Below the pieces are notes generated by a model. That model ran no database searches. It was not told the DNA's origin and was given only the letters and a program-made list of their open reading frames with translations. The translations under genes and the position numbers were made by a program. A DNA stretch of 64,000 nt from a virus. The DNA lies in IMG/VR virus record IMGVR_UViG_3300021961_000021. One strand, 5' to 3'. Positions 1 through 64,000 of this stretch are shown here, in pieces (position 1 is the first letter of the stretch; every line of letters begins with the position of its first letter).

Positions 1-165
1 TTTCTCTGGAGTATCGACACCAGCGACACGAACTCTTTCCTTTTTATAGAGATCAAATCCCAGATCGATAATGACATCGATTGTATCTCCGTCGATAACT
101 CTTTCGATTTCTTTTACTCTAAAGTTATAGCAGGACTTTCTGCTAGGAGGAACCATCGCACCCAT
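1..165 (-). CDS. Staphylococcal-nuclease (SNase/thermonuclease)-like protein, N-terminal part, runs off the window edge
   Basis: Manual translation from ATG at 165 (TAATG overlap with the upstream stop): MGAMVPPSRKSCYNFRVKEIERVIDGDTIDVIIDLGFDLYKKERVRVAGVDTPEK. VIDGDTI and RVAGVDTPE are the SNase motifs. Confidence 0.85.
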   Translation of the reverse strand, partial: MGAMVPPSRKSCYNFRVKEIERVIDGDTIDVIIDLGFDLYKKERVRVAGVDTPEK

Positions 166-272
166 TATTTTTTCTTCCCACCATTCTTAGCTTTCTTTGC
201 AGTCGCGTTGCCCTGATTCTGCTTCTTGTTCCCCGCAGAACCCTTCTTGCCCTTGTTCGGACTCTTGGACAT
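165..272 (-). CDS. 35-aa Lys-rich basic micro-protein (not in ORF track)
   Basis: MSKSPNKGKKGSAGNKKQNQGNATAKKAKNGGKKK*; its stop overlaps the next ATG. Confidence 0.65.
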   Translation of the reverse strand: MSKSPNKGKKGSAGNKKQNQGNATAKKAKNGGKKK

Positions 273-378
273 CGTTCATCTCCTTATTTGCCAGTATTAA
301 TATATAGGCAACACAATAAAGCGTGAATGCTAGTCCACAACACAATATTATGAATACACCAGGAACGAAATCTCTCAT
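187..378 (-). CDS. Small single-TM membrane protein; the hydrophilic tail overlaps the next ORF in another frame
   Basis: ORF track; hydrophobic N-terminal half FIILCCGLAFTLYCVAYILILA; ATGA overlap with the upstream gene. Confidence 0.6.
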   Translation of the reverse strand: MRDFVPGVFIILCCGLAFTLYCVAYILILANKEMNDVQESEQGQEGFCGEQEAESGQRDCKES

Positions 379-557
379 TTATCCTTTAGCAGTTCTTCTA
401 TTCTACGGCGAGTATCATCAGATTCCTTTTGCTCACGTTCGCAATGACGATATCCACGATGTCCTTTCATAATCATCGTTCCCTGATAGAACATTGTGGC
501 AGCAAATACCAACAGAAGAACCACACCAAGTGTTTCCTCAATCTTTATTGTGGACAT
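375..557 (-). CDS. Small single-TM membrane protein (start uncertain; MSTIK at 557 chosen)
   Basis: Same frame as track ORF 375..608; TM segment LGVVLLLVFAATMFY followed by a charged tail. Confidence 0.6.
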   Translation of the reverse strand: MSTIKIEETLGVVLLLVFAATMFYQGTMIMKGHRGYRHCEREQKESDDTRRRIEELLKDK

Positions 558-651
558 ACCAAATACCCATAATCGGTAAAACGACGAGAGCATAACACAT
601 TGCTCCAAGAGTATACGGATTATTTAGAACCCACTGCGCGAAGTGTCCCAT
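538..651 (-). CDS. 37-aa single-TM micro-protein (not in ORF track)
   Basis: MGHFAQWVLNNPYTLGAMCYALVVLPIMGIWYVHNKD*; packs tightly between its neighbours. Confidence 0.65.
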   Translation of the reverse strand: MGHFAQWVLNNPYTLGAMCYALVVLPIMGIWYVHNKD

Positions 652-657
652 AATTAT

Positions 658-789
658 CTAGTGTGCGGTTCCATTTCCCTTATAATGTTCTGATTCATAA
701 TAGCTCCCCTTTCTAGATCCGAAATATAAAGTAGCCAAAACAAAAGGCACTGCAACTACCACTAAAATTCTTCCAAGTAAATGTGCCAC
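658..789 (-). CDS. ndhP: NdhP-like subunit of cyanobacterial NDH-1 (auxiliary metabolic gene), 43 aa, GTG start (not in ORF track)
   Basis: MAHLLGRILVVVAVPFVLATLYFGSRKGSYYESEHYKGNGTAH*: a single TM helix followed by the NdhP C-terminal signature FG(T/S)R.G.Y....Y.GNG(S/T)AH. Confidence 0.85.
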   Translation of the reverse strand: MAHLLGRILVVVAVPFVLATLYFGSRKGSYYESEHYKGNGTAH

Positions 790-790
790 A

Positions 791-1414
791 TCAATCTCCA
801 TTGTAGTTATGTACTATAGTATGTTTCCCATACCACTGACCATTGAGTGCATACTCTCCAGTCTTATTTACATTAATATTGAAACCAATTGAAATTTTTC
901 TTTGTATATCGTTATTTGGGGTTGTAGAATGTTCTAACCAAGATGGGAATAGTATTACAGTATCTGGAAATGTTTCTACACCCATTTCCTTGTACGTGGC
1001 AAAACAACTCATATTTGCCTGAACAAGTGGACTGTGGAAATTTAAGATACCTTGACTTTCGGTTGTGTTATGATAATAACAACCTGAAAGTTCAAATCCA
1101 GGATGCATATGTTTATTTTGATTGGATCCCTTTGGATATAAATTCAACCACGATTCCGAAAGAATCCAATTAGTGTGACCAACGTAATGACTTATTGTGT
1201 TTGATAGAAATTCATTTAATCGTGGTAACTTATATGCGTGCAAAAAATCTCGCCAATAGTCTTGCTTTGACGGGTCATCCCCAAAATGCAATTCTAAAGG
1301 TTCATTGGATTCGATGTATTTTATTACCGAATCCAATTCATCGCGGATTTCTTGATCGTTATGCCTCAGTCTCAATACTGTAGATGGGAATAAGTCAATT
1401 ACTTCTGGATCCAT
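791..1414 (-). CDS. Putative 2OG-Fe(II) oxygenase, TIGR02466-type
   Basis: HMHPGFELSGCYY, ILFPSWLEH and RKISIGFN motifs. Confidence 0.8.
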   Translation of the reverse strand: MDPEVIDLFPSTVLRLRHNDQEIRDELDSVIKYIESNEPLELHFGDDPSKQDYWRDFLHAYKLPRLNEFLSNTISHYVGHTNWILSESWLNLYPKGSNQNKHMHPGFELSGCYYHNTTESQGILNFHSPLVQANMSCFATYKEMGVETFPDTVILFPSWLEHSTTPNNDIQRKISIGFNINVNKTGEYALNGQWYGKHTIVHNYNGD

Positions 1415-1435
1415 AACATAAAGATGTTTGATTAT

Positions 1436-1681
1436 TTAGTCTGGCATATCTTGTTCCAACTGCTCCAGGCGTTTTGCCCAGGTAATCCCACTTGTAGATC
1501 CTCTACAAGGATTGATGCAAGTATCATCACCAAGTTTATTACATACCAACCCTGCCAGATCGTGCGGATCTCCTTCTTTTCCTGTCCCCGACCAGTAGTG
1601 CTGCCCATTCAACCACAATGCACCACATTTGGGGCATTCCTTTCTTTCGATCTTTAGATCGGATACTTCTTTACTGTCCAT
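1436..1681 (-). CDS. Cys-rich small protein resembling a conserved cyanobacterial hypothetical protein
   Basis: CPKCGA..W...HYW.GTGK.G...DLAGLVCN.....CINP; late-promoter box upstream. Confidence 0.7.
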   Translation of the reverse strand: MDSKEVSDLKIERKECPKCGALWLNGQHYWSGTGKEGDPHDLAGLVCNKLGDDTCINPCRGSTSGITWAKRLEQLEQDMPD

Positions 1682-1715
1682 AGTGGTATGGCAATGAGGT
1701 CCTATTATACCTTAC

Positions 1716-1721
1716 TATTTA
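1716..1721 (-). promoter_or_regulatory. T4-type late promoter core (TAAATA)
   Basis: GTAAATAG on the minus strand, 35 nt upstream of the ATG at 1681. Confidence 0.55.
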
Positions 1722-1774
1722 CTAAAATGAGACATTCTTAAGACTAATATAAGACATTGGAAGAAATTATTAAA

Positions 1775-3052
1775 TTATCTCTGCTCCAACCAGTTCATTA
1801 CAGCAACAGCAGCTTTGTTTGTATTTGGTGCTGCACAAACCAGAGTGTAAATATCACTCACCGTTCCTAATTGACTTCTACCAAGTTGAAGTGCTGCTTT
1901 GGTATCAAGTTCAATCAAACTAGATCCACCACCGATAGTAAATCCTGCCAGTAGATTAGTGCCTCCAGTATAAGCAGTAGCACTAATATCATATTGGGTG
2001 ATAGTATCTGGATTTGATGGATTAGTCCAAACTGCTCCAGTAAGAGTCGGGTTTTCAACTAATCTCCAAAATACATTCGTGTTATCGTTCGTAGCAACCT
2101 GTAGAGATCTTGGGAGAACGATACCCTGAAGTGCTGTGGATTTGAGACGAATACTCAATACTGGATAGTAAGTATTAGCAGCTGTTAGTGTAGTGCCAGT
2201 AATAGCATTACCACGACTTACTAGAGTGCCGAGTTTCTCTGGTTCTCCTTCTTGAATAAGTGAGTTAGAACCCTGATAGAGATAGTGTGTTCCAGCAGCA
2301 CCACCAAAATTCTCAAGTTCACATCTGATTGGAAGGAATGGAGTAGCACACCAGACAGCGTGTTCTACGTTGGCATTATTGAATTTATGAATGATGTGGG
2401 TTTCTCCATCAATCACATAACTGAAAATAACTTGACCAGCACCATACCATTCGTAATCAATATTGATTAGGTGTTGAGCATCTGGATCTGCCGTGATCTG
2501 ACTAGGACCAGTGCCATCCAACTTATCACCATTCCAATCTGCTCTACCAACTCTTCTTTCTACTACAGAACCAGATGCTTTACTACGAATAACACAGTAG
2601 TAGTTTCCATCTCCACCATCCTCAAAGAATACACCATCGTTTTCGTTGAATACACCAAATCTTCTACGAACACCTGTTACTGGCATTTCCAAACGAATAC
2701 CAAAAGCACATTGGGTTGCTCTGCCAGGAATGTATCTCATCACAGTTCTGGTCTGTCGGATCACCTTATCTCCAACATTACTTCCAACTGACATAATCAC
2801 GTTAGAAGCATTTGGGTTGTGAGTTGCCGAAGCAGTGCCAGTTGTAGATGTATCCCAGTTATCAGTTTCTAAACCATACTGGAAAGTATTGAAGAATACT
2901 GTTTGATATGGGGATGTTTTCAATCTACTCTTTGATGTAAATTGAGGTCTCCAATCAGATTGCTCACCCCAGTGGTCAGCAAGCATTACTGTCTCAAATA
3001 AGGTTCTTTCCTGATTGAGAAAATCTTGATCTTTCTTATTCCAAATTGCCAT
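1775..3052 (-). CDS. 425-aa beta-rich hypothetical protein, probably virion-associated
   Basis: Long intact ORF rich in Thr/Gly/Val; no catalytic motif recognised. Confidence 0.7.
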   Translation of the reverse strand: MAIWNKKDQDFLNQERTLFETVMLADHWGEQSDWRPQFTSKSRLKTSPYQTVFFNTFQYGLETDNWDTSTTGTASATHNPNASNVIMSVGSNVGDKVIRQTRTVMRYIPGRATQCAFGIRLEMPVTGVRRRFGVFNENDGVFFEDGGDGNYYCVIRSKASGSVVERRVGRADWNGDKLDGTGPSQITADPDAQHLINIDYEWYGAGQVIFSYVIDGETHIIHKFNNANVEHAVWCATPFLPIRCELENFGGAAGTHYLYQGSNSLIQEGEPEKLGTLVSRGNAITGTTLTAANTYYPVLSIRLKSTALQGIVLPRSLQVATNDNTNVFWRLVENPTLTGAVWTNPSNPDTITQYDISATAYTGGTNLLAGFTIGGGSSLIELDTKAALQLGRSQLGTVSDIYTLVCAAPNTNKAAVAVMNWLEQR

Positions 3053-3055
3053 AAT

Positions 3056-3373
3056 TTATGCCAGATAAGGACCCTGATGGGTTACCTTTTTACTACTGGT
3101 GATATTTAGTGAATTACTGGTCCTGGCAATAGGATATACATTCTGAACGATTGCACCAGGATAGTCACCCTGAAGCATCTCTGTCAGTTGATTTCTGGTG
3201 GGGATCTCTCCTTCCTTCACCAACTCAATCTGGTAAAGTTCACCATTCCACTCAACATCAGCAGAATACTTTTCATCTACCTGCTGTTGCTCTGAGGAGT
3301 TGATGTAGAGGTTGCCGTTAAAGTCGCCAGAGATGTTGACGCTTTCGGATAGGAAATTCTTAAAGGATTTCAT
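3056..3373 (-). CDS. Putative internal head protein with N-terminal capsid-targeting-like sequence (true start MKSF at 3373)
   Basis: Begins MKSFKNFLSE, compared with T4 IPII/IPIII MKTYQEFIAE. Confidence 0.7.
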   Translation of the reverse strand: MKSFKNFLSESVNISGDFNGNLYINSSEQQQVDEKYSADVEWNGELYQIELVKEGEIPTRNQLTEMLQGDYPGAIVQNVYPIARTSNSLNITSSKKVTHQGPYLA

Positions 3374-3374
3374 C

Positions 3375-3719
3375 TTAACAATTCCAGGCTCTAAGGGACT
3401 TGGACAGACGATCATCGCCTGTGTTATTTTCGGGTTTCTGCCTCTTACGCATACCCTTCATCCTTGCACAGAAGGACTTACGACGAGGGTTACCAACTTT
3501 CTTACTAGGTGCCTTCAGGTCGCTACCAGGATTCTCACGCTCATAGGATTTGCGTCCTTTTTCGTTGAGACCACCTTCGGAGTTCTGTCCATCCTTCTTA
3601 GTCCAGGCAGCACCTTCCTTAACATCCTTCTCCCCATCCGACATAGGATGAGGATTGATTGCAGGTGTTTTCTCCTTTTTACGAGCACCTTCGGATATAA
3701 AGTCACTGAAAGATTTCAT
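3375..3719 (-). CDS. Basic putative internal head protein (C-terminal GGLN..G...RRKSFCARM module, possibly DUF6321-like)
   Basis: Begins MKSFSDFISE; Lys/Arg-rich. Confidence 0.7.
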   Translation of the reverse strand: MKSFSDFISEGARKKEKTPAINPHPMSDGEKDVKEGAAWTKKDGQNSEGGLNEKGRKSYERENPGSDLKAPSKKVGNPRRKSFCARMKGMRKRQKPENNTGDDRLSKSLRAWNC

Positions 3720-4465
3720 TTGTCTTTTTTGATTGCCTTGGCAATTCTGTGTGCTTTTGTAATTGTGGACTTTTTCAGGGGAGGAGTATCACCAGTAATG
3801 TCCTGTGCCTTTGCCATACCTATAGCATATGGATTGCGGGCTTCACCCATAGCAGCCTGCTTACGTTGCTTCTTAGGATTCTTAGTCCTATCCGCTGAAT
3901 ATGTATTCTCATCACGATCATCATCAGGGTCTATAGCAGCACGTTTTCTTGCTGCTCTATCATCATCGGTCATATTTGCACGACGAGACTGTGCTTCACC
4001 TGTAGAATAAGTTCTGCCAGTATTGTGCCATTCACTACCTTCGTGACCTCTCTTACGAGCATCAGCAGTAGCAGCTCTACGCTCATTCTTCTTACGATTT
4101 GCCTTGAACTGTTTGAGGGTCATTCCCTCTTCAAGATCATATTGAACTTCTTCTGGGAAAGGATTGCCAACAGTATGCTTTGCTTTCCTAGTCACTGTAT
4201 CGTGAGCAGAAATACTACGCATCTCTTTTTCTGCGTAGTCGCTACCTCGTCTTTTTGAATGCTTAGTTGTGCTAAGTTTGGGACCAGATTTTTTCTGACC
4301 GACCTTACCAGTCTTTCTCCAAGAATCTTCGGTTTCTCTTTCTGCGCGACGTTCGCGTGCAAGTTCGGCACGGTACTCATTGCCCTCAGTTTTTACATCA
4401 CAAATGCATTCTTTCTTTTTGCAGACCTTGCATTTCGATTCTTGAAATTCTCTGAATGTCTTCAT
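3716..4465 (-). CDS. Highly charged putative internal head protein with an N-terminal Cys cluster
   Basis: Begins MKTFREFQES, followed by CKVCKKKECIC; very Lys/Arg/Glu-rich. Confidence 0.7.
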   Translation of the reverse strand: MKTFREFQESKCKVCKKKECICDVKTEGNEYRAELARERRAERETEDSWRKTGKVGQKKSGPKLSTTKHSKRRGSDYAEKEMRSISAHDTVTRKAKHTVGNPFPEEVQYDLEEGMTLKQFKANRKKNERRAATADARKRGHEGSEWHNTGRTYSTGEAQSRRANMTDDDRAARKRAAIDPDDDRDENTYSADRTKNPKKQRKQAAMGEARNPYAIGMAKAQDITGDTPPLKKSTITKAHRIAKAIKKDK

Positions 4466-4605
4466 TTTTCCTGATTGTGCTTAGGGTTTGCAGGACAATT
4501 TTCTTCGTGTTTTTGAATCCACGAAAGCGGTCTCCAGTGCCCTCTAGGACTGGTCAACCCACAATACTTACATTCATAAGTGCCGTCTTCACGCAATTCA
4601 GCCAT
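4462..4605 (-). CDS. 47-aa zinc-finger-like micro-protein (not in ORF track)
   Basis: MAELREDGTYECKYCGLTSPRGHWRPLSWIQKHEENCPANPKHNQEK*: C-x2-C-x17-H-x3-C; overlaps both neighbours. Confidence 0.7.
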   Translation of the reverse strand: MAELREDGTYECKYCGLTSPRGHWRPLSWIQKHEENCPANPKHNQEK

Positions 4606-5284
4606 AATGGAATTTCCTATCTTTTGATTTAGCGGGCAGTTTGCCAGACCTTACTTTGGTTGATGAAGTCTCACCATATCCTTCAGGGTGCTTGCCTGCC
4701 TTAGTCTTACCGATAGCATCGGACGGTGATTTGCTACCCTTCTCGGTATAATGCAGTCTTGCTGGCTTGTCTTTGTCCTTTGTAATGACGGACTCTTGAC
4801 CGTGCTTACGACCAAGACGACGCATCACTTTACCAAAACGACGCTTGGACATCTTATCGGGTTTTGACGTGTGGTATGAAACCTCACGACCAGTCTCGCC
4901 ACTATCATACTTATATTCGCCCACACCTTTCTTGTGACCGATACCGTGCTTCTTGAGATCTTTCTCAAGACCTTTACGCTTGCTGCGGTTTGCCTTTTCA
5001 TCACTGCCACGGTCTGCAGAGATGTGACCAGTTACTTTTGTCTTGGACTTACTCATTGCACGAGCAAGACCACCCTCAGCAATAAAGGTCTTGAATGAAA
5101 GAACAGATTCTTGTTGGAGATTCATATCCATTGATGCGGGGGTTTTCATTGCAACATTTTGACGTTGCAATTGTAATTTCTTGATGTTCAGCATCAGTTG
5201 GCGGCGGTCAATATTTTGACGCTGCCTCTTGATCATATTGACCTTATTGTTTGATGCTGCTTGAGCGGACTGGTCTTCTGCCAT
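4598..5284 (-). CDS. SAM-lyase (T3 SAMase-like) domain protein with an internal capsid-targeting-like motif (start MAEDQ at 5284)
   Basis: ISADR...NRSK...GEYK...REVS...GQESVI...ARLHY aligns by eye with T3 SAMase VSAFR...NMSR...GCYR...EEKT...EQDCVL...AGLVY; SFKTFIAE at 5075-5098. Confidence 0.6.
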   Translation of the reverse strand: MAEDQSAQAASNNKVNMIKRQRQNIDRRQLMLNIKKLQLQRQNVAMKTPASMDMNLQQESVLSFKTFIAEGGLARAMSKSKTKVTGHISADRGSDEKANRSKRKGLEKDLKKHGIGHKKGVGEYKYDSGETGREVSYHTSKPDKMSKRRFGKVMRRLGRKHGQESVITKDKDKPARLHYTEKGSKSPSDAIGKTKAGKHPEGYGETSSTKVRSGKLPAKSKDRKFHYG

Positions 5285-5565
5285 TACTGCCTCGCTACTT
5301 TGGCACACTTGAGACCAGCACCATCGATGGTTTCCAGAGCATCTTTTTCAATGTACATTGTTTCGCCTGCGGCGATACTAATGTTTCTTGAACCTAGTGC
5401 TTTATATGTATCGGAACCACCACGTTCTGCAACAACAGCAGCATCATCTAAAATAAAAACAATGGTAGCTGCAGTGTCATTGACAACTCTCACGACAGTC
5501 GCCTTGTCAAGGTTAGTCGGGGTTGACAGAGTTACCTCTGTACCCATTACTCGTACTCTATACAT
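5284..5565 (-). CDS. 93-aa beta-rich hypothetical protein
   Basis: ORF track; directly downstream of a late promoter. Confidence 0.75.
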   Translation of the reverse strand: MYRVRVMGTEVTLSTPTNLDKATVVRVVNDTAATIVFILDDAAVVAERGGSDTYKALGSRNISIAAGETMYIEKDALETIDGAGLKCAKVARQ

Positions 5566-5588
5566 TGTTAATAAGGTCTCTTACTAGA

Positions 5589-6047
5589 CTATTTATCACG
5601 CTGTGACTTTAAGAATTTGGCAAGATCTGCAGTGCTACCAACAAACATTGTGTTATTTGTGACGGTAGTTTGTGCGGCTCCCTTAGGACCAGTCTCAAGT
5701 TCCTGCATTTTCTTTTGCAAATCAATCAACTTATCAGTTGTATCTGCAACGTTTTTGATGAGATTACCAGCAACCTCGTATGCTCGCGGTGAATCTGATT
5801 GTTGGGATAACTCAAGAATACCGTCAATCGCTTCTTGTCCCTTTTCTATGAGACTGTAGAGCTGTCCTCTACTATATTCATAATCTTTTTGTACCTGTTC
5901 TCTGGTCGCAGGAACTACCTCAGATGAGGTGGATGGTTGAATAGCACCACCTTCATCTTCAACGATTTCGGTTTCAACATTGAGTGCATCCTCAATGCCA
6001 CTAAACTTATTCGTCGATGCCTGTGACTGGGTTTCTTGAGAGTCCAT
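5589..6047 (-). CDS. gp16: Terminase small subunit (start uncertain: ATG at 6047 or ACG at 6014)
   Basis: DYEYSRGQLYSLIEKGQEAIDGILELSQQSDSPRAYEV and NNTMFVGSTADLAKFLK; located directly after g15. Confidence 0.9.
   Translation of the reverse strand: MDSQETQSQASTNKFSGIEDALNVETEIVEDEGGAIQPSTSSEVVPATREQVQKDYEYSRGQLYSLIEKGQEAIDGILELSQQSDSPRAYEVAGNLIKNVADTTDKLIDLQKKMQELETGPKGAAQTTVTNNTMFVGSTADLAKFLKSQRDK
5590..5596 (-). promoter_or_regulatory. T4-type late promoter (ATAAATA) overlapping the gp16 stop
   Basis: GATAAATAG on the minus strand. Confidence 0.7.
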
Positions 6048-6804
6048 CTGTAAATTCACTATAAAGTTCATTGAATCCGAAGTCATCATCTGCGTCTGCC
6101 GTAATAGGATCGGGTTCGACAGTATAACGAACCTCCCTAGATGCAGTAGGTGCTGAGTCTGTAGCGTAATCGACAATAACCTTCTTGATGGTTTCGTCGT
6201 CTGCAGAAGATACAGGACCGTATAGATAAGTCTTAACAGTAAAACTCAAGGTGTAAATCAGAGTTCTTCTGGTAAGATAGTCTCCTTCGTAATCATCCTC
6301 ATAACTAACTGAGTTCAAAGTTACAGGAAAATCTTTCTTCTCACCGAGTTCTGGATTTAGTGTGAGTGTAATGTTTAGTGTTGGTTGAAAGAATGGTAGA
6401 ACTTGTTCTACAATTTGAAGACCATCATCTTGGTTCTTTGCAATAATAGCAACTTCAAAATCAACGTTATATGGGATCGGCATATATGCCTTTTTTATCC
6501 CATCTACAGTTACAGTTCTAACTACCTGAGTAGGTGAAACTTTTCTTGCAGGATCATATAGGAACCCACTAATTTCAAATGAAATTCTAGGAAGCGTAAT
6601 CTGCACAGCATCTTTCTCTGTGAGATCTCCTACTTGGCGAAGTCTTGCCAAGAATTTTTGTTTGGGACCATAAGCAAGAGGAACTTTTAACCATTCCTCA
6701 GTTCCTTTATCATTCTTCCTACGAATCTCAATGTTATTGAAAAGCGTACCGAAAGCAATTACGGTCTTCCTAAAAATTTCGTTGTAATAATAAGTTCCTA
6801 ACAT
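6007..6804 (-). CDS. gp15: Tail sheath stabiliser / tail completion protein
   Basis: YYYNEIFRKTVIAFGTLFNNI, KVPLAYGPKQKF, ITLPRISFE motifs; g13-g14-g15-g16 synteny. Confidence 0.93.
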   Translation of the reverse strand: MLGTYYYNEIFRKTVIAFGTLFNNIEIRRKNDKGTEEWLKVPLAYGPKQKFLARLRQVGDLTEKDAVQITLPRISFEISGFLYDPARKVSPTQVVRTVTVDGIKKAYMPIPYNVDFEVAIIAKNQDDGLQIVEQVLPFFQPTLNITLTLNPELGEKKDFPVTLNSVSYEDDYEGDYLTRRTLIYTLSFTVKTYLYGPVSSADDETIKKVIVDYATDSAPTASREVRYTVEPDPITADADDDFGFNELYSEFTDGLSRNPVTGIDE

Positions 6805-7670
6805 TACTGTGCTCCGCCAAATTCACCGAATGGATTGCCCTCAGTGAAATCTAGAAGTAGATCACCCTCTTCCTCAAAGAAGAGATTTTGATCGTATTCT
6901 GTGTTCGTATTATTTAGTGTATTGTAAGATGTGGTTGTCCAGGCAGCACCAGAATCTTGCCCAGTGAGTGTTTCTGGAATTGTGAAAATGCCAGTTCTGT
7001 TATAAACCTGTAGTTGCTTGGAAACTGGATCCCAGGACTTCACCTCAGCGGATACGTTTGAAGTGCCACCAACAACAGTTTCGCCAGGAGTAAAATCAAG
7101 AGTTCCGCCAGAGGCAAAATTGACAGTGATTGTGTTGGAGAGATTACGCTCGATAATGTCAATCTCTGGAACGCCTGTGTCAATCTTCTCATCGGAGAAT
7201 TCAAAGAGTTCGCATTTAAGACCCCATACGTGGATCTTACCCAATTGATAGAATGGTGTTTCGTGCTCAACAAACATAATCTTGAAGAGTTTTCCTGCCA
7301 AGGGGAAATACACTAAATCACCCTCATTGGGACGACCCTCAACAATTAGTTGAGCATTGTCATCCACTGCTTCAGTAAATCTTTGTCTTGATATAATAAA
7401 CGTTACCTGATCGCTGATGCGTACACCAAATTTACTGAATAGATCACCGTCGCCACCAAAACCATTTACATTTTCGATGTATGCTTCTATGGCATATGCA
7501 CCATCAAATGATGACAAGTTATCTTCTGTAAATAACGTGTCTTCATTTACAAGTCTTCGGGGCATATAGTAGATGTCTTTACCAAACATCTTGATCTGCT
7601 CAATGACTAAATCGCCAAGCAGATCTTGTTCGTTTGTTGTTCCTTGAGTAAAATAGGGATTGGTTGCCAT
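6804..7670 (-). CDS. gp14: Neck protein
   Basis: NPYF, EQIKMFGKDIYYMPR, PNEGDLVYFP, LKCELFEFSDE motifs; synteny. Confidence 0.93.
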   Translation of the reverse strand: MATNPYFTQGTTNEQDLLGDLVIEQIKMFGKDIYYMPRRLVNEDTLFTEDNLSSFDGAYAIEAYIENVNGFGGDGDLFSKFGVRISDQVTFIISRQRFTEAVDDNAQLIVEGRPNEGDLVYFPLAGKLFKIMFVEHETPFYQLGKIHVWGLKCELFEFSDEKIDTGVPEIDIIERNLSNTITVNFASGGTLDFTPGETVVGGTSNVSAEVKSWDPVSKQLQVYNRTGIFTIPETLTGQDSGAAWTTTSYNTLNNTNTEYDQNLFFEEEGDLLLDFTEGNPFGEFGGAQ

Positions 7671-7671
7671 C

Positions 7672-8466
7672 TTATCCGATCATATCCAGGGGTGGAAATT
7701 CGTAAGTGCTTCTGAGTTGCTCATCCAAACGAGTCAGTTCTTCAACTGCATCTGAATAGATCTTTTCGCCATTCAGTGTTACGCCGCCAGGCAGTTGTAC
7801 GTTCTGGAACTTGGTGAGGTTAGTGCCCCACTGTTTCTTGATCATTGCGGTGACGTAATCCTTAACCCACATTTCATTGTAGATCTTTGTCCAATTGACT
7901 GGATCTAAAGCACGAACACAGTCAATAACAATAAACTCACCTTCACGGATATCTGTCGATGCATCGAAGTCGATATACAAACGACCTTGAGTTGCCACAA
8001 ATCTTGTGGGTTTAGAACCTTCCAGCAAGAAGTTGATTGTTTCAAGATGCGTTTGAATCATATAGTAATGATAAAACTGAGTCGATGTAAAATCGAACAG
8101 GTCATTCAGTCTGAGTTGATAACGAATGTCAAACATATTTGAAGTACCTTTATCAACGAATGAAAAGATACCGTTGACACTACGAATGTGATCTGGCAGT
8201 GTCAAATAATTGTTCTGTGTCTTAAAATCTGTGCTGCCAACAGTTTCTGTGGTATCAGACTTGAATGCAGCAATTTCTGACTGAGTGAATTGGTGCTTGA
8301 GATATACTCTCTCTGCACCACCGTAGTGAAATTCTTGGAACTTTTCGATTGTGTAATCGATTGCATCGTCAACCTGTTCGTCGGAGACGTTAATCTCCAG
8401 AACAGGTTTACCTAAACGACGCAAGCAATACTCTTTAAGTTCTGATTTGGATGTTGGAGTTGCCAT
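7672..8466 (-). CDS. gp13: Neck protein / head-tail adaptor
   Basis: LKEYCLRRLGKPVLEINV, WVKDYVTAMIKKQWGTNLTKF, LPGGVTLNG motifs; synteny. Confidence 0.95.
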   Translation of the reverse strand: MATPTSKSELKEYCLRRLGKPVLEINVSDEQVDDAIDYTIEKFQEFHYGGAERVYLKHQFTQSEIAAFKSDTTETVGSTDFKTQNNYLTLPDHIRSVNGIFSFVDKGTSNMFDIRYQLRLNDLFDFTSTQFYHYYMIQTHLETINFLLEGSKPTRFVATQGRLYIDFDASTDIREGEFIVIDCVRALDPVNWTKIYNEMWVKDYVTAMIKKQWGTNLTKFQNVQLPGGVTLNGEKIYSDAVEELTRLDEQLRSTYEFPPLDMIG

Positions 8467-8472
8467 TAGTTA

Positions 8473-11400
8473 TCAGGGACGGACGAGAGCAGCGAGAGCA
8501 GCCTTGAGTTGGGCTACGGTAGTAATTGTCGCATTGTTACCAATAGCATTCAGGGCACTGTAGAGTGCGGTCAGGTCACTGTTTGTATCATCAGCAGCGG
8601 TGCCTTGTGCAGCAGTTGCATATGCAGTGCTGTTTGTGGTAGCAGCGGTGCCAAGACCCAGAGTGGTACGAGCAGCAGATGCAGAAGTATCATCAATCAG
8701 AGTTGCACCGAATGCACTGATTGTAGGTGTGCCAGACAGGTCACTGTATGCACCAGAGGTAGCAACAGCAGCGAGAGTTGGAGCGGTGTAGGAGATAACA
8801 CCAGTCTGGTTATTGTATGAGAGGGAACCAGTTGCAGAGATGGATTCTCTGGAACGAGTCTGAGTGAAGTACAGATTTGTTGTACCCTCTGCGAGAGCAT
8901 CTGTATTGTGGTTACTGATATCACCAACTTGTGATTCATTGTATGTAACAGTACCAGTAATGTTCAAGTTACCTTGAACTTCAAAGTTTGTACTACAAGT
9001 GAAGTTGGACACTTGCAAAGTGTTTGTGCTCGGGTTGTATCTGAGGTTGTCGGAGTCTGTACGAATTTCCGTATACCCAGAAGTTGCAGAAACAAACGTC
9101 GGATAATATGTGAGGTTTGATGTGGTGGTATTCAGCACACCAACCAAATCCGAATTATCTGCTGTACCAGTGAGGTTGCCAGTGACGTTACCAGTGATCT
9201 GTCCAGTTACGCCAAGGGTTCCACCAATTGTTGCACCACCAGTGACAGCTAAAGTACCACTGGTGCTGAAGTTGCCGCTAGCAGCAAGAATTGTTGCCTT
9301 AACACCAGCAGAACCACCAACCATAAAGTTACCACCAACATTCAGTCTCTTAACAATGGATGCGCCACCGTTAACGAAGAGAGATGCTGAAGTGTTATTA
9401 TATCCAGTGGAATCGCTTGCATTCATCAAACGAGTCAGACCACTGTTACTGAAGTAAGCACCAGAGTTGCTCAGCGAAACGGTGTTAGCACCATTAAAGG
9501 TGACTGCACCAGATGCTGTCAGAGTACCAACGGTTGATGATCCAGATACGTTTAACGTACCAGCAATCACAGTATTACCAGTTGTGGATGCAACAGTAAA
9601 CTTATCAGTGTTGATAGCAAGGTTACCACCAAGAGTCAGAGACGAAGCAAATGTTGCTGAAGAACTAAGACTCAATGATGATAGTGATGATGCACCAGTT
9701 ACACCGAGAGTACCAGTAATTGCAGTGTCTCCAGTAGGACCATCTACCGTAAACTTACCAGCGCCAACGTCAAGGTCATCACCAATGTATGCTTTCTTAG
9801 TTACTGCCAGACCGCCTGCGCTGAATACCGAAACGTTGTTGCTGGTTGCACTAACTGCATCAGAAGTGTTATTGAATCTAACCTTACCAGTGTATGTCTG
9901 AGTACCTGCATAGTTGATGTCACCATCATAGATGGCATCACCATAAACTTTCAGGTTACCACCAACAACCCAGTTGCCACCAACAGAACCACCACCAGTG
10001 ACTCTCAGAGCACCATCTCCACTGTATGATCCAGTTGTAGATGCTTGCGATGCATTTGTGATTGATGTTACACCAGTTACACCCAAAGTGCTGCTAAGTG
10101 TGGTAGCATTAGTTACACCCAGAGTACCACCAACAGTAGTATTGCTAGTTACTGCGAGTGTGCTGTTCAGAGTTGTTGCTGCAGAAACACCGAGAGTACC
10201 AGTAATTGAAGTATTACCAGTAACATTAAGTGTCGATGAAAGCGTTGTTGCTGCAGCAACAGAAAGTGTGCCAGCAACAGCAGTATTACCAGTTGCAGAT
10301 GCAACTGTAAACTTATTTGTATTTACTTTGAAATCGTTGGAAACATCCAATGTCGATGACATTGTTGTTGCGCCAGTAATTGCTGCAGTGCCGCCAACAA
10401 AAAGATTAGTACCAACGTAGAGTTGTAGACCAATACCAGCACCGCCACCGACAATTAAACTGCCAGTAGATGATGAAGATGAATTGGTGGTATCGAACAA
10501 TTTGATGGAACCAGCATCAATGCCAGAACGAGTGCCACTGAATACTTCAGATGCATTTGTTGCAGCGTTGAAGAGTGCGAATCTACCAGCAGATTCATCC
10601 CAACCAAAGAAACCAAGACGTGCGGCACCGCCACTGTAGTAACGGAACTCAATACCACGATCCTTAGCATCGTTAGTTGTGGGTGCGGTATCACCACCCA
10701 AAGTCAGGATGGGATCATCAATAGTCATTACCGTCGAATTCACGGTGGTTGTAGTCCCGTGAACAGTTAGGTTACCATCAACAATTGCATTACCACCAAC
10801 GGTGAGATTCTGACCTGCAGCAAGTGTTACGTTAGCATTGAATGTTGATGTTGCATCAACAACCAGAGTATCGGAAGAAGCATTACCAATTTCTGTGTTG
10901 CCATTGACGTATAGGTTTCTATCTAGAGTTGTATCACCATATACTGTCAGTGTACCAGCAGATGCAGTACCAAAACCAGAGCGACCGATGATTGTGTTAC
11001 CAGTTGTTCCCTGAACGTGGAAGTCATACGGATCAGTTCCACTGGTCTTTCTACCAATGTAAAGATTATCGCCAATGTGCAGATCTGTTGCAACACCAGC
11101 ACCACCATACACTCTCAAGTTTGAATTATCGTCTTGAGCATATGAGGGAGTGTAAGCGATGGAACTACCAGCACGAAGTTTGTATCGTACTCTCAGGTAG
11201 TTCTGTGTGCTAAATGTCTCAGTTGCTGTACCTTGGTCTCTCTGATTGAGTGCGCCATTGATATATACATCACTATTGAAGAGAGTATTACCTTCAACAT
11301 AACCACCACCAGCATATCTAAATGCGCCATAATCTGAACTTACAATGATGAAGTAGTTGTTTGCATCAGTAGAGATTGTTGGTTCATCTACATTTTCAAA

Positions 11401-13947
11401 GTAGGTGAGACCAGCAACATTCAGAGTACCTTCAATATCGGTATTGCCATTTGTGCTGCTAACAACAAACTTATCACTTGCACCATTGGTAAGTTTGAAG
11501 ATTTTACCAGTAGTGTCAATTGTGAGGTTATTGTGGAGAACCGTATTTCCATCAACATCCAGAGTGCTATTGAGTGTAGTAGCACCATCTACATCAAGGG
11601 TAGAATCGAGAGAAGTTCCACCAACAACATTCAATGTACCTTGGGATACAGTATTACCAGTATTACTTGCTACACTAAACTTAGTCTGGAGGGAACCATT
11701 CTTAATTAACAGATTCTGTCCAGCACCATCAATAACGATGCTACCATTCGTTTGAATAACTTTATTGTTGAACTGATACAAATCACCCCAGATTGAGGTG
11801 TTGCCATTTGCACTATCAATGTAGAATACATTTGTAGTTCCATTATTGATACGGAACCACTGAGTTGCTGCAGTCAGATTAAAGCTACTTGCCAGGTCCA
11901 TACGACCAGCAAAGTTTGATGTACCGCCAACCCAGAGGTTTTGACTAATTCCAGTACCGCCAGTAACAACCAGAGTACCTGAAGTTGTAGAAGTAGAACC
12001 AGTATTGGTTGTTAATCTGAGGTTACCTGCAATCAACGGAGCATCTGTACCGCTGAAAACTTCGTTGGTATTTGCTGCGTTATAGAGGAAACGATAACCA
12101 CCAGTACCAGACCAGATATTACTATCGGCATAGTCTTCATCCCAACCAAAGAATCCAAGACGTGCCTGAGTATCATAATAACGAATCTCAACACCACGGT
12201 CCTTATTGTCATCAACGGTAGGAGCAGTGTCTCCTCCCAAAGTGATGATCGGATCATCGACGGTAATTGTTGTTGAGTTTACTGTTGTAGTTACGCCATC
12301 AACTTGGAGGTTACCACGAATTTGAACCAATCCTGTTGCAGCATCATCGTCACCAGGATCAAGCACCATTGTGGCATTGCTTGTACCAAGAACATTTTCT
12401 TGGAAGTAAAAGTCTTCTACCTGAACTTTTGCATTGACATCTGTTGAGGTGATGACGATACCATTGTCAGCAGTGATATTGAGGGTGGCAGTACCAGCAC
12501 CAGCGTTGGTACTAACAATGTCAAAAGTTCTATCTGTGGCTGAATTGACGTTATGGAAAATCTTGAGTGATCCAGCAGTGCGCTCAATAGTTTGGAGAGG
12601 ACTTGTGCCAGGACGATCCAGCACGATATTGGCACCACTGATGTGAGTATCAACGTTAATATCAACCCCACCACTGCCAGAGTTATCAACGTTATTAGCA
12701 GTAAATAGAAGGTTCCCAGAAGTATCATTGACATAAATGTAATTCAGATAATCAAAACCGTTGTGGGCATTTGCGGCTGTGAGTTCATTATCAAGTTCAA
12801 ATTCCTGAGCAGTATTTCTGTCAGTGAAGATAATTCTGTTATTTTGGAGTTGACGATTATCAACACCTGCTGCAGCAATGGTAACGTGACCATTTGAGTC
12901 AACATCAAAGTCTTCTTGTGCAAATGATGCAAGACCTTTCTGTTCGGTGAGTGCAGCACCCAGATATCTCCAACTGCCAGTGTCACTGGAATCCGTATGC
13001 GAAGGAGCACCCAGACCAGCAGAAATATCTAGCAGTGCCTGATATACACCAGTGCCAGTTTCAATGATATCGTATCTGCTGTAGGTTGCACCTGCACTAT
13101 ATGCTGCATACTTAGAACCTTCAGTTGCTGTTGCGATAGGTATCGTAAGAGCATATGTCAGACGACCATATCTGTCAACGGTAAATTTGGTTGCATTGAC
13201 AGTTTGAGAACCTGTACCCGATGAGGTCAGGGACTCTACGTTATATGAACCGACAACAACTGCCGTGTCAGCAAGGTCGATAAACGGGTTGGCATTAACA
13301 CCGTCAGCGTTTGTGAAGATGATGCGACCAGCACCACCAGTAAGGGTTCTTGTGAGGATGCTTCCCTGAGAGGATCTTGACAGAAGACCCAGTGTTGTCA
13401 GAGTGGCAAGACTTGTCAGATCACTATCTAAGGGTTGCGCATCAGTAATACCATAGTCCGACAGGGTTGATGCAAGTTGAGCGCCAATGACTCTACCTCT
13501 AGAGTCTACTTGTACGAGAGAATATGTGCCAGTAGCTTCTAGATCATTCGGATTATAATGTGGAAGTGATGGAATAACTTCCAGGTTTGTTGCGAGGTTG
13601 AGGTTTGCAGAACCATCAAAAGAACCAGATGCAGTAATAGAACCAGTTAATTGAATCTGACGTGCGTTTGCCAGACGGGTTGCAGTAGAAGCGTTACCAA
13701 TCAATGTGGCACTAATTGCACCCGCTTCAAAGTTACCGTCAGCGTCACGCTTAACTAGAGTGTTAGCAGCGTTGGTTTCGGTCTCAAGTGGTCGCTCATA
13801 CCTGAGAGAGTTCCACGGAGTAACACCGTCACCGATCTTAATACGCGACGTATCGATTTCGATTCCGAGTTCGCCTTGTGCCAGAATTGGGTTGATGTTC
13901 GCCCACTGCTGAGCACCATCACGTCTTAATTGGATTCTATTTGCCAT
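8473..13947 (-). CDS. Long tail-fibre / fibre-like virion protein (1824 aa)
   Basis: N-terminus IQLRRD..QW...NPILAQGELGIE.DT.RIKIGDG..PW resembles the Mtd_N-type fibre anchor; repeated FTV.S.TGNT.IAGTL.V units; a duplicated DDP.ITLGGD...DRG.E.RYY...GFFGWDE module; occupies the wac position before g13. Confidence 0.85.
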   Translation of the reverse strand: MANRIQLRRDGAQQWANINPILAQGELGIEIDTSRIKIGDGVTPWNSLRYERPLETETNAANTLVKRDADGNFEAGAISATLIGNASTATRLANARQIQLTGSITASGSFDGSANLNLATNLEVIPSLPHYNPNDLEATGTYSLVQVDSRGRVIGAQLASTLSDYGITDAQPLDSDLTSLATLTTLGLLSRSSQGSILTRTLTGGAGRIIFTNADGVNANPFIDLADTAVVVGSYNVESLTSSGTGSQTVNATKFTVDRYGRLTYALTIPIATATEGSKYAAYSAGATYSRYDIIETGTGVYQALLDISAGLGAPSHTDSSDTGSWRYLGAALTEQKGLASFAQEDFDVDSNGHVTIAAAGVDNRQLQNNRIIFTDRNTAQEFELDNELTAANAHNGFDYLNYIYVNDTSGNLLFTANNVDNSGSGGVDINVDTHISGANIVLDRPGTSPLQTIERTAGSLKIFHNVNSATDRTFDIVSTNAGAGTATLNITADNGIVITSTDVNAKVQVEDFYFQENVLGTSNATMVLDPGDDDAATGLVQIRGNLQVDGVTTTVNSTTITVDDPIITLGGDTAPTVDDNKDRGVEIRYYDTQARLGFFGWDEDYADSNIWSGTGGYRFLYNAANTNEVFSGTDAPLIAGNLRLTTNTGSTSTTSGTLVVTGGTGISQNLWVGGTSNFAGRMDLASSFNLTAATQWFRINNGTTNVFYIDSANGNTSIWGDLYQFNNKVIQTNGSIVIDGAGQNLLIKNGSLQTKFSVASNTGNTVSQGTLNVVGGTSLDSTLDVDGATTLNSTLDVDGNTVLHNNLTIDTTGKIFKLTNGASDKFVVSSTNGNTDIEGTLNVAGLTYFENVDEPTISTDANNYFIIVSSDYGAFRYAGGGYVEGNTLFNSDVYINGALNQRDQGTATETFSTQNYLRVRYKLRAGSSIAYTPSYAQDDNSNLRVYGGAGVATDLHIGDNLYIGRKTSGTDPYDFHVQGTTGNTIIGRSGFGTASAGTLTVYGDTTLDRNLYVNGNTEIGNASSDTLVVDATSTFNANVTLAAGQNLTVGGNAIVDGNLTVHGTTTTVNSTVMTIDDPILTLGGDTAPTTNDAKDRGIEFRYYSGGAARLGFFGWDESAGRFALFNAATNASEVFSGTRSGIDAGSIKLFDTTNSSSSSTGSLIVGGGAGIGLQLYVGTNLFVGGTAAITGATTMSSTLDVSNDFKVNTNKFTVASATGNTAVAGTLSVAAATTLSSTLNVTGNTSITGTLGVSAATTLNSTLAVTSNTTVGGTLGVTNATTLSSTLGVTGVTSITNASQASTTGSYSGDGALRVTGGGSVGGNWVVGGNLKVYGDAIYDGDINYAGTQTYTGKVRFNNTSDAVSATSNNVSVFSAGGLAVTKKAYIGDDLDVGAGKFTVDGPTGDTAITGTLGVTGASSLSSLSLSSSATFASSLTLGGNLAINTDKFTVASTTGNTVIAGTLNVSGSSTVGTLTASGAVTFNGANTVSLSNSGAYFSNSGLTRLMNASDSTGYNNTSASLFVNGGASIVKRLNVGGNFMVGGSAGVKATILAASGNFSTSGTLAVTGGATIGGTLGVTGQITGNVTGNLTGTADNSDLVGVLNTTTSNLTYYPTFVSATSGYTEIRTDSDNLRYNPSTNTLQVSNFTCSTNFEVQGNLNITGTVTYNESQVGDISNHNTDALAEGTTNLYFTQTRSRESISATGSLSYNNQTGVISYTAPTLAAVATSGAYSDLSGTPTISAFGATLIDDTSASAARTTLGLGTAATTNSTAYATAAQGTAADDTNSDLTALYSALNAIGNNATITTVAQLKAALAALVRP

Positions 13948-13989
13948 TTTTATACTTTAATCCGTGCGGACGGTTAGTAGCCTCTCTGA

Positions 13990-13997
13990 TATTTATA
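13990..13997 (-). promoter_or_regulatory. T4 late promoter (TATAAATA)
   Basis: Perfect consensus, 43 nt upstream of the fibre ATG, just after a terminator. Confidence 0.85.
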
Positions 13998-14003
13998 AGC
14001 ATT

Positions 14004-14026
14004 AAAAAGGGACCTCAGCGGTCCCT
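14004..14026 (-). terminator. Rho-independent terminator
   Basis: Minus strand AGGGACC-GCTGA-GGTCCCT followed by a T run. Confidence 0.85.
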
Positions 14027-14031
14027 GTAAG

Positions 14032-14235
14032 TTATTCAGTTACTTCATCTACAATCGTATTTGTTGCAAGATACTCTAGAGTTTCAATTGCCCCCTGTAG
14101 TTTCAGCATTTGAGTCTCATTGTCTCTTACTTTTGCTGCAAGTTGCTGATTTTCATCTCGCAGTGCAGTAAATCTTTTTTTAAAGTCATCAAGAAGTTCT
14201 TCTTCCGTCATCACTTCAGTTTCAGTTGCACTCAT
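14032..14235 (-). CDS. 67-aa acidic coiled-coil protein
   Basis: ORF track; heptad-like FTALRDENQQLAAKVRDNETQMLKLQGAIETL; ATGA overlap. Confidence 0.75.
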   Translation of the reverse strand: MSATETEVMTEEELLDDFKKRFTALRDENQQLAAKVRDNETQMLKLQGAIETLEYLATNTIVDEVTE

Positions 14236-14456
14236 TGTTGTTTCTCCAATAACAGTTTCAAAAGAGATTTGATCTCAGACATTTCAGATTTTAGCATATT
14301 AACGTCATATTGCAATGAGTCAACTGCTTCACCCTGTGCCTTACGATTCGATTTTGCCGTTCCAGTTGGAAGGTTGTTAATATTTAGTATTGCCTTAGAT
14401 GAGGGATCCCGAACCAAGTCGGGGTGTCCCTCAACAGGAGCGTATTTTTTTCTCAT
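14232..14456 (-). CDS. 74-aa protein with a C-terminal coiled coil
   Basis: VEGHPDLVRDPSSKAILN followed by a heptad tail; coupled to the upstream gene. Confidence 0.8.
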   Translation of the reverse strand: MRKKYAPVEGHPDLVRDPSSKAILNINNLPTGTAKSNRKAQGEAVDSLQYDVNMLKSEMSEIKSLLKLLLEKQQ

Positions 14457-17400
14457 TACAAGTCACTCAAAGCAATTACACGAAGGTTTTTAATTAGCGG
14501 GACATATGCCTGGTTGGAAGATGTCATAATAATCTTGATTTGTGCCGAAGTGTAATCGGTAGTTTCCAAGGTATATTCAAAATCTCTATACAGAAGATCT
14601 TCAGTTTTCTGAATGCTCTTATCTTCCAGACCATTCCCGTTAAAGTATGTATAACCAATCTCATCGAACGAAAGTGACGTGCCAACAGGATTGAGTTTGT
14701 ACATAACACGAATCTCTGTTTGTGGATGTCTCCAGGCTTCAAAACGAACCTTAAGGGTATTTGCTGCGTTGAGGAGGTTAATTACCTTTGTGATGTAAAC
14801 TGCGCTGTTGAGATCGCCAGCATTCTTTTCCGCATCATTTACGCCAATAGAGAGGTTATTGACTCTATTAGTGGTTGTGATCAATGAGCAGCGATCGGTA
14901 TCAATGACAGGAGAGACATTTTGGTTCTCTGTGGTCATCAGCAACTGAAGGTTCAGAGACTTAGAACCAGAGAGTTTTGCTGACTCATTAACTACCGATG
15001 CGACCAGTTTTGGTTCATCAAAGTAATTATCTTCGTTAGCAATCAGATCATAGTATACACCGTCATTGATAAAGGATGCTTGTTCAACGTTGTTGCCATC
15101 CTGAATTGATGTTCCACTAACAGCATTGACTCTTGTGGCAATATCTGTCTCGGGATACACAGTCATTTGAATTTGAGGATATACTTGCTCAAATTGAATG
15201 TTCTGAGTTGCAGTTGCGTTGTAACCACCACTTGTAATACCAGAAGTGGAAACAGAATCAACGGCGATCTTATAACTATCGATAGTTGGTGAACCAATTG
15301 CAGTATGCAATTTATTGATCTCTGTCAAAGGAATGCCGTCGAGATTGTAGCATTCAACAATACTGTTAGGTGAGTGTGCCAAAGCCGCAGTTCCTGCTTG
15401 ACCACGAGATCCTGCGGGAAGGGTAATAATCTTACCATCAGATGTAATTGCATTATACTCAATGATTTCAAAATGCTGCTCGGGAATCTCGGGATCTCTG
15501 ATAACAATATAACCAGAGTTTGAGGAACTAATAACTTCGCCATTAATAATTGTGTGGAATGCTGCAGCGTCATTAACGTGCAGTGAGAAGGATGTTCCAA
15601 CACCGTCTGTGGCTGTGATGCCGTTGGTGTGATACGCCGAGTCAATAATCGTTGGCGAAACTTCTGAAATAACTCCGCTGATACGCACATTGTTACCAAT
15701 GTCGTGCATACAATGGTTTGCGTGTAGAACTGTTACTTCAGTTGCATTGTTGAAGTATGAGATTGGTGCTGAAGGATAATCATTAATATCGTCTCCAGTG
15801 AGAGAAACTCCACTTGTTCCAATAGTACCAGATGCTACAGTTACGGAATTGACAACCTGTGTAATTGGATCGCCATCCGAGAATGTGCCAGTAACTGATT
15901 TAACTTCAAGTGCACCAGTACCAGATGTCCAAGAAGTTACGACTGCTGATGCACCAGTGCCATTAGTGACTGACTCTCCAACTTGGAAGGTTCCAGAAAC
16001 ACCAGTCAAAGTAATCGTTGCCAGAGATCTTGAAGATACGATTCTATAAATGTAGGTATTACCAGATTGAACGCCTTGACGGAAAGATCCGACAAGATCA
16101 TCTACAATCAGGTATGCATTTGATGATCCTGGTACACCCTGAACAATTTCACGAACGACAGCGGAAGGAGCAGGAGAAACATCAGTTTGAGTGAGTTCTG
16201 CGCCGATAGTATAGTTCGCTGTGGAATCTGAAAGTACAATCTTAACTTGTGGTTTGGTAGTGATAATCGGATTATTTCTCAACTGAGAAATACCACCATT
16301 ACCAAGTGCAAGATCAGCATTATTGAACCAAGCAGTTCCTGTTGTATTTGGAGTAAATTCTGCCTTATACAGAACGAACTTGAGGTCTTCATACTGGTCA
16401 GCAGTCCAGGTAGATGCGTTCTGTGACTTGAACAGAACACCAGCATAAGGTTGCTCCGAGATGGTTCTATCGCTAGTTACATCATCCTCACCCATTCTGG
16501 AAATCCAGAGTTTGTATTCATTGGAGTCTGACAGAACTACCAGACAGTATTCTCTGTTTTCAGTAACATAAACTGGTGATTGGAAAGTGAATCTGGTTGG
16601 AATAGTACCATTTTCGGACAAATTGATCTGAGAAGGAAGCAGTGTTGTATCGGAGAATGCGAGAACTTTGGTGGTTGGATAACCATTCGCCATCTCACGA
16701 ACCTGAACCGAAACAGGAATTCTCTCATCACGAGTTCTGAAATACAACTCACATCCAGTTAGGAATGCACCACCCTTAGATTCGACCAGGAATGACTGGG
16801 CAAGAGGATCATACCAACCAGTGTCACGAACGCTTGTGCTTGTGGTGTTGACAATACGATCTTGGAATACCGTATCTCTAACAACATCAGCATTTCTAAC
16901 GGCAAGAATTGTTTGCTGCTTAGTTTCAAGAACACCTGACGCAATATAGTTATGCTGAGCAGCAGAGTCAACTTCACCAGGAGTACGTGAATCTGAAGGT
17001 GATGTTGTAAGACGAATAACACGAGTACCTGTGGCAAATCTCAAATTGGTATTAATTGCTGGATTGGGGATCCAGATAATACCAGACATATTGCCATTAG
17101 TATCTGCGATCAAACGCTTGGGTTTTACAACAGCACGAGCACCAGAAGTTGCACCAACAAGAATTTCACCCTCAAGTGCGTTTCCATAATATGTGCCAGC
17201 AACTGTTTCTGACATAATCTTTGTATCGATATTCAGATACGGTGTCGTAGATGCATATGATGAGGGAAGATCTGATTTATCATATGGAGATAGATTGTCA
17301 TCGAAACCATCATTGACATCTACAATACGAAGTCTACAACCTGATGTTTGACCAACAACAGTCTCACCAACAACAAAGGGAGTATCATTGGTTCTAATAT

Positions 17401-20400
17401 CTTCTACTGTATTCTTAATTACTTCCAAAAGTTTTGGTGTAGTGTAGAAGTTGATGTCTACGTTATCGATAAATGCATAGAATCTTGTGTTGGGTTTCAG
17501 ACGTTGTACTCTGAACGCAATATTTCTAGATCTGATGAACGGAATAATAGTACGTTCAATGGTTCTATCACCAAGTGATTGGCGATCAACTCTAGGAACA
17601 ACACGAGTTCTCAAACCACTACGGCTTTGTGAAGATGTGGTTGATGTTGTAGTTGTGGTAATTCGACGAATACCAGGACCACGAAGGAACTGAGTGTTAG
17701 AAGATGTTGATGATGCAGCCCAGTTTGTTCTCCAAGAATTCCATTGAGTAGGAGCAAACCCAGTATTCCAGTCAGCACCCAATCTCAGCAGGGTTGAGTT
17801 AAAATCACCTTCGATGTTTACAACTTGATCTGGCGATCTACGTGAATCCACCCAGTCATCTGAAGACGGGTATAGATCAAGACGACCAATATATGCAAAT
17901 ACGTTGAACGGGTTAACATTCTCTACACGAGATGCATACGGTTGTATAATGAATTTGACTTCATTGTATGGCAGTGTGATGACACCCGATTCGTGAACTG
18001 TGATATTAGATGAATTGTTTTCGGAGAATTGTAAAGATACGTTAGTAGTGTAGTGTGATGGACGAAGATTGCCTTCTTTAAAATCAATAGAACAAGCAAA
18101 ATCTTCGTGTGTTGTAGCCGCAGAATCGAAAGATGTGAAGTTATCGACCAAGAATCCATTCTTGAACTTATCGAAACCATCGGCATCTTTGATCGGTAGT
18201 GATGATGTTTCGAGTTCGAGAAGGTTCAGTGAAGTGTAATATTCCAAAATGTCAACACGTTTTTCAATTGCACCAATATCACGCATCGTAAATCTTCTAT
18301 TGTTCTCACGAACAATTCTCACATCTTTATATGAGTATCCATAAGGTTTATGGAACATAGTTGCCAGCAGCATTGCATTATCGATGTTTGCTGGAATTTC
18401 AGATTGTTCTCCAGGAATACCCTTGATAATCTTAAACTTGGATTGATCCGTGAGGAAGAGTTTATCAACTCTACCAAGATAAAAATCGTAATCGCATCTA
18501 AAATCCGATTCTGGTTTGGGAATGTCGATCACAGTAGCATTGTTTGAAACACCACCAGAAGTGAAACTACGATCCTTGAAATCGAGGGATGCGCAATTAA
18601 CAAAATAGGGGGATCCTACCGTACCAGAACCAGAAAGAACGGGAGTTACTCCAGGTCTAAAATCTAGAACATCTCTAAGCTGTTTTGTTACGTTGTTCTC
18701 TGTGAATGACGGAATATCGTCGTAATCGATACCAACGTATGATTCTGAAGCAAAATAGTCACCAGTTGCTTCGTGAACAAATCTATCAAAAACAATTTTT
18801 AGTTTACGAAGTGGTTTTGTAAAACTTGCATAACGAACAAGTTTAGAGATGTCATAGTAGTGTCCTTTCTGGTTTGTATCCAAGAAGAACGAATCGGTAA
18901 CATTTTTGCTTCCGTTATTGATGGAATTATCCGCATCATTGATGATACCAGTAATTACCTGATCATTTGCATCGAAACCACGAAGAGTTTCTCCAAGAAT
19001 AAAGAACGCATCGTTCTCATATACGAAATGGCAAACATACGAGACTGGGTTAAAGTTTACAACTCTTGCTTTTGCCTTGGAGGTCAGTCCTTCAATGATA
19101 GTACCTTTCTTGAAGATGGTCGCATCTTGCATAATGCAATAAGGTATCACTGCGGAACTGTCATCTGTAGATTCGTATACCGCGTGAATCTTGTATACAT
19201 CAGATGAACCCATCGAAATTTCGTCATCTTCGATACGAGTTCCATACAAAGAACCATATGAAAGACCATACTTGGGAGCATCTGAAGAAATTGAAGTTCT
19301 TTCGACCTTCAATACTTCCATCACAGTAGCATTCTTCAGTTTCTTTTCTGCTTGGTTTTTGGAGACTGACGCAATTAATCGAACTGAAGTAACTCCAGCA
19401 AGATTTGAAACTGTTAAGGAAGTTCTGGGAGTACCAGTTGTATTAAATGTCAGATTCGGTTCGATATCAAGAACAGTGCCAGCTGTGGGTGCTAGTGACA
19501 CCAAGCAATAATGATCATCATCATATGCCAAGAATTGCTCATCTGCAGGCAATGAAATTGTAAAGTCGTTCGCACCAGTAACAGTAATATCATCAAAAGA
19601 ACGTGCAACAATCACAGATTCGTCAGAAATCTGGTTGATGGATTCTTTAGGCATTTCGATCAAAAGATCGGCAGTCTCTTTATCATAAACTTGTGCTCTA
19701 AGACGAACGAGGAATGCATAATCACCATTAGACATTCCAGAAGATACGCCGTTTGCGACAGTTGCACTTGTTACAGCTCCAGTAATTGTTCCACCAGGAG
19801 TTGTGATTCTATTGATCGTGTATGTGTCAGTACCATCACTCGTGAGAATATCGCCAGGACGAAGATCCAAGGTGAAGTTCGATTTGGTTCCTGTCAGGGT
19901 TCCACTATTAACATTGAAGTTTGTGCCGATAATTACACGTTCGCTATCAAGAATAAGATCTCCAGCAAAAATGATACTATTGGTATCTGGATCTCTACCA
20001 GTTACACCTTTAGCATCAGTCAACTGCCAAGTAAAATAGTTATCAAGAGTACCAATCTCTACACCATCTCTTTCAATAACTTCGCCAGTACGGAATGTGC
20101 CGTAAACTTGATAGACTGTAAACGTCGATGCGTTTGAAATATCTGATGAAATAAATGCCTTTGCTCTGGAGGTTCTTCCACGAATAACCGTGCCTTGCCC
20201 AGCACTGACTGATGTATCCATCTCAAACAGTGTCAGTGGTTGAATATCGAAAAGATAGGTTTTCCACTGAGTAGCTGCTGATGTTACGACTGATCCACTG
20301 TGATGCTCATATGCCGCACATCTTGCATAAGCAATAACCTGACCAGATGCGGTAAGCACCCCATTCGGTTTTACATCACGAAATTCTAAAACTTGGTAGT

Positions 20401-21646
20401 TGGAGTTAATACCATTACCATTAACAATTGGTGAACCCTTGACGTTATTCATCAGCATATAATTGCCGAGTTCAAACGGAATAATTGAGTTCTGAAGTGC
20501 CTTAGTTGTTCTTGGTTTATCTAAATCAAGGAACGTTGGTGTAAGCGTTTCGATTTCATATCCTCTAACATATGCCTTACCAGGAGAAATTTCCGTAGCA
20601 TAATATGAAGATGCCGAGATTACACCTTCTCTAGATTTCTCTCCAGGAAGATACACACCACCATTAGATCCATCATTCTGGTGCTCTCTTACACGAATAT
20701 CGAAGTCTCTAACAGTATAGTCACCAGACTCATCGTATGTACGACGAGCAAGTTCTTTAGCAAGTTCGTTATATACAGTTCTATCTACAAAATTCTCTAC
20801 TTGAGATTGATTGATTCTCAGCAGTTCGATGAAGTTCTTATCGGTATCATCATCGATTACTTTCTTTGTCAGTTGACAACGAATTCTAAATCTGTGTGCA
20901 CCAGGAGCAGAATAGTTTGATGTACCTGTTGCATTATCATTCAGCCCTGGGTCATCTTCTGGGGTAACAATAGATTCAAAAATTTCCAGACCAATTCTAT
21001 ATGAAGGATTATTTGAATACTGATCAAGGATAATGGTTTGCTCTTCTACATCGACGAAATAACCACGAATAAAGTATACGCCATTAGCAACTGTGGCTGT
21101 GGAACCAATTGCAGTTGCGGATGTGGGAAGAAGTTGAGCAAAAGGTGTACCGATTTCGACCAGTGTGCTACCAAAGGTCAGTTCTCTGTCACAAACCAAT
21201 TGTTCATTTGGAACAAATTCATTAGTATCACTGTCTTCTCCACCAGAAGTGATGTACTTGAGATACATCGTAATGTATCCACGCTCAGATTCTGCAGAAG
21301 AAATTGAGAACAAAACCTTTGCTTGAATACCAGTTGTTAGACCAGTAATCAAAGCACCAGTTAACTGCTCACGATAGAGTTCTACGTTTGTACCGAGAAA
21401 ACTCTCTTGTAGAATAATTGCCTTAGCATCTAAATCGTAACCAACCTGTCCAGGGATGACCATTGCGCCATCCTTAAACATATGAGATCCCATAGACTCC
21501 AATTGGTTTTGGAGAAGGGACTGCATTGTAGTAAGTTCTCTCGCCTGAATAGGATACCCAGGACGATAAAGAACCTTGTAGAAGTTATTATCCTTATTGA
21601 AATCGTCAAAATAAGGAGAAATATTCAGGTTGGTATTCTGGGGCAT
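14456..21646 (-). CDS. vrlC: VrlC-like (DUF4815-type) large virion structural protein, 2396 aa
   Basis: NLNISPYFDDF..NNFYKVLYRPG.PIQARELTTMQS N-terminus, NYSAPGAHR, WYDPLAQSF and WTADQYEDLKF motifs; position after g8. Confidence 0.85.
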   Translation of the reverse strand: MPQNTNLNISPYFDDFNKDNNFYKVLYRPGYPIQARELTTMQSLLQNQLESMGSHMFKDGAMVIPGQVGYDLDAKAIILQESFLGTNVELYREQLTGALITGLTTGIQAKVLFSISSAESERGYITMYLKYITSGGEDSDTNEFVPNEQLVCDRELTFGSTLVEIGTPFAQLLPTSATAIGSTATVANGVYFIRGYFVDVEEQTIILDQYSNNPSYRIGLEIFESIVTPEDDPGLNDNATGTSNYSAPGAHRFRIRCQLTKKVIDDDTDKNFIELLRINQSQVENFVDRTVYNELAKELARRTYDESGDYTVRDFDIRVREHQNDGSNGGVYLPGEKSREGVISASSYYATEISPGKAYVRGYEIETLTPTFLDLDKPRTTKALQNSIIPFELGNYMLMNNVKGSPIVNGNGINSNYQVLEFRDVKPNGVLTASGQVIAYARCAAYEHHSGSVVTSAATQWKTYLFDIQPLTLFEMDTSVSAGQGTVIRGRTSRAKAFISSDISNASTFTVYQVYGTFRTGEVIERDGVEIGTLDNYFTWQLTDAKGVTGRDPDTNSIIFAGDLILDSERVIIGTNFNVNSGTLTGTKSNFTLDLRPGDILTSDGTDTYTINRITTPGGTITGAVTSATVANGVSSGMSNGDYAFLVRLRAQVYDKETADLLIEMPKESINQISDESVIVARSFDDITVTGANDFTISLPADEQFLAYDDDHYCLVSLAPTAGTVLDIEPNLTFNTTGTPRTSLTVSNLAGVTSVRLIASVSKNQAEKKLKNATVMEVLKVERTSISSDAPKYGLSYGSLYGTRIEDDEISMGSSDVYKIHAVYESTDDSSAVIPYCIMQDATIFKKGTIIEGLTSKAKARVVNFNPVSYVCHFVYENDAFFILGETLRGFDANDQVITGIINDADNSINNGSKNVTDSFFLDTNQKGHYYDISKLVRYASFTKPLRKLKIVFDRFVHEATGDYFASESYVGIDYDDIPSFTENNVTKQLRDVLDFRPGVTPVLSGSGTVGSPYFVNCASLDFKDRSFTSGGVSNNATVIDIPKPESDFRCDYDFYLGRVDKLFLTDQSKFKIIKGIPGEQSEIPANIDNAMLLATMFHKPYGYSYKDVRIVRENNRRFTMRDIGAIEKRVDILEYYTSLNLLELETSSLPIKDADGFDKFKNGFLVDNFTSFDSAATTHEDFACSIDFKEGNLRPSHYTTNVSLQFSENNSSNITVHESGVITLPYNEVKFIIQPYASRVENVNPFNVFAYIGRLDLYPSSDDWVDSRRSPDQVVNIEGDFNSTLLRLGADWNTGFAPTQWNSWRTNWAASSTSSNTQFLRGPGIRRITTTTTSTTSSQSRSGLRTRVVPRVDRQSLGDRTIERTIIPFIRSRNIAFRVQRLKPNTRFYAFIDNVDINFYTTPKLLEVIKNTVEDIRTNDTPFVVGETVVGQTSGCRLRIVDVNDGFDDNLSPYDKSDLPSSYASTTPYLNIDTKIMSETVAGTYYGNALEGEILVGATSGARAVVKPKRLIADTNGNMSGIIWIPNPAINTNLRFATGTRVIRLTTSPSDSRTPGEVDSAAQHNYIASGVLETKQQTILAVRNADVVRDTVFQDRIVNTTSTSVRDTGWYDPLAQSFLVESKGGAFLTGCELYFRTRDERIPVSVQVREMANGYPTTKVLAFSDTTLLPSQINLSENGTIPTRFTFQSPVYVTENREYCLVVLSDSNEYKLWISRMGEDDVTSDRTISEQPYAGVLFKSQNASTWTADQYEDLKFVLYKAEFTPNTTGTAWFNNADLALGNGGISQLRNNPIITTKPQVKIVLSDSTANYTIGAELTQTDVSPAPSAVVREIVQGVPGSSNAYLIVDDLVGSFRQGVQSGNTYIYRIVSSRSLATITLTGVSGTFQVGESVTNGTGASAVVTSWTSGTGALEVKSVTGTFSDGDPITQVVNSVTVASGTIGTSGVSLTGDDINDYPSAPISYFNNATEVTVLHANHCMHDIGNNVRISGVISEVSPTIIDSAYHTNGITATDGVGTSFSLHVNDAAAFHTIINGEVISSSNSGYIVIRDPEIPEQHFEIIEYNAITSDGKIITLPAGSRGQAGTAALAHSPNSIVECYNLDGIPLTEINKLHTAIGSPTIDSYKIAVDSVSTSGITSGGYNATATQNIQFEQVYPQIQMTVYPETDIATRVNAVSGTSIQDGNNVEQASFINDGVYYDLIANEDNYFDEPKLVASVVNESAKLSGSKSLNLQLLMTTENQNVSPVIDTDRCSLITTTNRVNNLSIGVNDAEKNAGDLNSAVYITKVINLLNAANTLKVRFEAWRHPQTEIRVMYKLNPVGTSLSFDEIGYTYFNGNGLEDKSIQKTEDLLYRDFEYTLETTDYTSAQIKIIMTSSNQAYVPLIKNLRVIALSDL

Positions 21647-21648
21647 TT

Positions 21649-23184
21649 TTAGAACTCTACTACGATCTTAATGTCTTCAATTTGGTCGCCAGCACGGGAG
21701 ATCGCTCTCCTATTATCTATGTAGATAACTTTACCAGAGTCCTTTTTCACTTCTGGTTTGGCGTAACCTGAAGTGAATGACATACCAAGATCGTACTCTG
21801 TGTTGTTAATAACACGAGTAGCTTCACCAGGAACAACAGGGAAGTTGATATCGGGATCTACTGAAGTACCAGATCCAGAACCAACAATTGTATTACCACC
21901 AGAGAATTCAACTTTGTTGCCCGTAATCTCTGGGAAAATACCATCAATTCTATTTTGATAGTATTTCAAAACTTTAGTTACAGAATTCCAAGAAACTACT
22001 CGTCCACGAGCAGTTACCTGTTGACCACCAACAGTTCTAGTTTGGGTGATGATTTCGTCAGTGTTAAACGAACCTGTGAAATCAGGGGGGAAAATTACAG
22101 CATTAGATGCAGAAATAGTAATCGCATCTGCAAGTTCTTCCGTACCAAACTTAAGGGGATTCAGCACCAGACCAATACGACGATAGTCGTTATCGGTTGG
22201 GAAGTCTCCAGAACCTTCAGAATATGTAAACTTGGTATTAATCATTACACGGAAACCACCAAGTTCAATTTGGGGGGTTGATCCGTGACCACCTTTAGGG
22301 GGAATGATTACGTCAATAGCACCACCAGTACCTGTACCAGCACCGATACCATTGACTTCATCGATAATCACTTTACCGAAGGAGTAGTTGGAACCACCAG
22401 AAGTCACAGTAGCAGAAACGATCTTACCACCATCAACCACGATGGAGATACGACCGCCAGTACCATCACCTTTAACGGAAACGTTTTCATAAGTTCCGTT
22501 GTTATAACCAGAACCAGAAGACTGGATAACTACGGTATCAATCTCACCGCCAACAGCATCAGACTGAACAGCGGTATCGATCAGAACGGGCATATAGTCT
22601 GCCGAGAAGAACTTCAACACCTGACCCACAGGGATGGTGTACATATACTTCCAACGATAACCATCAGCAGTTGTGATGATCGATGTTGAAGTACCTGTAG
22701 GTTCGATGGTTGAAGGTTTACCGTTGGGATCGGAAGGTGAAGTGCCGTTGTAGATGCACTTATAAACTTGGTATGATGAATTCACCACATAGAAGTCTGC
22801 ATCATACAGTTTAGTAGCACCAGAAGATGCGGTCTTGGAAGATGAGTAATCGTGACGATACATATCGTACACATAACCCAAACCACCTGTAGTTTGCTCA
22901 GGAGGAATCCAATCAATGCGACGAATAACTTGAACAGCGTCATTCGCAAGAATGCGCTTCATTGAAATCATATCGTCGTAAGCATCCGAAAAATCTTGAA
23001 ATGAATCAATCGGAGTTGGGGGATTATTTTCATTATCCCATTCTTGCGGTCTACCAATGAACACATACAAGCGATCACGATTTGCGCCTGCAGAAATATC
23101 ACTCTCGGTCTTGTCTGGACCTTCAAGTGACTTGATAAACTTTTCCGCTGTAAAAATTCTGAATTGGTCTGTAAGTAGTGCCAT
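21649..23184 (-). CDS. gp8: Baseplate wedge subunit
   Basis: LYVFIGRPQEW, VYKCIYN, DGYRWKYMYTI, NDYRRIGLV, SGKVIYIDNR motifs. Confidence 0.92.
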   Translation of the reverse strand: MALLTDQFRIFTAEKFIKSLEGPDKTESDISAGANRDRLYVFIGRPQEWDNENNPPTPIDSFQDFSDAYDDMISMKRILANDAVQVIRRIDWIPPEQTTGGLGYVYDMYRHDYSSSKTASSGATKLYDADFYVVNSSYQVYKCIYNGTSPSDPNGKPSTIEPTGTSTSIITTADGYRWKYMYTIPVGQVLKFFSADYMPVLIDTAVQSDAVGGEIDTVVIQSSGSGYNNGTYENVSVKGDGTGGRISIVVDGGKIVSATVTSGGSNYSFGKVIIDEVNGIGAGTGTGGAIDVIIPPKGGHGSTPQIELGGFRVMINTKFTYSEGSGDFPTDNDYRRIGLVLNPLKFGTEELADAITISASNAVIFPPDFTGSFNTDEIITQTRTVGGQQVTARGRVVSWNSVTKVLKYYQNRIDGIFPEITGNKVEFSGGNTIVGSGSGTSVDPDINFPVVPGEATRVINNTEYDLGMSFTSGYAKPEVKKDSGKVIYIDNRRAISRAGDQIEDIKIVVEF

Positions 23185-23206
23185 TGGACAGTTTCTACCT
23201 TCCTTT

Positions 23207-23214
23207 TATTTATA
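23207..23214 (-). promoter_or_regulatory. T4 late promoter (TATAAATA)
   Basis: Perfect consensus, 23 nt upstream of the g8 ATG. Confidence 0.85.
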
Positions 23215-23220
23215 CTAGGT

Positions 23221-25095
23221 TTAGTCGGGCTCGTTTCTGATAAAAGATGGATAATCAATCCTCAAAATTCTGCCCTCAGCTCCTGTGCCAACGCCAAGGA
23301 TATTTTCGTTTTTGTTCCAAAGGTAATTACCCGCGTTTGGAGTGGGGTCATTACACACAAGAACTTTTGTAACTGGATCCCAAGATACAACAACTGCTTC
23401 AACCAAACTAACGGTTCCTCTTACAGTTTCTCCAATACTAAAGTTGTAATTATTCAGCATTGTTCTGAATGTAAATTGGAGTGTTGCTGCGTGGTATTCA
23501 CCATCACCAAGAGCACCAGCAATGGATACTGTTGGTGATTTTGTTGGGATTGATGCATCAGACATCTGATCACCAATTTGGAATAGCGTAGTATTTTGAC
23601 CACCAAGGGTTTCTTCAATACCATATAGTGATGATGCAATACCACCATCAAGGTTAATTTCACCTTCGTAATCTGTATTGGTATTAATCAGATCAGGAAT
23701 ACCATCACCATCACCCTGAAGTTCATCATCATCTTCAAATGCCTTATCCTGTATCAACTGAATTGGGTATGTCAATTGATAGATTCTTGATCCCACCTTA
23801 TCGATGAGAGTGTGGGGTTCTACACCAGTTGCAGTTGAACTTGAAATACCACCACTGAAGTCAATTACCTGAGTAGTAACATTTGAGTTACCACCATCAA
23901 TAAATGCCAGTTCATCAACTTCAAATGTTAAATAAAGTCCTCGTTCTTCTGGTCTCCAATCGTAGACACGAGCAATTTTGCTGCCTGAACTTTCATTAGT
24001 TCTAACGACACGATCGCCAACGTTGAAGACATATTCCGAAAGTCCTGTTACGGGATTATCCGCCAAAGAATCCAGAATAACTTTTTGGTCATATCTGAAG
24101 TTGATTCCTCGATCGCAACCAGTAAAGGATGTACCTGTTTTACCAGTATACCGAATGACTTCTCTTCCGATTAGAATTTTTCCAGATCCAGGATACGGAT
24201 CCGTTGTCTCAACATATATTGTTTGATCTGAAATATCAACATCTTTAAGAAGACCTGTTACATCATAAACAAACGAGTTAAACGCTTGCCTATTTCTGTT
24301 CTTTTTGATGAGGTCGGTATTTCTGGTGAAAATAACTTGTGGAGCAGTTGAATATCCACCACCAGGATCCAATATGTCAATGGATGTGATAGAACCAAGA
24401 ACGACATTTGCGACAGCTCTTGCACCACCACCACCACCGCCATTAAGTAGAACTACTGGAGGCGACTCAAAAAATTCACCTTGATTTGTGATATTTACAT
24501 TTTTGATGATACCAAACGGATCAACATCTGCGACTCCAGATGCTCCCTGTCCACCGCCACCAGCGATAACAATATTAATATCGCCAGTTTCATAGTTTGA
24601 TCCAGGTGCTTCCAGTGAAAGACCCGTAACTAAACCATTAACTGCACGAAGTTCTGCACCAGATCCACCACCACCTTTAATTACAACAGAGGTTGGATCT
24701 TTGAAATAATTGTCACCATTAGACAACATTTGAACATATTGAATTGCTCCTGCAGGAACTAGAAGATCGCCTTCAATAGAAAACTGATCTTCCTCCCAAA
24801 GAACGGGTTTTGCTTTAGCTCCATAACCAAAACCTTCTGTTTGGATTTCAATCCTTACTGGATCATATCCTTCACCAGGATCTAATACTTTTACAGCAGC
24901 AATTCTTCCATTCTGAATGATTGGTTCTAAAACCGCTTCTCTTAATGGTGTACCACAATTGCCAATTCTTAATCTTGGTGGATCAAATTCGGAATAATCA
25001 GATCCACCATCAATCACATAAACATCCCTAACCCCGTATGTACTATTAAATACGGGTTCGATTACTGCGCCACTTCCAGGTACTGTTCTTGCCAT
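23221..25095 (-). CDS. Baseplate-associated structural protein with GGGGSGA beta-repeats (624 aa)
   Basis: Repeated I.I.GGGG.GA.A.A..(D/N).G.Y units like those in gp7; lies between the gp9-like gene and g8. Confidence 0.75.
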   Translation of the reverse strand: MARTVPGSGAVIEPVFNSTYGVRDVYVIDGGSDYSEFDPPRLRIGNCGTPLREAVLEPIIQNGRIAAVKVLDPGEGYDPVRIEIQTEGFGYGAKAKPVLWEEDQFSIEGDLLVPAGAIQYVQMLSNGDNYFKDPTSVVIKGGGGSGAELRAVNGLVTGLSLEAPGSNYETGDINIVIAGGGGQGASGVADVDPFGIIKNVNITNQGEFFESPPVVLLNGGGGGGARAVANVVLGSITSIDILDPGGGYSTAPQVIFTRNTDLIKKNRNRQAFNSFVYDVTGLLKDVDISDQTIYVETTDPYPGSGKILIGREVIRYTGKTGTSFTGCDRGINFRYDQKVILDSLADNPVTGLSEYVFNVGDRVVRTNESSGSKIARVYDWRPEERGLYLTFEVDELAFIDGGNSNVTTQVIDFSGGISSSTATGVEPHTLIDKVGSRIYQLTYPIQLIQDKAFEDDDELQGDGDGIPDLINTNTDYEGEINLDGGIASSLYGIEETLGGQNTTLFQIGDQMSDASIPTKSPTVSIAGALGDGEYHAATLQFTFRTMLNNYNFSIGETVRGTVSLVEAVVVSWDPVTKVLVCNDPTPNAGNYLWNKNENILGVGTGAEGRILRIDYPSFIRNEPD

Positions 25096-25098
25096 TTA

Positions 25099-26481
25099 TC
25101 AACGAATCGTAAAAGTGCCATTCATTGCAGCGTGAATAGTGCACTGGTAATACAGAGTGTCGGGCGCATCGTGGGGAACGGTGAAGTGCTGAGCACCAAA
25201 CTCACCGCCAGTCGGGGGAGTTATACCAGTTGTATATCTTGTACCAGCCAAACCAGCGGTTGATTGAATCCTAAACGGATGTGCACCACCAGCAAGGTTG
25301 ATAAAGATGTATGTAAACCCTCTGTAAAGGACCAGAGAGGGGTTCTGAGCGCCCTCTGCAGGTAGACCAGGACCATACATCAGATATGCGTTAGAACCGA
25401 CAGGAGTCATCCTGTAGAACAATGCGGGGGATGGAGCGTAAGTAGATACGCCATTCTGACCCTTGATGACTGTTGATCCCTCAGGTGCGTTGCTCTGCTC
25501 TCTACGGAAACCGCCATCAGCATCTTCAAACTCACCACCTTCAACGGCAACTTGAAGATTACCTTCAGCGTCGATCTTCAGTTTGTGACCACCACCAAAA
25601 GTCAGATCATCTGCTTGAATCTGAACGCTACCAGTTTCATCCTCAGAAAGAACTCTATTGTGTGAAGTAATTTCCAGAGGAAGATTTACATTAAGTTCTG
25701 GTGATTGGTCGCCAGGACCAACAGCATTAAATACTGCATAACCACGAGCAGGACCAGTCTCTTCAGTAAAGCTAACAAAATCCAAGTGAATCAGAATGCC
25801 ACCGACATCACGGACATCAACTCTCGTTCCAGGTTTCATAGAACCGAAACGACTGTGGAATTTCTCTTTTTCGAGAGCATTCTCTGTAGAAAGTTTTGAT
25901 TCAACTATACGCTGAGATCCAGTGTTAATCGACTGGACAAGGTGAAGATTTCTCTTTTTATGGACGAGTTCTTGAGTATTTTCGTCAGTAGAAAGTCCAG
26001 TATCATCCAACCAAATTGTGGCGGTTGAGAGATACAGATCGCGGAACTTCAGTGAAGGCGAACCCAGATCATATGTAACATCGCTATTGGGGAGAATATC
26101 TGCACTAACAACAAGGTCCCCGTTACCATTGTTTGAAATGTTGCTGAGACCGCTACCAGATCCAGTGCTTTGTAGATCATCCCCAGGTTGGAATTTGTTA
26201 CTGGTAGTATTCCATTTCAGAACTTGACCATTAGTGATACCTGACAAATCAACATTAGTCAGATTTTCAATAGAAAGTTGACCTTCCGTGAAGGTAGTAC
26301 CATCCCATTTTAGAACTTGATTTGTGGACGGCGAATTGATATTGATGCGAAGATTCGTATCATCACCAAGATAAGCATAAAGCTCATTGATGACGTTATT
26401 AATCTTAATGGCACCATCTCTTAGAGTATCACCTGTTCCATCGTTGGCTGATACACCTACATTTATGTTTTGCTTTGCCAT
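25099..26481 (-). CDS. gp9/gp10-like N-terminal baseplate protein with a C-terminal cupredoxin-like domain
   Basis: MAKQNINVG..ANDGTGDTLRDGAIKINN..NELY N-terminus; C-terminal GGAHPFRI...LYYQCTIHAAMNG. Confidence 0.8.
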   Translation of the reverse strand: MAKQNINVGVSANDGTGDTLRDGAIKINNVINELYAYLGDDTNLRININSPSTNQVLKWDGTTFTEGQLSIENLTNVDLSGITNGQVLKWNTTSNKFQPGDDLQSTGSGSGLSNISNNGNGDLVVSADILPNSDVTYDLGSPSLKFRDLYLSTATIWLDDTGLSTDENTQELVHKKRNLHLVQSINTGSQRIVESKLSTENALEKEKFHSRFGSMKPGTRVDVRDVGGILIHLDFVSFTEETGPARGYAVFNAVGPGDQSPELNVNLPLEITSHNRVLSEDETGSVQIQADDLTFGGGHKLKIDAEGNLQVAVEGGEFEDADGGFRREQSNAPEGSTVIKGQNGVSTYAPSPALFYRMTPVGSNAYLMYGPGLPAEGAQNPSLVLYRGFTYIFINLAGGAHPFRIQSTAGLAGTRYTTGITPPTGGEFGAQHFTVPHDAPDTLYYQCTIHAAMNGTFTIR

Positions 26482-26505
26482 AATCGGGGGACTTTTCTAC
26501 AGGAG

Positions 26506-26512
26506 TATTTAT
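26506..26512 (-). promoter_or_regulatory. T4-type late promoter (ATAAATA)
   Basis: Overlaps the YHYH gene stop; 25 nt upstream of the next ATG. Confidence 0.75.
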
Positions 26513-27864
26513 GTCATATCGAAGTCAACCACAGTGTTGCTAAACCTAATGGATGTGGTTGTGAAGTTTGGATTGTTATTGTCTTTATCAAACGATACTG
26601 GAGTCATATCATATGAACCAGTAGCATCATCAAATTGTAAGATGCTGGCAAAATCGATACTTGATCCAATACCTGTGACCGATAAAATGGCAAGATTTGA
26701 TGCCAATGGAGAATTTTGCGCTGGGTTTGTAGCGCCAATCGGACCCGTCAAAATGCATCTATAACGATAACCAGTCATATATGCCAAGGCATATACAGTC
26801 AGAACATTTGATGTTTGACCCTTAATATTTGCCCAAGAAAAACCACCATCGGTAGAAACTTGCCATTGGTAGTGAAGAATTCCATTACCAGGCTGCACAT
26901 TTGCTAGAACTGTAAATGTTTGGTTTGTATTTACTTGAGTGCTTGCATTTGTCGGTTGCAGAGAAATTACAATTGACTGTGCACCAACAAAAACTGGTTG
27001 TTCTTCCTCAATAAGGGGAACAAATCCACTGTTGGGTGGAACTTGTAGGGTTTCTTTTGAGGTCAATCCGATCATAAATGGGAATGTTGGTTCTCCCTGA
27101 GGATCAGTTGTGACAAAATATGCCCAAGTGCCATTTGGAAATTCTGGTGTTACGCAGTATCTTCCATTATGTTCATCCAGAGTCTGACCGCCACCATAAT
27201 ATGCCCAGTCTTCGACAAAAACACCTGCAGGATATTCGGAATATGATGGTCTACCAGGAGATTCGGATGGTTTGGTTTGATAACCAGAAACCATTCTGAC
27301 AACACTTGAATTATTATCTGTGGGATTTAAATATCCCCAAGGTCCATATACAGGATATCCATCAAAACAGAACCCTAAAATCTTAGAGTGTCCATCTGGA
27401 TGTCTAATATTATCACCATTGTATTGCGATGATCCATAGTAATCATTGTAACCAGCCATAGACTGATTGCTATTCCAACATTCTATGAAGTCACTATCGT
27501 GATAATGGTACTGACCATTCTGCTCAGGATGACCACCACAACTATCTTCACCAAAACTAACAGCAGTATTGTTGCCTGCTGCCACATAGGAAAATCCTGG
27601 CGGCGGGTTACCGCCATTTCCAGCACTAGGATTAAAGAAGACGACACCGTTTGCAGCAATACCAATAGCACCCAAACCGACAGACCCAGGAGAATCTGTG
27701 TTTGTTCCGCCTCTGTAAGTGAAGGAATGGTCGAATGTGTAAGCAACAATGGTGTTAGGATTGTTGGCATTTGGAAAGACCCCAGGACGAACTGGGTATG
27801 GTAGTCCATCCCCAGTTACTGTTAAGGTGTTTGTTAGATTGTCGTAAGAACCTATAGCGGTCAT
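26509..27864 (-). CDS. YHYH-domain protein with a C-terminal Ig-like domain
   Basis: GHPEQNGQYHYH at ~27499-27531, ILGFCFDGYPVYGPWG, LDEHNGRYCVTPEFPNGTWAYF; then YQWQVSTDGG...YRC Ig-like fold. Confidence 0.85.
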   Translation of the reverse strand: MTAIGSYDNLTNTLTVTGDGLPYPVRPGVFPNANNPNTIVAYTFDHSFTYRGGTNTDSPGSVGLGAIGIAANGVVFFNPSAGNGGNPPPGFSYVAAGNNTAVSFGEDSCGGHPEQNGQYHYHDSDFIECWNSNQSMAGYNDYYGSSQYNGDNIRHPDGHSKILGFCFDGYPVYGPWGYLNPTDNNSSVVRMVSGYQTKPSESPGRPSYSEYPAGVFVEDWAYYGGGQTLDEHNGRYCVTPEFPNGTWAYFVTTDPQGEPTFPFMIGLTSKETLQVPPNSGFVPLIEEEQPVFVGAQSIVISLQPTNASTQVNTNQTFTVLANVQPGNGILHYQWQVSTDGGFSWANIKGQTSNVLTVYALAYMTGYRYRCILTGPIGATNPAQNSPLASNLAILSVTGIGSSIDFASILQFDDATGSYDMTPVSFDKDNNNPNFTTTSIRFSNTVVDFDMT

Positions 27865-27877
27865 TTGTTTTTTCTAA

Positions 27878-27884
27878 TATTTAT
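27878..27884 (-). promoter_or_regulatory. T4-type late promoter (ATAAATA)
   Basis: Overlaps the g7 stop; 14 nt upstream of the next ATG. Confidence 0.75.
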
Positions 27885-30800
27885 GGATCGTCAAAGACCT
27901 GAGTTGCGTTAAAGTCATCAATTACAGTTGCACCAATGTTAATCGTGAGGTCTGCAACTTCACTGAGTACAGGAACTGCCCCAGGAGAAGTAACGCCCAC
28001 GCGATATTCATCCCTATCATATGCCTGTGTCACTTGAGGAGTTGCATATGTTGCATTAGTTGCTCCAGGAATATTTGTCCACAGATTTGTGCCATAATCC
28101 TTTCTCTGCCATTGGTATGCAATTTGACCAGGACCAACGTTGATGCTGTTACCCATAATTGTTCCACCGTTTGAAACGTAGAACAGAGTCTGAGGAGTAC
28201 GCTCATCAGTCACAATTTCGACCAAGCGTTGTGTGGAGGTATTAAACCCAGCAACATACTCAGCGAAATCTGCTACAGCAACACCATCCAACTTATAAGT
28301 TACACCAGTTGTAAACTGGTATGCACCACCAGTCGCATCAAGTTCAGTAGCAATGTATAGAGCATCACCAACGTTTGTATTATCAGACTGATTGAATACA
28401 TACGTTGCACCTCTCACGAAGTTCAGAATCGGAGATTCTGCTTCTTTGGTGAACTGACCACCCAAGAGTCTGTAACCATCTGTGGAACCTTGTTGGAAAT
28501 ATGGATGGAGAGCAGACTTAGCAGCAGTCTTTGTTGTATACACAACGGGTTCATCAATCACGAGGTTTACCAGAATACCAAATACTGCAGTCTGACCTTG
28601 ATTGACCGTGATGCTTCTGGGTTGTTGAAGAATGACAATTCTGGTCTCGATGATTCCGCTAGCGGGATCAATGGGAACAAATCCAGGATCATAGATATCC
28701 AAACCACTATTAACTGCTGGACCAGTAGGTGCAAGGAAATCATCAGGAACAGTTGTTTCAACAACAACTGAAGGATATCTATAACCTTGACCAGCATTCT
28801 TCACGTCAACGCGAGCGAGACCAACCAGAGCTTTAATACGAGCACCGAAACCAGAAGAAGAAATAACATCAACTTGAGGTCTGTCAACGTAACCATCACC
28901 AGAATTAGTCAATACAGCAGAAACAACTCTTCCAGTCTCAATCTCAGCCAAGGCATCTGCGTTGCGACCCTTAACAGCACCCGAGTATTCAAATGTGATG
29001 AGTGAGTTGGATGATTCAATCAGTGCAACAGTTCTGTTATCTTCTTCACCATCAATGATCAGTTCATCACCAATTTCGATTGGGGGAACAACGGTTGCAG
29101 CAATAACGTCAACGTCAGAACCAATGTAGGAGAATGCAACAAAGGTTGAACCCGCACGAGGAATTTCGGAGAAAATGATTCTAGAACCAACAAGTTCAAA
29201 ACCAATTCCAGGTTCCTGAATAACACCATTCAATTGACAAATGATATTGTTTTCGGGTCTGATTGTGTTGGATTGAACACCTTCGGTAAGGGTCAGGGAG
29301 TAGAACACGCCGTTCAGTTTCAGGTTGAAGGAATTCCTCAGCGAGTCGAAGTCGAAAGAAATATCATCCAACTGTCTCAGTTTACCCACATACACGCCGT
29401 GGAAAGTAGAACCAACTGCAGGTGCTTCGGTAAACTGGATAACGTCGGAGAATGATGTGAATGAATAATCCGCTCCAGGAGGTTGCAGAATCGCGTTCAC
29501 GAAGATCATCATATGACCTGCGGGATCTGGGAAGTAGGGAGTACCATTACCAGTGGTAAGTTTGAATGATGTTTGAACACCATCAAAACCACGGAAGTAA
29601 CGACGAACTCTACCTCTCAGAATTCTTGCTGCAGAGCAAGCACCTCGGAATCCAGCATTACCAATGAGTTGAGCATTCTTTTGGAATGTGCCAGAAGAAT
29701 CTTCCAACCAAAGAGTCGCGGATAGACCCGATTGTACAATTTTTGCAATCTTACCATATGCACTTGTCTGAGTGATATCAACTGCTGCCACTTGGGTATA
29801 TACAGATGGGAACAGAGATCCACTTGGAATCTTGCCGATAGTGTATGCAGAATTGCTAGCGATATCGGAAATTGTCAGACCTTCAGGAGTATTTGTTACG
29901 TTGCAAATATACAAATAGTTGTTATCTTCATCAAGTTCCGTAACAGTTACCGTCCAGTCAATAATGATACCACCATTAAGAACTTGGAGGATATCGCCAA
30001 CCTCAAAAGTGTCGGTAACACCAGTATCGGTAACCAGCTGAGAGTATGTAAGTCGAGTGATCTCTCTAGCGTGGACATAATCACCAAATGAGGGAAGGCT
30101 GGTAAATGCTTCAATCTTAACAATCTGATCAGTGACAGAACCATAGATGACATCATTGGTCTTAAATTCACCAGTGATAGTCTCAATATCAAATGTAACG
30201 CGACCAGCTTGGTTATCAATAAGAGCACCATTATTGTTTCTTACAACGAGAGCGTTTGCTTTAGTGCCAGAATTCACGGAGTAAATCTTATCGGTTGACA
30301 AGAATTCACCCTGTTTAAAGTTGACCAGCATTCTATTGTTATAAGAAACAATGTCTGCAGTGGCACCACTGTCAATGCCTTCAAAAGTATTGCCTGCACT
30401 GAAGACTCCAGCAACAGACAGCAACTTAACATAAGTTGCATTATCGGTTGCAAGAATATAACCAGTATTTTGTGTTGCCCCTTGTACAACAACCTGCTCA
30501 CCATTTACAAATTGGAGACCAATTGCTCCATCATATGAGAAGTTCTCCATTTCAAAATGCGTTACCACATAATGAATGTCTGCAAGGTTATCTTGAATTC
30601 TTACAACTTCTGCATATGCACCAGTTGTAACACCGTAGATAACGTCAGACAAAGTAATGCCAGCACTAATTGGGGGTTGAACTTCACGATTTCCATAGCT
30701 AACTTCAACACGTTCAATACCAGGATCAGTGGGAATTTGTAGTGTGTGAATCTCAGAAACATTGCCAGGGCTAATTTGGACAATGCCCTTATATGTTGGA

Positions 30801-33800
30801 TCGGAATCTGGATACTCCATCAAATAGATGGCAGTTGCAGTTGTAAGAGGATGAATCCAATAGAATTTTTTATTGAGTCCAGGAATTGCAGTACCGAGAA
30901 CTGTATATTCGACCTTATCGTATGCTTGGAATCTATGAGATGTTACATTAATTCTGCTGTTTGCAACTGCAACACCAGCGTCAAATGTCTTGGTGAGGTA
31001 TGTTTGTGGATAAGAAGATCTCTCAATGGCAGTCAGCAGAAGATGGAACAGATAGTTCACCTTATTGGTAGCAGCTGTTGATAGTCTAATTTCACGATTA
31101 GTGTATGTGGATTCGTTGATGTACACACCAGGATTGGGAGCATCCTGCTGCAATACATCTATTACCATCTGCTTAATCGCATTGACGTGATATACAACGC
31201 GAGTTCTAAACTCATTTTGGAATGCGATGAAGACTCCATCTGCATTAAACCAGCCGTTCAGGAGATTAAGCGTTGCGGCATTACCATTTGTGATGAGATC
31301 ATACTGAAGTGCCTTTACAATGTCATCGGACAGTGTATCTGGAATTGAATATGCACTGTATTGACCAGTGGTTTTGTAATACGCTTCATTCCTAATATAC
31401 TGATCGTTATACAGAAGCATACGAGCAGCATCCTGATACATCGCAGGTGCACCACCAAGAGTATCGGTGATGATACCAAACAGAGTATGCATTGCTGATC
31501 TAACGTCATAGCATACGCCAGCAGAATACTCAGTGTTTGTTTGAACTGGTTCTGTTCTTGTAACGTTAACAAGGTAGTTACCGTTACCTTGAGCAGCAGT
31601 ATCTACAGTGTCAATAACGATATCCCACAGGGTATTAATAGCAGAAACTTGACTCTGGCAACCACCAGCGTCATATGTGATTGTGATGTCTCTACGGATT
31701 TCACGTTCGCCAGTCAACGGCCATTCTTCGGGCAGAGTTCTTGTAATGCCATTCAGGTAACCTTGGGGATTCCCAGTATTGTTGAACAAATCAATTACAA
31801 TGCTCATCAGTGTGGAGACTGCTGCAGATGCGGCTTGGCACTTAGGATTGGCAGTATCTACTGTAATTGTATTGTCATAAACTGCCGAACCTTGAGTGTA
31901 ACCATTAGTAGTTACAGTGTCGTGACGAAGAACTTCAATTGCAATATCTCGTGCCTGCTCATATGCATACTTAGTTTCTGCTGCCTGAGAAGTAACGTGT
32001 TGAATTGCATTCGCATTCGTGATGTAGAACTCGGTTGCATACCAGACTCTGTTGTTTCCACCGTGTCTCAGGTTGAAAATCAACTCCTCAAGATAATCTT
32101 TGATATCATCAATACAGTTTGACGGACCACCAGGAATGTTAAGTGAAGGATACTGGGAAACAGTACGTCCAACCGCAGTAGATGCAATAAACGCCAAGTT
32201 AGCTTCTATTTCATTTGCTGCATCATAATAAGTGTCGTCTGATGCATTATTATAATAATCATCTCTAGGAATAGGTACACCCAGTCCAGTTGTGGAAGCA
32301 TCCTCATAAGGGACGAAACCAAGTCTATTCTGCATAGCAAGGATAGTCATATCTCTTGCCAGTTTGAATGTGTAGAGGGTTTCCTCCGACTGGTTTTCGA
32401 TATGCTGTAGACCAAAATCGGAATTCAGGTACAGACCAGCGGCATCATATGTCTTGGAGTTACCACCAAAACGAAGGTCGTGAACAATCTGATCGAGGAT
32501 TGCGACAATATCATCCTCACAATTAACCTTACCGCCAGGAACCTTAAAGTTATCTGCTTCAAATGCACTCAGTTTAGTCATCAAATCGACCGCTTCTTCA
32601 GCAATCGTGCGTGCATTTGCTTCAATCAGATTGGCAGCATCGAAAATTCTATTATCAACCTGATACGCTTGAGGATCGACGGTAATTGTGTCGTCTCTAT
32701 AAACATCCAACTCGGACCAAATTGCCTGATAATAGTTACTAAAATCGAGTGCCACATCTGCGGGATTTTCGTTGTAACCAATCAGTAGGTTACTAATTGC
32801 TTTTCCGCAAAGATATTTTGCATACTCAATAGCATCAATCATTGCAAGAAGTTCATTCTCAACAAAGTTGATGTTTGTTTGACCATCAATATAGTAATCA
32901 AGAGCAGCATTGACTTGGTTGTTGCCACCAGTCATCAAATCTCCAACAATTGCTGGGAGAATATAATCTCTCAGGTCACGGACGCATTTTGCTCTACCGC
33001 CAGGAATCTGTAGTTTATTTTGGATTGCAAATCCAACATTAACTTGATACTTATTCTCGATGTAATAAACTGCTTCATCTGCAATGAACTTTCTGTTGAA
33101 GTAAATCAGGTCAGCAGCATCATAGAATCTGTTGCCAGAAGGTGAAATGATACTGAGGAGAAGTTCAGTGAGTTCAGTGATCTTATCTTGAATTGCCTGT
33201 GCAGCAGGTGCAGTGAAGTAGTTGGGTACACGAATTTGATCTGTATGAGTACCAGTGAGATCTGTTTCATCCAGAGTGATTACATCAATACAAAGTTTAC
33301 CGACTTCATTCCAGGTATAAGTTGACTGGAGAAGTTCGCCAGCAATATGCTTCAGTGCGCCAGATGATTCCAGATATGCTCTACCAACAACTGTTGTGTT
33401 GTAGTTTCCACCATCAATCAAATCTTGAATGATTGCTGGGATGATATATGACTTTGTATCACGAAGGCAGATATTTGTACCAAAATAAGAACCTGCCCCA
33501 TCACCAGGCATCACAAAATCTGGGTAACGATCTTTCAGGCGACCAACTGCTTCTTCGGCAATCCAATCAATGTTGTTTCTGATAACCTCTGCCGATTTTC
33601 TGTAATCTTCACGAGCAAGATCAACAACCTCTGCTGTAAGTTCTTGCCTCCAGAGTTCCACCTCATCAACAACTGTTTCTGATATTGTTGTGGCAACATA
33701 ATTTGCATAGATTGCTCCCTGTTCAATTGGGAAGGGACTATCACCAAGAATTACGAACTTATCATAAATTGATGAAGTGTAAGAAAGTGGGGGAGTAAAC

Positions 33801-36800
33801 GCACCAGAATATGAAGCGATTCCAGAGCGAATGATCAAACTATCAATGTGACCTGTATAAACCTCACCATTTGTATATGAAGCACCAATCTTAATTGCTC
33901 TATCGGAATAGTCATTTGTGTCATTATAATCTGAACCAACTTGAGCACCATTAACAAAGAGTTTTGTTGTTCCCGATGTTCTGGAAACAGCAATGTGATA
34001 CCAAGTATTTGCAGTTGTAATTGCACTGGTAGCAATAATAACGTCAGCAGCGCCAACTCCAAAACGAAGCGAAGTGCCACTCATAAATACGCTAATTGCA
34101 GTATCTGAACCACTAGCACGGAGGTCGATTATTCTCTGAACACCAGTTACCACAGAAGGACGAATCCAAGCCTCTACGGTGTAATCACCAGTACCAAAAT
34201 CAAATCTCCCATCTGAAGGGAAATCAATTCTTGATGCAGATCCAGTGAAATATATTGAACCAGTATTGGTTTTATATGTCAGTGAATCTGTACTTGCATT
34301 TGCAATTGTCAGTTTGGAGTTAGTGATGTATTCATCAGGAATTAATGTACCAGTTACATCTGTGGAGTAAATCCACTTGTTGCCAGCGTTTGAACCAATA
34401 ACATCGAATGTTGCTCCAGAAGTAATTGCCTTAACGACATTACCAAAGGAGAAGAAACCACCAGAAGACTTGTTGCTGTATGCGTGTTTGGTGCAACGAA
34501 TTGTTTCACCATCTTCAAATGCATACGGAGGTTCAACGCGAGTGAGATTTGAAATTGACCACTGATAAGTAGTTGGATCTGCACCAGTTGGATCTTCAAG
34601 AGTATCGGTGATGATACGGATGAAGTTGGTGATTGCAGATGTTTGGGAGATGCAAGAATCGGTATAACCAGCACGAGCAGTTGACGGTGCAGTTTCGGTA
34701 TATGCTGCTGTAAATGCCGCCAGAGTACCAGGAACTGCAGTTGTGCCAATCGAAGTGATTAGCATACTGAAGAGAGATGTGATAGCAGATGCTACATCTT
34801 GGCAGGTAGGATTGCTAGGATCGACGGTAATTGTGTTATCGGTGACCTGAATCCAACCGTGAGAGTTGTCTTGCTTGGTGATAGCAATGTTTCTCATCAC
34901 GTCAATTGCCATATCGCGTGCCTTAGTGAAGGCATTCACGGTATCATCTTCATAACCAGCAACGTGTGCACCTTCAAGATAACGCTTAGTAGCGTCGTAC
35001 ATAAAGTCATTGCCACCGTGTGCCAAGTTGTAGACCATTGCTTCCAGAACATCTACGATGTCGGAGAGACAATTTACATCGCCACCAGGAACAACCAGGC
35101 TAGGATTCTGTTGCTTAGCATAGTAGAGTGATTCGTGTGCGATGAACCACTTGTTAGCAAGAATCAGATTGCGAGCATCTGCAAAACGATCGCCAACAAT
35201 ATCGTATTCTTGAAGAATTGTAGTATCTCTATACTGCTGAAGATCTGTCCAAAGCGGAGTGTGAACTTGGTTGCGAATGCACTTGATCATCAGATCGCGT
35301 GCTTGCTCCATAGCATAGACTGCTTGGGGTACTTCACCATTAACGTGGTAGATCGCATTACCCTGAACATAGGTTGCAGCAGCATCCCAAACTTCAGAGT
35401 TGCCATCATATTCAAGTTGATATGCAATCACATTGATGATATCTACGATGTCATCCTCACAATCTCTATCGCCATTAACAGAAGGAACACTAAATGCAGG
35501 GTAGTAATCCTTCATAATACCCACCGCTTCTTCAGCGATGAATCTTGCGTTCTTTCTGAGCAGGTTTGCAGCATCATAAGAACGAGTATCGATAACAGTT
35601 CTCAATGATGAGTTGTTAAAGTAGATCTTCTTATTACGAATCTTATCGCCAGCTTGGAAATTGCCACCAGCAAGAACTGTGTATCTAATTTCCTGATTCC
35701 TTACTTCTTCAAAATCAAGGAAGTCTTGGTTATTTGCCACCTGACTATAGAGTTCAGTGGGGTTAATAACTGTTTGTGAGATGTCATCAAGAACTTCATT
35801 GGGATATGTGATCGAAGGTACACGCTGGAATACCAGACCAAAGAACGATGATGCGGGAGAAAGATCTACGGTATCGATAATCTGATTGGAAGTTTCATCG
35901 AAGTACGGTGAAACTGCAACAACTCTAGCTGCAATCTTAGATCTTGCGGAATAAATGATATCATTGAACTTGATCTCAAATTCGCCAGTTTCATACTTGG
36001 CAGTACCAGAAGTTCTGGATGCAACCAAAGTATTTGTGACAATACCATCTTCAAGGTTAATTCCTTCCAAGACAGCAAATTTGCCGTTAAGATTTGCAAT
36101 TGTTTCACCCTGTTCAAAGATTGTCTTACTTGTCAATGGTTCTACAGAACTAAGTACACCATCAAATCCAGTTGCGGATGAAAGAATGTTGTCATTAATA
36201 TTGAATGAACCAGCAATATTAACAACATCAATACTATCAACGCCAGAATCGATTACAACTGCAGTTCCTTCTGTTTGAAGAGAACGAACAATCTTACCAG
36301 ATGTCGGGAAAATACCGCTAGTAGTTGAGAATGTAAATCTAGTGATCTGAATTTGAGCAAACGTAATATCACGGAATTTAATTCTAGAAGGTGCTCTAGG
36401 AGGTTCACTGAATACAATTGAGGGACCAGAAGTTGTGAATGAAACTGAAGGTGCCTGAGCAATACCATTCAACAGGACTAGAAGTTGATCGTCAGTGGCA
36501 GTGATGGATTCACCTTCAACTGTCAACGGGAATTGAGTTCTAATACCATCAAAATCTGCAGAGAAGTTATCAAGTTTTTTAACGATTGACGTAAGAATTT
36601 CCTCCGAGTTTGTCAGTCTCTTCTGACGGAAGAGAACTTCGGTGTTGTTGAACTCGGTATAAATTGGTTGAGTGTTTGCAAATGATGTAATTTGGTTGGT
36701 ATTTGTAAAACTGGAAATGTTTACCTCTTTAACAAGGTCAGAAATAACCTTACGACCAGAGATATCCTTACCACCAGTCAATGACAGTTCACCAAACATA

Positions 36801-39800
36801 TTGAAACCAACAGGGTGGTTTGTTTCAAGAATCGATGTTCTCCACTGGTTGATGGGTGTCTTAGACTTGATAACGTATGAGAAGTTCTGGTAGAAGTAAG
36901 AATCCTGAATCTTCTGAACAATTTCCGAGGGCTTGCCAACGTCATCGATGAACTGACCAGTTGATGTTGTCAGAGAGTCGATGTTAAGTGTGCCACGAGC
37001 AATTGACTGGTTATCGATAGTACCCGCTGCACGAGAAATCTGACCAGTTACACGCTCACCTTCAATAAACTCGCCAGAATAATTTTCCAATTTGAGGATA
37101 CGAGGACCAATTTGCCATCCATCATTTGTTGAAACATAACCAGTTGCAGTGGCAGTTTCCAAGGTGCTGCCTTGATATACAAGTTCACCCTTAAGGAATC
37201 TAGATGTTTCGACAATTGCTTCTGCTTTACCACCAAATACTTCGGTTAGAATGATTTGACGACCGTCACCTTGGGTGAGGAATGTAATGAAGTTTCCAGA
37301 TTCCGCATCAACTTTGGTGAGTGCAATGCGAAGTTGATCGCCCTCAAGTGAATTTTCAGCTCCAGCAATAGCATAATAAATTTGATTTTCATTTAGGCTA
37401 ACCAGACCTGCGCTGCTTGGTTTGGGAAGAACACCGACTGTGGAACCAAGATCTTCTGCTCTCAGTTGAATTTCTGCCCCAGTTGTAATACCGTGAGGGA
37501 AATTGAACTGAAGATAACCAAGGTCAATGTTAACCACATAATTAAATTCGGATTTCAAAGTAACTGTTGGTTCGGAAGAATACCCAGATCCAGGATTCTT
37601 AATAATGATATCCGACAGACGATTGTTCTTAACAATTGCCTCAGCCTCAGCACCAATTCCTCCACCACCTTCAATAACAACTCTAGGTGTTGAAGTATAA
37701 CCAGAACCAGGATCCGTTACCTTGATCTGGGCCAAAATAGCGGTATTAAACAGTTGAAGGTTTACTGGGAAAGTGATTTCGGGTTTCAGAGTATAATCGT
37801 GCGAATAACCAAAACCAAATTCATTGTTCTTCAGTTTCTTGATCTTACCAATACTTCTGCCTTGCAGGAAGACAGATGCGCCAGATCCCTCATTAGGAAT
37901 AACGATTTCAAGAACACCACCAGAACCAGCAAGAAGAGGACCGAGGATACCAGGAATTGAGTCGATATCTACGCTTGCAAAGGTATAACCCTTACCAGCA
38001 GATGTCAATTCAACTTTTGTGATTGTTCCAAGAAGTTCACCATCATCTGCAACAGTAACATTGCAGGATGCACCTTCACCATCACCAAGGATGGGGACAT
38101 TGTAATAGACACCATTCACATATTCCGTACCACCAGAAAGGATACGAATCTTCTCAATCTCTCTATTTGATGCAATATCGCTAACGATAGGTAGCTTTTG
38201 ATAGAAACCACCAGGATTGACTAGCTTGATGGATGCAATAGGACCAATTGCCTTTGTTGATGTGGTTGAGTATGACGCTCTATCGACACCAGTTTCGGTG
38301 ACACCTATAGGTGCATTGCTGCTTTCTGGTTCACTATGGAGTCTGAATTTAAAGCTAGAAGGACCAGTGACTTCGCTAATTGTGAATGTGCCCTTGTACG
38401 GAGTTTCAATAACGTCAATAAACGATGATTTGCTTACGGGAGAGACTGAATCATCGGTTCTTGACGGATCGAAGTAATATGAAATGTTAGTAACACTTTC
38501 ATCCACAATGAACTTAACCAATGGTTTTGGTGAAGTTTGATCCGTCAAACCAGGAATACCTTCTCTAGCAACGTTAATAAACGGATATTCCAGTTTATAT
38601 TGGTTGTCCTTAGAGAACGAGATAAAATACCCAAAGTTGGAAGTATCATCAAGGTCAAAGATGTACTGATGACCACGAACAAACAGCAGTTTAGGATGCT
38701 TAGCGTAAATGTTAACGCTACCGATTGATTGACTATTGAATACAGGATCTGCACTAGCAACATCTCTCAAACGGAAAGTAAATTCCCTCTTTGTGAATAC
38801 TTCTTCAATAAAGAATGAACCATTATATTCCTGTGTTGCGAATCCCTCAACAAAGATAATTTCATCTAGTTCAAAATTGTGTGGTTTGGATGATTGGCAA
38901 TATACAATATCTGTCGGAGTAAGATTACCGCTTGGGATAATGTCTTTAGCCAATTTGGCAGTCATCGTAAAGGTTTTAACACCCACAAGACCAGAGAATG
39001 TGGCGATTTTACCAGTATTATCTACAGTAAGAGATACACCGACGGCTTCAGCATCGATCGTGTCTCCTTTGATGAAGATTGATCCAGGATAAATTGCATC
39101 GATTTTGATAATGTAATCTTCTGGAGAAAACTCTTTCCAAGAAGAAAATTCCGCCAGAGTACCTGTAGAATATGGTGAATTGACCAAATCAATGTCAAAT
39201 GAACCGTGAACGGACGTAAATGCCCAGTTTACATTGCCATCAGATACTGTTCCTGTTACGTGAACGGGTTCTATACCACCAGAAACACCAGTGCTAGTTG
39301 CAGTGTATACTTTTCCAGCATTATATACAACATCACCAGTTGTATATGAATAATTGGTCTTCCATTCGGGAAGTATATCAGATTCTGTAAATACAAAACT
39401 GATATCATTAATATCATTTGTAGTTGATTTAACTTTCTTTGTCTGGTCAAAATTACCAATAATCTTACCCAAAGTCACATAGTTTGAACCAACTGACGTG
39501 ATAACACCATAAGCATTTACGACATCTTGACCACCAATTGTCTGATATTGCTGCAGTGTTGCACCCTTAGTGAAGGTTGCGGACTGGTTGAATGTAAGTG
39601 TCTTTACATTATCAATAGATGTGTATAGTGCATCTCGGAAATAGTATTTCGGAATTACTACGGTTGACAGAAGAAGTTTCTTACCCAGAGGTGTTGGGAT
39701 AGTTGCTGTTCTAGTTTCATAAACTTGCTCATTTGATATAAATGAATATGATCCCTCAACATTATTTGCAACCACATCACCATAATCAAGAATTTGCAAA

Positions 39801-42800
39801 CCAGCCGCCCCAAGAACCCAATTAGATGAGGTCATAGGAAGGGTATTAAACCCAAAATTGCTCACGGCAGAAGCGACTTCAATTTCTAAACCAGTTTCTA
39901 CATCGTCAAGTTGATAAGTGCCAAGTTTGGTTTGCCCCTGATCCAATTTAAATACAAATGCTCCAACAACCTTATTTGTGCCGATAGCTTCCCCAGGAGT
40001 AAAGTCTTCAGTATATTTTGCAAATCCAGATACAGAAATGTTATCGACCCATCCAGAAAGGCTTGTTGATGATGCAGGTGTTGATGCACCGAAAAGATAC
40101 GCCTGCTTCAGTTGTGTATCTACCTGAGTGCTAGTAATTTGAAGTTCTTCAATACCATTAATATAGACAGTATATGTGTATGTACCAACACCAGGAGTTT
40201 CCTTAACTAGAGCAAAATGCACCCAGTTTTGGTTATTGAACTTGGTCCAGTTATTTGTGGTGGTGCTGTAATATGTATTGGCACCTATTTTCAATACAAT
40301 CTTACCAAAGTTTCCACTAGCGGATTGACCATCAATTTCAACAGTTACTGTGCTTCCAGAAGTAGGAATAACTGATGTGAGAATAAGATTGGAAGATTGT
40401 GCAGTATACTGAGCAGATTTCATCTTAACCCAGCTTTCCACTGTCCATTCCGAAGCAACATCAGATTGCCAATTCAAATTCAGTGAGTTTGCTGCGGTGA
40501 GTTCTACGGACTGAGACCCATACTTGTATTCAGTTGTACTGATGGATTCTGATGCAGACCAAGCAGGCACCAAGTCTTTGTTGTATGTACCATCAAATAC
40601 TGATGATACTTCAAAATTGAAGATTGCGAGTTGCTCAGATTCAACTTTATCTCCAGCAATAATTGTATCGCCAGAGTTATCATTAGTTACAGATTTTGCT
40701 TTAAATCCGATACCATTAACTTGATCCAATGATGCTGCTGTGATGATCTGGTTAGTGTTCCAAGAAATCTTGAACATAACCGACTGATTATCGTTATATG
40801 CATATCTTACATACGCAGCAACATCAATGTTACCAAAGATATCATACTTTAGACCAACCGATCTAATTTCTTGGAATGATGCATTTGGAACGATCAATTT
40901 TGTGACACTAGGTGTCATATAATTGTCTTTCGCAAACTTCATATACATAACACCAGCAGTAATGCCAGTCGAAATTGTAGTTGCAGTTGCAGTTACATAT
41001 AGTGAATCGTAATCATCAACAGCAATTCTCACATCAGAGAATCTGTATGCAGCATTACCAAACTTTCTACTCCATTGAACTTCAATGGTTGCAGTGTCGT
41101 AATATGTTTCACCAACAACAATATTACCAAGACCATCGGGATCATCAATACCAGCAAATAGAACAGTATTATCTGAAGTGAATACCATATCGGTCATTTT
41201 TTCACTTCCAGAAGCAGAACAGATCTTACGCTTCTCTTTTACTGATCCGTCAAGATCCAATAAACAAATCCACATATCATCGGGACTTGGTGAGTTTGTA
41301 TCCGTCCAACCACCGATATAAATCTGCCCATCTTGATCAAGTGTAACTGCTGAAGCATAATCTCTTCTAGTAGAACCAGAGATACCAGCAATTTCTCTTT
41401 GCCACTTAATTACTGCAGTGGGATTGTTGAATCCATCAAATCCAGACTCAAACTTTGCAATAACCAAATCGGGGTTATGATTTGGATTGGTTAGATTTGG
41501 TCTAGTTTCGCCAAAAACATAAATTGAGTGTGGGTTTGTGTTTTGAACATAAATTCTATTGAAGATGCAACTCTTAGCAGCAGTTGCTGGTTGCAGTGGC
41601 AACATTGTACGAGTCCACAGCAATCTACCATCGCTATTGAACTTGGCGATTACACCCGCAGTGTCACCATCTTCCTCAGAAGATTGTCCAACAATATAGA
41701 ATGTGCGATCTTCAGCGATTGCAATATCATTAATTACTGTGATACTTGCTTGCTCCTGCAAATATGCAAGGGCATATGATGCTTTCTTAAATCTTTGAGG
41801 ATGCGAAACCCTGATCTCTGGAGGATTGGAAACACTATATCCTGAACCAGAATTGATGATGTTTACATTTTTAATAGCACCAGATTCTTCACGAATAATG
41901 TTGAGTTTGAAATCTTTACCAGATGATGAAATGATCTCGTATGATGGTGGAATGTCTTCCGAATAACCAAGACCTTCTTGGTCAATAGTGACATTTTCCA
42001 CGCCAGATACAACTTTAACTCTGAAAGTTTTGTTGGTTTGATCAATGATCGGGATACTATTGACGATAATCTCATCACCTTCGCGCAAGTCGTGCTCACC
42101 ATCAGTTGTGATGATGCCATAAGGAATATCGTTAACGACTTCCGAACTATAACCAAGAACATCAATACCTTTAACAGCAGAAACTTTAGCGGATACTCCA
42201 TATCCACCTGTACCCTCATTATCAAAATACAGTTTATCGTTGACTTTGTAAGAAATACCAGGATTTTCGACAACAAAACCACTAATTTGAGCATCCTCAA
42301 ACTTAGTTGTTGTTTGAATTTCGATATCAACTTGAGATCTCAATGAAACTCTGGGATAATAATCAAACAATTGCAGAACAGGTTCTTCCAGAATTGATAC
42401 TGGATCTATAATTTCATCTTCTGTAATCAAACCATCCTTATTATTATCTTCAATTTCAAAAATCAGATCTTCGCCAAATTCTGTGGTCAGACTATCTGTA
42501 GATTGGTTTGGTTGACGCTCGATATCAATATCAACCTCTTGATATGGATCTCTAAATCTTACAACATCTTTAGGAATGTTTGTCTGAACGGCATTTTGAC
42601 TAAAGTTCCACTTATCTGGGGTCGAATATAGTTGAGGACCACAAATAAACGGGAATACTGGCAGACCATTCTCGGATGCATCAATTGCGACAAAATATGC
42701 GTAGATACCGTTGGGGTATTCTGGTGTTTTGCAGAAACGACCATTATATTGGTCTAGGTCGCCTTTCTGGAAGACATATTCATAGTCATCAATGAAAGAT

Positions 42801-45800
42801 TCTGCAGGATATTCCGAAAGGGGAGGACCATCGAATCTTTCGGGAATCGGATTTGTTGCTGCATCATAAATGAGATTGGGTTTGATCCTATAGGAAGAAA
42901 CCATTCTCTTGACGCCAGACGATTGATTTGTGGCATCAATGTAACCATATGGACCATAAATGGGGTTTCCATCATATGCCCATCCGATGATCGGAGAATG
43001 TCTCAGACCACTTGTAAGTTCTTTTAGATTACCAGTTTGTTGTTCAAGATAAACGTTATCACCAAGAACGTATCTTAATTGTTTGGGATCCGATACGTGA
43101 GCGTATTCACCGCCATATTGTGTATTGTACCCAGCAAAAACATATCCACGAGACTTATCAAGAAGACCTGTCAGTTCATTCTCCAGGTTTCTTGTCCATT
43201 TGAATACGTTTGCTGTAAAATCAGCAAGTTCTCCAATTGCTTCCAGTCTAATTGTAGTAGTTCCAGTTGTATATCCAATACCACGGTTTTCGACCGTAAT
43301 GCTAAGAACCTTACCTTTATCTTCACCAAAAGTACCAATAGTAGCCTTTGCCACAGCACCATATCCAGATCCATTAATTACAACTCTTGGGGGAGTTGTA
43401 TAACCAGAACCAGATGCGATAATAGCAATAGATACAATACGTCCATTAATGATGATTGGTTGGGCAACAGCACCAGTGCCAGAATTGAGAATAACACTTG
43501 GAGATGATGTATAATTGGAACCAGTGTTGGTGATGGAAATCGATTTAATAGGACCCCTAACACTAGCAGTTGCAGTTGCACCAACACCCCCACCGCCAGA
43601 AATCGAAATCGTTGGTTGGGAAGTATATTCTTGACCAGGAGAACCAACAAGGATTTTGGAGACTCTTCCATTGGTGATAACTGCAGTTGCAGTTGCACCA
43701 AAACCACCGCCGCCAACAATTGAGATTAGTGGAGATGAAGTATATCCAGTTCCTCCATTAGTTACCTCAATTTCATACAGCGATCCATTAACTACAACTT
43801 TTGCTTGTGCTCCAGATCCACCGCCACCAGTAATTTCGATGTTGGGAATAACCGCTGCATCATATCCTTTACCAGGATTATTGATGGTGATACCTGTAAT
43901 ACCACCATATTGAACGGTTTTCTCTGACTTATATGACCAAGCAGCAACACCATTCACCCAAGCCCCTATCGGACCAGCAGTAATATCTTCACGACGAGAA
44001 ACAGTTTCGATATTTCTTGGGAATCTAATCAGTTTTCTCTGATTCCCAGGAATCAAAGCAGATCCAACAAAGGGACCAACCTTATAGTTGGGGATACCTG
44101 TAGTTGCAACATATGCATAATCATTATTGAAAAACGTATTTTGAACGTTTGTTGTAAAATCCTTAATAGTCGAATTGATACTTTCTACATCAGATTTACC
44201 CTTATTGAGGTCCACTGACATCAGGATATTGCCCTGAGGTGGATTTTCGGCACTAGCAGCAATCTCATATGAGAAGACTGTGTTGCTAATTCTTGAAGTT
44301 ACTAAGAATGTGCCATTAAATACCGTTGGGTTTGCACCATAAATTGTTACGGAGTCACCAACAAGTAGACCGTGATTATTATCGGTGTATACAGTAGCAG
44401 TTTGATTGTTTAAACCACCTGGCTCAATAGATACAACCTGAATCAGTTTTTTGACATTATACAACCAAGATGTGACCCTATTATCAACCGTTGATGAACC
44501 AAGAGCTGCCACAGATAGTTTGTCACCAGCCAGATAATATGATCCAGTGTCGGTAAGAATTGTACCATTTGCTTCGGCAATACCAAGAACACGGAGTTTT
44601 ACCTCTTTGGTTGTTCCCTTATTAACGTAGCAGAAAATATCAGACTCGATGTTTGTGCCAGCATCCCAATCTTCAACAACTCCATTCTTTGAACGAGTAC
44701 ACTCAATAAACTGGTTCAGTGACTTCTCTTTATACTGAACATACTCTTCATCACCAAGAATAATCAGACCATTTCTTTCTGGCCAACCAATTGTTGAGTC
44801 AACAGTGATGATTGAATCTTTTGTTCCAATAGGTTCAACCAGAGTGGTTTTGTACGGAATTGTGAAATGCCCTTGAAGTGTTTCCTCTGAGATTGACAAC
44901 TCATAAATGACTTGATCGCCAGTATTGATTGCGATAGTATTCTCAATCAGACAAGATGCATCTTTTACACTTGTATCTACAGCATCAGCATACTGCACCA
45001 AAACTCCATCATTCAAATCTGATGGACTGCCCTCAAGAAGTTGAACACGAATGATCGTGTTTACACTCCAAGTTGCTGCTGAAGGTTTGATCAGTTCATC
45101 TTTTGGATATGCTACTTCGATATCTTCAGAGAACAAAACTTTAAACAGATACTCTGTAGCAGTTTTAGTGCCTTTTGATGCATAAAAGTCCTTGATTGTC
45201 TTGATAATCTGAGGAGCGTTTACTTTTGTATAATCAATGGGAGCACTTGGCAAGAACTGAGAGACAAATCTACTATACAATTCTTTGGCAAACAGTGAAT
45301 CCAAATTCTCAATTTTGGATCCGATTTCGTGCGAAGACTGAATGCTGTTCTCTTCAAGTGTGTAAACTTGATTACCATTAATGTCAAACTCTGATGTTGC
45401 AGATACTGCTCTCTTACAATTAATAAATTGCGAAGCAAGATACCCTTCACCTTGATTATGAATGGTGAAACCTGTAATTTCCCCAAATCCAGTCGTACAC
45501 GCTGCAGCTGCAGCAAGAGGTGATGCGATGAATACTGTAGGTGGTTCAGTAGTTGAATATCCATCACCAAATGCGGTGATATTAATATCTGTAATTTCAC
45601 CGTTGAAAATGGTAGCAACAGCTGTTGCTCCTGTTCCACCAATGGGATTGCCGAGAAGATCCTTACGGTTGTCTACGATATAAACTGATGGGGGATCTGT
45701 GTAACCTCTACCACCAGTTAAAAGTTCAATATTGATGAGTTTTCCACCAGAAACTTGAACATCAAGAATCTGTGCACCAATAGGATCAATAATTCTACAT

Positions 45801-47296
45801 CTGGGAGCAGTTGTATAACCTCTACCAGGACTGATGATGTTGATTGCTGTTACTCTACCATCAGTGATTACTGCTTCCGCTGAAGCACTAATTGCGCTAG
45901 GATCACTAGGGGGATCAATATAAACAGTTGGCGCAGTGGTATAATCAGCCCCACCCTCCAAAACTACGATCGATCCGTCTACAATAGATCCAGTTTCATT
46001 AATTTCAGCATTCGTAATCTTTGCTCCAGCAGGATTCCTGAATGAAACTGAAGGGATTGTTTCATATCCAGAACCAGATGATGTGACTGTAATATCTGAG
46101 ACTTGACCAGTAACGTCATCAATAGTGACAAATGCCGAAGCAACAACACCAGAAGGATCTTCTGGTTCATCAAAAACGACTACGGGAGGATTTAGTGAAG
46201 TATATCCCTGTCCACCGTTAATGATTTTGAGATCTTTAATGCCATTTACAAGTGCTGATGCAGTACCATATTTACCCTCTGTTCCATCTGGAGACAGGAC
46301 AGTAACTTTCGGGGTAAAATTGATTCTATAATTAGAACCATAGTCTTTGACAACAATATCTACCAGTTTACCATCTTCAATTTTGGAAACCGCTACAGCA
46401 TCTTTACCAAATTCTGGTGCAATAAGTTCGACTGCTCTTATGGTTACCAAATCATTAAGAGACAGATCTTTCTTAAAGATAATAACATTTTCATAGACGG
46501 TATAATCCTCAAATGGAGTTTGCTCAACACCATTGAGAGCAACCAGACAAGAAACTGTTGAAAGCGGAGTATATGAAGCAGTATTCAGTGTTAATGCGTA
46601 AATATTCTGTCCTTCATTGGCAGAAGTGATTTCGATATCATCAAGTTTTCTTACGGGAACACTTGTATAACCAATCAAGTAATCAATTCTACTCGGTTTA
46701 GTAACACCTGGGGGAATTACGGGTGGAGTAAAGAATCTAATAGTAGATCCTTCAATCACATAATGCTCATACGGTTCGTACTGAATTCCATTGATAATTA
46801 CACGAACATACTCCGCGCTGGAGGGACTAATCGGAACTCCAAGCAGTTTCAGATCAAACAGTGTTCTGGAACCATTAATGTATGGTACAATACTCTCAAG
46901 TTCTTGAATTTTTTTGTTAAATTCGAGAAGATTGACACCAGGAGTAAACACAATCTTTGGAGATTGTGTGATAGACTCATAAAAGATGATCTCATCATCA
47001 ATTTTGATAGTTCCATCCTTGGGAAGGAAATAATCAACGTTTTCGGCAACAATATTGGTATCTATCGGAGATACTCTCGTGAGAACCACCGATTCGGAAG
47101 AAATGAAGTTCGGATCATATTCATCGGAACTAATATCCGTGTAACCAAGGATATTGTTAAGAATATCATATGGTTTACCAGATTTTTCTTGGGATTTGTA
47201 GTATTGAACTAGCAAATCCACAAAAGACTGATCTTCTTCTTTGATAAACGCAGGAATCTGATCCTGAAGTCTTTGGGATACTTTAATTGCCTTCAT
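27881..47296 (-). CDS. gp7: Giant baseplate wedge initiator (6471 aa) with many accessory domains
   Basis: Directly after g6; N-terminal QIPAFIKEE..SFV.LLVQYYKSQE and IIKTIKDFYASKGT..ATEYLFKVLF gp7-type motifs; C-terminal YFYQNFSYVIKS...HPVGFNMFGE; embedded YHYH-like, propeller, two LamG-like, globin-like and Ig-like segments. Confidence 0.85.
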   Translation of the reverse strand: MKAIKVSQRLQDQIPAFIKEEDQSFVDLLVQYYKSQEKSGKPYDILNNILGYTDISSDEYDPNFISSESVVLTRVSPIDTNIVAENVDYFLPKDGTIKIDDEIIFYESITQSPKIVFTPGVNLLEFNKKIQELESIVPYINGSRTLFDLKLLGVPISPSSAEYVRVIINGIQYEPYEHYVIEGSTIRFFTPPVIPPGVTKPSRIDYLIGYTSVPVRKLDDIEITSANEGQNIYALTLNTASYTPLSTVSCLVALNGVEQTPFEDYTVYENVIIFKKDLSLNDLVTIRAVELIAPEFGKDAVAVSKIEDGKLVDIVVKDYGSNYRINFTPKVTVLSPDGTEGKYGTASALVNGIKDLKIINGGQGYTSLNPPVVVFDEPEDPSGVVASAFVTIDDVTGQVSDITVTSSGSGYETIPSVSFRNPAGAKITNAEINETGSIVDGSIVVLEGGADYTTAPTVYIDPPSDPSAISASAEAVITDGRVTAINIISPGRGYTTAPRCRIIDPIGAQILDVQVSGGKLINIELLTGGRGYTDPPSVYIVDNRKDLLGNPIGGTGATAVATIFNGEITDINITAFGDGYSTTEPPTVFIASPLAAAAACTTGFGEITGFTIHNQGEGYLASQFINCKRAVSATSEFDINGNQVYTLEENSIQSSHEIGSKIENLDSLFAKELYSRFVSQFLPSAPIDYTKVNAPQIIKTIKDFYASKGTKTATEYLFKVLFSEDIEVAYPKDELIKPSAATWSVNTIIRVQLLEGSPSDLNDGVLVQYADAVDTSVKDASCLIENTIAINTGDQVIYELSISEETLQGHFTIPYKTTLVEPIGTKDSIITVDSTIGWPERNGLIILGDEEYVQYKEKSLNQFIECTRSKNGVVEDWDAGTNIESDIFCYVNKGTTKEVKLRVLGIAEANGTILTDTGSYYLAGDKLSVAALGSSTVDNRVTSWLYNVKKLIQVVSIEPGGLNNQTATVYTDNNHGLLVGDSVTIYGANPTVFNGTFLVTSRISNTVFSYEIAASAENPPQGNILMSVDLNKGKSDVESINSTIKDFTTNVQNTFFNNDYAYVATTGIPNYKVGPFVGSALIPGNQRKLIRFPRNIETVSRREDITAGPIGAWVNGVAAWSYKSEKTVQYGGITGITINNPGKGYDAAVIPNIEITGGGGSGAQAKVVVNGSLYEIEVTNGGTGYTSSPLISIVGGGGFGATATAVITNGRVSKILVGSPGQEYTSQPTISISGGGGVGATATASVRGPIKSISITNTGSNYTSSPSVILNSGTGAVAQPIIINGRIVSIAIIASGSGYTTPPRVVINGSGYGAVAKATIGTFGEDKGKVLSITVENRGIGYTTGTTTIRLEAIGELADFTANVFKWTRNLENELTGLLDKSRGYVFAGYNTQYGGEYAHVSDPKQLRYVLGDNVYLEQQTGNLKELTSGLRHSPIIGWAYDGNPIYGPYGYIDATNQSSGVKRMVSSYRIKPNLIYDAATNPIPERFDGPPLSEYPAESFIDDYEYVFQKGDLDQYNGRFCKTPEYPNGIYAYFVAIDASENGLPVFPFICGPQLYSTPDKWNFSQNAVQTNIPKDVVRFRDPYQEVDIDIERQPNQSTDSLTTEFGEDLIFEIEDNNKDGLITEDEIIDPVSILEEPVLQLFDYYPRVSLRSQVDIEIQTTTKFEDAQISGFVVENPGISYKVNDKLYFDNEGTGGYGVSAKVSAVKGIDVLGYSSEVVNDIPYGIITTDGEHDLREGDEIIVNSIPIIDQTNKTFRVKVVSGVENVTIDQEGLGYSEDIPPSYEIISSSGKDFKLNIIREESGAIKNVNIINSGSGYSVSNPPEIRVSHPQRFKKASYALAYLQEQASITVINDIAIAEDRTFYIVGQSSEEDGDTAGVIAKFNSDGRLLWTRTMLPLQPATAAKSCIFNRIYVQNTNPHSIYVFGETRPNLTNPNHNPDLVIAKFESGFDGFNNPTAVIKWQREIAGISGSTRRDYASAVTLDQDGQIYIGGWTDTNSPSPDDMWICLLDLDGSVKEKRKICSASGSEKMTDMVFTSDNTVLFAGIDDPDGLGNIVVGETYYDTATIEVQWSRKFGNAAYRFSDVRIAVDDYDSLYVTATATTISTGITAGVMYMKFAKDNYMTPSVTKLIVPNASFQEIRSVGLKYDIFGNIDVAAYVRYAYNDNQSVMFKISWNTNQIITAASLDQVNGIGFKAKSVTNDNSGDTIIAGDKVESEQLAIFNFEVSSVFDGTYNKDLVPAWSASESISTTEYKYGSQSVELTAANSLNLNWQSDVASEWTVESWVKMKSAQYTAQSSNLILTSVIPTSGSTVTVEIDGQSASGNFGKIVLKIGANTYYSTTTNNWTKFNNQNWVHFALVKETPGVGTYTYTVYINGIEELQITSTQVDTQLKQAYLFGASTPASSTSLSGWVDNISVSGFAKYTEDFTPGEAIGTNKVVGAFVFKLDQGQTKLGTYQLDDVETGLEIEVASAVSNFGFNTLPMTSSNWVLGAAGLQILDYGDVVANNVEGSYSFISNEQVYETRTATIPTPLGKKLLLSTVVIPKYYFRDALYTSIDNVKTLTFNQSATFTKGATLQQYQTIGGQDVVNAYGVITSVGSNYVTLGKIIGNFDQTKKVKSTTNDINDISFVFTESDILPEWKTNYSYTTGDVVYNAGKVYTATSTGVSGGIEPVHVTGTVSDGNVNWAFTSVHGSFDIDLVNSPYSTGTLAEFSSWKEFSPEDYIIKIDAIYPGSIFIKGDTIDAEAVGVSLTVDNTGKIATFSGLVGVKTFTMTAKLAKDIIPSGNLTPTDIVYCQSSKPHNFELDEIIFVEGFATQEYNGSFFIEEVFTKREFTFRLRDVASADPVFNSQSIGSVNIYAKHPKLLFVRGHQYIFDLDDTSNFGYFISFSKDNQYKLEYPFINVAREGIPGLTDQTSPKPLVKFIVDESVTNISYYFDPSRTDDSVSPVSKSSFIDVIETPYKGTFTISEVTGPSSFKFRLHSEPESSNAPIGVTETGVDRASYSTTSTKAIGPIASIKLVNPGGFYQKLPIVSDIASNREIEKIRILSGGTEYVNGVYYNVPILGDGEGASCNVTVADDGELLGTITKVELTSAGKGYTFASVDIDSIPGILGPLLAGSGGVLEIVIPNEGSGASVFLQGRSIGKIKKLKNNEFGFGYSHDYTLKPEITFPVNLQLFNTAILAQIKVTDPGSGYTSTPRVVIEGGGGIGAEAEAIVKNNRLSDIIIKNPGSGYSSEPTVTLKSEFNYVVNIDLGYLQFNFPHGITTGAEIQLRAEDLGSTVGVLPKPSSAGLVSLNENQIYYAIAGAENSLEGDQLRIALTKVDAESGNFITFLTQGDGRQIILTEVFGGKAEAIVETSRFLKGELVYQGSTLETATATGYVSTNDGWQIGPRILKLENYSGEFIEGERVTGQISRAAGTIDNQSIARGTLNIDSLTTSTGQFIDDVGKPSEIVQKIQDSYFYQNFSYVIKSKTPINQWRTSILETNHPVGFNMFGELSLTGGKDISGRKVISDLVKEVNISSFTNTNQITSFANTQPIYTEFNNTEVLFRQKRLTNSEEILTSIVKKLDNFSADFDGIRTQFPLTVEGESITATDDQLLVLLNGIAQAPSVSFTTSGPSIVFSEPPRAPSRIKFRDITFAQIQITRFTFSTTSGIFPTSGKIVRSLQTEGTAVVIDSGVDSIDVVNIAGSFNINDNILSSATGFDGVLSSVEPLTSKTIFEQGETIANLNGKFAVLEGINLEDGIVTNTLVASRTSGTAKYETGEFEIKFNDIIYSARSKIAARVVAVSPYFDETSNQIIDTVDLSPASSFFGLVFQRVPSITYPNEVLDDISQTVINPTELYSQVANNQDFLDFEEVRNQEIRYTVLAGGNFQAGDKIRNKKIYFNNSSLRTVIDTRSYDAANLLRKNARFIAEEAVGIMKDYYPAFSVPSVNGDRDCEDDIVDIINVIAYQLEYDGNSEVWDAAATYVQGNAIYHVNGEVPQAVYAMEQARDLMIKCIRNQVHTPLWTDLQQYRDTTILQEYDIVGDRFADARNLILANKWFIAHESLYYAKQQNPSLVVPGGDVNCLSDIVDVLEAMVYNLAHGGNDFMYDATKRYLEGAHVAGYEDDTVNAFTKARDMAIDVMRNIAITKQDNSHGWIQVTDNTITVDPSNPTCQDVASAITSLFSMLITSIGTTAVPGTLAAFTAAYTETAPSTARAGYTDSCISQTSAITNFIRIITDTLEDPTGADPTTYQWSISNLTRVEPPYAFEDGETIRCTKHAYSNKSSGGFFSFGNVVKAITSGATFDVIGSNAGNKWIYSTDVTGTLIPDEYITNSKLTIANASTDSLTYKTNTGSIYFTGSASRIDFPSDGRFDFGTGDYTVEAWIRPSVVTGVQRIIDLRASGSDTAISVFMSGTSLRFGVGAADVIIATSAITTANTWYHIAVSRTSGTTKLFVNGAQVGSDYNDTNDYSDRAIKIGASYTNGEVYTGHIDSLIIRSGIASYSGAFTPPLSYTSSIYDKFVILGDSPFPIEQGAIYANYVATTISETVVDEVELWRQELTAEVVDLAREDYRKSAEVIRNNIDWIAEEAVGRLKDRYPDFVMPGDGAGSYFGTNICLRDTKSYIIPAIIQDLIDGGNYNTTVVGRAYLESSGALKHIAGELLQSTYTWNEVGKLCIDVITLDETDLTGTHTDQIRVPNYFTAPAAQAIQDKITELTELLLSIISPSGNRFYDAADLIYFNRKFIADEAVYYIENKYQVNVGFAIQNKLQIPGGRAKCVRDLRDYILPAIVGDLMTGGNNQVNAALDYYIDGQTNINFVENELLAMIDAIEYAKYLCGKAISNLLIGYNENPADVALDFSNYYQAIWSELDVYRDDTITVDPQAYQVDNRIFDAANLIEANARTIAEEAVDLMTKLSAFEADNFKVPGGKVNCEDDIVAILDQIVHDLRFGGNSKTYDAAGLYLNSDFGLQHIENQSEETLYTFKLARDMTILAMQNRLGFVPYEDASTTGLGVPIPRDDYYNNASDDTYYDAANEIEANLAFIASTAVGRTVSQYPSLNIPGGPSNCIDDIKDYLEELIFNLRHGGNNRVWYATEFYITNANAIQHVTSQAAETKYAYEQARDIAIEVLRHDTVTTNGYTQGSAVYDNTITVDTANPKCQAASAAVSTLMSIVIDLFNNTGNPQGYLNGITRTLPEEWPLTGEREIRRDITITYDAGGCQSQVSAINTLWDIVIDTVDTAAQGNGNYLVNVTRTEPVQTNTEYSAGVCYDVRSAMHTLFGIITDTLGGAPAMYQDAARMLLYNDQYIRNEAYYKTTGQYSAYSIPDTLSDDIVKALQYDLITNGNAATLNLLNGWFNADGVFIAFQNEFRTRVVYHVNAIKQMVIDVLQQDAPNPGVYINESTYTNREIRLSTAATNKVNYLFHLLLTAIERSSYPQTYLTKTFDAGVAVANSRINVTSHRFQAYDKVEYTVLGTAIPGLNKKFYWIHPLTTATAIYLMEYPDSDPTYKGIVQISPGNVSEIHTLQIPTDPGIERVEVSYGNREVQPPISAGITLSDVIYGVTTGAYAEVVRIQDNLADIHYVVTHFEMENFSYDGAIGLQFVNGEQVVVQGATQNTGYILATDNATYVKLLSVAGVFSAGNTFEGIDSGATADIVSYNNRMLVNFKQGEFLSTDKIYSVNSGTKANALVVRNNNGALIDNQAGRVTFDIETITGEFKTNDVIYGSVTDQIVKIEAFTSLPSFGDYVHAREITRLTYSQLVTDTGVTDTFEVGDILQVLNGGIIIDWTVTVTELDEDNNYLYICNVTNTPEGLTISDIASNSAYTIGKIPSGSLFPSVYTQVAAVDITQTSAYGKIAKIVQSGLSATLWLEDSSGTFQKNAQLIGNAGFRGACSAARILRGRVRRYFRGFDGVQTSFKLTTGNGTPYFPDPAGHMMIFVNAILQPPGADYSFTSFSDVIQFTEAPAVGSTFHGVYVGKLRQLDDISFDFDSLRNSFNLKLNGVFYSLTLTEGVQSNTIRPENNIICQLNGVIQEPGIGFELVGSRIIFSEIPRAGSTFVAFSYIGSDVDVIAATVVPPIEIGDELIIDGEEDNRTVALIESSNSLITFEYSGAVKGRNADALAEIETGRVVSAVLTNSGDGYVDRPQVDVISSSGFGARIKALVGLARVDVKNAGQGYRYPSVVVETTVPDDFLAPTGPAVNSGLDIYDPGFVPIDPASGIIETRIVILQQPRSITVNQGQTAVFGILVNLVIDEPVVYTTKTAAKSALHPYFQQGSTDGYRLLGGQFTKEAESPILNFVRGATYVFNQSDNTNVGDALYIATELDATGGAYQFTTGVTYKLDGVAVADFAEYVAGFNTSTQRLVEIVTDERTPQTLFYVSNGGTIMGNSINVGPGQIAYQWQRKDYGTNLWTNIPGATNATYATPQVTQAYDRDEYRVGVTSPGAVPVLSEVADLTINIGATVIDDFNATQVFDDP

Positions 47297-47320
47297 TTCT
47301 GGTTTTTATCTTCTGTTGAC

Positions 47321-49411
47321 TTAGAAACAAGCGTCAAACTCGGGGTATTCAAACACCGTAGTCGGATAATCAATGATATTTATTTCAGTTCCATCGAAGT
47401 TAATTGGACTGAAATCGAATGGATCGAATACTGGAACTGTTGTCCCATCAATTGTATAATCAATTGCAATTACTTGCGGGTTAAAGATTGATGGATCGAC
47501 TCCAGTACCAATATTGATATTACCTGAAGCTGGAATCACAGTAATGGGAATACGATCTGTTCCATCGGGAGTAGATGCAACATTTACTGGTCCGAGACAA
47601 ACCTGACCGCTCTTGTAATCTACAGTTCCCGCATTTGTCTTGAGGATTACTTCTTTTTCATCAAGTTTGGTGACTAGAATCAGTTTACCTTGACCATCAT
47701 CACGAACATTGACGGCAAGCAACGCAGAAGTGTCATTATCAATGAATGTGCTTGTGCTAAGGACAGCATTACCTGTCAATTGCTGACTTTGAAGTGCAAG
47801 ATCCAGCAGATTTTCGGTATAACCAGTAGAGTAGAAAGTACCACTCTTAACAGATGAGAATTTTGGCGCACAAGTGCCACCAGATCCATCAGATGCATTT
47901 CCACCAGAGACATCACTGGGATTTAGAATCTCATTATTGAAGTCAACACACTTAGTAAAGGTGGATCCAAATGGGAATCCTGTAACATTCATACCAAGTG
48001 TCATTTGAGTGACGTTTCCTGCAATTGCATCAAGAGAATTATCAATCATTGTTTGATATGATGATTGATTGATTCTTCCGTTGAATCTGTTTGCCGAACC
48101 TTGAGTATTGTATTGATCGATAGCACCAAGAACCCTAGATGCTAGTTCATTATTTGATAATGTGGTTTTTGACCCATCAAAGAATACCCAACTCTTTGGA
48201 CGAATGTACAAGTTGATTGGATCAATGATGACTGGTTCAATAGCAGCCATCGAAAATTTCAATAGATCATTCTTAATTTTCTTTTTAGTGGTTTCATTTA
48301 ATGCAGCGCCACTTTGAGTGCGAATTGCAATAAAAACCTTACCATATACAGGTGGATATACCCTTTCACCACCATATGCAACTACAGATCTTGCTTGAGG
48401 ATACACTTTCTTGGTGACATACTCATAATCAGTCTCTGTAACCGCTCTGTTTTGCGCCGCAAATGCCCTTGGAGCGTTATATTTGATGCTGATGACAGAT
48501 TCACCCGCTTCACCGTCTTGAGATGCCTCCACGGTCGCTATAGAGATGTTTGCTGCGGGTATTGTGCGGTTTAGGTTATCGACCACACGACCGATAAAGT
48601 TAAACTTTTTGCACCCGTTAGCATCGGGACCATCAGTTTTTACATACTTGAGACGAATAACCTCGCCAGCGATCAACTGACGGCAAATAACACCATCTCC
48701 AAAAATAATTTTATATCTGAGATCATCGGTTTCTTCTAGGAAGTAACCTCTAGTAGTACCATCGACGTTAACGATGTTCGTTACCAGATTGTAAGTGTCG
48801 ATTTCTTCTGACTGAGCATTAGGTGAAATTGCAACTGTAAGCAAATCAGTATCAATTCCATCCACAGGGACTTCATATCCCCTCTTCTTAACATCACTTA
48901 CGGTATAAGTGTATGAAAGGAGGTTACCTTGATAAATTATAGTTTTGGCAAAATTGGCAATACCAGTAGACTGATCGACACTAACTGTAATATCTTCAGG
49001 TAAAGTGAAGATGTAAGATACGCCGTCAACAGTAGATACGAAAACATCACCAGCATTAATTGTTGCGGATGCTGGGTAAACTGTGCTGCTACCAACATAC
49101 TGAGTTTGAACAGCAAAATTGATGCAAGCCTTCGATGCTTTTACTGACCTGGGAGTATAATTAAGTTGCTTTGCAATCTTGACTACATTATCACGAATAG
49201 TCGCAGATTCAAGAAACGCCTCATTCATTGCCATATTGGCATTAAATGCAGCATAATATGTGTTATACGCCAAAACATCTAGCAGGTATGAAGCTGCCGA
49301 TCCTTCAAAGTCATAATCTGTGAACTCATTTCTAGTTCTTAGATATGATTTGATAGAATCTTTAATCTCCGTAAAATCGAGAGACGTTAAATTGGATGGT
49401 ATTGCTGTCAT
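47321..49411 (-). CDS. gp6: Baseplate wedge subunit
   Basis: LDF.EIK.SIKSYLR..NEFTDYDFEGS...YLLDVLAYNTYY, AQNRAVT..DY, YGKVFIAI motifs. Confidence 0.95.
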   Translation of the reverse strand: MTAIPSNLTSLDFTEIKDSIKSYLRTRNEFTDYDFEGSAASYLLDVLAYNTYYAAFNANMAMNEAFLESATIRDNVVKIAKQLNYTPRSVKASKACINFAVQTQYVGSSTVYPASATINAGDVFVSTVDGVSYIFTLPEDITVSVDQSTGIANFAKTIIYQGNLLSYTYTVSDVKKRGYEVPVDGIDTDLLTVAISPNAQSEEIDTYNLVTNIVNVDGTTRGYFLEETDDLRYKIIFGDGVICRQLIAGEVIRLKYVKTDGPDANGCKKFNFIGRVVDNLNRTIPAANISIATVEASQDGEAGESVISIKYNAPRAFAAQNRAVTETDYEYVTKKVYPQARSVVAYGGERVYPPVYGKVFIAIRTQSGAALNETTKKKIKNDLLKFSMAAIEPVIIDPINLYIRPKSWVFFDGSKTTLSNNELASRVLGAIDQYNTQGSANRFNGRINQSSYQTMIDNSLDAIAGNVTQMTLGMNVTGFPFGSTFTKCVDFNNEILNPSDVSGGNASDGSGGTCAPKFSSVKSGTFYSTGYTENLLDLALQSQQLTGNAVLSTSTFIDNDTSALLAVNVRDDGQGKLILVTKLDEKEVILKTNAGTVDYKSGQVCLGPVNVASTPDGTDRIPITVIPASGNINIGTGVDPSIFNPQVIAIDYTIDGTTVPVFDPFDFSPINFDGTEINIIDYPTTVFEYPEFDACF

Positions 49412-49414
49412 TGA

Positions 49415-49828
49415 TTAAGCCTTCTCTAGGAGAAAATCGATGGTTTGTACTAATGTTTCACCAACAATCGTATAATCAATCTCAATATGTAGTTGGGTAT
49501 CATCTACATTATCGGGATATAATCTAACAGCATTAAGTCTCACTCTTGGTTCTAATCTTGAAACCACGTTAATGATTTCTTCTTTGATATCCTCACCAAC
49601 AAAAACATCAAATGGTTCAAAAAGCATTTGTCTCAAACGAGATCCATTTCTGGGAGCAAATACTCTTTCATTGTATCCAGTTAGGACTAGATTGCGAATC
49701 GATTGTTTGATCGAGTTCTCATTTTTAACTACAGAAAAATCTTCAGTATTGGGATTTGATTTAAACCCAATACTGAAGTCTCTGAAAGCTCTACTGAGAG
49801 CCCTATCTGCTTTAAAGCGATATGCCAT
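49415..49828 (-). CDS. gp25: Baseplate wedge subunit / sheath polymerisation initiator
   Basis: KNENSIKQSIRNLVLT..ER.F.P..GS.LR.MLFEP....EPRV; precedes g6. Confidence 0.92.
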   Translation of the reverse strand: MAYRFKADRALSRAFRDFSIGFKSNPNTEDFSVVKNENSIKQSIRNLVLTGYNERVFAPRNGSRLRQMLFEPFDVFVGEDIKEEIINVVSRLEPRVRLNAVRLYPDNVDDTQLHIEIDYTIVGETLVQTIDFLLEKA

Positions 49829-49836
49829 TTAAATGA

Positions 49837-50037
49837 TTAATGCCATCGTTCAACATAATCATCAAAACCATTCTTGCCCCCACACCATTTTGAAAATCGA
49901 TCACCTGGGGGATTTGACGGTTTTACTGATGTCTGTTTTAGATATTTATCTGCTCGGGGATCAGTAATTAACACAGTAGTCCCAAATTGGTCTTTCATCA
50001 TTTCAGGTACATTATCAGGTACTGGGTGGGTAGCCAT
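49837..50037 (-). CDS. 66-aa hypothetical protein
   Basis: ORF track; GTTVLITDPRADKYL; has its own late promoter. Confidence 0.75.
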   Translation of the reverse strand: MATHPVPDNVPEMMKDQFGTTVLITDPRADKYLKQTSVKPSNPPGDRFSKWCGGKNGFDDYVERWH

Positions 50038-50098
50038 TTCTGTCGCTCCATTAAAATTAGATTGACAGAACTTTTAAAGTGGTTGCTATCACTAAAAT

Positions 50099-50105
50099 TA
50101 TTTAT
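50099..50105 (-). promoter_or_regulatory. T4-type late promoter (ATAAATA) followed by a leader hairpin
   Basis: Minus strand ATAAATAATTTTAGTGATAGCAACCACTTTAAAAGTTCT. Confidence 0.7.
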
Positions 50106-50305
50106 GAATAATCAGGTGGATTATACTTGATGAACTCAGCAAATGTCATTTTCATTTCTTTTTGTGTCATACCACAATGAGATGCAGCAGCTGGAAGATT
50201 CATAGAAGCACGATAAAGAGCAACGTTTGCCTCATTCACATTTTGTGGTGTAGTCTTCACTTTTTGCACTACCAATTTGGCGTGATCAATTTTAAGAAGT
50301 CCCAT
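50102..50305 (-). CDS. 67-aa hypothetical protein (possible small helical DNA-binding fold)
   Basis: ORF track; MNLPAAASHCGMTQKEMKMTF resembles a helix-turn-helix. Confidence 0.75.
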   Translation of the reverse strand: MGLLKIDHAKLVVQKVKTTPQNVNEANVALYRASMNLPAAASHCGMTQKEMKMTFAEFIKYNPPDYS

Positions 50306-50454
50306 CAGGTGCCTTGACCACGATAACGCTTTTTACGACCATTACGGGAACTGGAACCAAGATGCGTATTTTGAGACCGTCCTTGACGAGTTTTCTTGGG
50401 TTTTCCAGGAGTATAACCAGATTTAACGAGACCGACTTTTGCTTTTGCTGCCAT
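50305..50454 (-). CDS. 49-aa very basic micro-protein (not in ORF track)
   Basis: MAAKAKVGLVKSGYTPGKPKKTRQGRSQNTHLGSSSRNGRKKRYRGQGT*; TGATG overlap with the next gene. Confidence 0.75.
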   Translation of the reverse strand: MAAKAKVGLVKSGYTPGKPKKTRQGRSQNTHLGSSSRNGRKKRYRGQGT

Positions 50455-50493
50455 ACTTAGTAGAGGTGAACAACAGTTGAATTATACCACAGA

Positions 50494-51030
50494 TCATCCA
50501 GCAAGGACTGTTGGTGACCCATAACAAACAACAGATCTGCAGGGCCAAGATTTAAACGATTTTCCAACCCCAAGAGGATCTAGAATCCTACCAATTGGTA
50601 ATTTCAGAGCATATACCGTTTTTGTAGTTGCCTGTAAAGTTCTAACGTGCCCAATACCTCCCATATCTTCTATGGTCAGTTTACCGCAAGGAATTGGTGT
50701 TGGTTTCGGGCAAACATTTGGTCCACAAGGACACATATAGACAACAATGTTTGTAGTTGTAGTCTTGTGTGGAGTAAACGTATCCCCCATTAACATAATG
50801 GGAACACCATTTACCAAAACAGTTGCCCTAATAGGGTTCAACGCTGTTAAAGGTATTAGTGCTTGTGGACCCCACCAACAAGTTTTGTCCTTAACTTTAA
50901 TAGGTTTTGGTACTGGAGGTGTACTGCACGGATGACTTACGTGATGCTCTGCCAAAGGTATAGGAATACCGTGTCCACTACACGGAGTACCGTTGTGAAT
51001 TGCTACTGGTTTTAGTATGCCTAGCGCCAT
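50494..51030 (-). CDS. gp5.4: PAAR-like spike-tip protein (gp5.4-like), extended and Cys-rich
   Basis: CSGHG, TVLVNGVPIMLMGD..TPH, YALKLPIGRILD.LG...C.SVVCYGSPTVLAG hydrophobic repeats; sits before g25. Confidence 0.7.
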   Translation of the reverse strand: MALGILKPVAIHNGTPCSGHGIPIPLAEHHVSHPCSTPPVPKPIKVKDKTCWWGPQALIPLTALNPIRATVLVNGVPIMLMGDTFTPHKTTTTNIVVYMCPCGPNVCPKPTPIPCGKLTIEDMGGIGHVRTLQATTKTVYALKLPIGRILDPLGVGKSFKSWPCRSVVCYGSPTVLAG

Positions 51031-51031
51031 A

Positions 51032-54000
51032 TTAGTATGTTAAATCGCATTCATCGAAATAAGGATTGCCATAATTATTCAGAGAATCATCAAGCAACAT
51101 TGCAGAAGCTGTAGACCAATTTCTATATGTGAAAGTACCTTCATATGCGCCCAATTCTATATAGTTGTCGTCATTGATTAATCCTGGATCTATTGCAATT
51201 GCAGCGTGAATAACTTCATCCAAAGCAGCACAACCCACAAATGGTGATCCAGTACAAATATCATCTGACGTAATCTTATTTCCATTACAATCATAACCAG
51301 CACTAACTTGCAAGACCCCATCGGTCACAAAATTATGCCAGCAAGGATTTGGAAATTTTCCGCCGCTGCAAGTCTTCAATTTGATTGTATTGTAAGGTAG
51401 TTCACCATTTGTCGTTGCACCACCATAAGTGATGCCAGTTGGTTGACCCTGAGCATCGACCTGAGTCTGAGTGAAGAATGTTCCAACATAAGTGTTGTAA
51501 TTATTAGGACCAATCCAAGTTTCTAGTTGTTCCAACTCACTCATATTATTGAGACCATAATCAAACGTGTTTTCATCCCCACCAATGGGAATGAATGCGT
51601 ATTGACCAGGACCAGTCTTATAGCATTTGCCCTGTTGATCTCCTCGTTTACATTTATGAGTCTTTTTCTTTCTCCCAGTACCAGGATCCGTGACCTTTCT
51701 TGGTTTTGTTACTGCAGGAGCGGGCAAAGATTTGAGGAAATTCATAAATGCAGTGTTTACACTAGCTCCAGCACCACTAACATCACCTTCAATTGACATA
51801 CTTACACGCAATTGAATCTTTTCTTTCTTTGATGCACAGTATTTAAATGGCAAATATCCGTAAACTGTCTCCTGCCCATCCGCATCATATGACACATATG
51901 GGCAAGGAATGTCAAAAAATCTCCTCACACTGTATAAATTTGCTTGTTGTATCTCAATACATCCTCCATTATAGATTCCTGCCATTCCAGATGACATATA
52001 TCTGTCAAAAGTACGCGCATTTGGAGAAGATGAGTTCCAAAAATTGTCCAAAATGTTATTATTTTCGTTCCAATTTGGGTTTCCGAGCGTCAAATTCTTA
52101 AATAGTTGCTCACGATCCCAGTATTGTGCCCAATCTGCAAATCCAAGACCCGAATTTGGTTGGAAACAGGTGTTGGGAATGATATCACCACACATTCTTT
52201 GCTTATCATCTGCCTTAATATCCGTCATTGTGATGTAACCACGGATAATATCAGTGTTAATGTCGTGGTCAAACTCCGTAGTAGCGTCCTTCATATCATT
52301 TTTGTTGGATTCCAGAATGGAATTCGCATCCTGTGCATTCGTTCCGAACCGCGACAGGTTTGAATCCAACACTTTTTGCCACTCTTTCATACCTTCACCA
52401 ACGAAGGTGTCGGATCTTTGATCACGTTCTCTGTCAACAACTACGATTTTTGGGTTCCAATTTGCAGGATACCCCGCACCTGCGTCCTGAATGATCACAT
52501 CTTGGATGCAACCTTGAGCATCAATGATTGCTTTTAGCTTTGCTTGCTTCAGTTCTCCCGTGAATTTTGACTCGGTAACGTATTTTTGGTTGTGTACATA
52601 CGATGCCGCTTCCTTAAAATTGGCATCATTTACCTTAAAATCGTTCTGATCTTGCAAATTGAGCTGAATCTTAGGTGTAAGATCATCTTCAAAGGTCTCA
52701 TTTACGTTTTTTGCGGTGTCAATGAACCCCTGATCGCGCAAAATGTCTGGCAATTCGATTGCAAGTTGCGGATTTTTATATCCAAGACCAGCATTAATGA
52801 TGTTAACGCTCTTCAACTTACCATTTTTTCCAATTCTACCCTCAATGATTGCAGAATCTAGAGATCTTTCGGGGATCAAAGCGTTCTTATCAATGTTTAC
52901 GCGGTAGTATGAGACCTTTTTAGGGAACTCATACACACCAAAGAACGCTGCTTTGTCCTTAATTCCGTATCCAGCTAGTGCTACAACCTCACCACCGTTT
53001 GCTGAAGTGTATGATTGCTCGTAAACAAACGCATTCCCAAGTCCATTTTGCTGAATTGAGGTGAGTTCCATATACCCACAATCCATATCATCGCCAAAAT
53101 ACCTGCAAGCACTAATTAACCATCCGTTAATCGACTCTCCAACAGCGAAAAATCCACTGCTAGAGGTGTATCTGAAGAACAAAATGCGGTCATCTGTACC
53201 AGCAGTCCAGAATGATTCCTGTGCACCAGGAGATGCATCTGGTACTTCTACGGTAATGTGTGTCTTTTGTGTCCGCCAGGCACTTTGTTTGATCTGATAA
53301 TCGTAAGTATGATACGCCCAGACAGGTACACAAGTATTATTTTGTGTATATGTTGAAGGACAGCACGGTGCAGTAGTTGTAATTAGATTGATTCCGTATA
53401 CAGGACCATTCCAGGGATATGATGTATCATACAAATAATAGACAATTTGCCCCTCAAAAGCATCGTGGAAGTTTAGTGAACGAGGTACTGCTGCCTTTAC
53501 TGCTCCATTCTTACCCCAGAAATGCTCAAAGTATGCATCTGTGCTGAGAATCGTTACGTTATTGATATCCCAACCAGTCGTTCCAGGGGTCTCTCCGTGA
53601 AATCTCCAATAGTCCTGAAGACTGAAGTTGTTCTGAGATCCATACCACCCCCATTGATTATATCCATACCATCCACTACGGTCTACTTCACCCGTACATT
53701 TAATGCTTCCTACATCAATGATGCGCTTCTTGGGACGTGGACCTCTCCCAAGCATTACATATCCAATGATTCCTTGGTATTTGTACTCCTGATTCATAGG
53801 ATCAATCGGAGGTTCAATACCAGACACAATCTCCAGATTGACTTCTTTGCCAGGATCTACAGTGTAAAAATGATCTTTGCCCTTGCCCTCTGCGGTAAAG
53901 TCTGCAATATACTCATACAGGGGTACTGCATTCTCTCCAGACTTCAGAATACCTGAAGCGGTTGCTGCAGCAGCAGATGTGAAAATATACCCAAGACGAT

Positions 54001-54406
54001 CAACTCCGCTGCTCGTACTCAGGTATGAATCTCTATTGTTACTATTATATGCGATGTACAGTGGCACCGCACCACCAGGATTGCTCTTTGCTACCTGAAA
54101 ATAACGTCGTGCCTTCTGACGAGGTTCGTGATTATACGATCTAAAGTTATCCCAAGTGTCAGGAACATCTCTATCATTCTGATAGGTATGATCTTTTAAC
54201 TTGCCAGAATAGAAACGATGCACGGGTTTACGCTGTGCATTGCAATATGCCACACACGTTTGCTCTGGATCTCCAATATACCAAACTTCATCCTTACCAA
54301 ATTGATACGAACCAGGACCAGAATCTTGAATGTTAATATTCTGGTAATCGTCCGAATCAACTGGGTTCTCATAGGATCTACCAGTTTCGATGATATAAGC
54401 AGGCAC
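51032..54406 (-). CDS. 1124-aa probable virion protein (GTG start)
   Basis: N-terminal PVHRFY..DHTY / PLYEY..DHFYT repeats (DUF5648-like); later V.I.NAG.GY units like those of baseplate proteins. Confidence 0.7.
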   Translation of the reverse strand: MPAYIIETGRSYENPVDSDDYQNINIQDSGPGSYQFGKDEVWYIGDPEQTCVAYCNAQRKPVHRFYSGKLKDHTYQNDRDVPDTWDNFRSYNHEPRQKARRYFQVAKSNPGGAVPLYIAYNSNNRDSYLSTSSGVDRLGYIFTSAAAATASGILKSGENAVPLYEYIADFTAEGKGKDHFYTVDPGKEVNLEIVSGIEPPIDPMNQEYKYQGIIGYVMLGRGPRPKKRIIDVGSIKCTGEVDRSGWYGYNQWGWYGSQNNFSLQDYWRFHGETPGTTGWDINNVTILSTDAYFEHFWGKNGAVKAAVPRSLNFHDAFEGQIVYYLYDTSYPWNGPVYGINLITTTAPCCPSTYTQNNTCVPVWAYHTYDYQIKQSAWRTQKTHITVEVPDASPGAQESFWTAGTDDRILFFRYTSSSGFFAVGESINGWLISACRYFGDDMDCGYMELTSIQQNGLGNAFVYEQSYTSANGGEVVALAGYGIKDKAAFFGVYEFPKKVSYYRVNIDKNALIPERSLDSAIIEGRIGKNGKLKSVNIINAGLGYKNPQLAIELPDILRDQGFIDTAKNVNETFEDDLTPKIQLNLQDQNDFKVNDANFKEAASYVHNQKYVTESKFTGELKQAKLKAIIDAQGCIQDVIIQDAGAGYPANWNPKIVVVDRERDQRSDTFVGEGMKEWQKVLDSNLSRFGTNAQDANSILESNKNDMKDATTEFDHDINTDIIRGYITMTDIKADDKQRMCGDIIPNTCFQPNSGLGFADWAQYWDREQLFKNLTLGNPNWNENNNILDNFWNSSSPNARTFDRYMSSGMAGIYNGGCIEIQQANLYSVRRFFDIPCPYVSYDADGQETVYGYLPFKYCASKKEKIQLRVSMSIEGDVSGAGASVNTAFMNFLKSLPAPAVTKPRKVTDPGTGRKKKTHKCKRGDQQGKCYKTGPGQYAFIPIGGDENTFDYGLNNMSELEQLETWIGPNNYNTYVGTFFTQTQVDAQGQPTGITYGGATTNGELPYNTIKLKTCSGGKFPNPCWHNFVTDGVLQVSAGYDCNGNKITSDDICTGSPFVGCAALDEVIHAAIAIDPGLINDDNYIELGAYEGTFTYRNWSTASAMLLDDSLNNYGNPYFDECDLTY

Positions 54407-54407
54407 T

Positions 54408-54674
54408 CTATTCAGTAAGACGTTCTTCGATTTTATTTAGTCTATCGAACAGGATATCAAACAATTCCTTGAGATTACTGTACTCGGTATTACCAGGAAC
54501 CTTATACTGAATCATATCTGCCCCTCGCCCTAGCATCTGTTCAATGTTTGAAACACGCTGCGCAAGATTGGTACACGTCTTTGCAATCATCTCAAAGCGC
54601 CATTCATTCTCTTCTTCTTTATTTGCAAACGTAGGAATCTGCAAATCCTGGGGAATTTCAAAATCTTCTGCCAT
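54408..54674 (-). CDS. 88-aa hypothetical protein
   Basis: ORF track; coupled to its neighbours. Confidence 0.75.
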   Translation of the reverse strand: MAEDFEIPQDLQIPTFANKEEENEWRFEMIAKTCTNLAQRVSNIEQMLGRGADMIQYKVPGNTEYSNLKELFDILFDRLNKIEERLTE

Positions 54675-55210
54675 TAGAAATAATTTAAATTAAGGACAAT
54701 ACGAAACTTTTCATTCGTTGTAGATGTTCCAGCGTGTTCTGTGCCCACTGGAAACCTCACCAAGCGGTTTGCTTTTGATTCGACTCGTGTACCATCCTTA
54801 AAGAAGGTATATCCATCATTATCATTCAAGTACATAATCGCAGTCGTTGCTCCTGCAAACTCATCACTACCATACTCACCACAATCTGTATGATAGTCAT
54901 ACTCAATCAGATTGTCAGTATGATGATTTAGATTTGCTTTGATCCGAATCAGCGCCCGAGGTTGTAACGCATTCACAAGAGGCAGCACCGCTTCATAATA
55001 GGTGCTCTGTGGTTGACCACCTGTATAAAGGTAATTCACCATTTGCCAATTGTAAATCTCTTTTGCCTGCAGTTCAGGATCCACCATTCGTGCTACGTGC
55101 ATTACCTTTGCCATATTGACGAACCAAGGAAAGTCCTGTCCAGCAAGTGTACGATACATTGTATTGAAAACTTCATAATGTAAGAAGTTGTCCTGAATCT
55201 CAATTGTCAT
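54674..55210 (-). CDS. 2OG-Fe(II) oxygenase superfamily protein
   Basis: YHTD (HxD), AIMYLNDNDGYT, NRLVRFP...HAG, RIVLNLNY. Confidence 0.85.
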   Translation of the reverse strand: MTIEIQDNFLHYEVFNTMYRTLAGQDFPWFVNMAKVMHVARMVDPELQAKEIYNWQMVNYLYTGGQPQSTYYEAVLPLVNALQPRALIRIKANLNHHTDNLIEYDYHTDCGEYGSDEFAGATTAIMYLNDNDGYTFFKDGTRVESKANRLVRFPVGTEHAGTSTTNEKFRIVLNLNYF

Positions 55211-55258
55211 AGAATAGTTGCAACGTTCGCGGGGTAAACGGTTCAGATCCCCTTAGAT

Positions 55259-55414
55259 TTAATCACACGGTGGTCGATTGCCGTAGAGATTCAGTGCAGG
55301 AGAGATTTTTTTCAAAATTTCTTTACATTCATCCTCCTTGCCCTGCCGATTACATTGATAGTATCGAACAGCATCATAGATTAGGCGGATTTCCGCAGGG
55401 TTGATAAAATTCAT
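55259..55414 (-). CDS. 51-aa hypothetical protein (not in ORF track)
   Basis: MNFINPAEIRLIYDAVRYYQCNRQGKEDECKEILKKISPALNLYGNRPPCD*; ATGA overlap. Confidence 0.6.
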   Translation of the reverse strand: MNFINPAEIRLIYDAVRYYQCNRQGKEDECKEILKKISPALNLYGNRPPCD

Positions 55415-55581
55415 CGAGGGTTGTCAAATACACGTCGGAGAATCAATTCCTCATTGTCTTCAATATATTCCACGACTGTTCCAACATCCCATCCGAGATC
55501 TTGGAGAACTTCATCGGGAATTGTGAAATAAAGTTCGCCGTGTTCGTCTTCTTCGATAGTGGTGGTAAAGCGTCTACTCAT
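55411..55581 (-). CDS. AbrB/MazE/SpoVT-like swapped-hairpin DNA-binding protein, 56 aa (not in ORF track)
   Basis: MSRRFTTTIEEDEHGELYFTIPDEVLQDLGWDVGTVVEYIEDNEELILRRVFDNPR*; the ITIP..v...LGw..Gd.v pattern. Confidence 0.7.
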   Translation of the reverse strand: MSRRFTTTIEEDEHGELYFTIPDEVLQDLGWDVGTVVEYIEDNEELILRRVFDNPR

Positions 55582-55624
55582 AGTATTATATCCGAATCTT
55601 CGGTATATATGTGTGAACCTCTAC

Positions 55625-55651
55625 GGGGAATTTTTTCCTGGGGAATTTTTT
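55625..55651. repeat. Tandem GGGGAATTTTTT direct repeats
   Basis: 55625-55636 and 55640-55651, inside a 260-bp non-coding gap. Confidence 0.8.
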
Positions 55652-55801
55652 TTATATGGGGGGACCCGTAAAGTGAATTTGAATTCGTTCGATAATATGC
55701 CTGTCGGTATACTTTTGTAGGTTACACCAATATCGAATTTTAATATAGTCGATTATACTAACTGGTGCACTCAGTAAGCATCACCAGACCCCTCTAGAAT
55801 G

Positions 55802-55832
55802 CCCTGCAAGGTGTATCAAATGCCTTGCAGGG
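55802..55832. repeat. 10-bp perfect inverted repeat (hairpin)
   Basis: CCCTGCAAGG ... CCTTGCAGGG. Confidence 0.75.
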
Positions 55833-55848
55833 TAGAGTATACCATAGA

Positions 55849-56040
55849 TCAAATGTTTACGTCATAGCATAGTCCTTCGACGATGAAATAATCACACAAT
55901 TGTTGATACTTACCAAAGCGGTCTTGATGATCAACATCGATGAGAAATTGCATCAATTCGATACACTCATCAGGTGGCAGGTTAGCATCATCGTACAGAT
56001 CAATGTACATCTGATACTTATTAGGAATACGTGTCAGCAT
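55849..56040 (-). CDS. 63-aa acidic hypothetical protein
   Basis: ORF track. Confidence 0.65.
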   Translation of the reverse strand: MLTRIPNKYQMYIDLYDDANLPPDECIELMQFLIDVDHQDRFGKYQQLCDYFIVEGLCYDVNI

Positions 56041-56183
56041 TGTGTAGTATAATCGATGTCTAATTCGCCCAGAGAGGCATCATCGTAGTCTACATCATTC
56101 TCTATATCATCTGACTGATCTTCTAGCATTTCCTCTATCCAATCAGTGTGGTCGATAGATGATAGGAACTGTGCACTGTTCAT
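56034..56183 (-). CDS. 49-aa very acidic micro-protein (not in ORF track)
   Basis: MNSAQFLSSIDHTDWIEEMLEDQSDDIENDVDYDDASLGELDIDYTTQC*; overlaps both neighbours. Confidence 0.6.
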   Translation of the reverse strand: MNSAQFLSSIDHTDWIEEMLEDQSDDIENDVDYDDASLGELDIDYTTQC

Positions 56184-56368
56184 TGATAGTATTCCTCAGA
56201 ATCAAATTGATAGTTCTTTCCCTGACGGTTAGTGTTACTATCTGTGCGATTGAATTGTTCATACTCAGTGTAGTTCGATTGTTTACGACTACCCTGTGCA
56301 CGTTTCTCTCGCAAACTCTTCGGGCGATTCGATCTATAATCGTCGTTCCGTTTGTATGTTCTACCCAT
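56180..56368 (-). CDS. 62-aa basic hypothetical protein
   Basis: MGRTYKRND...KSLREKR; sigma70 promoter upstream. Confidence 0.7.
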   Translation of the reverse strand: MGRTYKRNDDYRSNRPKSLREKRAQGSRKQSNYTEYEQFNRTDSNTNRQGKNYQFDSEEYYQ

Positions 56369-56409
56369 TGGATTTGACTTCGATTGTCTCCTGTTTGGTT
56401 GACTTAAGT

Positions 56410-56438
56410 AATTTATACGAATTTGGGGAATCTGTCAA
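56410..56438 (-). promoter_or_regulatory. Host-like sigma70 promoter
   Basis: TTGACA-17-TAAATT. Confidence 0.65.
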
Positions 56439-56473
56439 GTCGTTGTGATACTATCTGAAGTGTCCCCTATGTG

Positions 56474-56502
56474 TTGACAAATGCTCGTTCGTGTGATAAC
56501 GT
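56474..56502 (+). promoter_or_regulatory. Plus-strand (antisense) sigma70 promoter
   Basis: TTGACA-17-TAACGT with an extended -10 TG. Confidence 0.55.
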
Positions 56503-56557
56503 GCTAAGGTTACATCTCTCTGAGGGATTATACATTATTCCGCAGGTTTAGTATACT

Positions 56558-56580
56558 TTTTCCACAGGTATTGTGGAAAA
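56558..56580. promoter_or_regulatory. Inverted pair of DnaA-box matches
   Basis: TTTTCCACA-5-TGTGGAAAA; both arms fit TTWTNCACA. Confidence 0.5.
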
Positions 56581-56614
56581 CATAAAATAACCAACTATGT
56601 TTTTTAAACCATTT

Positions 56615-56956
56615 TTAATCTGCGGAATTATCCCATTCTAAGTTACTATAATGGTCATTCAGTTTGTTACCATCTAGGTGGAATACATTTCTGTTGGGGT
56701 TATCAGTTGGATGAAATGCAGTTGCTGTTAATCTAGCAATGCGTCTAACTACAGTTTTGCCGTGCTGTCTGAGTGTAACTCTTCTGTATCCATTTTCGTT
56801 TAGATTAGTGGAGAGTTTTTTCCATCGACCATACTTAGCAGAGAAAACTTCACCTTGTTCGTTGATGTAGTATTCTTCGTAATTAGGGATAGGTTTGTAT
56901 AACGTTCCTTCGCTATCTTTGAACGTATTGTCGTTAATCTTGGTGAAGGCAATCAT
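56615..56956 (-). CDS. NUMOD4 + HNH endonuclease-like protein, possibly degenerate
   Basis: YKPIPNYEEYYINEQGEVFS (NUMOD4); ARLTATAF...VFHLDGNKLNDHYSNLEW (HNH_3-like, truncated after NLEW). Confidence 0.75.
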   Translation of the reverse strand: MIAFTKINDNTFKDSEGTLYKPIPNYEEYYINEQGEVFSAKYGRWKKLSTNLNENGYRRVTLRQHGKTVVRRIARLTATAFHPTDNPNRNVFHLDGNKLNDHYSNLEWDNSAD

Positions 56957-56960
56957 TGTA

Positions 56961-57605
56961 TTAAAAGGGTGCTACATTGAAGGACAGAGCAATGCGATTT
57001 GTGTGAGATGATGATTCAAAACCGTGTTGAAGATTAGGTGGGTGAATGATAACATCTCCCTCATTATATGGCACGGTTGCATCTACTTGATTGAAGGCAT
57101 TTATCTCTGTATGATTGAGTTGAATGGAGGGGTAATGTGTGGATGAGATGTTACGTCGAAACTTGAGAATTGCGTGTTGAGTGAGATCGAAATTAACGTA
57201 ATATGTGCCACTGTAGATAACGTTTGAGTGTTCGTGTGGTGCATACATAGCGTTCTCTTGTCCGAGTTCTAGGTAACTATCAGCGAAGTTAATTTGTTGG
57301 AGATCGTATGCATATGCTTCTCGATTTGACTTTAGAACAGCGTCAGAGATCATCTCCTTAATAGGAGCAAACTGTTTCAACTCAAGTATATTGGGAGGAC
57401 CGATTTGCATTACGTTACGAGAGATCAACTCATTAGAGTTTGTGAGAGCATTAGCATTTCCTGCGAGGGATTCGATATAGTTGAGAATGATTTGTTTGTG
57501 TTCAATGTGATTGTCGTTGGTGTATCTTGCGACTGGATACATAAACAATCCGTAGACAGTTGCATCAGCAATGTTCTCAAAACCATCAGAAAGATTCGTC
57601 GTCAT
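56961..57605 (-). CDS. Putative 2OG-Fe(II) oxygenase, TIGR02466-type
   Basis: PHEHSNVIYSGTYYV, IIHPPNLQHG, RIALSFNV. Confidence 0.8.
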   Translation of the reverse strand: MTTNLSDGFENIADATVYGLFMYPVARYTNDNHIEHKQIILNYIESLAGNANALTNSNELISRNVMQIGPPNILELKQFAPIKEMISDAVLKSNREAYAYDLQQINFADSYLELGQENAMYAPHEHSNVIYSGTYYVNFDLTQHAILKFRRNISSTHYPSIQLNHTEINAFNQVDATVPYNEGDVIIHPPNLQHGFESSSHTNRIALSFNVAPF

Positions 57606-57623
57606 TGATATATTTTAGAGTAC

Positions 57624-57651
57624 AAAAAAGAGGGGGATTTGATTCCCCCCC
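57624..57651 (-). terminator. Rho-independent terminator ending the early block
   Basis: Minus strand GGGGGGGAATCAAATCCCCCTC followed by TTTTTT. Confidence 0.75.
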
Positions 57652-57680
57652 AGTATATATCGTTTGATTTGAGATGTCAA
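57652..57680 (-). promoter_or_regulatory. Host-like sigma70 promoter abutting the terminator
   Basis: TTGACA-17-TATACT. Confidence 0.8.
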
Positions 57681-57835
57681 CTATGCGCGGAGATGTATGC
57701 ATCCAGAGTATAACCACGATGCAGAGATTTCATTTTCTCGTGATTACGATTCGTGGATTTGTTGTTGAAGAGTATCACTCGCACTTGTGTAGTTTCTTTG
57801 CGAGAGATATTCAGTTGGCGTTGTTGACGGGACAT
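57677..57835 (-). CDS. 52-aa basic hypothetical protein (not in ORF track)
   Basis: MSRQQRQLNISRKETTQVRVILFNNKSTNRNHEKMKSLHRGYTLDAYISAHS*. Confidence 0.4.
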   Translation of the reverse strand: MSRQQRQLNISRKETTQVRVILFNNKSTNRNHEKMKSLHRGYTLDAYISAHS

Positions 57836-57840
57836 TGTTC

Positions 57841-58005
57841 TCAGTTAGAGGTGGATTGAATCGTGTTACCTACGAAGTGAAATACCTCACCAGTGTTGTA
57901 ACGAACGCTAGGAAACACAAGAAATAGAACAACGTAGATGATTGCAAGGAATTTCACTTTCTTAGGATCAAGTTTCTTGAATGTGAGATGCTTACGTCGT
58001 GCCAT
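57841..58005 (-). CDS. 54-aa single-TM protein with a basic N-terminus (not in ORF track)
   Basis: MARRKHLTFKKLDPKKVKFLAIIYVVLFLVFPSVRYNTGEVFHFVGNTIQSTSN*. Confidence 0.6.
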   Translation of the reverse strand: MARRKHLTFKKLDPKKVKFLAIIYVVLFLVFPSVRYNTGEVFHFVGNTIQSTSN

Positions 58006-58009
58006 TGTT

Positions 58010-58141
58010 TCAGAGAACGTATGCAGGAGAACCGCAGGATTTGTAGAATTCTACCATCGATTCTGCTTCACTCACAGTAGGAAACCACTGCTCACGCCAG
58101 ACTTGAGCGTAGGGGGAAAAGTAGCGGATGCAGGTACGCAT
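58010..58141 (-). CDS. 43-aa hypothetical early protein (not in ORF track)
   Basis: MRTCIRYFSPYAQVWREQWFPTVSEAESMVEFYKSCGSPAYVL*; A/C-rich leader ACAAACAAA. Confidence 0.65.
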   Translation of the reverse strand: MRTCIRYFSPYAQVWREQWFPTVSEAESMVEFYKSCGSPAYVL

Positions 58142-58189
58142 TTTGTTTGTTTGAGTGAGTGTTACTTAGGAAGGGAAAGTGTGGGGTGC

Positions 58190-58519
58190 TCAGTTAAGGC
58201 GCATACCAGAGAAGAAGGGCACAGTGGTGAAGTTATCACGACCGTTGTTGATAGTCACGAACCAATCACCTTGCTTCTGAAATACACGCTCACCGCCACA
58301 TCCGTTCGCTTCCAGAATAGCATTCAGACGGGATTTGGTGGTGTTAGTGCGCCAACCACCATCGAAAAGTTCAATCCAGGTCTCGCCAATGCGAGCGATC
58401 AGGTTACCGAACAGGAACACATCGCTGCAGTTGGTATAAGAAACGACCTCAGTGTTGTCGAGTTTGAAATCAACACCGTTAGCGATGGCGGTGTTCATTT
58501 GGCGTTCGATCTTGCGCAT
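58190..58519 (-). CDS. 109-aa early hypothetical protein
   Basis: ORF track; first gene after promoter element copy F. Confidence 0.8.
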   Translation of the reverse strand: MRKIERQMNTAIANGVDFKLDNTEVVSYTNCSDVFLFGNLIARIGETWIELFDGGWRTNTTKSRLNAILEANGCGGERVFQKQGDWFVTINNGRDNFTTVPFFSGMRLN

Positions 58520-58582
58520 TTGAGAGTAGAGAAGTGGTTTGAGGTGTGGAGGGCGGATCGGGTCGCTGTCCCCTCCACTTCC

Positions 58583-58643
58583 TTAAGATACCACCGCCAG
58601 GGGGTGCTAGGGGGGATTGGTGGACAGTTCGGAGACTGGCACA
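58583..58643 (-). promoter_or_regulatory. Early promoter element, copy F
   Basis: TGTGCCAGT-CTCCG-AACTGTCCAC, 29 nt, TG-G-TATCTT. Confidence 0.8.
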
Positions 58644-58651
58644 CCTATTCT

Positions 58652-58843
58652 CTACATCGGGGGGTGATATAGACTATCATTCATAATCTCTCTGCACAGT
58701 TTAAATGATGCCCACTCTTCATCAGTAATGTTATCACTTGCATATGGAATTCCTACGCGATGTGCACACATTCTGTCGATCGATTCTTGCATCTGTTGCG
58801 TGGGTGTGAGTGTAACAAATGATGCGAGCAGGAGTTCAATCAT
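58652..58843 (-). CDS. 63-aa protein with a signal/TM N-terminus and two Cys
   Basis: ORF track; ATGA overlap. Confidence 0.7.
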   Translation of the reverse strand: MIELLLASFVTLTPTQQMQESIDRMCAHRVGIPYASDNITDEEWASFKLCREIMNDSLYHPPM

Positions 58844-58998
58844 TTGGATGCACAGTAAGATGGATCAATGCGACACATTTGCGCGTGTTGGTTATCTATG
58901 ACGCGGAACATTTCCTCATCACGGAAAGCACAAAATACGTTCCAACCAACAACAGCAGCAATTCCAAGTATCAGAGCGGCAGTATAACGTGCAGGCAT
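58840..58998 (-). CDS. 52-aa single-TM protein (not in ORF track)
   Basis: MPARYTAALILGIAAVVGWNVFCAFRDEEMFRVIDNQHAQMCRIDPSYCASK*. Confidence 0.65.
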   Translation of the reverse strand: MPARYTAALILGIAAVVGWNVFCAFRDEEMFRVIDNQHAQMCRIDPSYCASK

Positions 58999-59003
58999 TA
59001 TGT

Positions 59004-59306
59004 TCAACCCTTGAAGTAGTAATCGACTTCCTCTTGAGTGAGAACTTCTTCCACGAAATCCACTACATCATCACCGAAATGGTTAGATACATCTTCAGCG
59101 AGTTCCAGATCACTATACTCAGTGAGATTCTCGCAGATCACATCATATGCAAATTGCATCAGAGTTTTAGTATCCATACCGTCCACAATTTGCTCAGCAA
59201 ATGCTTCAATCAGATCGGTGCGGCGGTTAGTGTCGAGTTGGGGCATTTTAGGTGTTTGTGTTGTTGTTGTTGTGTGTGTGTTTAGTATATCAGACGGTGC
59301 GCTCAT
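59004..59306 (-). CDS. 100-aa acidic early protein (may start at MPQL)
   Basis: ORF track. Confidence 0.7.
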   Translation of the reverse strand: MSAPSDILNTHTTTTTQTPKMPQLDTNRRTDLIEAFAEQIVDGMDTKTLMQFAYDVICENLTEYSDLELAEDVSNHFGDDVVDFVEEVLTQEEVDYYFKG

Positions 59307-59607
59307 CTGTCACCTGATCTTCTACACGATAGTAGAGAGATTCAGAGACAGAATTGATATATTGGAGCACACTCAGTGTAACTTTGCCGAGTTGTTCTTT
59401 GCCACCGTTAGCATACCACTCACGGGTGCTACGGTAGACATAAGAAACCACACCGACAATAAATGCAGCGATGGTGGCAATGTTGAGCAGCAAAGAGTTC
59501 ACAAACGGTTGCTCAACGATAGCATCAACTTTGTCAGAGATTTGCTGTTGAATGTTGTTCATTTGAATGTTGAGATTGTGTTGTGCTTGTGCGTAAATAG
59601 CAGTCAT
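59290..59607 (-). CDS. Early single-TM protein (probable start MTAIY at 59607)
   Basis: Same frame as track ORF 59290..59778; TM segment LLLNIATIAAFIVGVVSYVY. Confidence 0.65.
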   Translation of the reverse strand: MTAIYAQAQHNLNIQMNNIQQQISDKVDAIVEQPFVNSLLLNIATIAAFIVGVVSYVYRSTREWYANGGKEQLGKVTLSVLQYINSVSESLYYRVEDQVTDERTV

Positions 59608-59614
59608 TTTGTTA

Positions 59615-59800
59615 TCAGAAAGGGTTTGTCCAGTTGTTGTACTGATTCTCAGTGATGTATCCCTCTTTACAGAGTGCATCAGTGAAATCATTCCACTCAG
59701 TACGCTTCCAAACAATGTCATTCTTGAGTTTAGGATAGGCGATGCAAGTTGCCTTCCAATTGTGACGGAATTGCTCAAGAACTTGTGCTTTGGTTGCCAT
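59615..59800 (-). CDS. 61-aa early hypothetical protein
   Basis: First gene after promoter copy E; WNDFTDALCKEGYIT..QY..W.NPF. Confidence 0.8.
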   Translation of the reverse strand: MATKAQVLEQFRHNWKATCIAYPKLKNDIVWKRTEWNDFTDALCKEGYITENQYNNWTNPF

Positions 59801-59815
59801 TGGTGTGATCTCTTG

Positions 59816-59883
59816 GACTCTTTAAGTATTGCACCTCTAGGGGTGCTTTGGGGGGTTTGGTGTGCACCTTGCAGACTGGCACA
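59816..59883 (-). promoter_or_regulatory. Early promoter element, copy E
   Basis: TGTGCCAGT-CTGCA-AGGTGCACAC, 29 nt, TG-C-AATACT. Confidence 0.85.
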
Positions 59884-60015
59884 CTATTTGTTTTGTTTGT
59901 CGAGTTCTTGCTGTTTAATCACCTCACGTTCACCGTCGAGGTAATTAAACCGTGGAGAATACAGGACAAAGAATAACCAACCAAATGCAGCAGATATGAT
60001 AAGAAACTCAAGCAT
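59884..60015 (-). CDS. 43-aa single-TM protein (not in ORF track)
   Basis: MLEFLIISAAFGWLFFVLYSPRFNYLDGEREVIKQQELDKQNK*. Confidence 0.6.
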   Translation of the reverse strand: MLEFLIISAAFGWLFFVLYSPRFNYLDGEREVIKQQELDKQNK

Positions 60016-60199
60016 CTACCAGATACTCCATAAACAACCACTCGTAAGTGCCATCTTGAGGATCTTTGCCATCGATGACCCACTCAGTGTAGATTGCATC
60101 AGAATAATCTATATTATTGTTTGCACAGTGCTCTTCAAGACGTGCACAATAATGCTCGGCAACGTTATCAATGATTTGCTCTTTGAGTTGGTCAGACAT
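60008..60199 (-). CDS. 63-aa acidic early protein
   Basis: ORF track. Confidence 0.7.
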   Translation of the reverse strand: MSDQLKEQIIDNVAEHYCARLEEHCANNNIDYSDAIYTEWVIDGKDPQDGTYEWLFMEYLVDA

Positions 60200-60203
60200 T
60201 AGA

Positions 60204-60344
60204 TTACGGGAGGTAATTTTCGGGAGAAAGGCAACGCTCTTGTGCAGCGTTTTGCCAGTATTGGAGTTGTTTTTCTGTGTTATCTAGTTTGTTACTGATG
60301 AACACAGAATAACAAACTAGACCTACAACTAGAAGAAACTTCAT
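60204..60344 (-). CDS. 46-aa signal/TM micro-protein (not in ORF track)
   Basis: MKFLLVVGLVCYSVFISNKLDNTEKQLQYWQNAAQERCLSPENYLP*; TGATG overlap. Confidence 0.6.
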   Translation of the reverse strand: MKFLLVVGLVCYSVFISNKLDNTEKQLQYWQNAAQERCLSPENYLP

Positions 60345-60565
60345 CAGCAACACACCATCACTTTAACACGGGGCAGAGTATGAAACTTGGTGACAGTGTA
60401 CCCATAGTTGTTGATACGAGAGTTTGCTTCATACTCCATATCTTTCTTGGAAATCAGACGCTCAGACATCTCTTTACCATCGAAAGATGTGACCTGCACA
60501 AACTTATCAGTGAGACCCGCTGCAGGATAGAAATCGACTTGCATTGCGCCTTGAATGAGTTGCAT
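60344..60565 (-). CDS. 73-aa early protein (true start MQLIQ at 60565)
   Basis: The track ORF's extra N-terminus runs through promoter copy D. Confidence 0.7.
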   Translation of the reverse strand: MQLIQGAMQVDFYPAAGLTDKFVQVTSFDGKEMSERLISKKDMEYEANSRINNYGYTVTKFHTLPRVKVMVCC

Positions 60566-60581
60566 TTGACCTCGTTTGTTT

Positions 60582-60649
60582 GACTCTTTAAGTATTGCAC
60601 CTCTAGGGGTGCTTTGGGGGGTTTGGTGGACAGTTCTCAAACCATCACA
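60582..60649 (-). promoter_or_regulatory. Early promoter element, copy D
   Basis: TGTGATGGTT-TGAG-AACTGTCCAC, 29 nt, TG-C-AATACT. Confidence 0.85.
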
Positions 60650-60912
60650 AGACGGGGCGCAGGTTGCACATCGAAACGACCAAGATGATCGAGACTCACA
60701 GATGCATTGGGGGGCAAGATACTGAGATCATCTCTCACTTGCCACCAGTTATCACCCTCAGCGATAACAACGAAACCAAACACACCTGCGGTTGGCATCA
60801 TAAACAAACCGTGCTTTTCTGCCTGTTTAGCAGTAGCAAACCCACGAGCAGTAATAGACCACCACTTGTCAGATTGTCCGCCACCGAAGTAGACACAAAT
60901 GAAGTCAGTCAT
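60637..60912 (-). CDS. 91-aa early hypothetical protein
   Basis: ORF track; ATGA overlap. Confidence 0.7.
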   Translation of the reverse strand: MTDFICVYFGGGQSDKWWSITARGFATAKQAEKHGLFMMPTAGVFGFVVIAEGDNWWQVRDDLSILPPNASVSLDHLGRFDVQPAPRLVMV

Positions 60913-60962
60913 TTAGTAAAGAACCAGAGAACGATTAGTGAACCAATGAGTACAGTTGTCAT
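60909..60962 (-). CDS. 17-aa hydrophobic micropeptide (not in ORF track)
   Basis: MTTVLIGSLIVLWFFTK*; TGATG overlap upstream and ATGA overlap downstream. Confidence 0.5.
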   Translation of the reverse strand: MTTVLIGSLIVLWFFTK

Positions 60963-61186
60963 CAGTAGTGATACTCAGAAACATCAACGAGATCGACATA
61001 CTTAGCGATGCCATCATAGCAACGCTTCTTCATCTCATCATCACAATCTTGAATATAACCAGTCAGAAACTCAAAGCAGTATTTGATACGCAGTTCAGGA
61101 GCGATTGCATCGAGTTTCTGTTGCTTACGCTGCTGATAGGAGAACATCTCACGGTCAGCGAAGGACATTGTTTGGAGAGGATGCAT
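60962..61186 (-). CDS. 74-aa early protein (true start MHPL at 61186)
   Basis: The track ORF's extra N-terminus runs through promoter copy C. Confidence 0.7.
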   Translation of the reverse strand: MHPLQTMSFADREMFSYQQRKQQKLDAIAPELRIKYCFEFLTGYIQDCDDEMKKRCYDGIAKYVDLVDVSEYHY

Positions 61187-61202
61187 TGCGTTGCCTTTCT
61201 TT

Positions 61203-61270
61203 GACTTTTTAAGTATTGCACACCCTAGGGGCATTATGGGGGAATGGTGGACAGTCCCCCAACTGTCACA
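61203..61270 (-). promoter_or_regulatory. Early promoter element, copy C
   Basis: TGTGACAGTT-GGGGG-ACTGTCCAC, 29 nt, TG-C-AATACT. Confidence 0.85.
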
Positions 61271-61757
61271 GGATGCGGGTCGCGTGGGTCTGGATCGCCT
61301 TGAATGGGATAGTATAACCCAGACGAGGATCTTTGCGGTTCTTCACGCTATGAAACTGTTTCTTCAGTTGAGGTAGAAGAATAGCGAGAACATCGTCAGC
61401 ATCCATCTTCCACACCTCTGCAATCTTGCCACCATCATAACGAGCATAATAGTGGTTCTTATACTTACCGATCTTATCTTCGATCAAATACTCTTCTTGT
61501 TCTTCCCACGAGTTCTGTACACTGATGCCATTGTAGGTTGCAGTCAGTTTCTTGCCGATGGTAGATTTATACTCACACTCACCATCTTCGTCTACACCAT
61601 CAGCACCACTGTAGGTATCAGCAACAGTGTGCCCAAGTACACCCGCTAAGTGAATCTCACGACTGCGAGCGTAAGAGAAAGGATCACCCCAACCATTCTC
61701 CTGGCAGAGTTCATACATCTCTTCAAACAGTTGTTGAAACTTTTGTTCGGGAGTCAT
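61266..61757 (-). CDS. PvuII-like PD-(D/E)XK restriction-type endonuclease
   Basis: GADGVDEDGECEYKS (D53, E62, K64) matches PvuII GNDAVDNAGQEYELKS; similar length (163 aa) and end-to-end resemblance. Confidence 0.7.
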   Translation of the reverse strand: MTPEQKFQQLFEEMYELCQENGWGDPFSYARSREIHLAGVLGHTVADTYSGADGVDEDGECEYKSTIGKKLTATYNGISVQNSWEEQEEYLIEDKIGKYKNHYYARYDGGKIAEVWKMDADDVLAILLPQLKKQFHSVKNRKDPRLGYTIPFKAIQTHATRIL

Positions 61758-61780
61758 TGTTGTAAAGAAATGAGTGCTAA

Positions 61781-61951
61781 TCAGAGGAAGGTGGAAGGAT
61801 CGCCGTAATCAGCGTAGAGTTCACCGTTCACACGGATTTCAGCGTAACCGAACTCTTCAGACAGAGAGTAGCAGAGATCGTATGCACGATCCTCAGAAGT
61901 TACGGTCTCGTTCTCCTCAGGAGCAGAGGGGCAGATGATCTCGAAAAGCAT
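61781..61951 (-). CDS. 56-aa acidic early protein (not in ORF track)
   Basis: MLFEIICPSAPEENETVTSEDRAYDLCYSLSEEFGYAEIRVNGELYADYGDPSTFL*; first gene after promoter copy B. Confidence 0.75.
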   Translation of the reverse strand: MLFEIICPSAPEENETVTSEDRAYDLCYSLSEEFGYAEIRVNGELYADYGDPSTFL

Positions 61952-61970
61952 TGAATGACGTTGTTTGTTT

Positions 61971-62038
61971 GACTCTTTAAGTATTGCACAGGATCAGGCG
62001 GTTTGGGGGAAATGGTGTGCACTCTGCAGATTGGCACA
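61971..62038 (-). promoter_or_regulatory. Early promoter element, copy B
   Basis: TGTGCCAAT-CTGCAG-AGTGCACAC, 29 nt, TG-C-AATACT. Confidence 0.85.
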
Positions 62039-62128
62039 GGGTCAGACGATTTGATCGCTGCTAGGGTATCCCCCCCGATCTCAGCAGAGTCTCACCCGAG
62101 AACCCTTGCCAGCACTAGGAGCAAAACG

Positions 62129-62173
62129 CAAAAAACCTGCAATTCTAGGTTTCAGGGGTGATACGTCACCCCC
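62129..62173 (-). terminator. Double hairpin / probable terminator
   Basis: Minus strand GGGGTGA-CGTA-TCACCCC, then AAACCT-AGAATTGC-AGGTTT followed by a T run. Confidence 0.5.
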
Positions 62174-62230
62174 TCTCCAGACGTTGCAGGAAAATGTGAA
62201 AGTGTAAGAAACTCAGGTTTTAGTAGGTTA

Positions 62231-62617
62231 TCACCAGTGTGCACCCAAATGTGACATCATCTCGATAAATGCTTCCTTATCAGTGTTAAGATCAATGTCA
62301 GCATTCAGTGCATCTTTGCCTACCATACCTGCAGATGTAATCACACCCCAGTCAGCAACAATACCACCACGATCTCTAGGCGCAGTACCGACAATTTTAA
62401 CAGACTCACCATCTTCAACCACATCAAACTTCCAGGTGACAGACTCAGCATCAGCGAGAATCTCGTCCTTCTTTCTCTGCAAGCGATAGTCAACTAGACC
62501 AGTTGTTTTACTGCTTGCCATACGCTCATCAATGTTAGCGAGACGATATGCTTTTGCCTTTGCTACCAGTGCTGCAGCAATTTCATTGCCAAGTGCTTTA
62601 ATTGAATCGGATGCCAT
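62231..62617 (-). CDS. 128-aa hypothetical protein under a late promoter
   Basis: ORF track; TATAAATA 29 nt upstream. Confidence 0.8.
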   Translation of the reverse strand: MASDSIKALGNEIAAALVAKAKAYRLANIDERMASSKTTGLVDYRLQRKKDEILADAESVTWKFDVVEDGESVKIVGTAPRDRGGIVADWGVITSAGMVGKDALNADIDLNTDKEAFIEMMSHLGAHW

Positions 62618-62645
62618 TGTAACTACGTTCTGTGAGTTTCTGATC

Positions 62646-62653
62646 TATTTATA
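62646..62653 (-). promoter_or_regulatory. T4 late promoter (TATAAATA) inside the early region
   Basis: Perfect consensus directly after the helicase stop. Confidence 0.75.
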
Positions 62654-62654
62654 C

Positions 62655-63899
62655 TTAGCGAACAAAGGACTGGGGTGCCTCACCCTGCACAAAGATAGCA
62701 TCAACAACTCGCTGCAGTCGCTCGATAGTTTGCTTGCCATAGTTCTTGAACACAGGTACAGTCACGATGCCAGTAGATTTGCGATAGAGGTTACACTGAC
62801 CAGCAGGAATCTTGCCAGAGGCAATATCAGCAGCGTCATCTTTGTTCATACGGATAACACGTCCGATGGTCTGTGCCATCTCAACCACATCAAGATTGCG
62901 AAGCAGGACACAATGAGTCAGACCAGGCACGTTGATACCTTCAGACAGAATGCTGTAGTGGAATACAACAAACTTGCGATCATCTTCCTTGCCCCACTCA
63001 GTCAGAGTGTTGAAGAATACCTCACGGTTGACCTTCTTATCGTTGACATATGCACCGAACTTAGAGGTAACGTGAAGCACATCATAACCACGCTGCTTGA
63101 GACCAGCGAGCAACTTAGTCTTGCCGAGCATATTGCCAAGCACACGACTAGAGGGCACAGCAACAACAATCTTGTGGTTGGTGTTGTCATCGAGATCGTC
63201 AAGAATACCGAAGACGGTATCACAATCAGACTCGTGAGCAGTCACACGATTGCGGTTAAGATCAACGTCAAAAGGTACAACAGTGGGAGACACAATGCTG
63301 CCCTGAGCAATCAGTTCCTGTGCACGAACGTTGCAGATAACTTGACCGTAGATTGCACCGTTGTTCATACCACGATCGTGAGACAATGCGTGGCGAGGAG
63401 TAGCAGTGAAGAAATAACGATTCTCAACATACTGAGAGATCGCAAATACACTGGTGAAGAAGTGCTTACCAGTAGCATTGTGTGCCTCATCGAAATAGAT
63501 GACATCGACAGGAATGCCAGCGTCAACTACACGATTGAGAGAATGATAGGTGGTGAAGATAATGCAAGAGTCACCAGCAGCACGAGCAGTATTGTTGAAC
63601 AGTGCAATCTTGTCAGTCTTGGTGCTGCTGAAGTGGTGAGTTTCGCCACTGTGAACGTGACAAATGTGCACGTTGTTGGTATCGATGTGCTGCAGAAACT
63701 CTTCACAGAGTTGCTCAGCGAGCAAAATACGAGGAGCAACGACAACAACAGTCTGTGCACTAGATTGCAAACGACGGATGCAATCGTAGATCATCTTGAT
63801 AGTCTTGCCACCACCAGTAGGAACAATGATCTGCCCGACATTGTGCTTTTGCATTGCATCGAGAGCACGAACTTGATGCGGGCGGAGAGTGATGGGCAT
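62655..63899 (-). CDS. SF2 (DEAD/DEAH, ResIII-like) helicase (true start MPITL at 63899)
   Basis: LRPHQ, PTGGGKT, DEAH, FTATP, ILSEGINVP, QTIGRVIR motifs. Confidence 0.9.
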   Translation of the reverse strand: MPITLRPHQVRALDAMQKHNVGQIIVPTGGGKTIKMIYDCIRRLQSSAQTVVVVAPRILLAEQLCEEFLQHIDTNNVHICHVHSGETHHFSSTKTDKIALFNNTARAAGDSCIIFTTYHSLNRVVDAGIPVDVIYFDEAHNATGKHFFTSVFAISQYVENRYFFTATPRHALSHDRGMNNGAIYGQVICNVRAQELIAQGSIVSPTVVPFDVDLNRNRVTAHESDCDTVFGILDDLDDNTNHKIVVAVPSSRVLGNMLGKTKLLAGLKQRGYDVLHVTSKFGAYVNDKKVNREVFFNTLTEWGKEDDRKFVVFHYSILSEGINVPGLTHCVLLRNLDVVEMAQTIGRVIRMNKDDAADIASGKIPAGQCNLYRKSTGIVTVPVFKNYGKQTIERLQRVVDAIFVQGEAPQSFVR

Positions 63900-63923
63900 T
63901 GGGCAATTCGCTTGACATTGATA

Positions 63924-63983
63924 AGAATACAGGGTGCTCAACCCAAAGTCAAGCACCCTGTGCAGGTTCTGAAACTGGCACAC
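63924..63983 (-). promoter_or_regulatory. Early promoter element, copy A, with a canonical -35
   Basis: TGTGCCAGTT-TCAG-AACCTGCAC, then TTGACT-17-TATTCT; a 10-bp inverted repeat ACAGGGTGCT/AGCACCCTGT brackets the -35. Confidence 0.85.
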
Positions 63984-64000
63984 TATAAATCAACTTCGAT

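Follow-up and report, generated by a model that had tools for sequence, protein, structure and literature searches.

Enzymes (cytidylyltransferase/NMNAT, SAM hydrolase and kinases) and many unknown proteins have been reported in cyanophage particles by several groups, with cargo and contamination left undistinguished. In the 64 kb window (the whole stretch of viral DNA analyzed here, from a T4-like ocean cyanophage), four genes between positions 3056 and 5284 encode proteins that have a short leader motif in common and raise the question whether this motif addresses them to the phage head. Here we propose that it is a leader of the T4 type, which directs a mosaic set of head cargo proteins to the capsid and is processed by a protease, a reading to which we give a probability of roughly 0.65. 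All virion data used below are taken from published proteomes of relatives, not of this phage.

All features of the locus are located on the minus strand. The upstream anchor of the cassette is the gene of the terminase small subunit gp16 (5589-6047, start at 6047 inferred), recognized by Pfam DNA_Packaging and phrog_445. It is followed by the untagged ORF93 (5284-5565), by sequence comparison a homologue of S-SZBM1_195, which is the third most abundant protein by emPAI in virions of S-SZBM1 (S-SZBM1 Table 1, PMC9146016). ORF228 (4598-5284) most likely starts with the ATG at 5284, overlapping the stop of the gene upstream, and consists of a 62-aa helical N-terminal extension, an internal tag and a basic SAM-lyase-like domain (aa 88-197, 4694-5023) assigned by Pfam, Foldseek and motif inspection. 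The small untagged ORF47 (4462-4605), a homologue of S-SZBM1_193, overlaps the neighbor genes at both ends and encodes a Cys/His zinc-ribbon-like protein. In ORF249 (3716-4465, pI 9.9) a variant tag (4436-4465) precedes a Cys-rich knuckle and basic modules, in ORF114 (3375-3719) the tag (3690-3719) is separated by a 34-aa spacer from a DUF6321 domain (about 3384-3587), and in ORF105 (3056-3373, phrog_1742) the tag (3344-3373) is joined to an acidic beta-beta-alpha-beta domain. The downstream flank is the gene of a 425-aa virion structural protein (1775-3052, phrog_1645, E 1e-190), whose homologue S-SZBM1_190 was found in S-SZBM1 virions (PMC9146016). The cassette genes overlap from start to stop and are bounded on both sides by genes of virion proteins.

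The original prediction placed four leader motifs in this locus, and all four were recovered on the minus strand: MKSFKNFLSE at the start of ORF105 (3373), MKSFSDFISE at the start of ORF114 (3719), MKTFREFQES at the start of ORF249 (4465) and SFKTFIAE (5098-5075) in the interior of ORF228, there within VLSFKTFIAE (5075-5104) with cleavage predicted after Glu70 (codon 5075-5077). The three N-terminal copies possess Phe at positions 4 and 7, and the internal copy shows identical spacing. A (L/I)-x-E site is present in ORF105 (L-S-E), ORF114 (I-S-E) and ORF228 (I-A-E) but absent from ORF249, which reads F-Q-E and then Ser. In this protein the Glu is at position 9 instead of 10, with Gln at 8, and the processing site is therefore atypical. 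The same F-Q-E variant recurs inside the virion-detected protein S-SM1_115. In T4, the internal proteins IPII and IPIII (and IPI) carry the capsid-targeting sequence MKTYQEFIAE, which is processed by the prohead protease gp21 (Mullaney and Black 1996, reviewed in PMC9026906; PMC8442874). T4 genetics identified four positions of this leader as important (PMC9026906), namely an aromatic residue at 4 and Phe at 7 as targeting determinants, and Ile/Leu at 8 with Glu at 10 as the gp21 processing site; it is these positions that are conserved here, in agreement with the comparison to T4 originally made.

Once the motif is removed, no similarity is found among the four tagged proteins, and the tag is their sole common feature. 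Comparison of the four copies shows conservation at the amino-acid level and not at the DNA level; a repeat at the DNA level was rejected as the origin of the shared leader because the copies diverge at synonymous sites. Glu at position 10 is found in 116 of 120 ORF105 homologues, and among 120 homologues of the SAM-lyase-like family the tag lies about 26 aa ahead of a conserved SADRG, either N-terminal or internal. Because the distance between tag and domain is fixed in these two families, the tag may be part of the fold there. The leader was also considered as an integral part of DUF6321, which was rejected because the spacer can be absent or reach about 85 residues and the domain carries no leader in podoviruses. 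Three of the four tagged proteins are basic (pI 9.9-10.3, K+R 24-25%), as the prediction had stated for most of them, while ORF105 is acidic (pI 4.7). The locus had further been described as variable and swappable, which is borne out, the locus being a swappable mosaic; the basic modules of ORF249, for which no Pfam or PHROG family was found, are common to the S-SZBM1_194 polyprotein.

The tag is rare outside such genes. A six-frame scan of the window with M[KR][ST][FYW]xx[FYW] delivered only the starts of ORF105, ORF114 and ORF249, and a DNA pattern for M[KR]x[FY]xxF[LIMF]xE matched twice in the window compared to no match in 100 shuffles. The DNA pattern was also applied to six complete cyanomyovirus genomes. 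Five of them (885 kb) contain seven matches, all in cassette genes or in cytidylyltransferase/NMNAT genes; the sixth, S-CREM2, contains three, in the genes of a SAM hydrolase (a homologue of ORF228), a kinase and a cytidylyltransferase. In whole cyanomyovirus genomes the motif is confined to g16-g17 cassette genes and virion-carried enzymes. All six phages examined have the tag at the start of their cytidylyltransferase (one tag being a residue shorter), and so does S-CREM2; the cytidylyltransferase gene is absent from the 64 kb window. In the T4 genome the identical pattern matched ipII, ipIII and gp61.1 and missed ipI. T4 gp61.1 is not a known head protein and is located in a cluster of replication genes.

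The virion proteome of S-CREM2 comprises 52 of 219 ORFs (PMC10665884). All three pattern matches of this phage are among them, the SAM hydrolase with 19 peptides, the kinase with 21 and the cytidylyltransferase with three, for which a hypergeometric estimate gives a chance of about 0.013; the proteins with looser tag matches (gp12, gp13, gp15 and gp136) were virion-detected as well. The cytidylyltransferase was detected in virions of S-SM1 (25 counts), S-SZBM1, S-SCSM1 and S-CREM2, DUF6321 polyproteins in those of S-SM1, S-SCSM1 (gp029) and S-CREM2 (ORF137), and the SAM-lyase family in those of S-CREM2. Two of the four cargo families, DUF6321 and SAM-lyase-like, thus have relatives in published virion proteomes. 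ORF105-family homologues are listed neither for S-SZBM1 (30 proteins) nor for S-SCSM1 (45 proteins, list taken from RefSeq notes), where neighboring proteins are listed. S-SZBM1_191 and S-SCSM1 gp030 are missing from the lists of their respective phages, S-SZBM1_192 and S-SZBM1_194 (DUF6321 and SAM-lyase-like) are missing from the S-SZBM1 list, Syn9 gp114 was not detected in virions, and the small virion proteome of S-CREM1 (14 proteins) is uninformative.

These absences are in favor of an explanation in which the tagged proteins are accessories of the prohead core or scaffold, addressed to the prohead and afterwards degraded and expelled like T4 gp22, gp67 and gp68, or only condensing DNA, and thus parts of the assembly instead of delivered effectors: the S-SZBM1 list contains no tagged cassette protein and the S-SCSM1 list no ORF105 homologue, ORF105 has additional L-x-E sites, and the basic low-complexity modules resemble DNA- or scaffold-binding filler. 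Tagged SAM hydrolase, kinase, cytidylyltransferase and DUF6321 polyproteins nevertheless persist in mature virions, with many peptides, and folded enzyme domains are improbable as filler of a scaffold, so that we consider this explanation unlikely.

A motif of only 10 residues could also be unrelated to the capsid, for example a short amphipathic helix reused for a binding partner, for stability or as translation start context, or an element spread by module shuffling, with the virion detections as carry-over of abundant late proteins. The proteome studies themselves concede that virion preparations may contain co-purified abundant non-structural proteins, and the motif occurs in T4 gp61.1 from among the replication genes. 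Against this stand the detection of all S-CREM2 pattern matches in virions, the coincidence of the conserved positions with those that T4 genetics found to matter in targeting and processing, and the leaderless state of the same cargo domain (DUF6321) in podoviruses, which have no T4-type core. The distribution around gp16 also argues against it: in 83 loci anchored on gp16, the strict form of the N-terminal tag was found 14 times at 0.5-3 kb downstream of this gene, but the 494 kb upstream contained no copy, and the general motif matched 33 times in 91,819 aa downstream but not once in the 155,585 aa of structural ORFs upstream, which is the enrichment in the g16-g17 region that had been anticipated. 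A role apart from the capsid is accordingly rated as quite improbable.

The locus had been placed behind a late promoter at 5590-5596. The T4/cyanophage late-promoter-like core ATAAATA is indeed found there, overlapping the final gp16 codons and 25-31 nt ahead of the ORF93 start, but the bare motif is not enriched in the window (10 observed, 13 expected), and as a single site it is plausible yet weak. Nine of the ten copies are on the coding strand, and another copy is located directly ahead of the large fibre gene. Within the cassette, neither sigma-70-like promoters nor terminators exceeded chance.

For ORF228 an enzymatic function can be suggested. The protein scores 31.8 bits against Pfam PF23780 (cut-off 28, E 1.6e-7), and most of its homologues carry the same domain. 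It shares 37% identity over 140 aa (BLASTP E 2e-10) with the virion-detected S-CREM2 gp6, which starts with the tag and is itself a Pfam SAM lyase (70 bits). The structure model (pLDDT 67.7) gave 6zm9 and 6znb as first Foldseek matches (E 6e-4 and 1e-3), closely followed by 7ock and 8bb1; the top matches are SAM lyases, that of T3 among them, although the TM-scores are only 0.35-0.60 and the fold is a common one. The fold of Svi3-3 and of the T3 SAMase is ferredoxin-like and PII-like. Invariant in the ORF228 family are G122-x-Y124, E134 and Q163-E164-S165, which by inspection match in order, with similar spacing, the Svi3-3 signature G56/Y58/E69/Q104-E105-S106, of which Gly56, Tyr58, Glu69, Gln104 and Glu105 bind the substrate (PMC7877911). 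No alignment of the ORF228 family profile to the T3 SAMase was obtained with hhalign, PDB sequence searches with ORF228, ORF105, ORF114 and the ORF228 family profile returned nothing relevant, PADLOC reported no defence-family match, and in the protein atlas no families other than those of the proteins themselves were recovered. Judged by its sequence, ORF228 looks like a putative S-adenosylmethionine-destroying enzyme. The cassette might instead consist of ordinary anti-defence genes of the early or middle class, expressed after infection and with a coincidental likeness to the T4 tag. This would fit the modeled SAM-lyase-like fold of ORF228 and the T3 SAMase, which is the first gene expressed and is not packaged (PMC8406200), but is highly improbable for the four genes given their position in a late structural module downstream of ATAAATA, the overlap with virion genes, the lack of sigma-70-like promoter signals above chance and the presence of the S-CREM2 homologue of ORF228 in virions.

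ORF114 is a clear member of DUF6321 (Pfam PF19846, 80.8 bits with a cut-off of 28.5, E 1e-22). This family corresponds to the T4-GC119 'structural protein' of cyanomyoviruses, which includes Syn9 gp114 and S-SM1_115 (Sullivan et al. 2010, PMC3037559 Table S8). The model of ORF105 (pLDDT 64.5) has no significant structural match; the best one, T7 Gp2 (E 0.1), was too weak to use.

Under the capsid-targeting reading, M-K-(S/T)-(F/Y)-x-x-F-(I/L/M)-x-E would correspond, in cyanomyoviruses, to the capsid-targeting sequence of T4, and the products of the four tagged genes would probably be packed with the DNA. The cassette would be transcribed late along with the flanking virion genes, the tag would bind the scaffolding core and thereby enclose the protein in the prohead, a gp21-type prohead protease would cut behind the Glu of hydrophobic-x-Glu, and the mature protein would remain in the head alongside the DNA. 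The genes of gp21, gp22 and gp23 lie beyond the 64 kb window. The relatives S-SM1 and S-CREM2 possess gp21 and gp22, and the T4 gp23 site L-T-E65|A aligns with I-L-T-E of cyanophage gp23; both S-SM1 and S-SZBM1, the nearest relative, retain the L-T-E. The predicted cargo of this phage comprises four proteins, of which three are basic (one with DUF6321, one SAM-lyase-like and one modular) and the fourth is small and acidic. Related phages join these modules in one polyprotein, where the tag at the joints would act as cutting site. As further inferences, the cargo may be ejected with the DNA and serve in early counter-defence, e.g. by removal of SAM against SAM-dependent restriction or BREX. More tentatively, and with less than even confidence, the portable ten-residue tag might pre-load changeable counter-defence and takeover proteins that are injected before phage transcription, among them the SAM lyase, NAD-salvage and kinase enzymes (in relatives) and small proteins such as ORF105, with the g16-g17 hyperplastic region as the main place of shuffling, in the form of individual tagged genes or of polyproteins cut by the protease. 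The original prediction as a whole is partly supported.

Full-text literature searches found no paper that connects the capsid-targeting sequence with cyanophages. The mechanism is already known from T4, and the result is therefore an extension and not a new principle. A conserved T4-like address tag would provide a mechanism and a simple sequence rule to predict head cargo in a group of viruses that is among the most abundant in the ocean. Part of the g15-g18 hyperplastic region, hitherto mainly viewed as home of metabolic genes, would be recast as a cargo cassette, and the tag suggests a route by which foreign proteins could be packaged in the heads of cyanophages, as is practised with T4.

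In comparison with known systems, ORF114 shares with T4-GC119 the C-terminal DUF6321 and the place directly after gp16, and the family is present in S-SM1 virions; here, in contrast, the polyprotein is divided among separate genes that each encode a leader, and T4-GC119 was published only as structural or hypothetical protein, with no mention of a targeting signal. ORF228 resembles the phage SAM lyases (T3 gp0.3 and Svi3-3, PF23780) in Pfam score, Foldseek matches and the invariant G-x-Y, E and Q-E-S, and the 'SAM hydrolase' of S-CREM2 virions (PMC10665884) is homologous and also tagged. It is very distant from the T3 and Svi3-3 enzymes and differs in its strongly basic character and in the internal tag behind the extension; the T3 enzyme is made after infection rather than packaged. 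With the T4 internal proteins the cassette has in common the ten-residue N-terminal leader conserved at the same positions, a variable and swappable set of mostly small, basic and mutually unrelated proteins, and a phage family with gp21, gp22, gp23 and the conserved L-T-E maturation site. It differs in adjoining gp16 and not the T4 ip loci, in leaders that also occur inside long polyproteins at module joints, in cargo that includes enzyme-like domains, those of the SAM lyase family in this phage and of cytidylyltransferase and kinase in related ones, and in that packaging, cleavage and ejection are put forward from sequence, with virion data from relatives. In BLASTP the cassette proteins match IPII and IPIII over the first 10-17 residues only, with no similarity beyond the leader, which suggests that they are IP-like in working but not members of the IP protein families. 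In the ejection and internal head proteins of the giant phages SPN3US and phiKZ (PMC5694885) most propeptides are longer than 100 residues and lack the ten-residue consensus seen here, but there, too, the head receives many cargo proteins unrelated to each other, which a gp21-related protease cuts at x-x-Glu.

The best-supported reading of the cassette at 3056-5284 is that it encodes head cargo and that a ten-residue peptide in its products is a working signal for capsid targeting and processing. Three of its minus-strand genes begin with this peptide (M-K-(S/T)-(F/Y)-x-x-F-(I/L/M)-x-E) or a variant of it: ORF105 (3056-3373) with MKSFKNFLSE, ORF114 (3375-3719) with MKSFSDFISE and ORF249 (3716-4465) with MKTFREFQES. 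ORF228 (4598-5284, minus strand) carries SFKTFIAE at residues 63-70 (5098-5075), so that all four copies named in the original prediction were recovered. When the entire 64 kb is scanned in six frames, the N-terminal motif is limited to these three starts, and a relaxed scan of every ORF start in the window delivered no further tagged gene. A DNA pattern back-translated from M[KR]x[FY]xxF[LIMF]xE gave 2 matches in the window versus 0 in 100 shuffles. The four copies diverge at synonymous positions; it is therefore the peptide that is conserved, and a DNA repeat is ruled out. Once the tag is left out, none of the four proteins resembles another. Most of them had been described as strongly Lys/Arg-rich, which applies to ORF228, ORF249 and ORF114 (pI 9.9-10.3, K+R about 25%) but not to ORF105, which is acidic.

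The window originates from a T4-like cyanomyovirus; the nearest sequenced relative, Synechococcus phage S-SZBM1, is about 79% identical to it at the nucleotide level along part of the region. In a survey of 83 loci anchored on gp16, all 14 coding-strand occurrences of the strict N-terminal motif lie 0.5-3 kb downstream of gp16, with none in 494 kb upstream. Counting internal as well as N-terminal copies, the general motif has 33 occurrences among 91,819 ORF residues up to 5 kb downstream versus 0 among 155,585 residues upstream, in agreement with the enrichment expected at the g16-g17 locus, although these counts are not independent because the 83 loci are related to one another. In the relatives the motif often stands within long basic polyproteins, precisely at module joints, and is portable across unrelated domains. 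ITYREFIAE is immediately N-terminal to a SAM-lyase-like module in S-SZBM1_194 (707 aa), LTFQQFQEK precedes the C-terminal part of Syn9 gp114 that ends in DUF6321, and LSFQDFQEK occupies the equivalent place in S-SM1_115, which shares the F-Q-E variant of ORF249. In the window's phage the modules of such polyproteins are split into separate genes with one leader each; ORF249, to which no family was assigned, matches the N-terminal part of S-SZBM1_194. A Cys-rich knuckle directly after the tag (CKVCKKKECIC in ORF249, 4400-4440, minus strand) is a recurrent small module, also seen in the comparison loci L003, L017, L023 and L026.

Outside this locus the tag is restricted to known virion enzymes. 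When both strands of five complete cyanomyovirus genomes (885 kb) were scanned, the DNA pattern matched 7 times, each match falling in a gene of the g16-g17 cassette or at the N-terminal end of a cytidylyltransferase/NMNAT, and the 2 matches in the S-SCSM1 genome are of the same kinds. This enzyme begins with the tag in 6/6 phages checked: P-SSM4 (MKKFSAFLKE), S-SM1 (MKKFSAFLNE), Syn9 (MKKFSAFLSE), S-CREM1 (MKRYTNFLSE), S-SZBM1 (MRFRQFIIE) and S-SCSM1 (MKSFLQFLKE). It was detected in purified virions of S-SM1 (25 counts; PMC3037559 Table S8), S-SZBM1 (PMC9146016 Table 1), S-SCSM1 (PMC9602691; RefSeq note) and S-CREM2 (PMC10665884 Table 3).

Tagged relatives of the cassette proteins are likewise present in particles. 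ORF114 belongs to the DUF6321 family, which is T4-GC119 of Sullivan; the Table S8 entry for Syn9 of 1332 nt corresponds to gp114. According to published proteomes the family occurs in virions of S-SM1 (13 counts), S-SCSM1 (gp029) and S-CREM2 (ORF137) and was undetected in those of Syn9 and S-SZBM1. The main negative evidence against a packaged cassette equivalent to that of T4, as originally predicted, comes from homologues of ORF105, which are absent from the S-SZBM1 and S-SCSM1 virion lists while their immediate neighbours are listed; the tie of the motif to the locus and the tagged relatives in virions speak for it. That the tagged proteins are core accessories which are degraded is less likely.

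The sharpest test of the link between tag and virion is S-CREM2, whose virion proteome comprises 52/219 ORFs (PMC10665884). Scanned with ATG, GTG or TTG starts, its genome contains exactly 3 matches, the 'SAM hydrolase' gp6 (MKDFDSFLEE), the kinase gp14 and the cytidylyltransferase gp154, and all three were detected (19, 21 and 3 unique peptides), with a chance of about 0.013 (hypergeometric, our own arithmetic). Looser matches, chosen post hoc, are gp12 (tag at residue 18), gp13, gp15, gp136 and gp137, all in the virion proteome; gp136, beginning with MQTFSMFFSE, and gp137, ending in DUF6321, are encoded by the two genes after gp16. Another role for the motif, with contamination accounting for the virion detections, is less likely than targeting. 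In S-CREM2 (OR473000 3837-13331, L103) virion-detected non-structural proteins, all with the tag or a near variant, are clustered (SAM hydrolase, Cas9-like nuclease, APH/ChoK-like kinase and two small ORFs) next to DNA methylase and EcoRI-like endonuclease genes.

Upstream of the cassette, on the same strand, are gp13 (7672-8466), gp14 (6804-7670), gp15 (6007-6804) and gp16 (5589 to about 6047), and downstream a gene for a 425-aa virion structural protein (1775-3052). The cassette genes abut start to stop, and several ATGA or TAATG junctions overlap. A late-promoter-like core, ATAAATA, lies over the end of gp16 at 5590-5596; the bare heptamer shows no enrichment across the window, and within the cassette neither sigma-70-type promoters nor terminators exceeded chance. 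It is less likely that these are ordinary early genes. Two further genes are untagged. ORF93 (5284-5565, minus strand), which may decorate the capsid or be an internal protein, has a homologue in S-SZBM1_195 (87 aa), ranked third by virion emPAI with only the capsid and portal proteins ahead of it; T4-GC403 (about 177 aa, 60 peptide counts) holds this position in other cyanomyoviruses. ORF47 (4462-4605, minus strand; 47 aa) is Cys/His zinc-ribbon-like and conserved as S-SZBM1_193. The SNase-like endonuclease (T4-GC228, PF00565), which directly precedes gp17 in P-SSM4 and S-SM1, is matched by an open-ended ORF at 1-165 (minus strand), so gp17 probably lies just past the window start.

ORF105 falls in phrog_1742, which has over 1,200 members that nearly always start with MK(S/T)(F/Y)K.F(L/I/M)SE. 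Its beta-beta-alpha-beta core best matches the RNA polymerase binders T7 Gp2 and Gp2-like YkzG, a weak match (Foldseek E 0.1, model pLDDT 64.5) to be taken as a lead only. Podovirus DUF6321 proteins lack the leader, in keeping with a leader that serves only the T4-type prohead core. T7-like cyano- and pelagiphages carry DUF6321 as a stand-alone basic protein of 83-84 aa; examples are P-SCSP1u (11536-11790, L101), where the gene immediately follows the major capsid gene, and the pelagiphage Lederberg_55 (L102). ORF228 scores 31.8 bits against the Pfam SAM lyase family (cut-off 28) and shares 37% identity over 140 residues with virion-detected S-CREM2 gp6, itself scoring 70 bits. Phage SAM lyases rank top in Foldseek for its model (pLDDT 67.7), with weak TM-scores. 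Enzymatic activity is only plausible, because no direct profile or sequence link to T3 SAMase or PDB entries was obtained.

By the preferred reading, head cargo, the tag would bind the scaffold and be cleaved after its Glu, and the cargo would stay in the head of the window's phage and might be ejected and serve counter-defence. In T4 gp23 the maturation site is L-T-E65, followed by Ala. Since I-L-T-E stands at the aligned position in gp23 of S-SM1 and S-SZBM1, the hydrophobic-x-Glu specificity of the protease is likely retained. For T4 the capsid-targeting sequence reads MKTYQEFIAE (PMC8442874), with residues 4 and 7 important for targeting and 8 and 10 for processing (PMC9026906); ipII and ipIII both begin with it in the T4 record. 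Over the whole T4 genome the DNA pattern is specific, yet an imperfect classifier, because it finds ipII, ipIII and gp61.1 and misses ipI. The uncharacterised gp61.1 (NC_000866 18966-19130, L088; 54 aa, primase region) starts with MKTFKEFIKE, a close match to the T4 sequence.

A literature search found no paper describing a capsid-targeting sequence in cyanophages. The hyperplastic g15-g18 region is already known (Millard 2009, as cited in PMC2984593), and virion-borne NMNAT and SAM hydrolase were reported before, with host entry suggested (PMC10665884). The G-x-Y ... E ... Q-E-S pattern, invariant in the ORF228 family, is reminiscent of the small set of residues conserved in Svi3-3 (PMC7877911).
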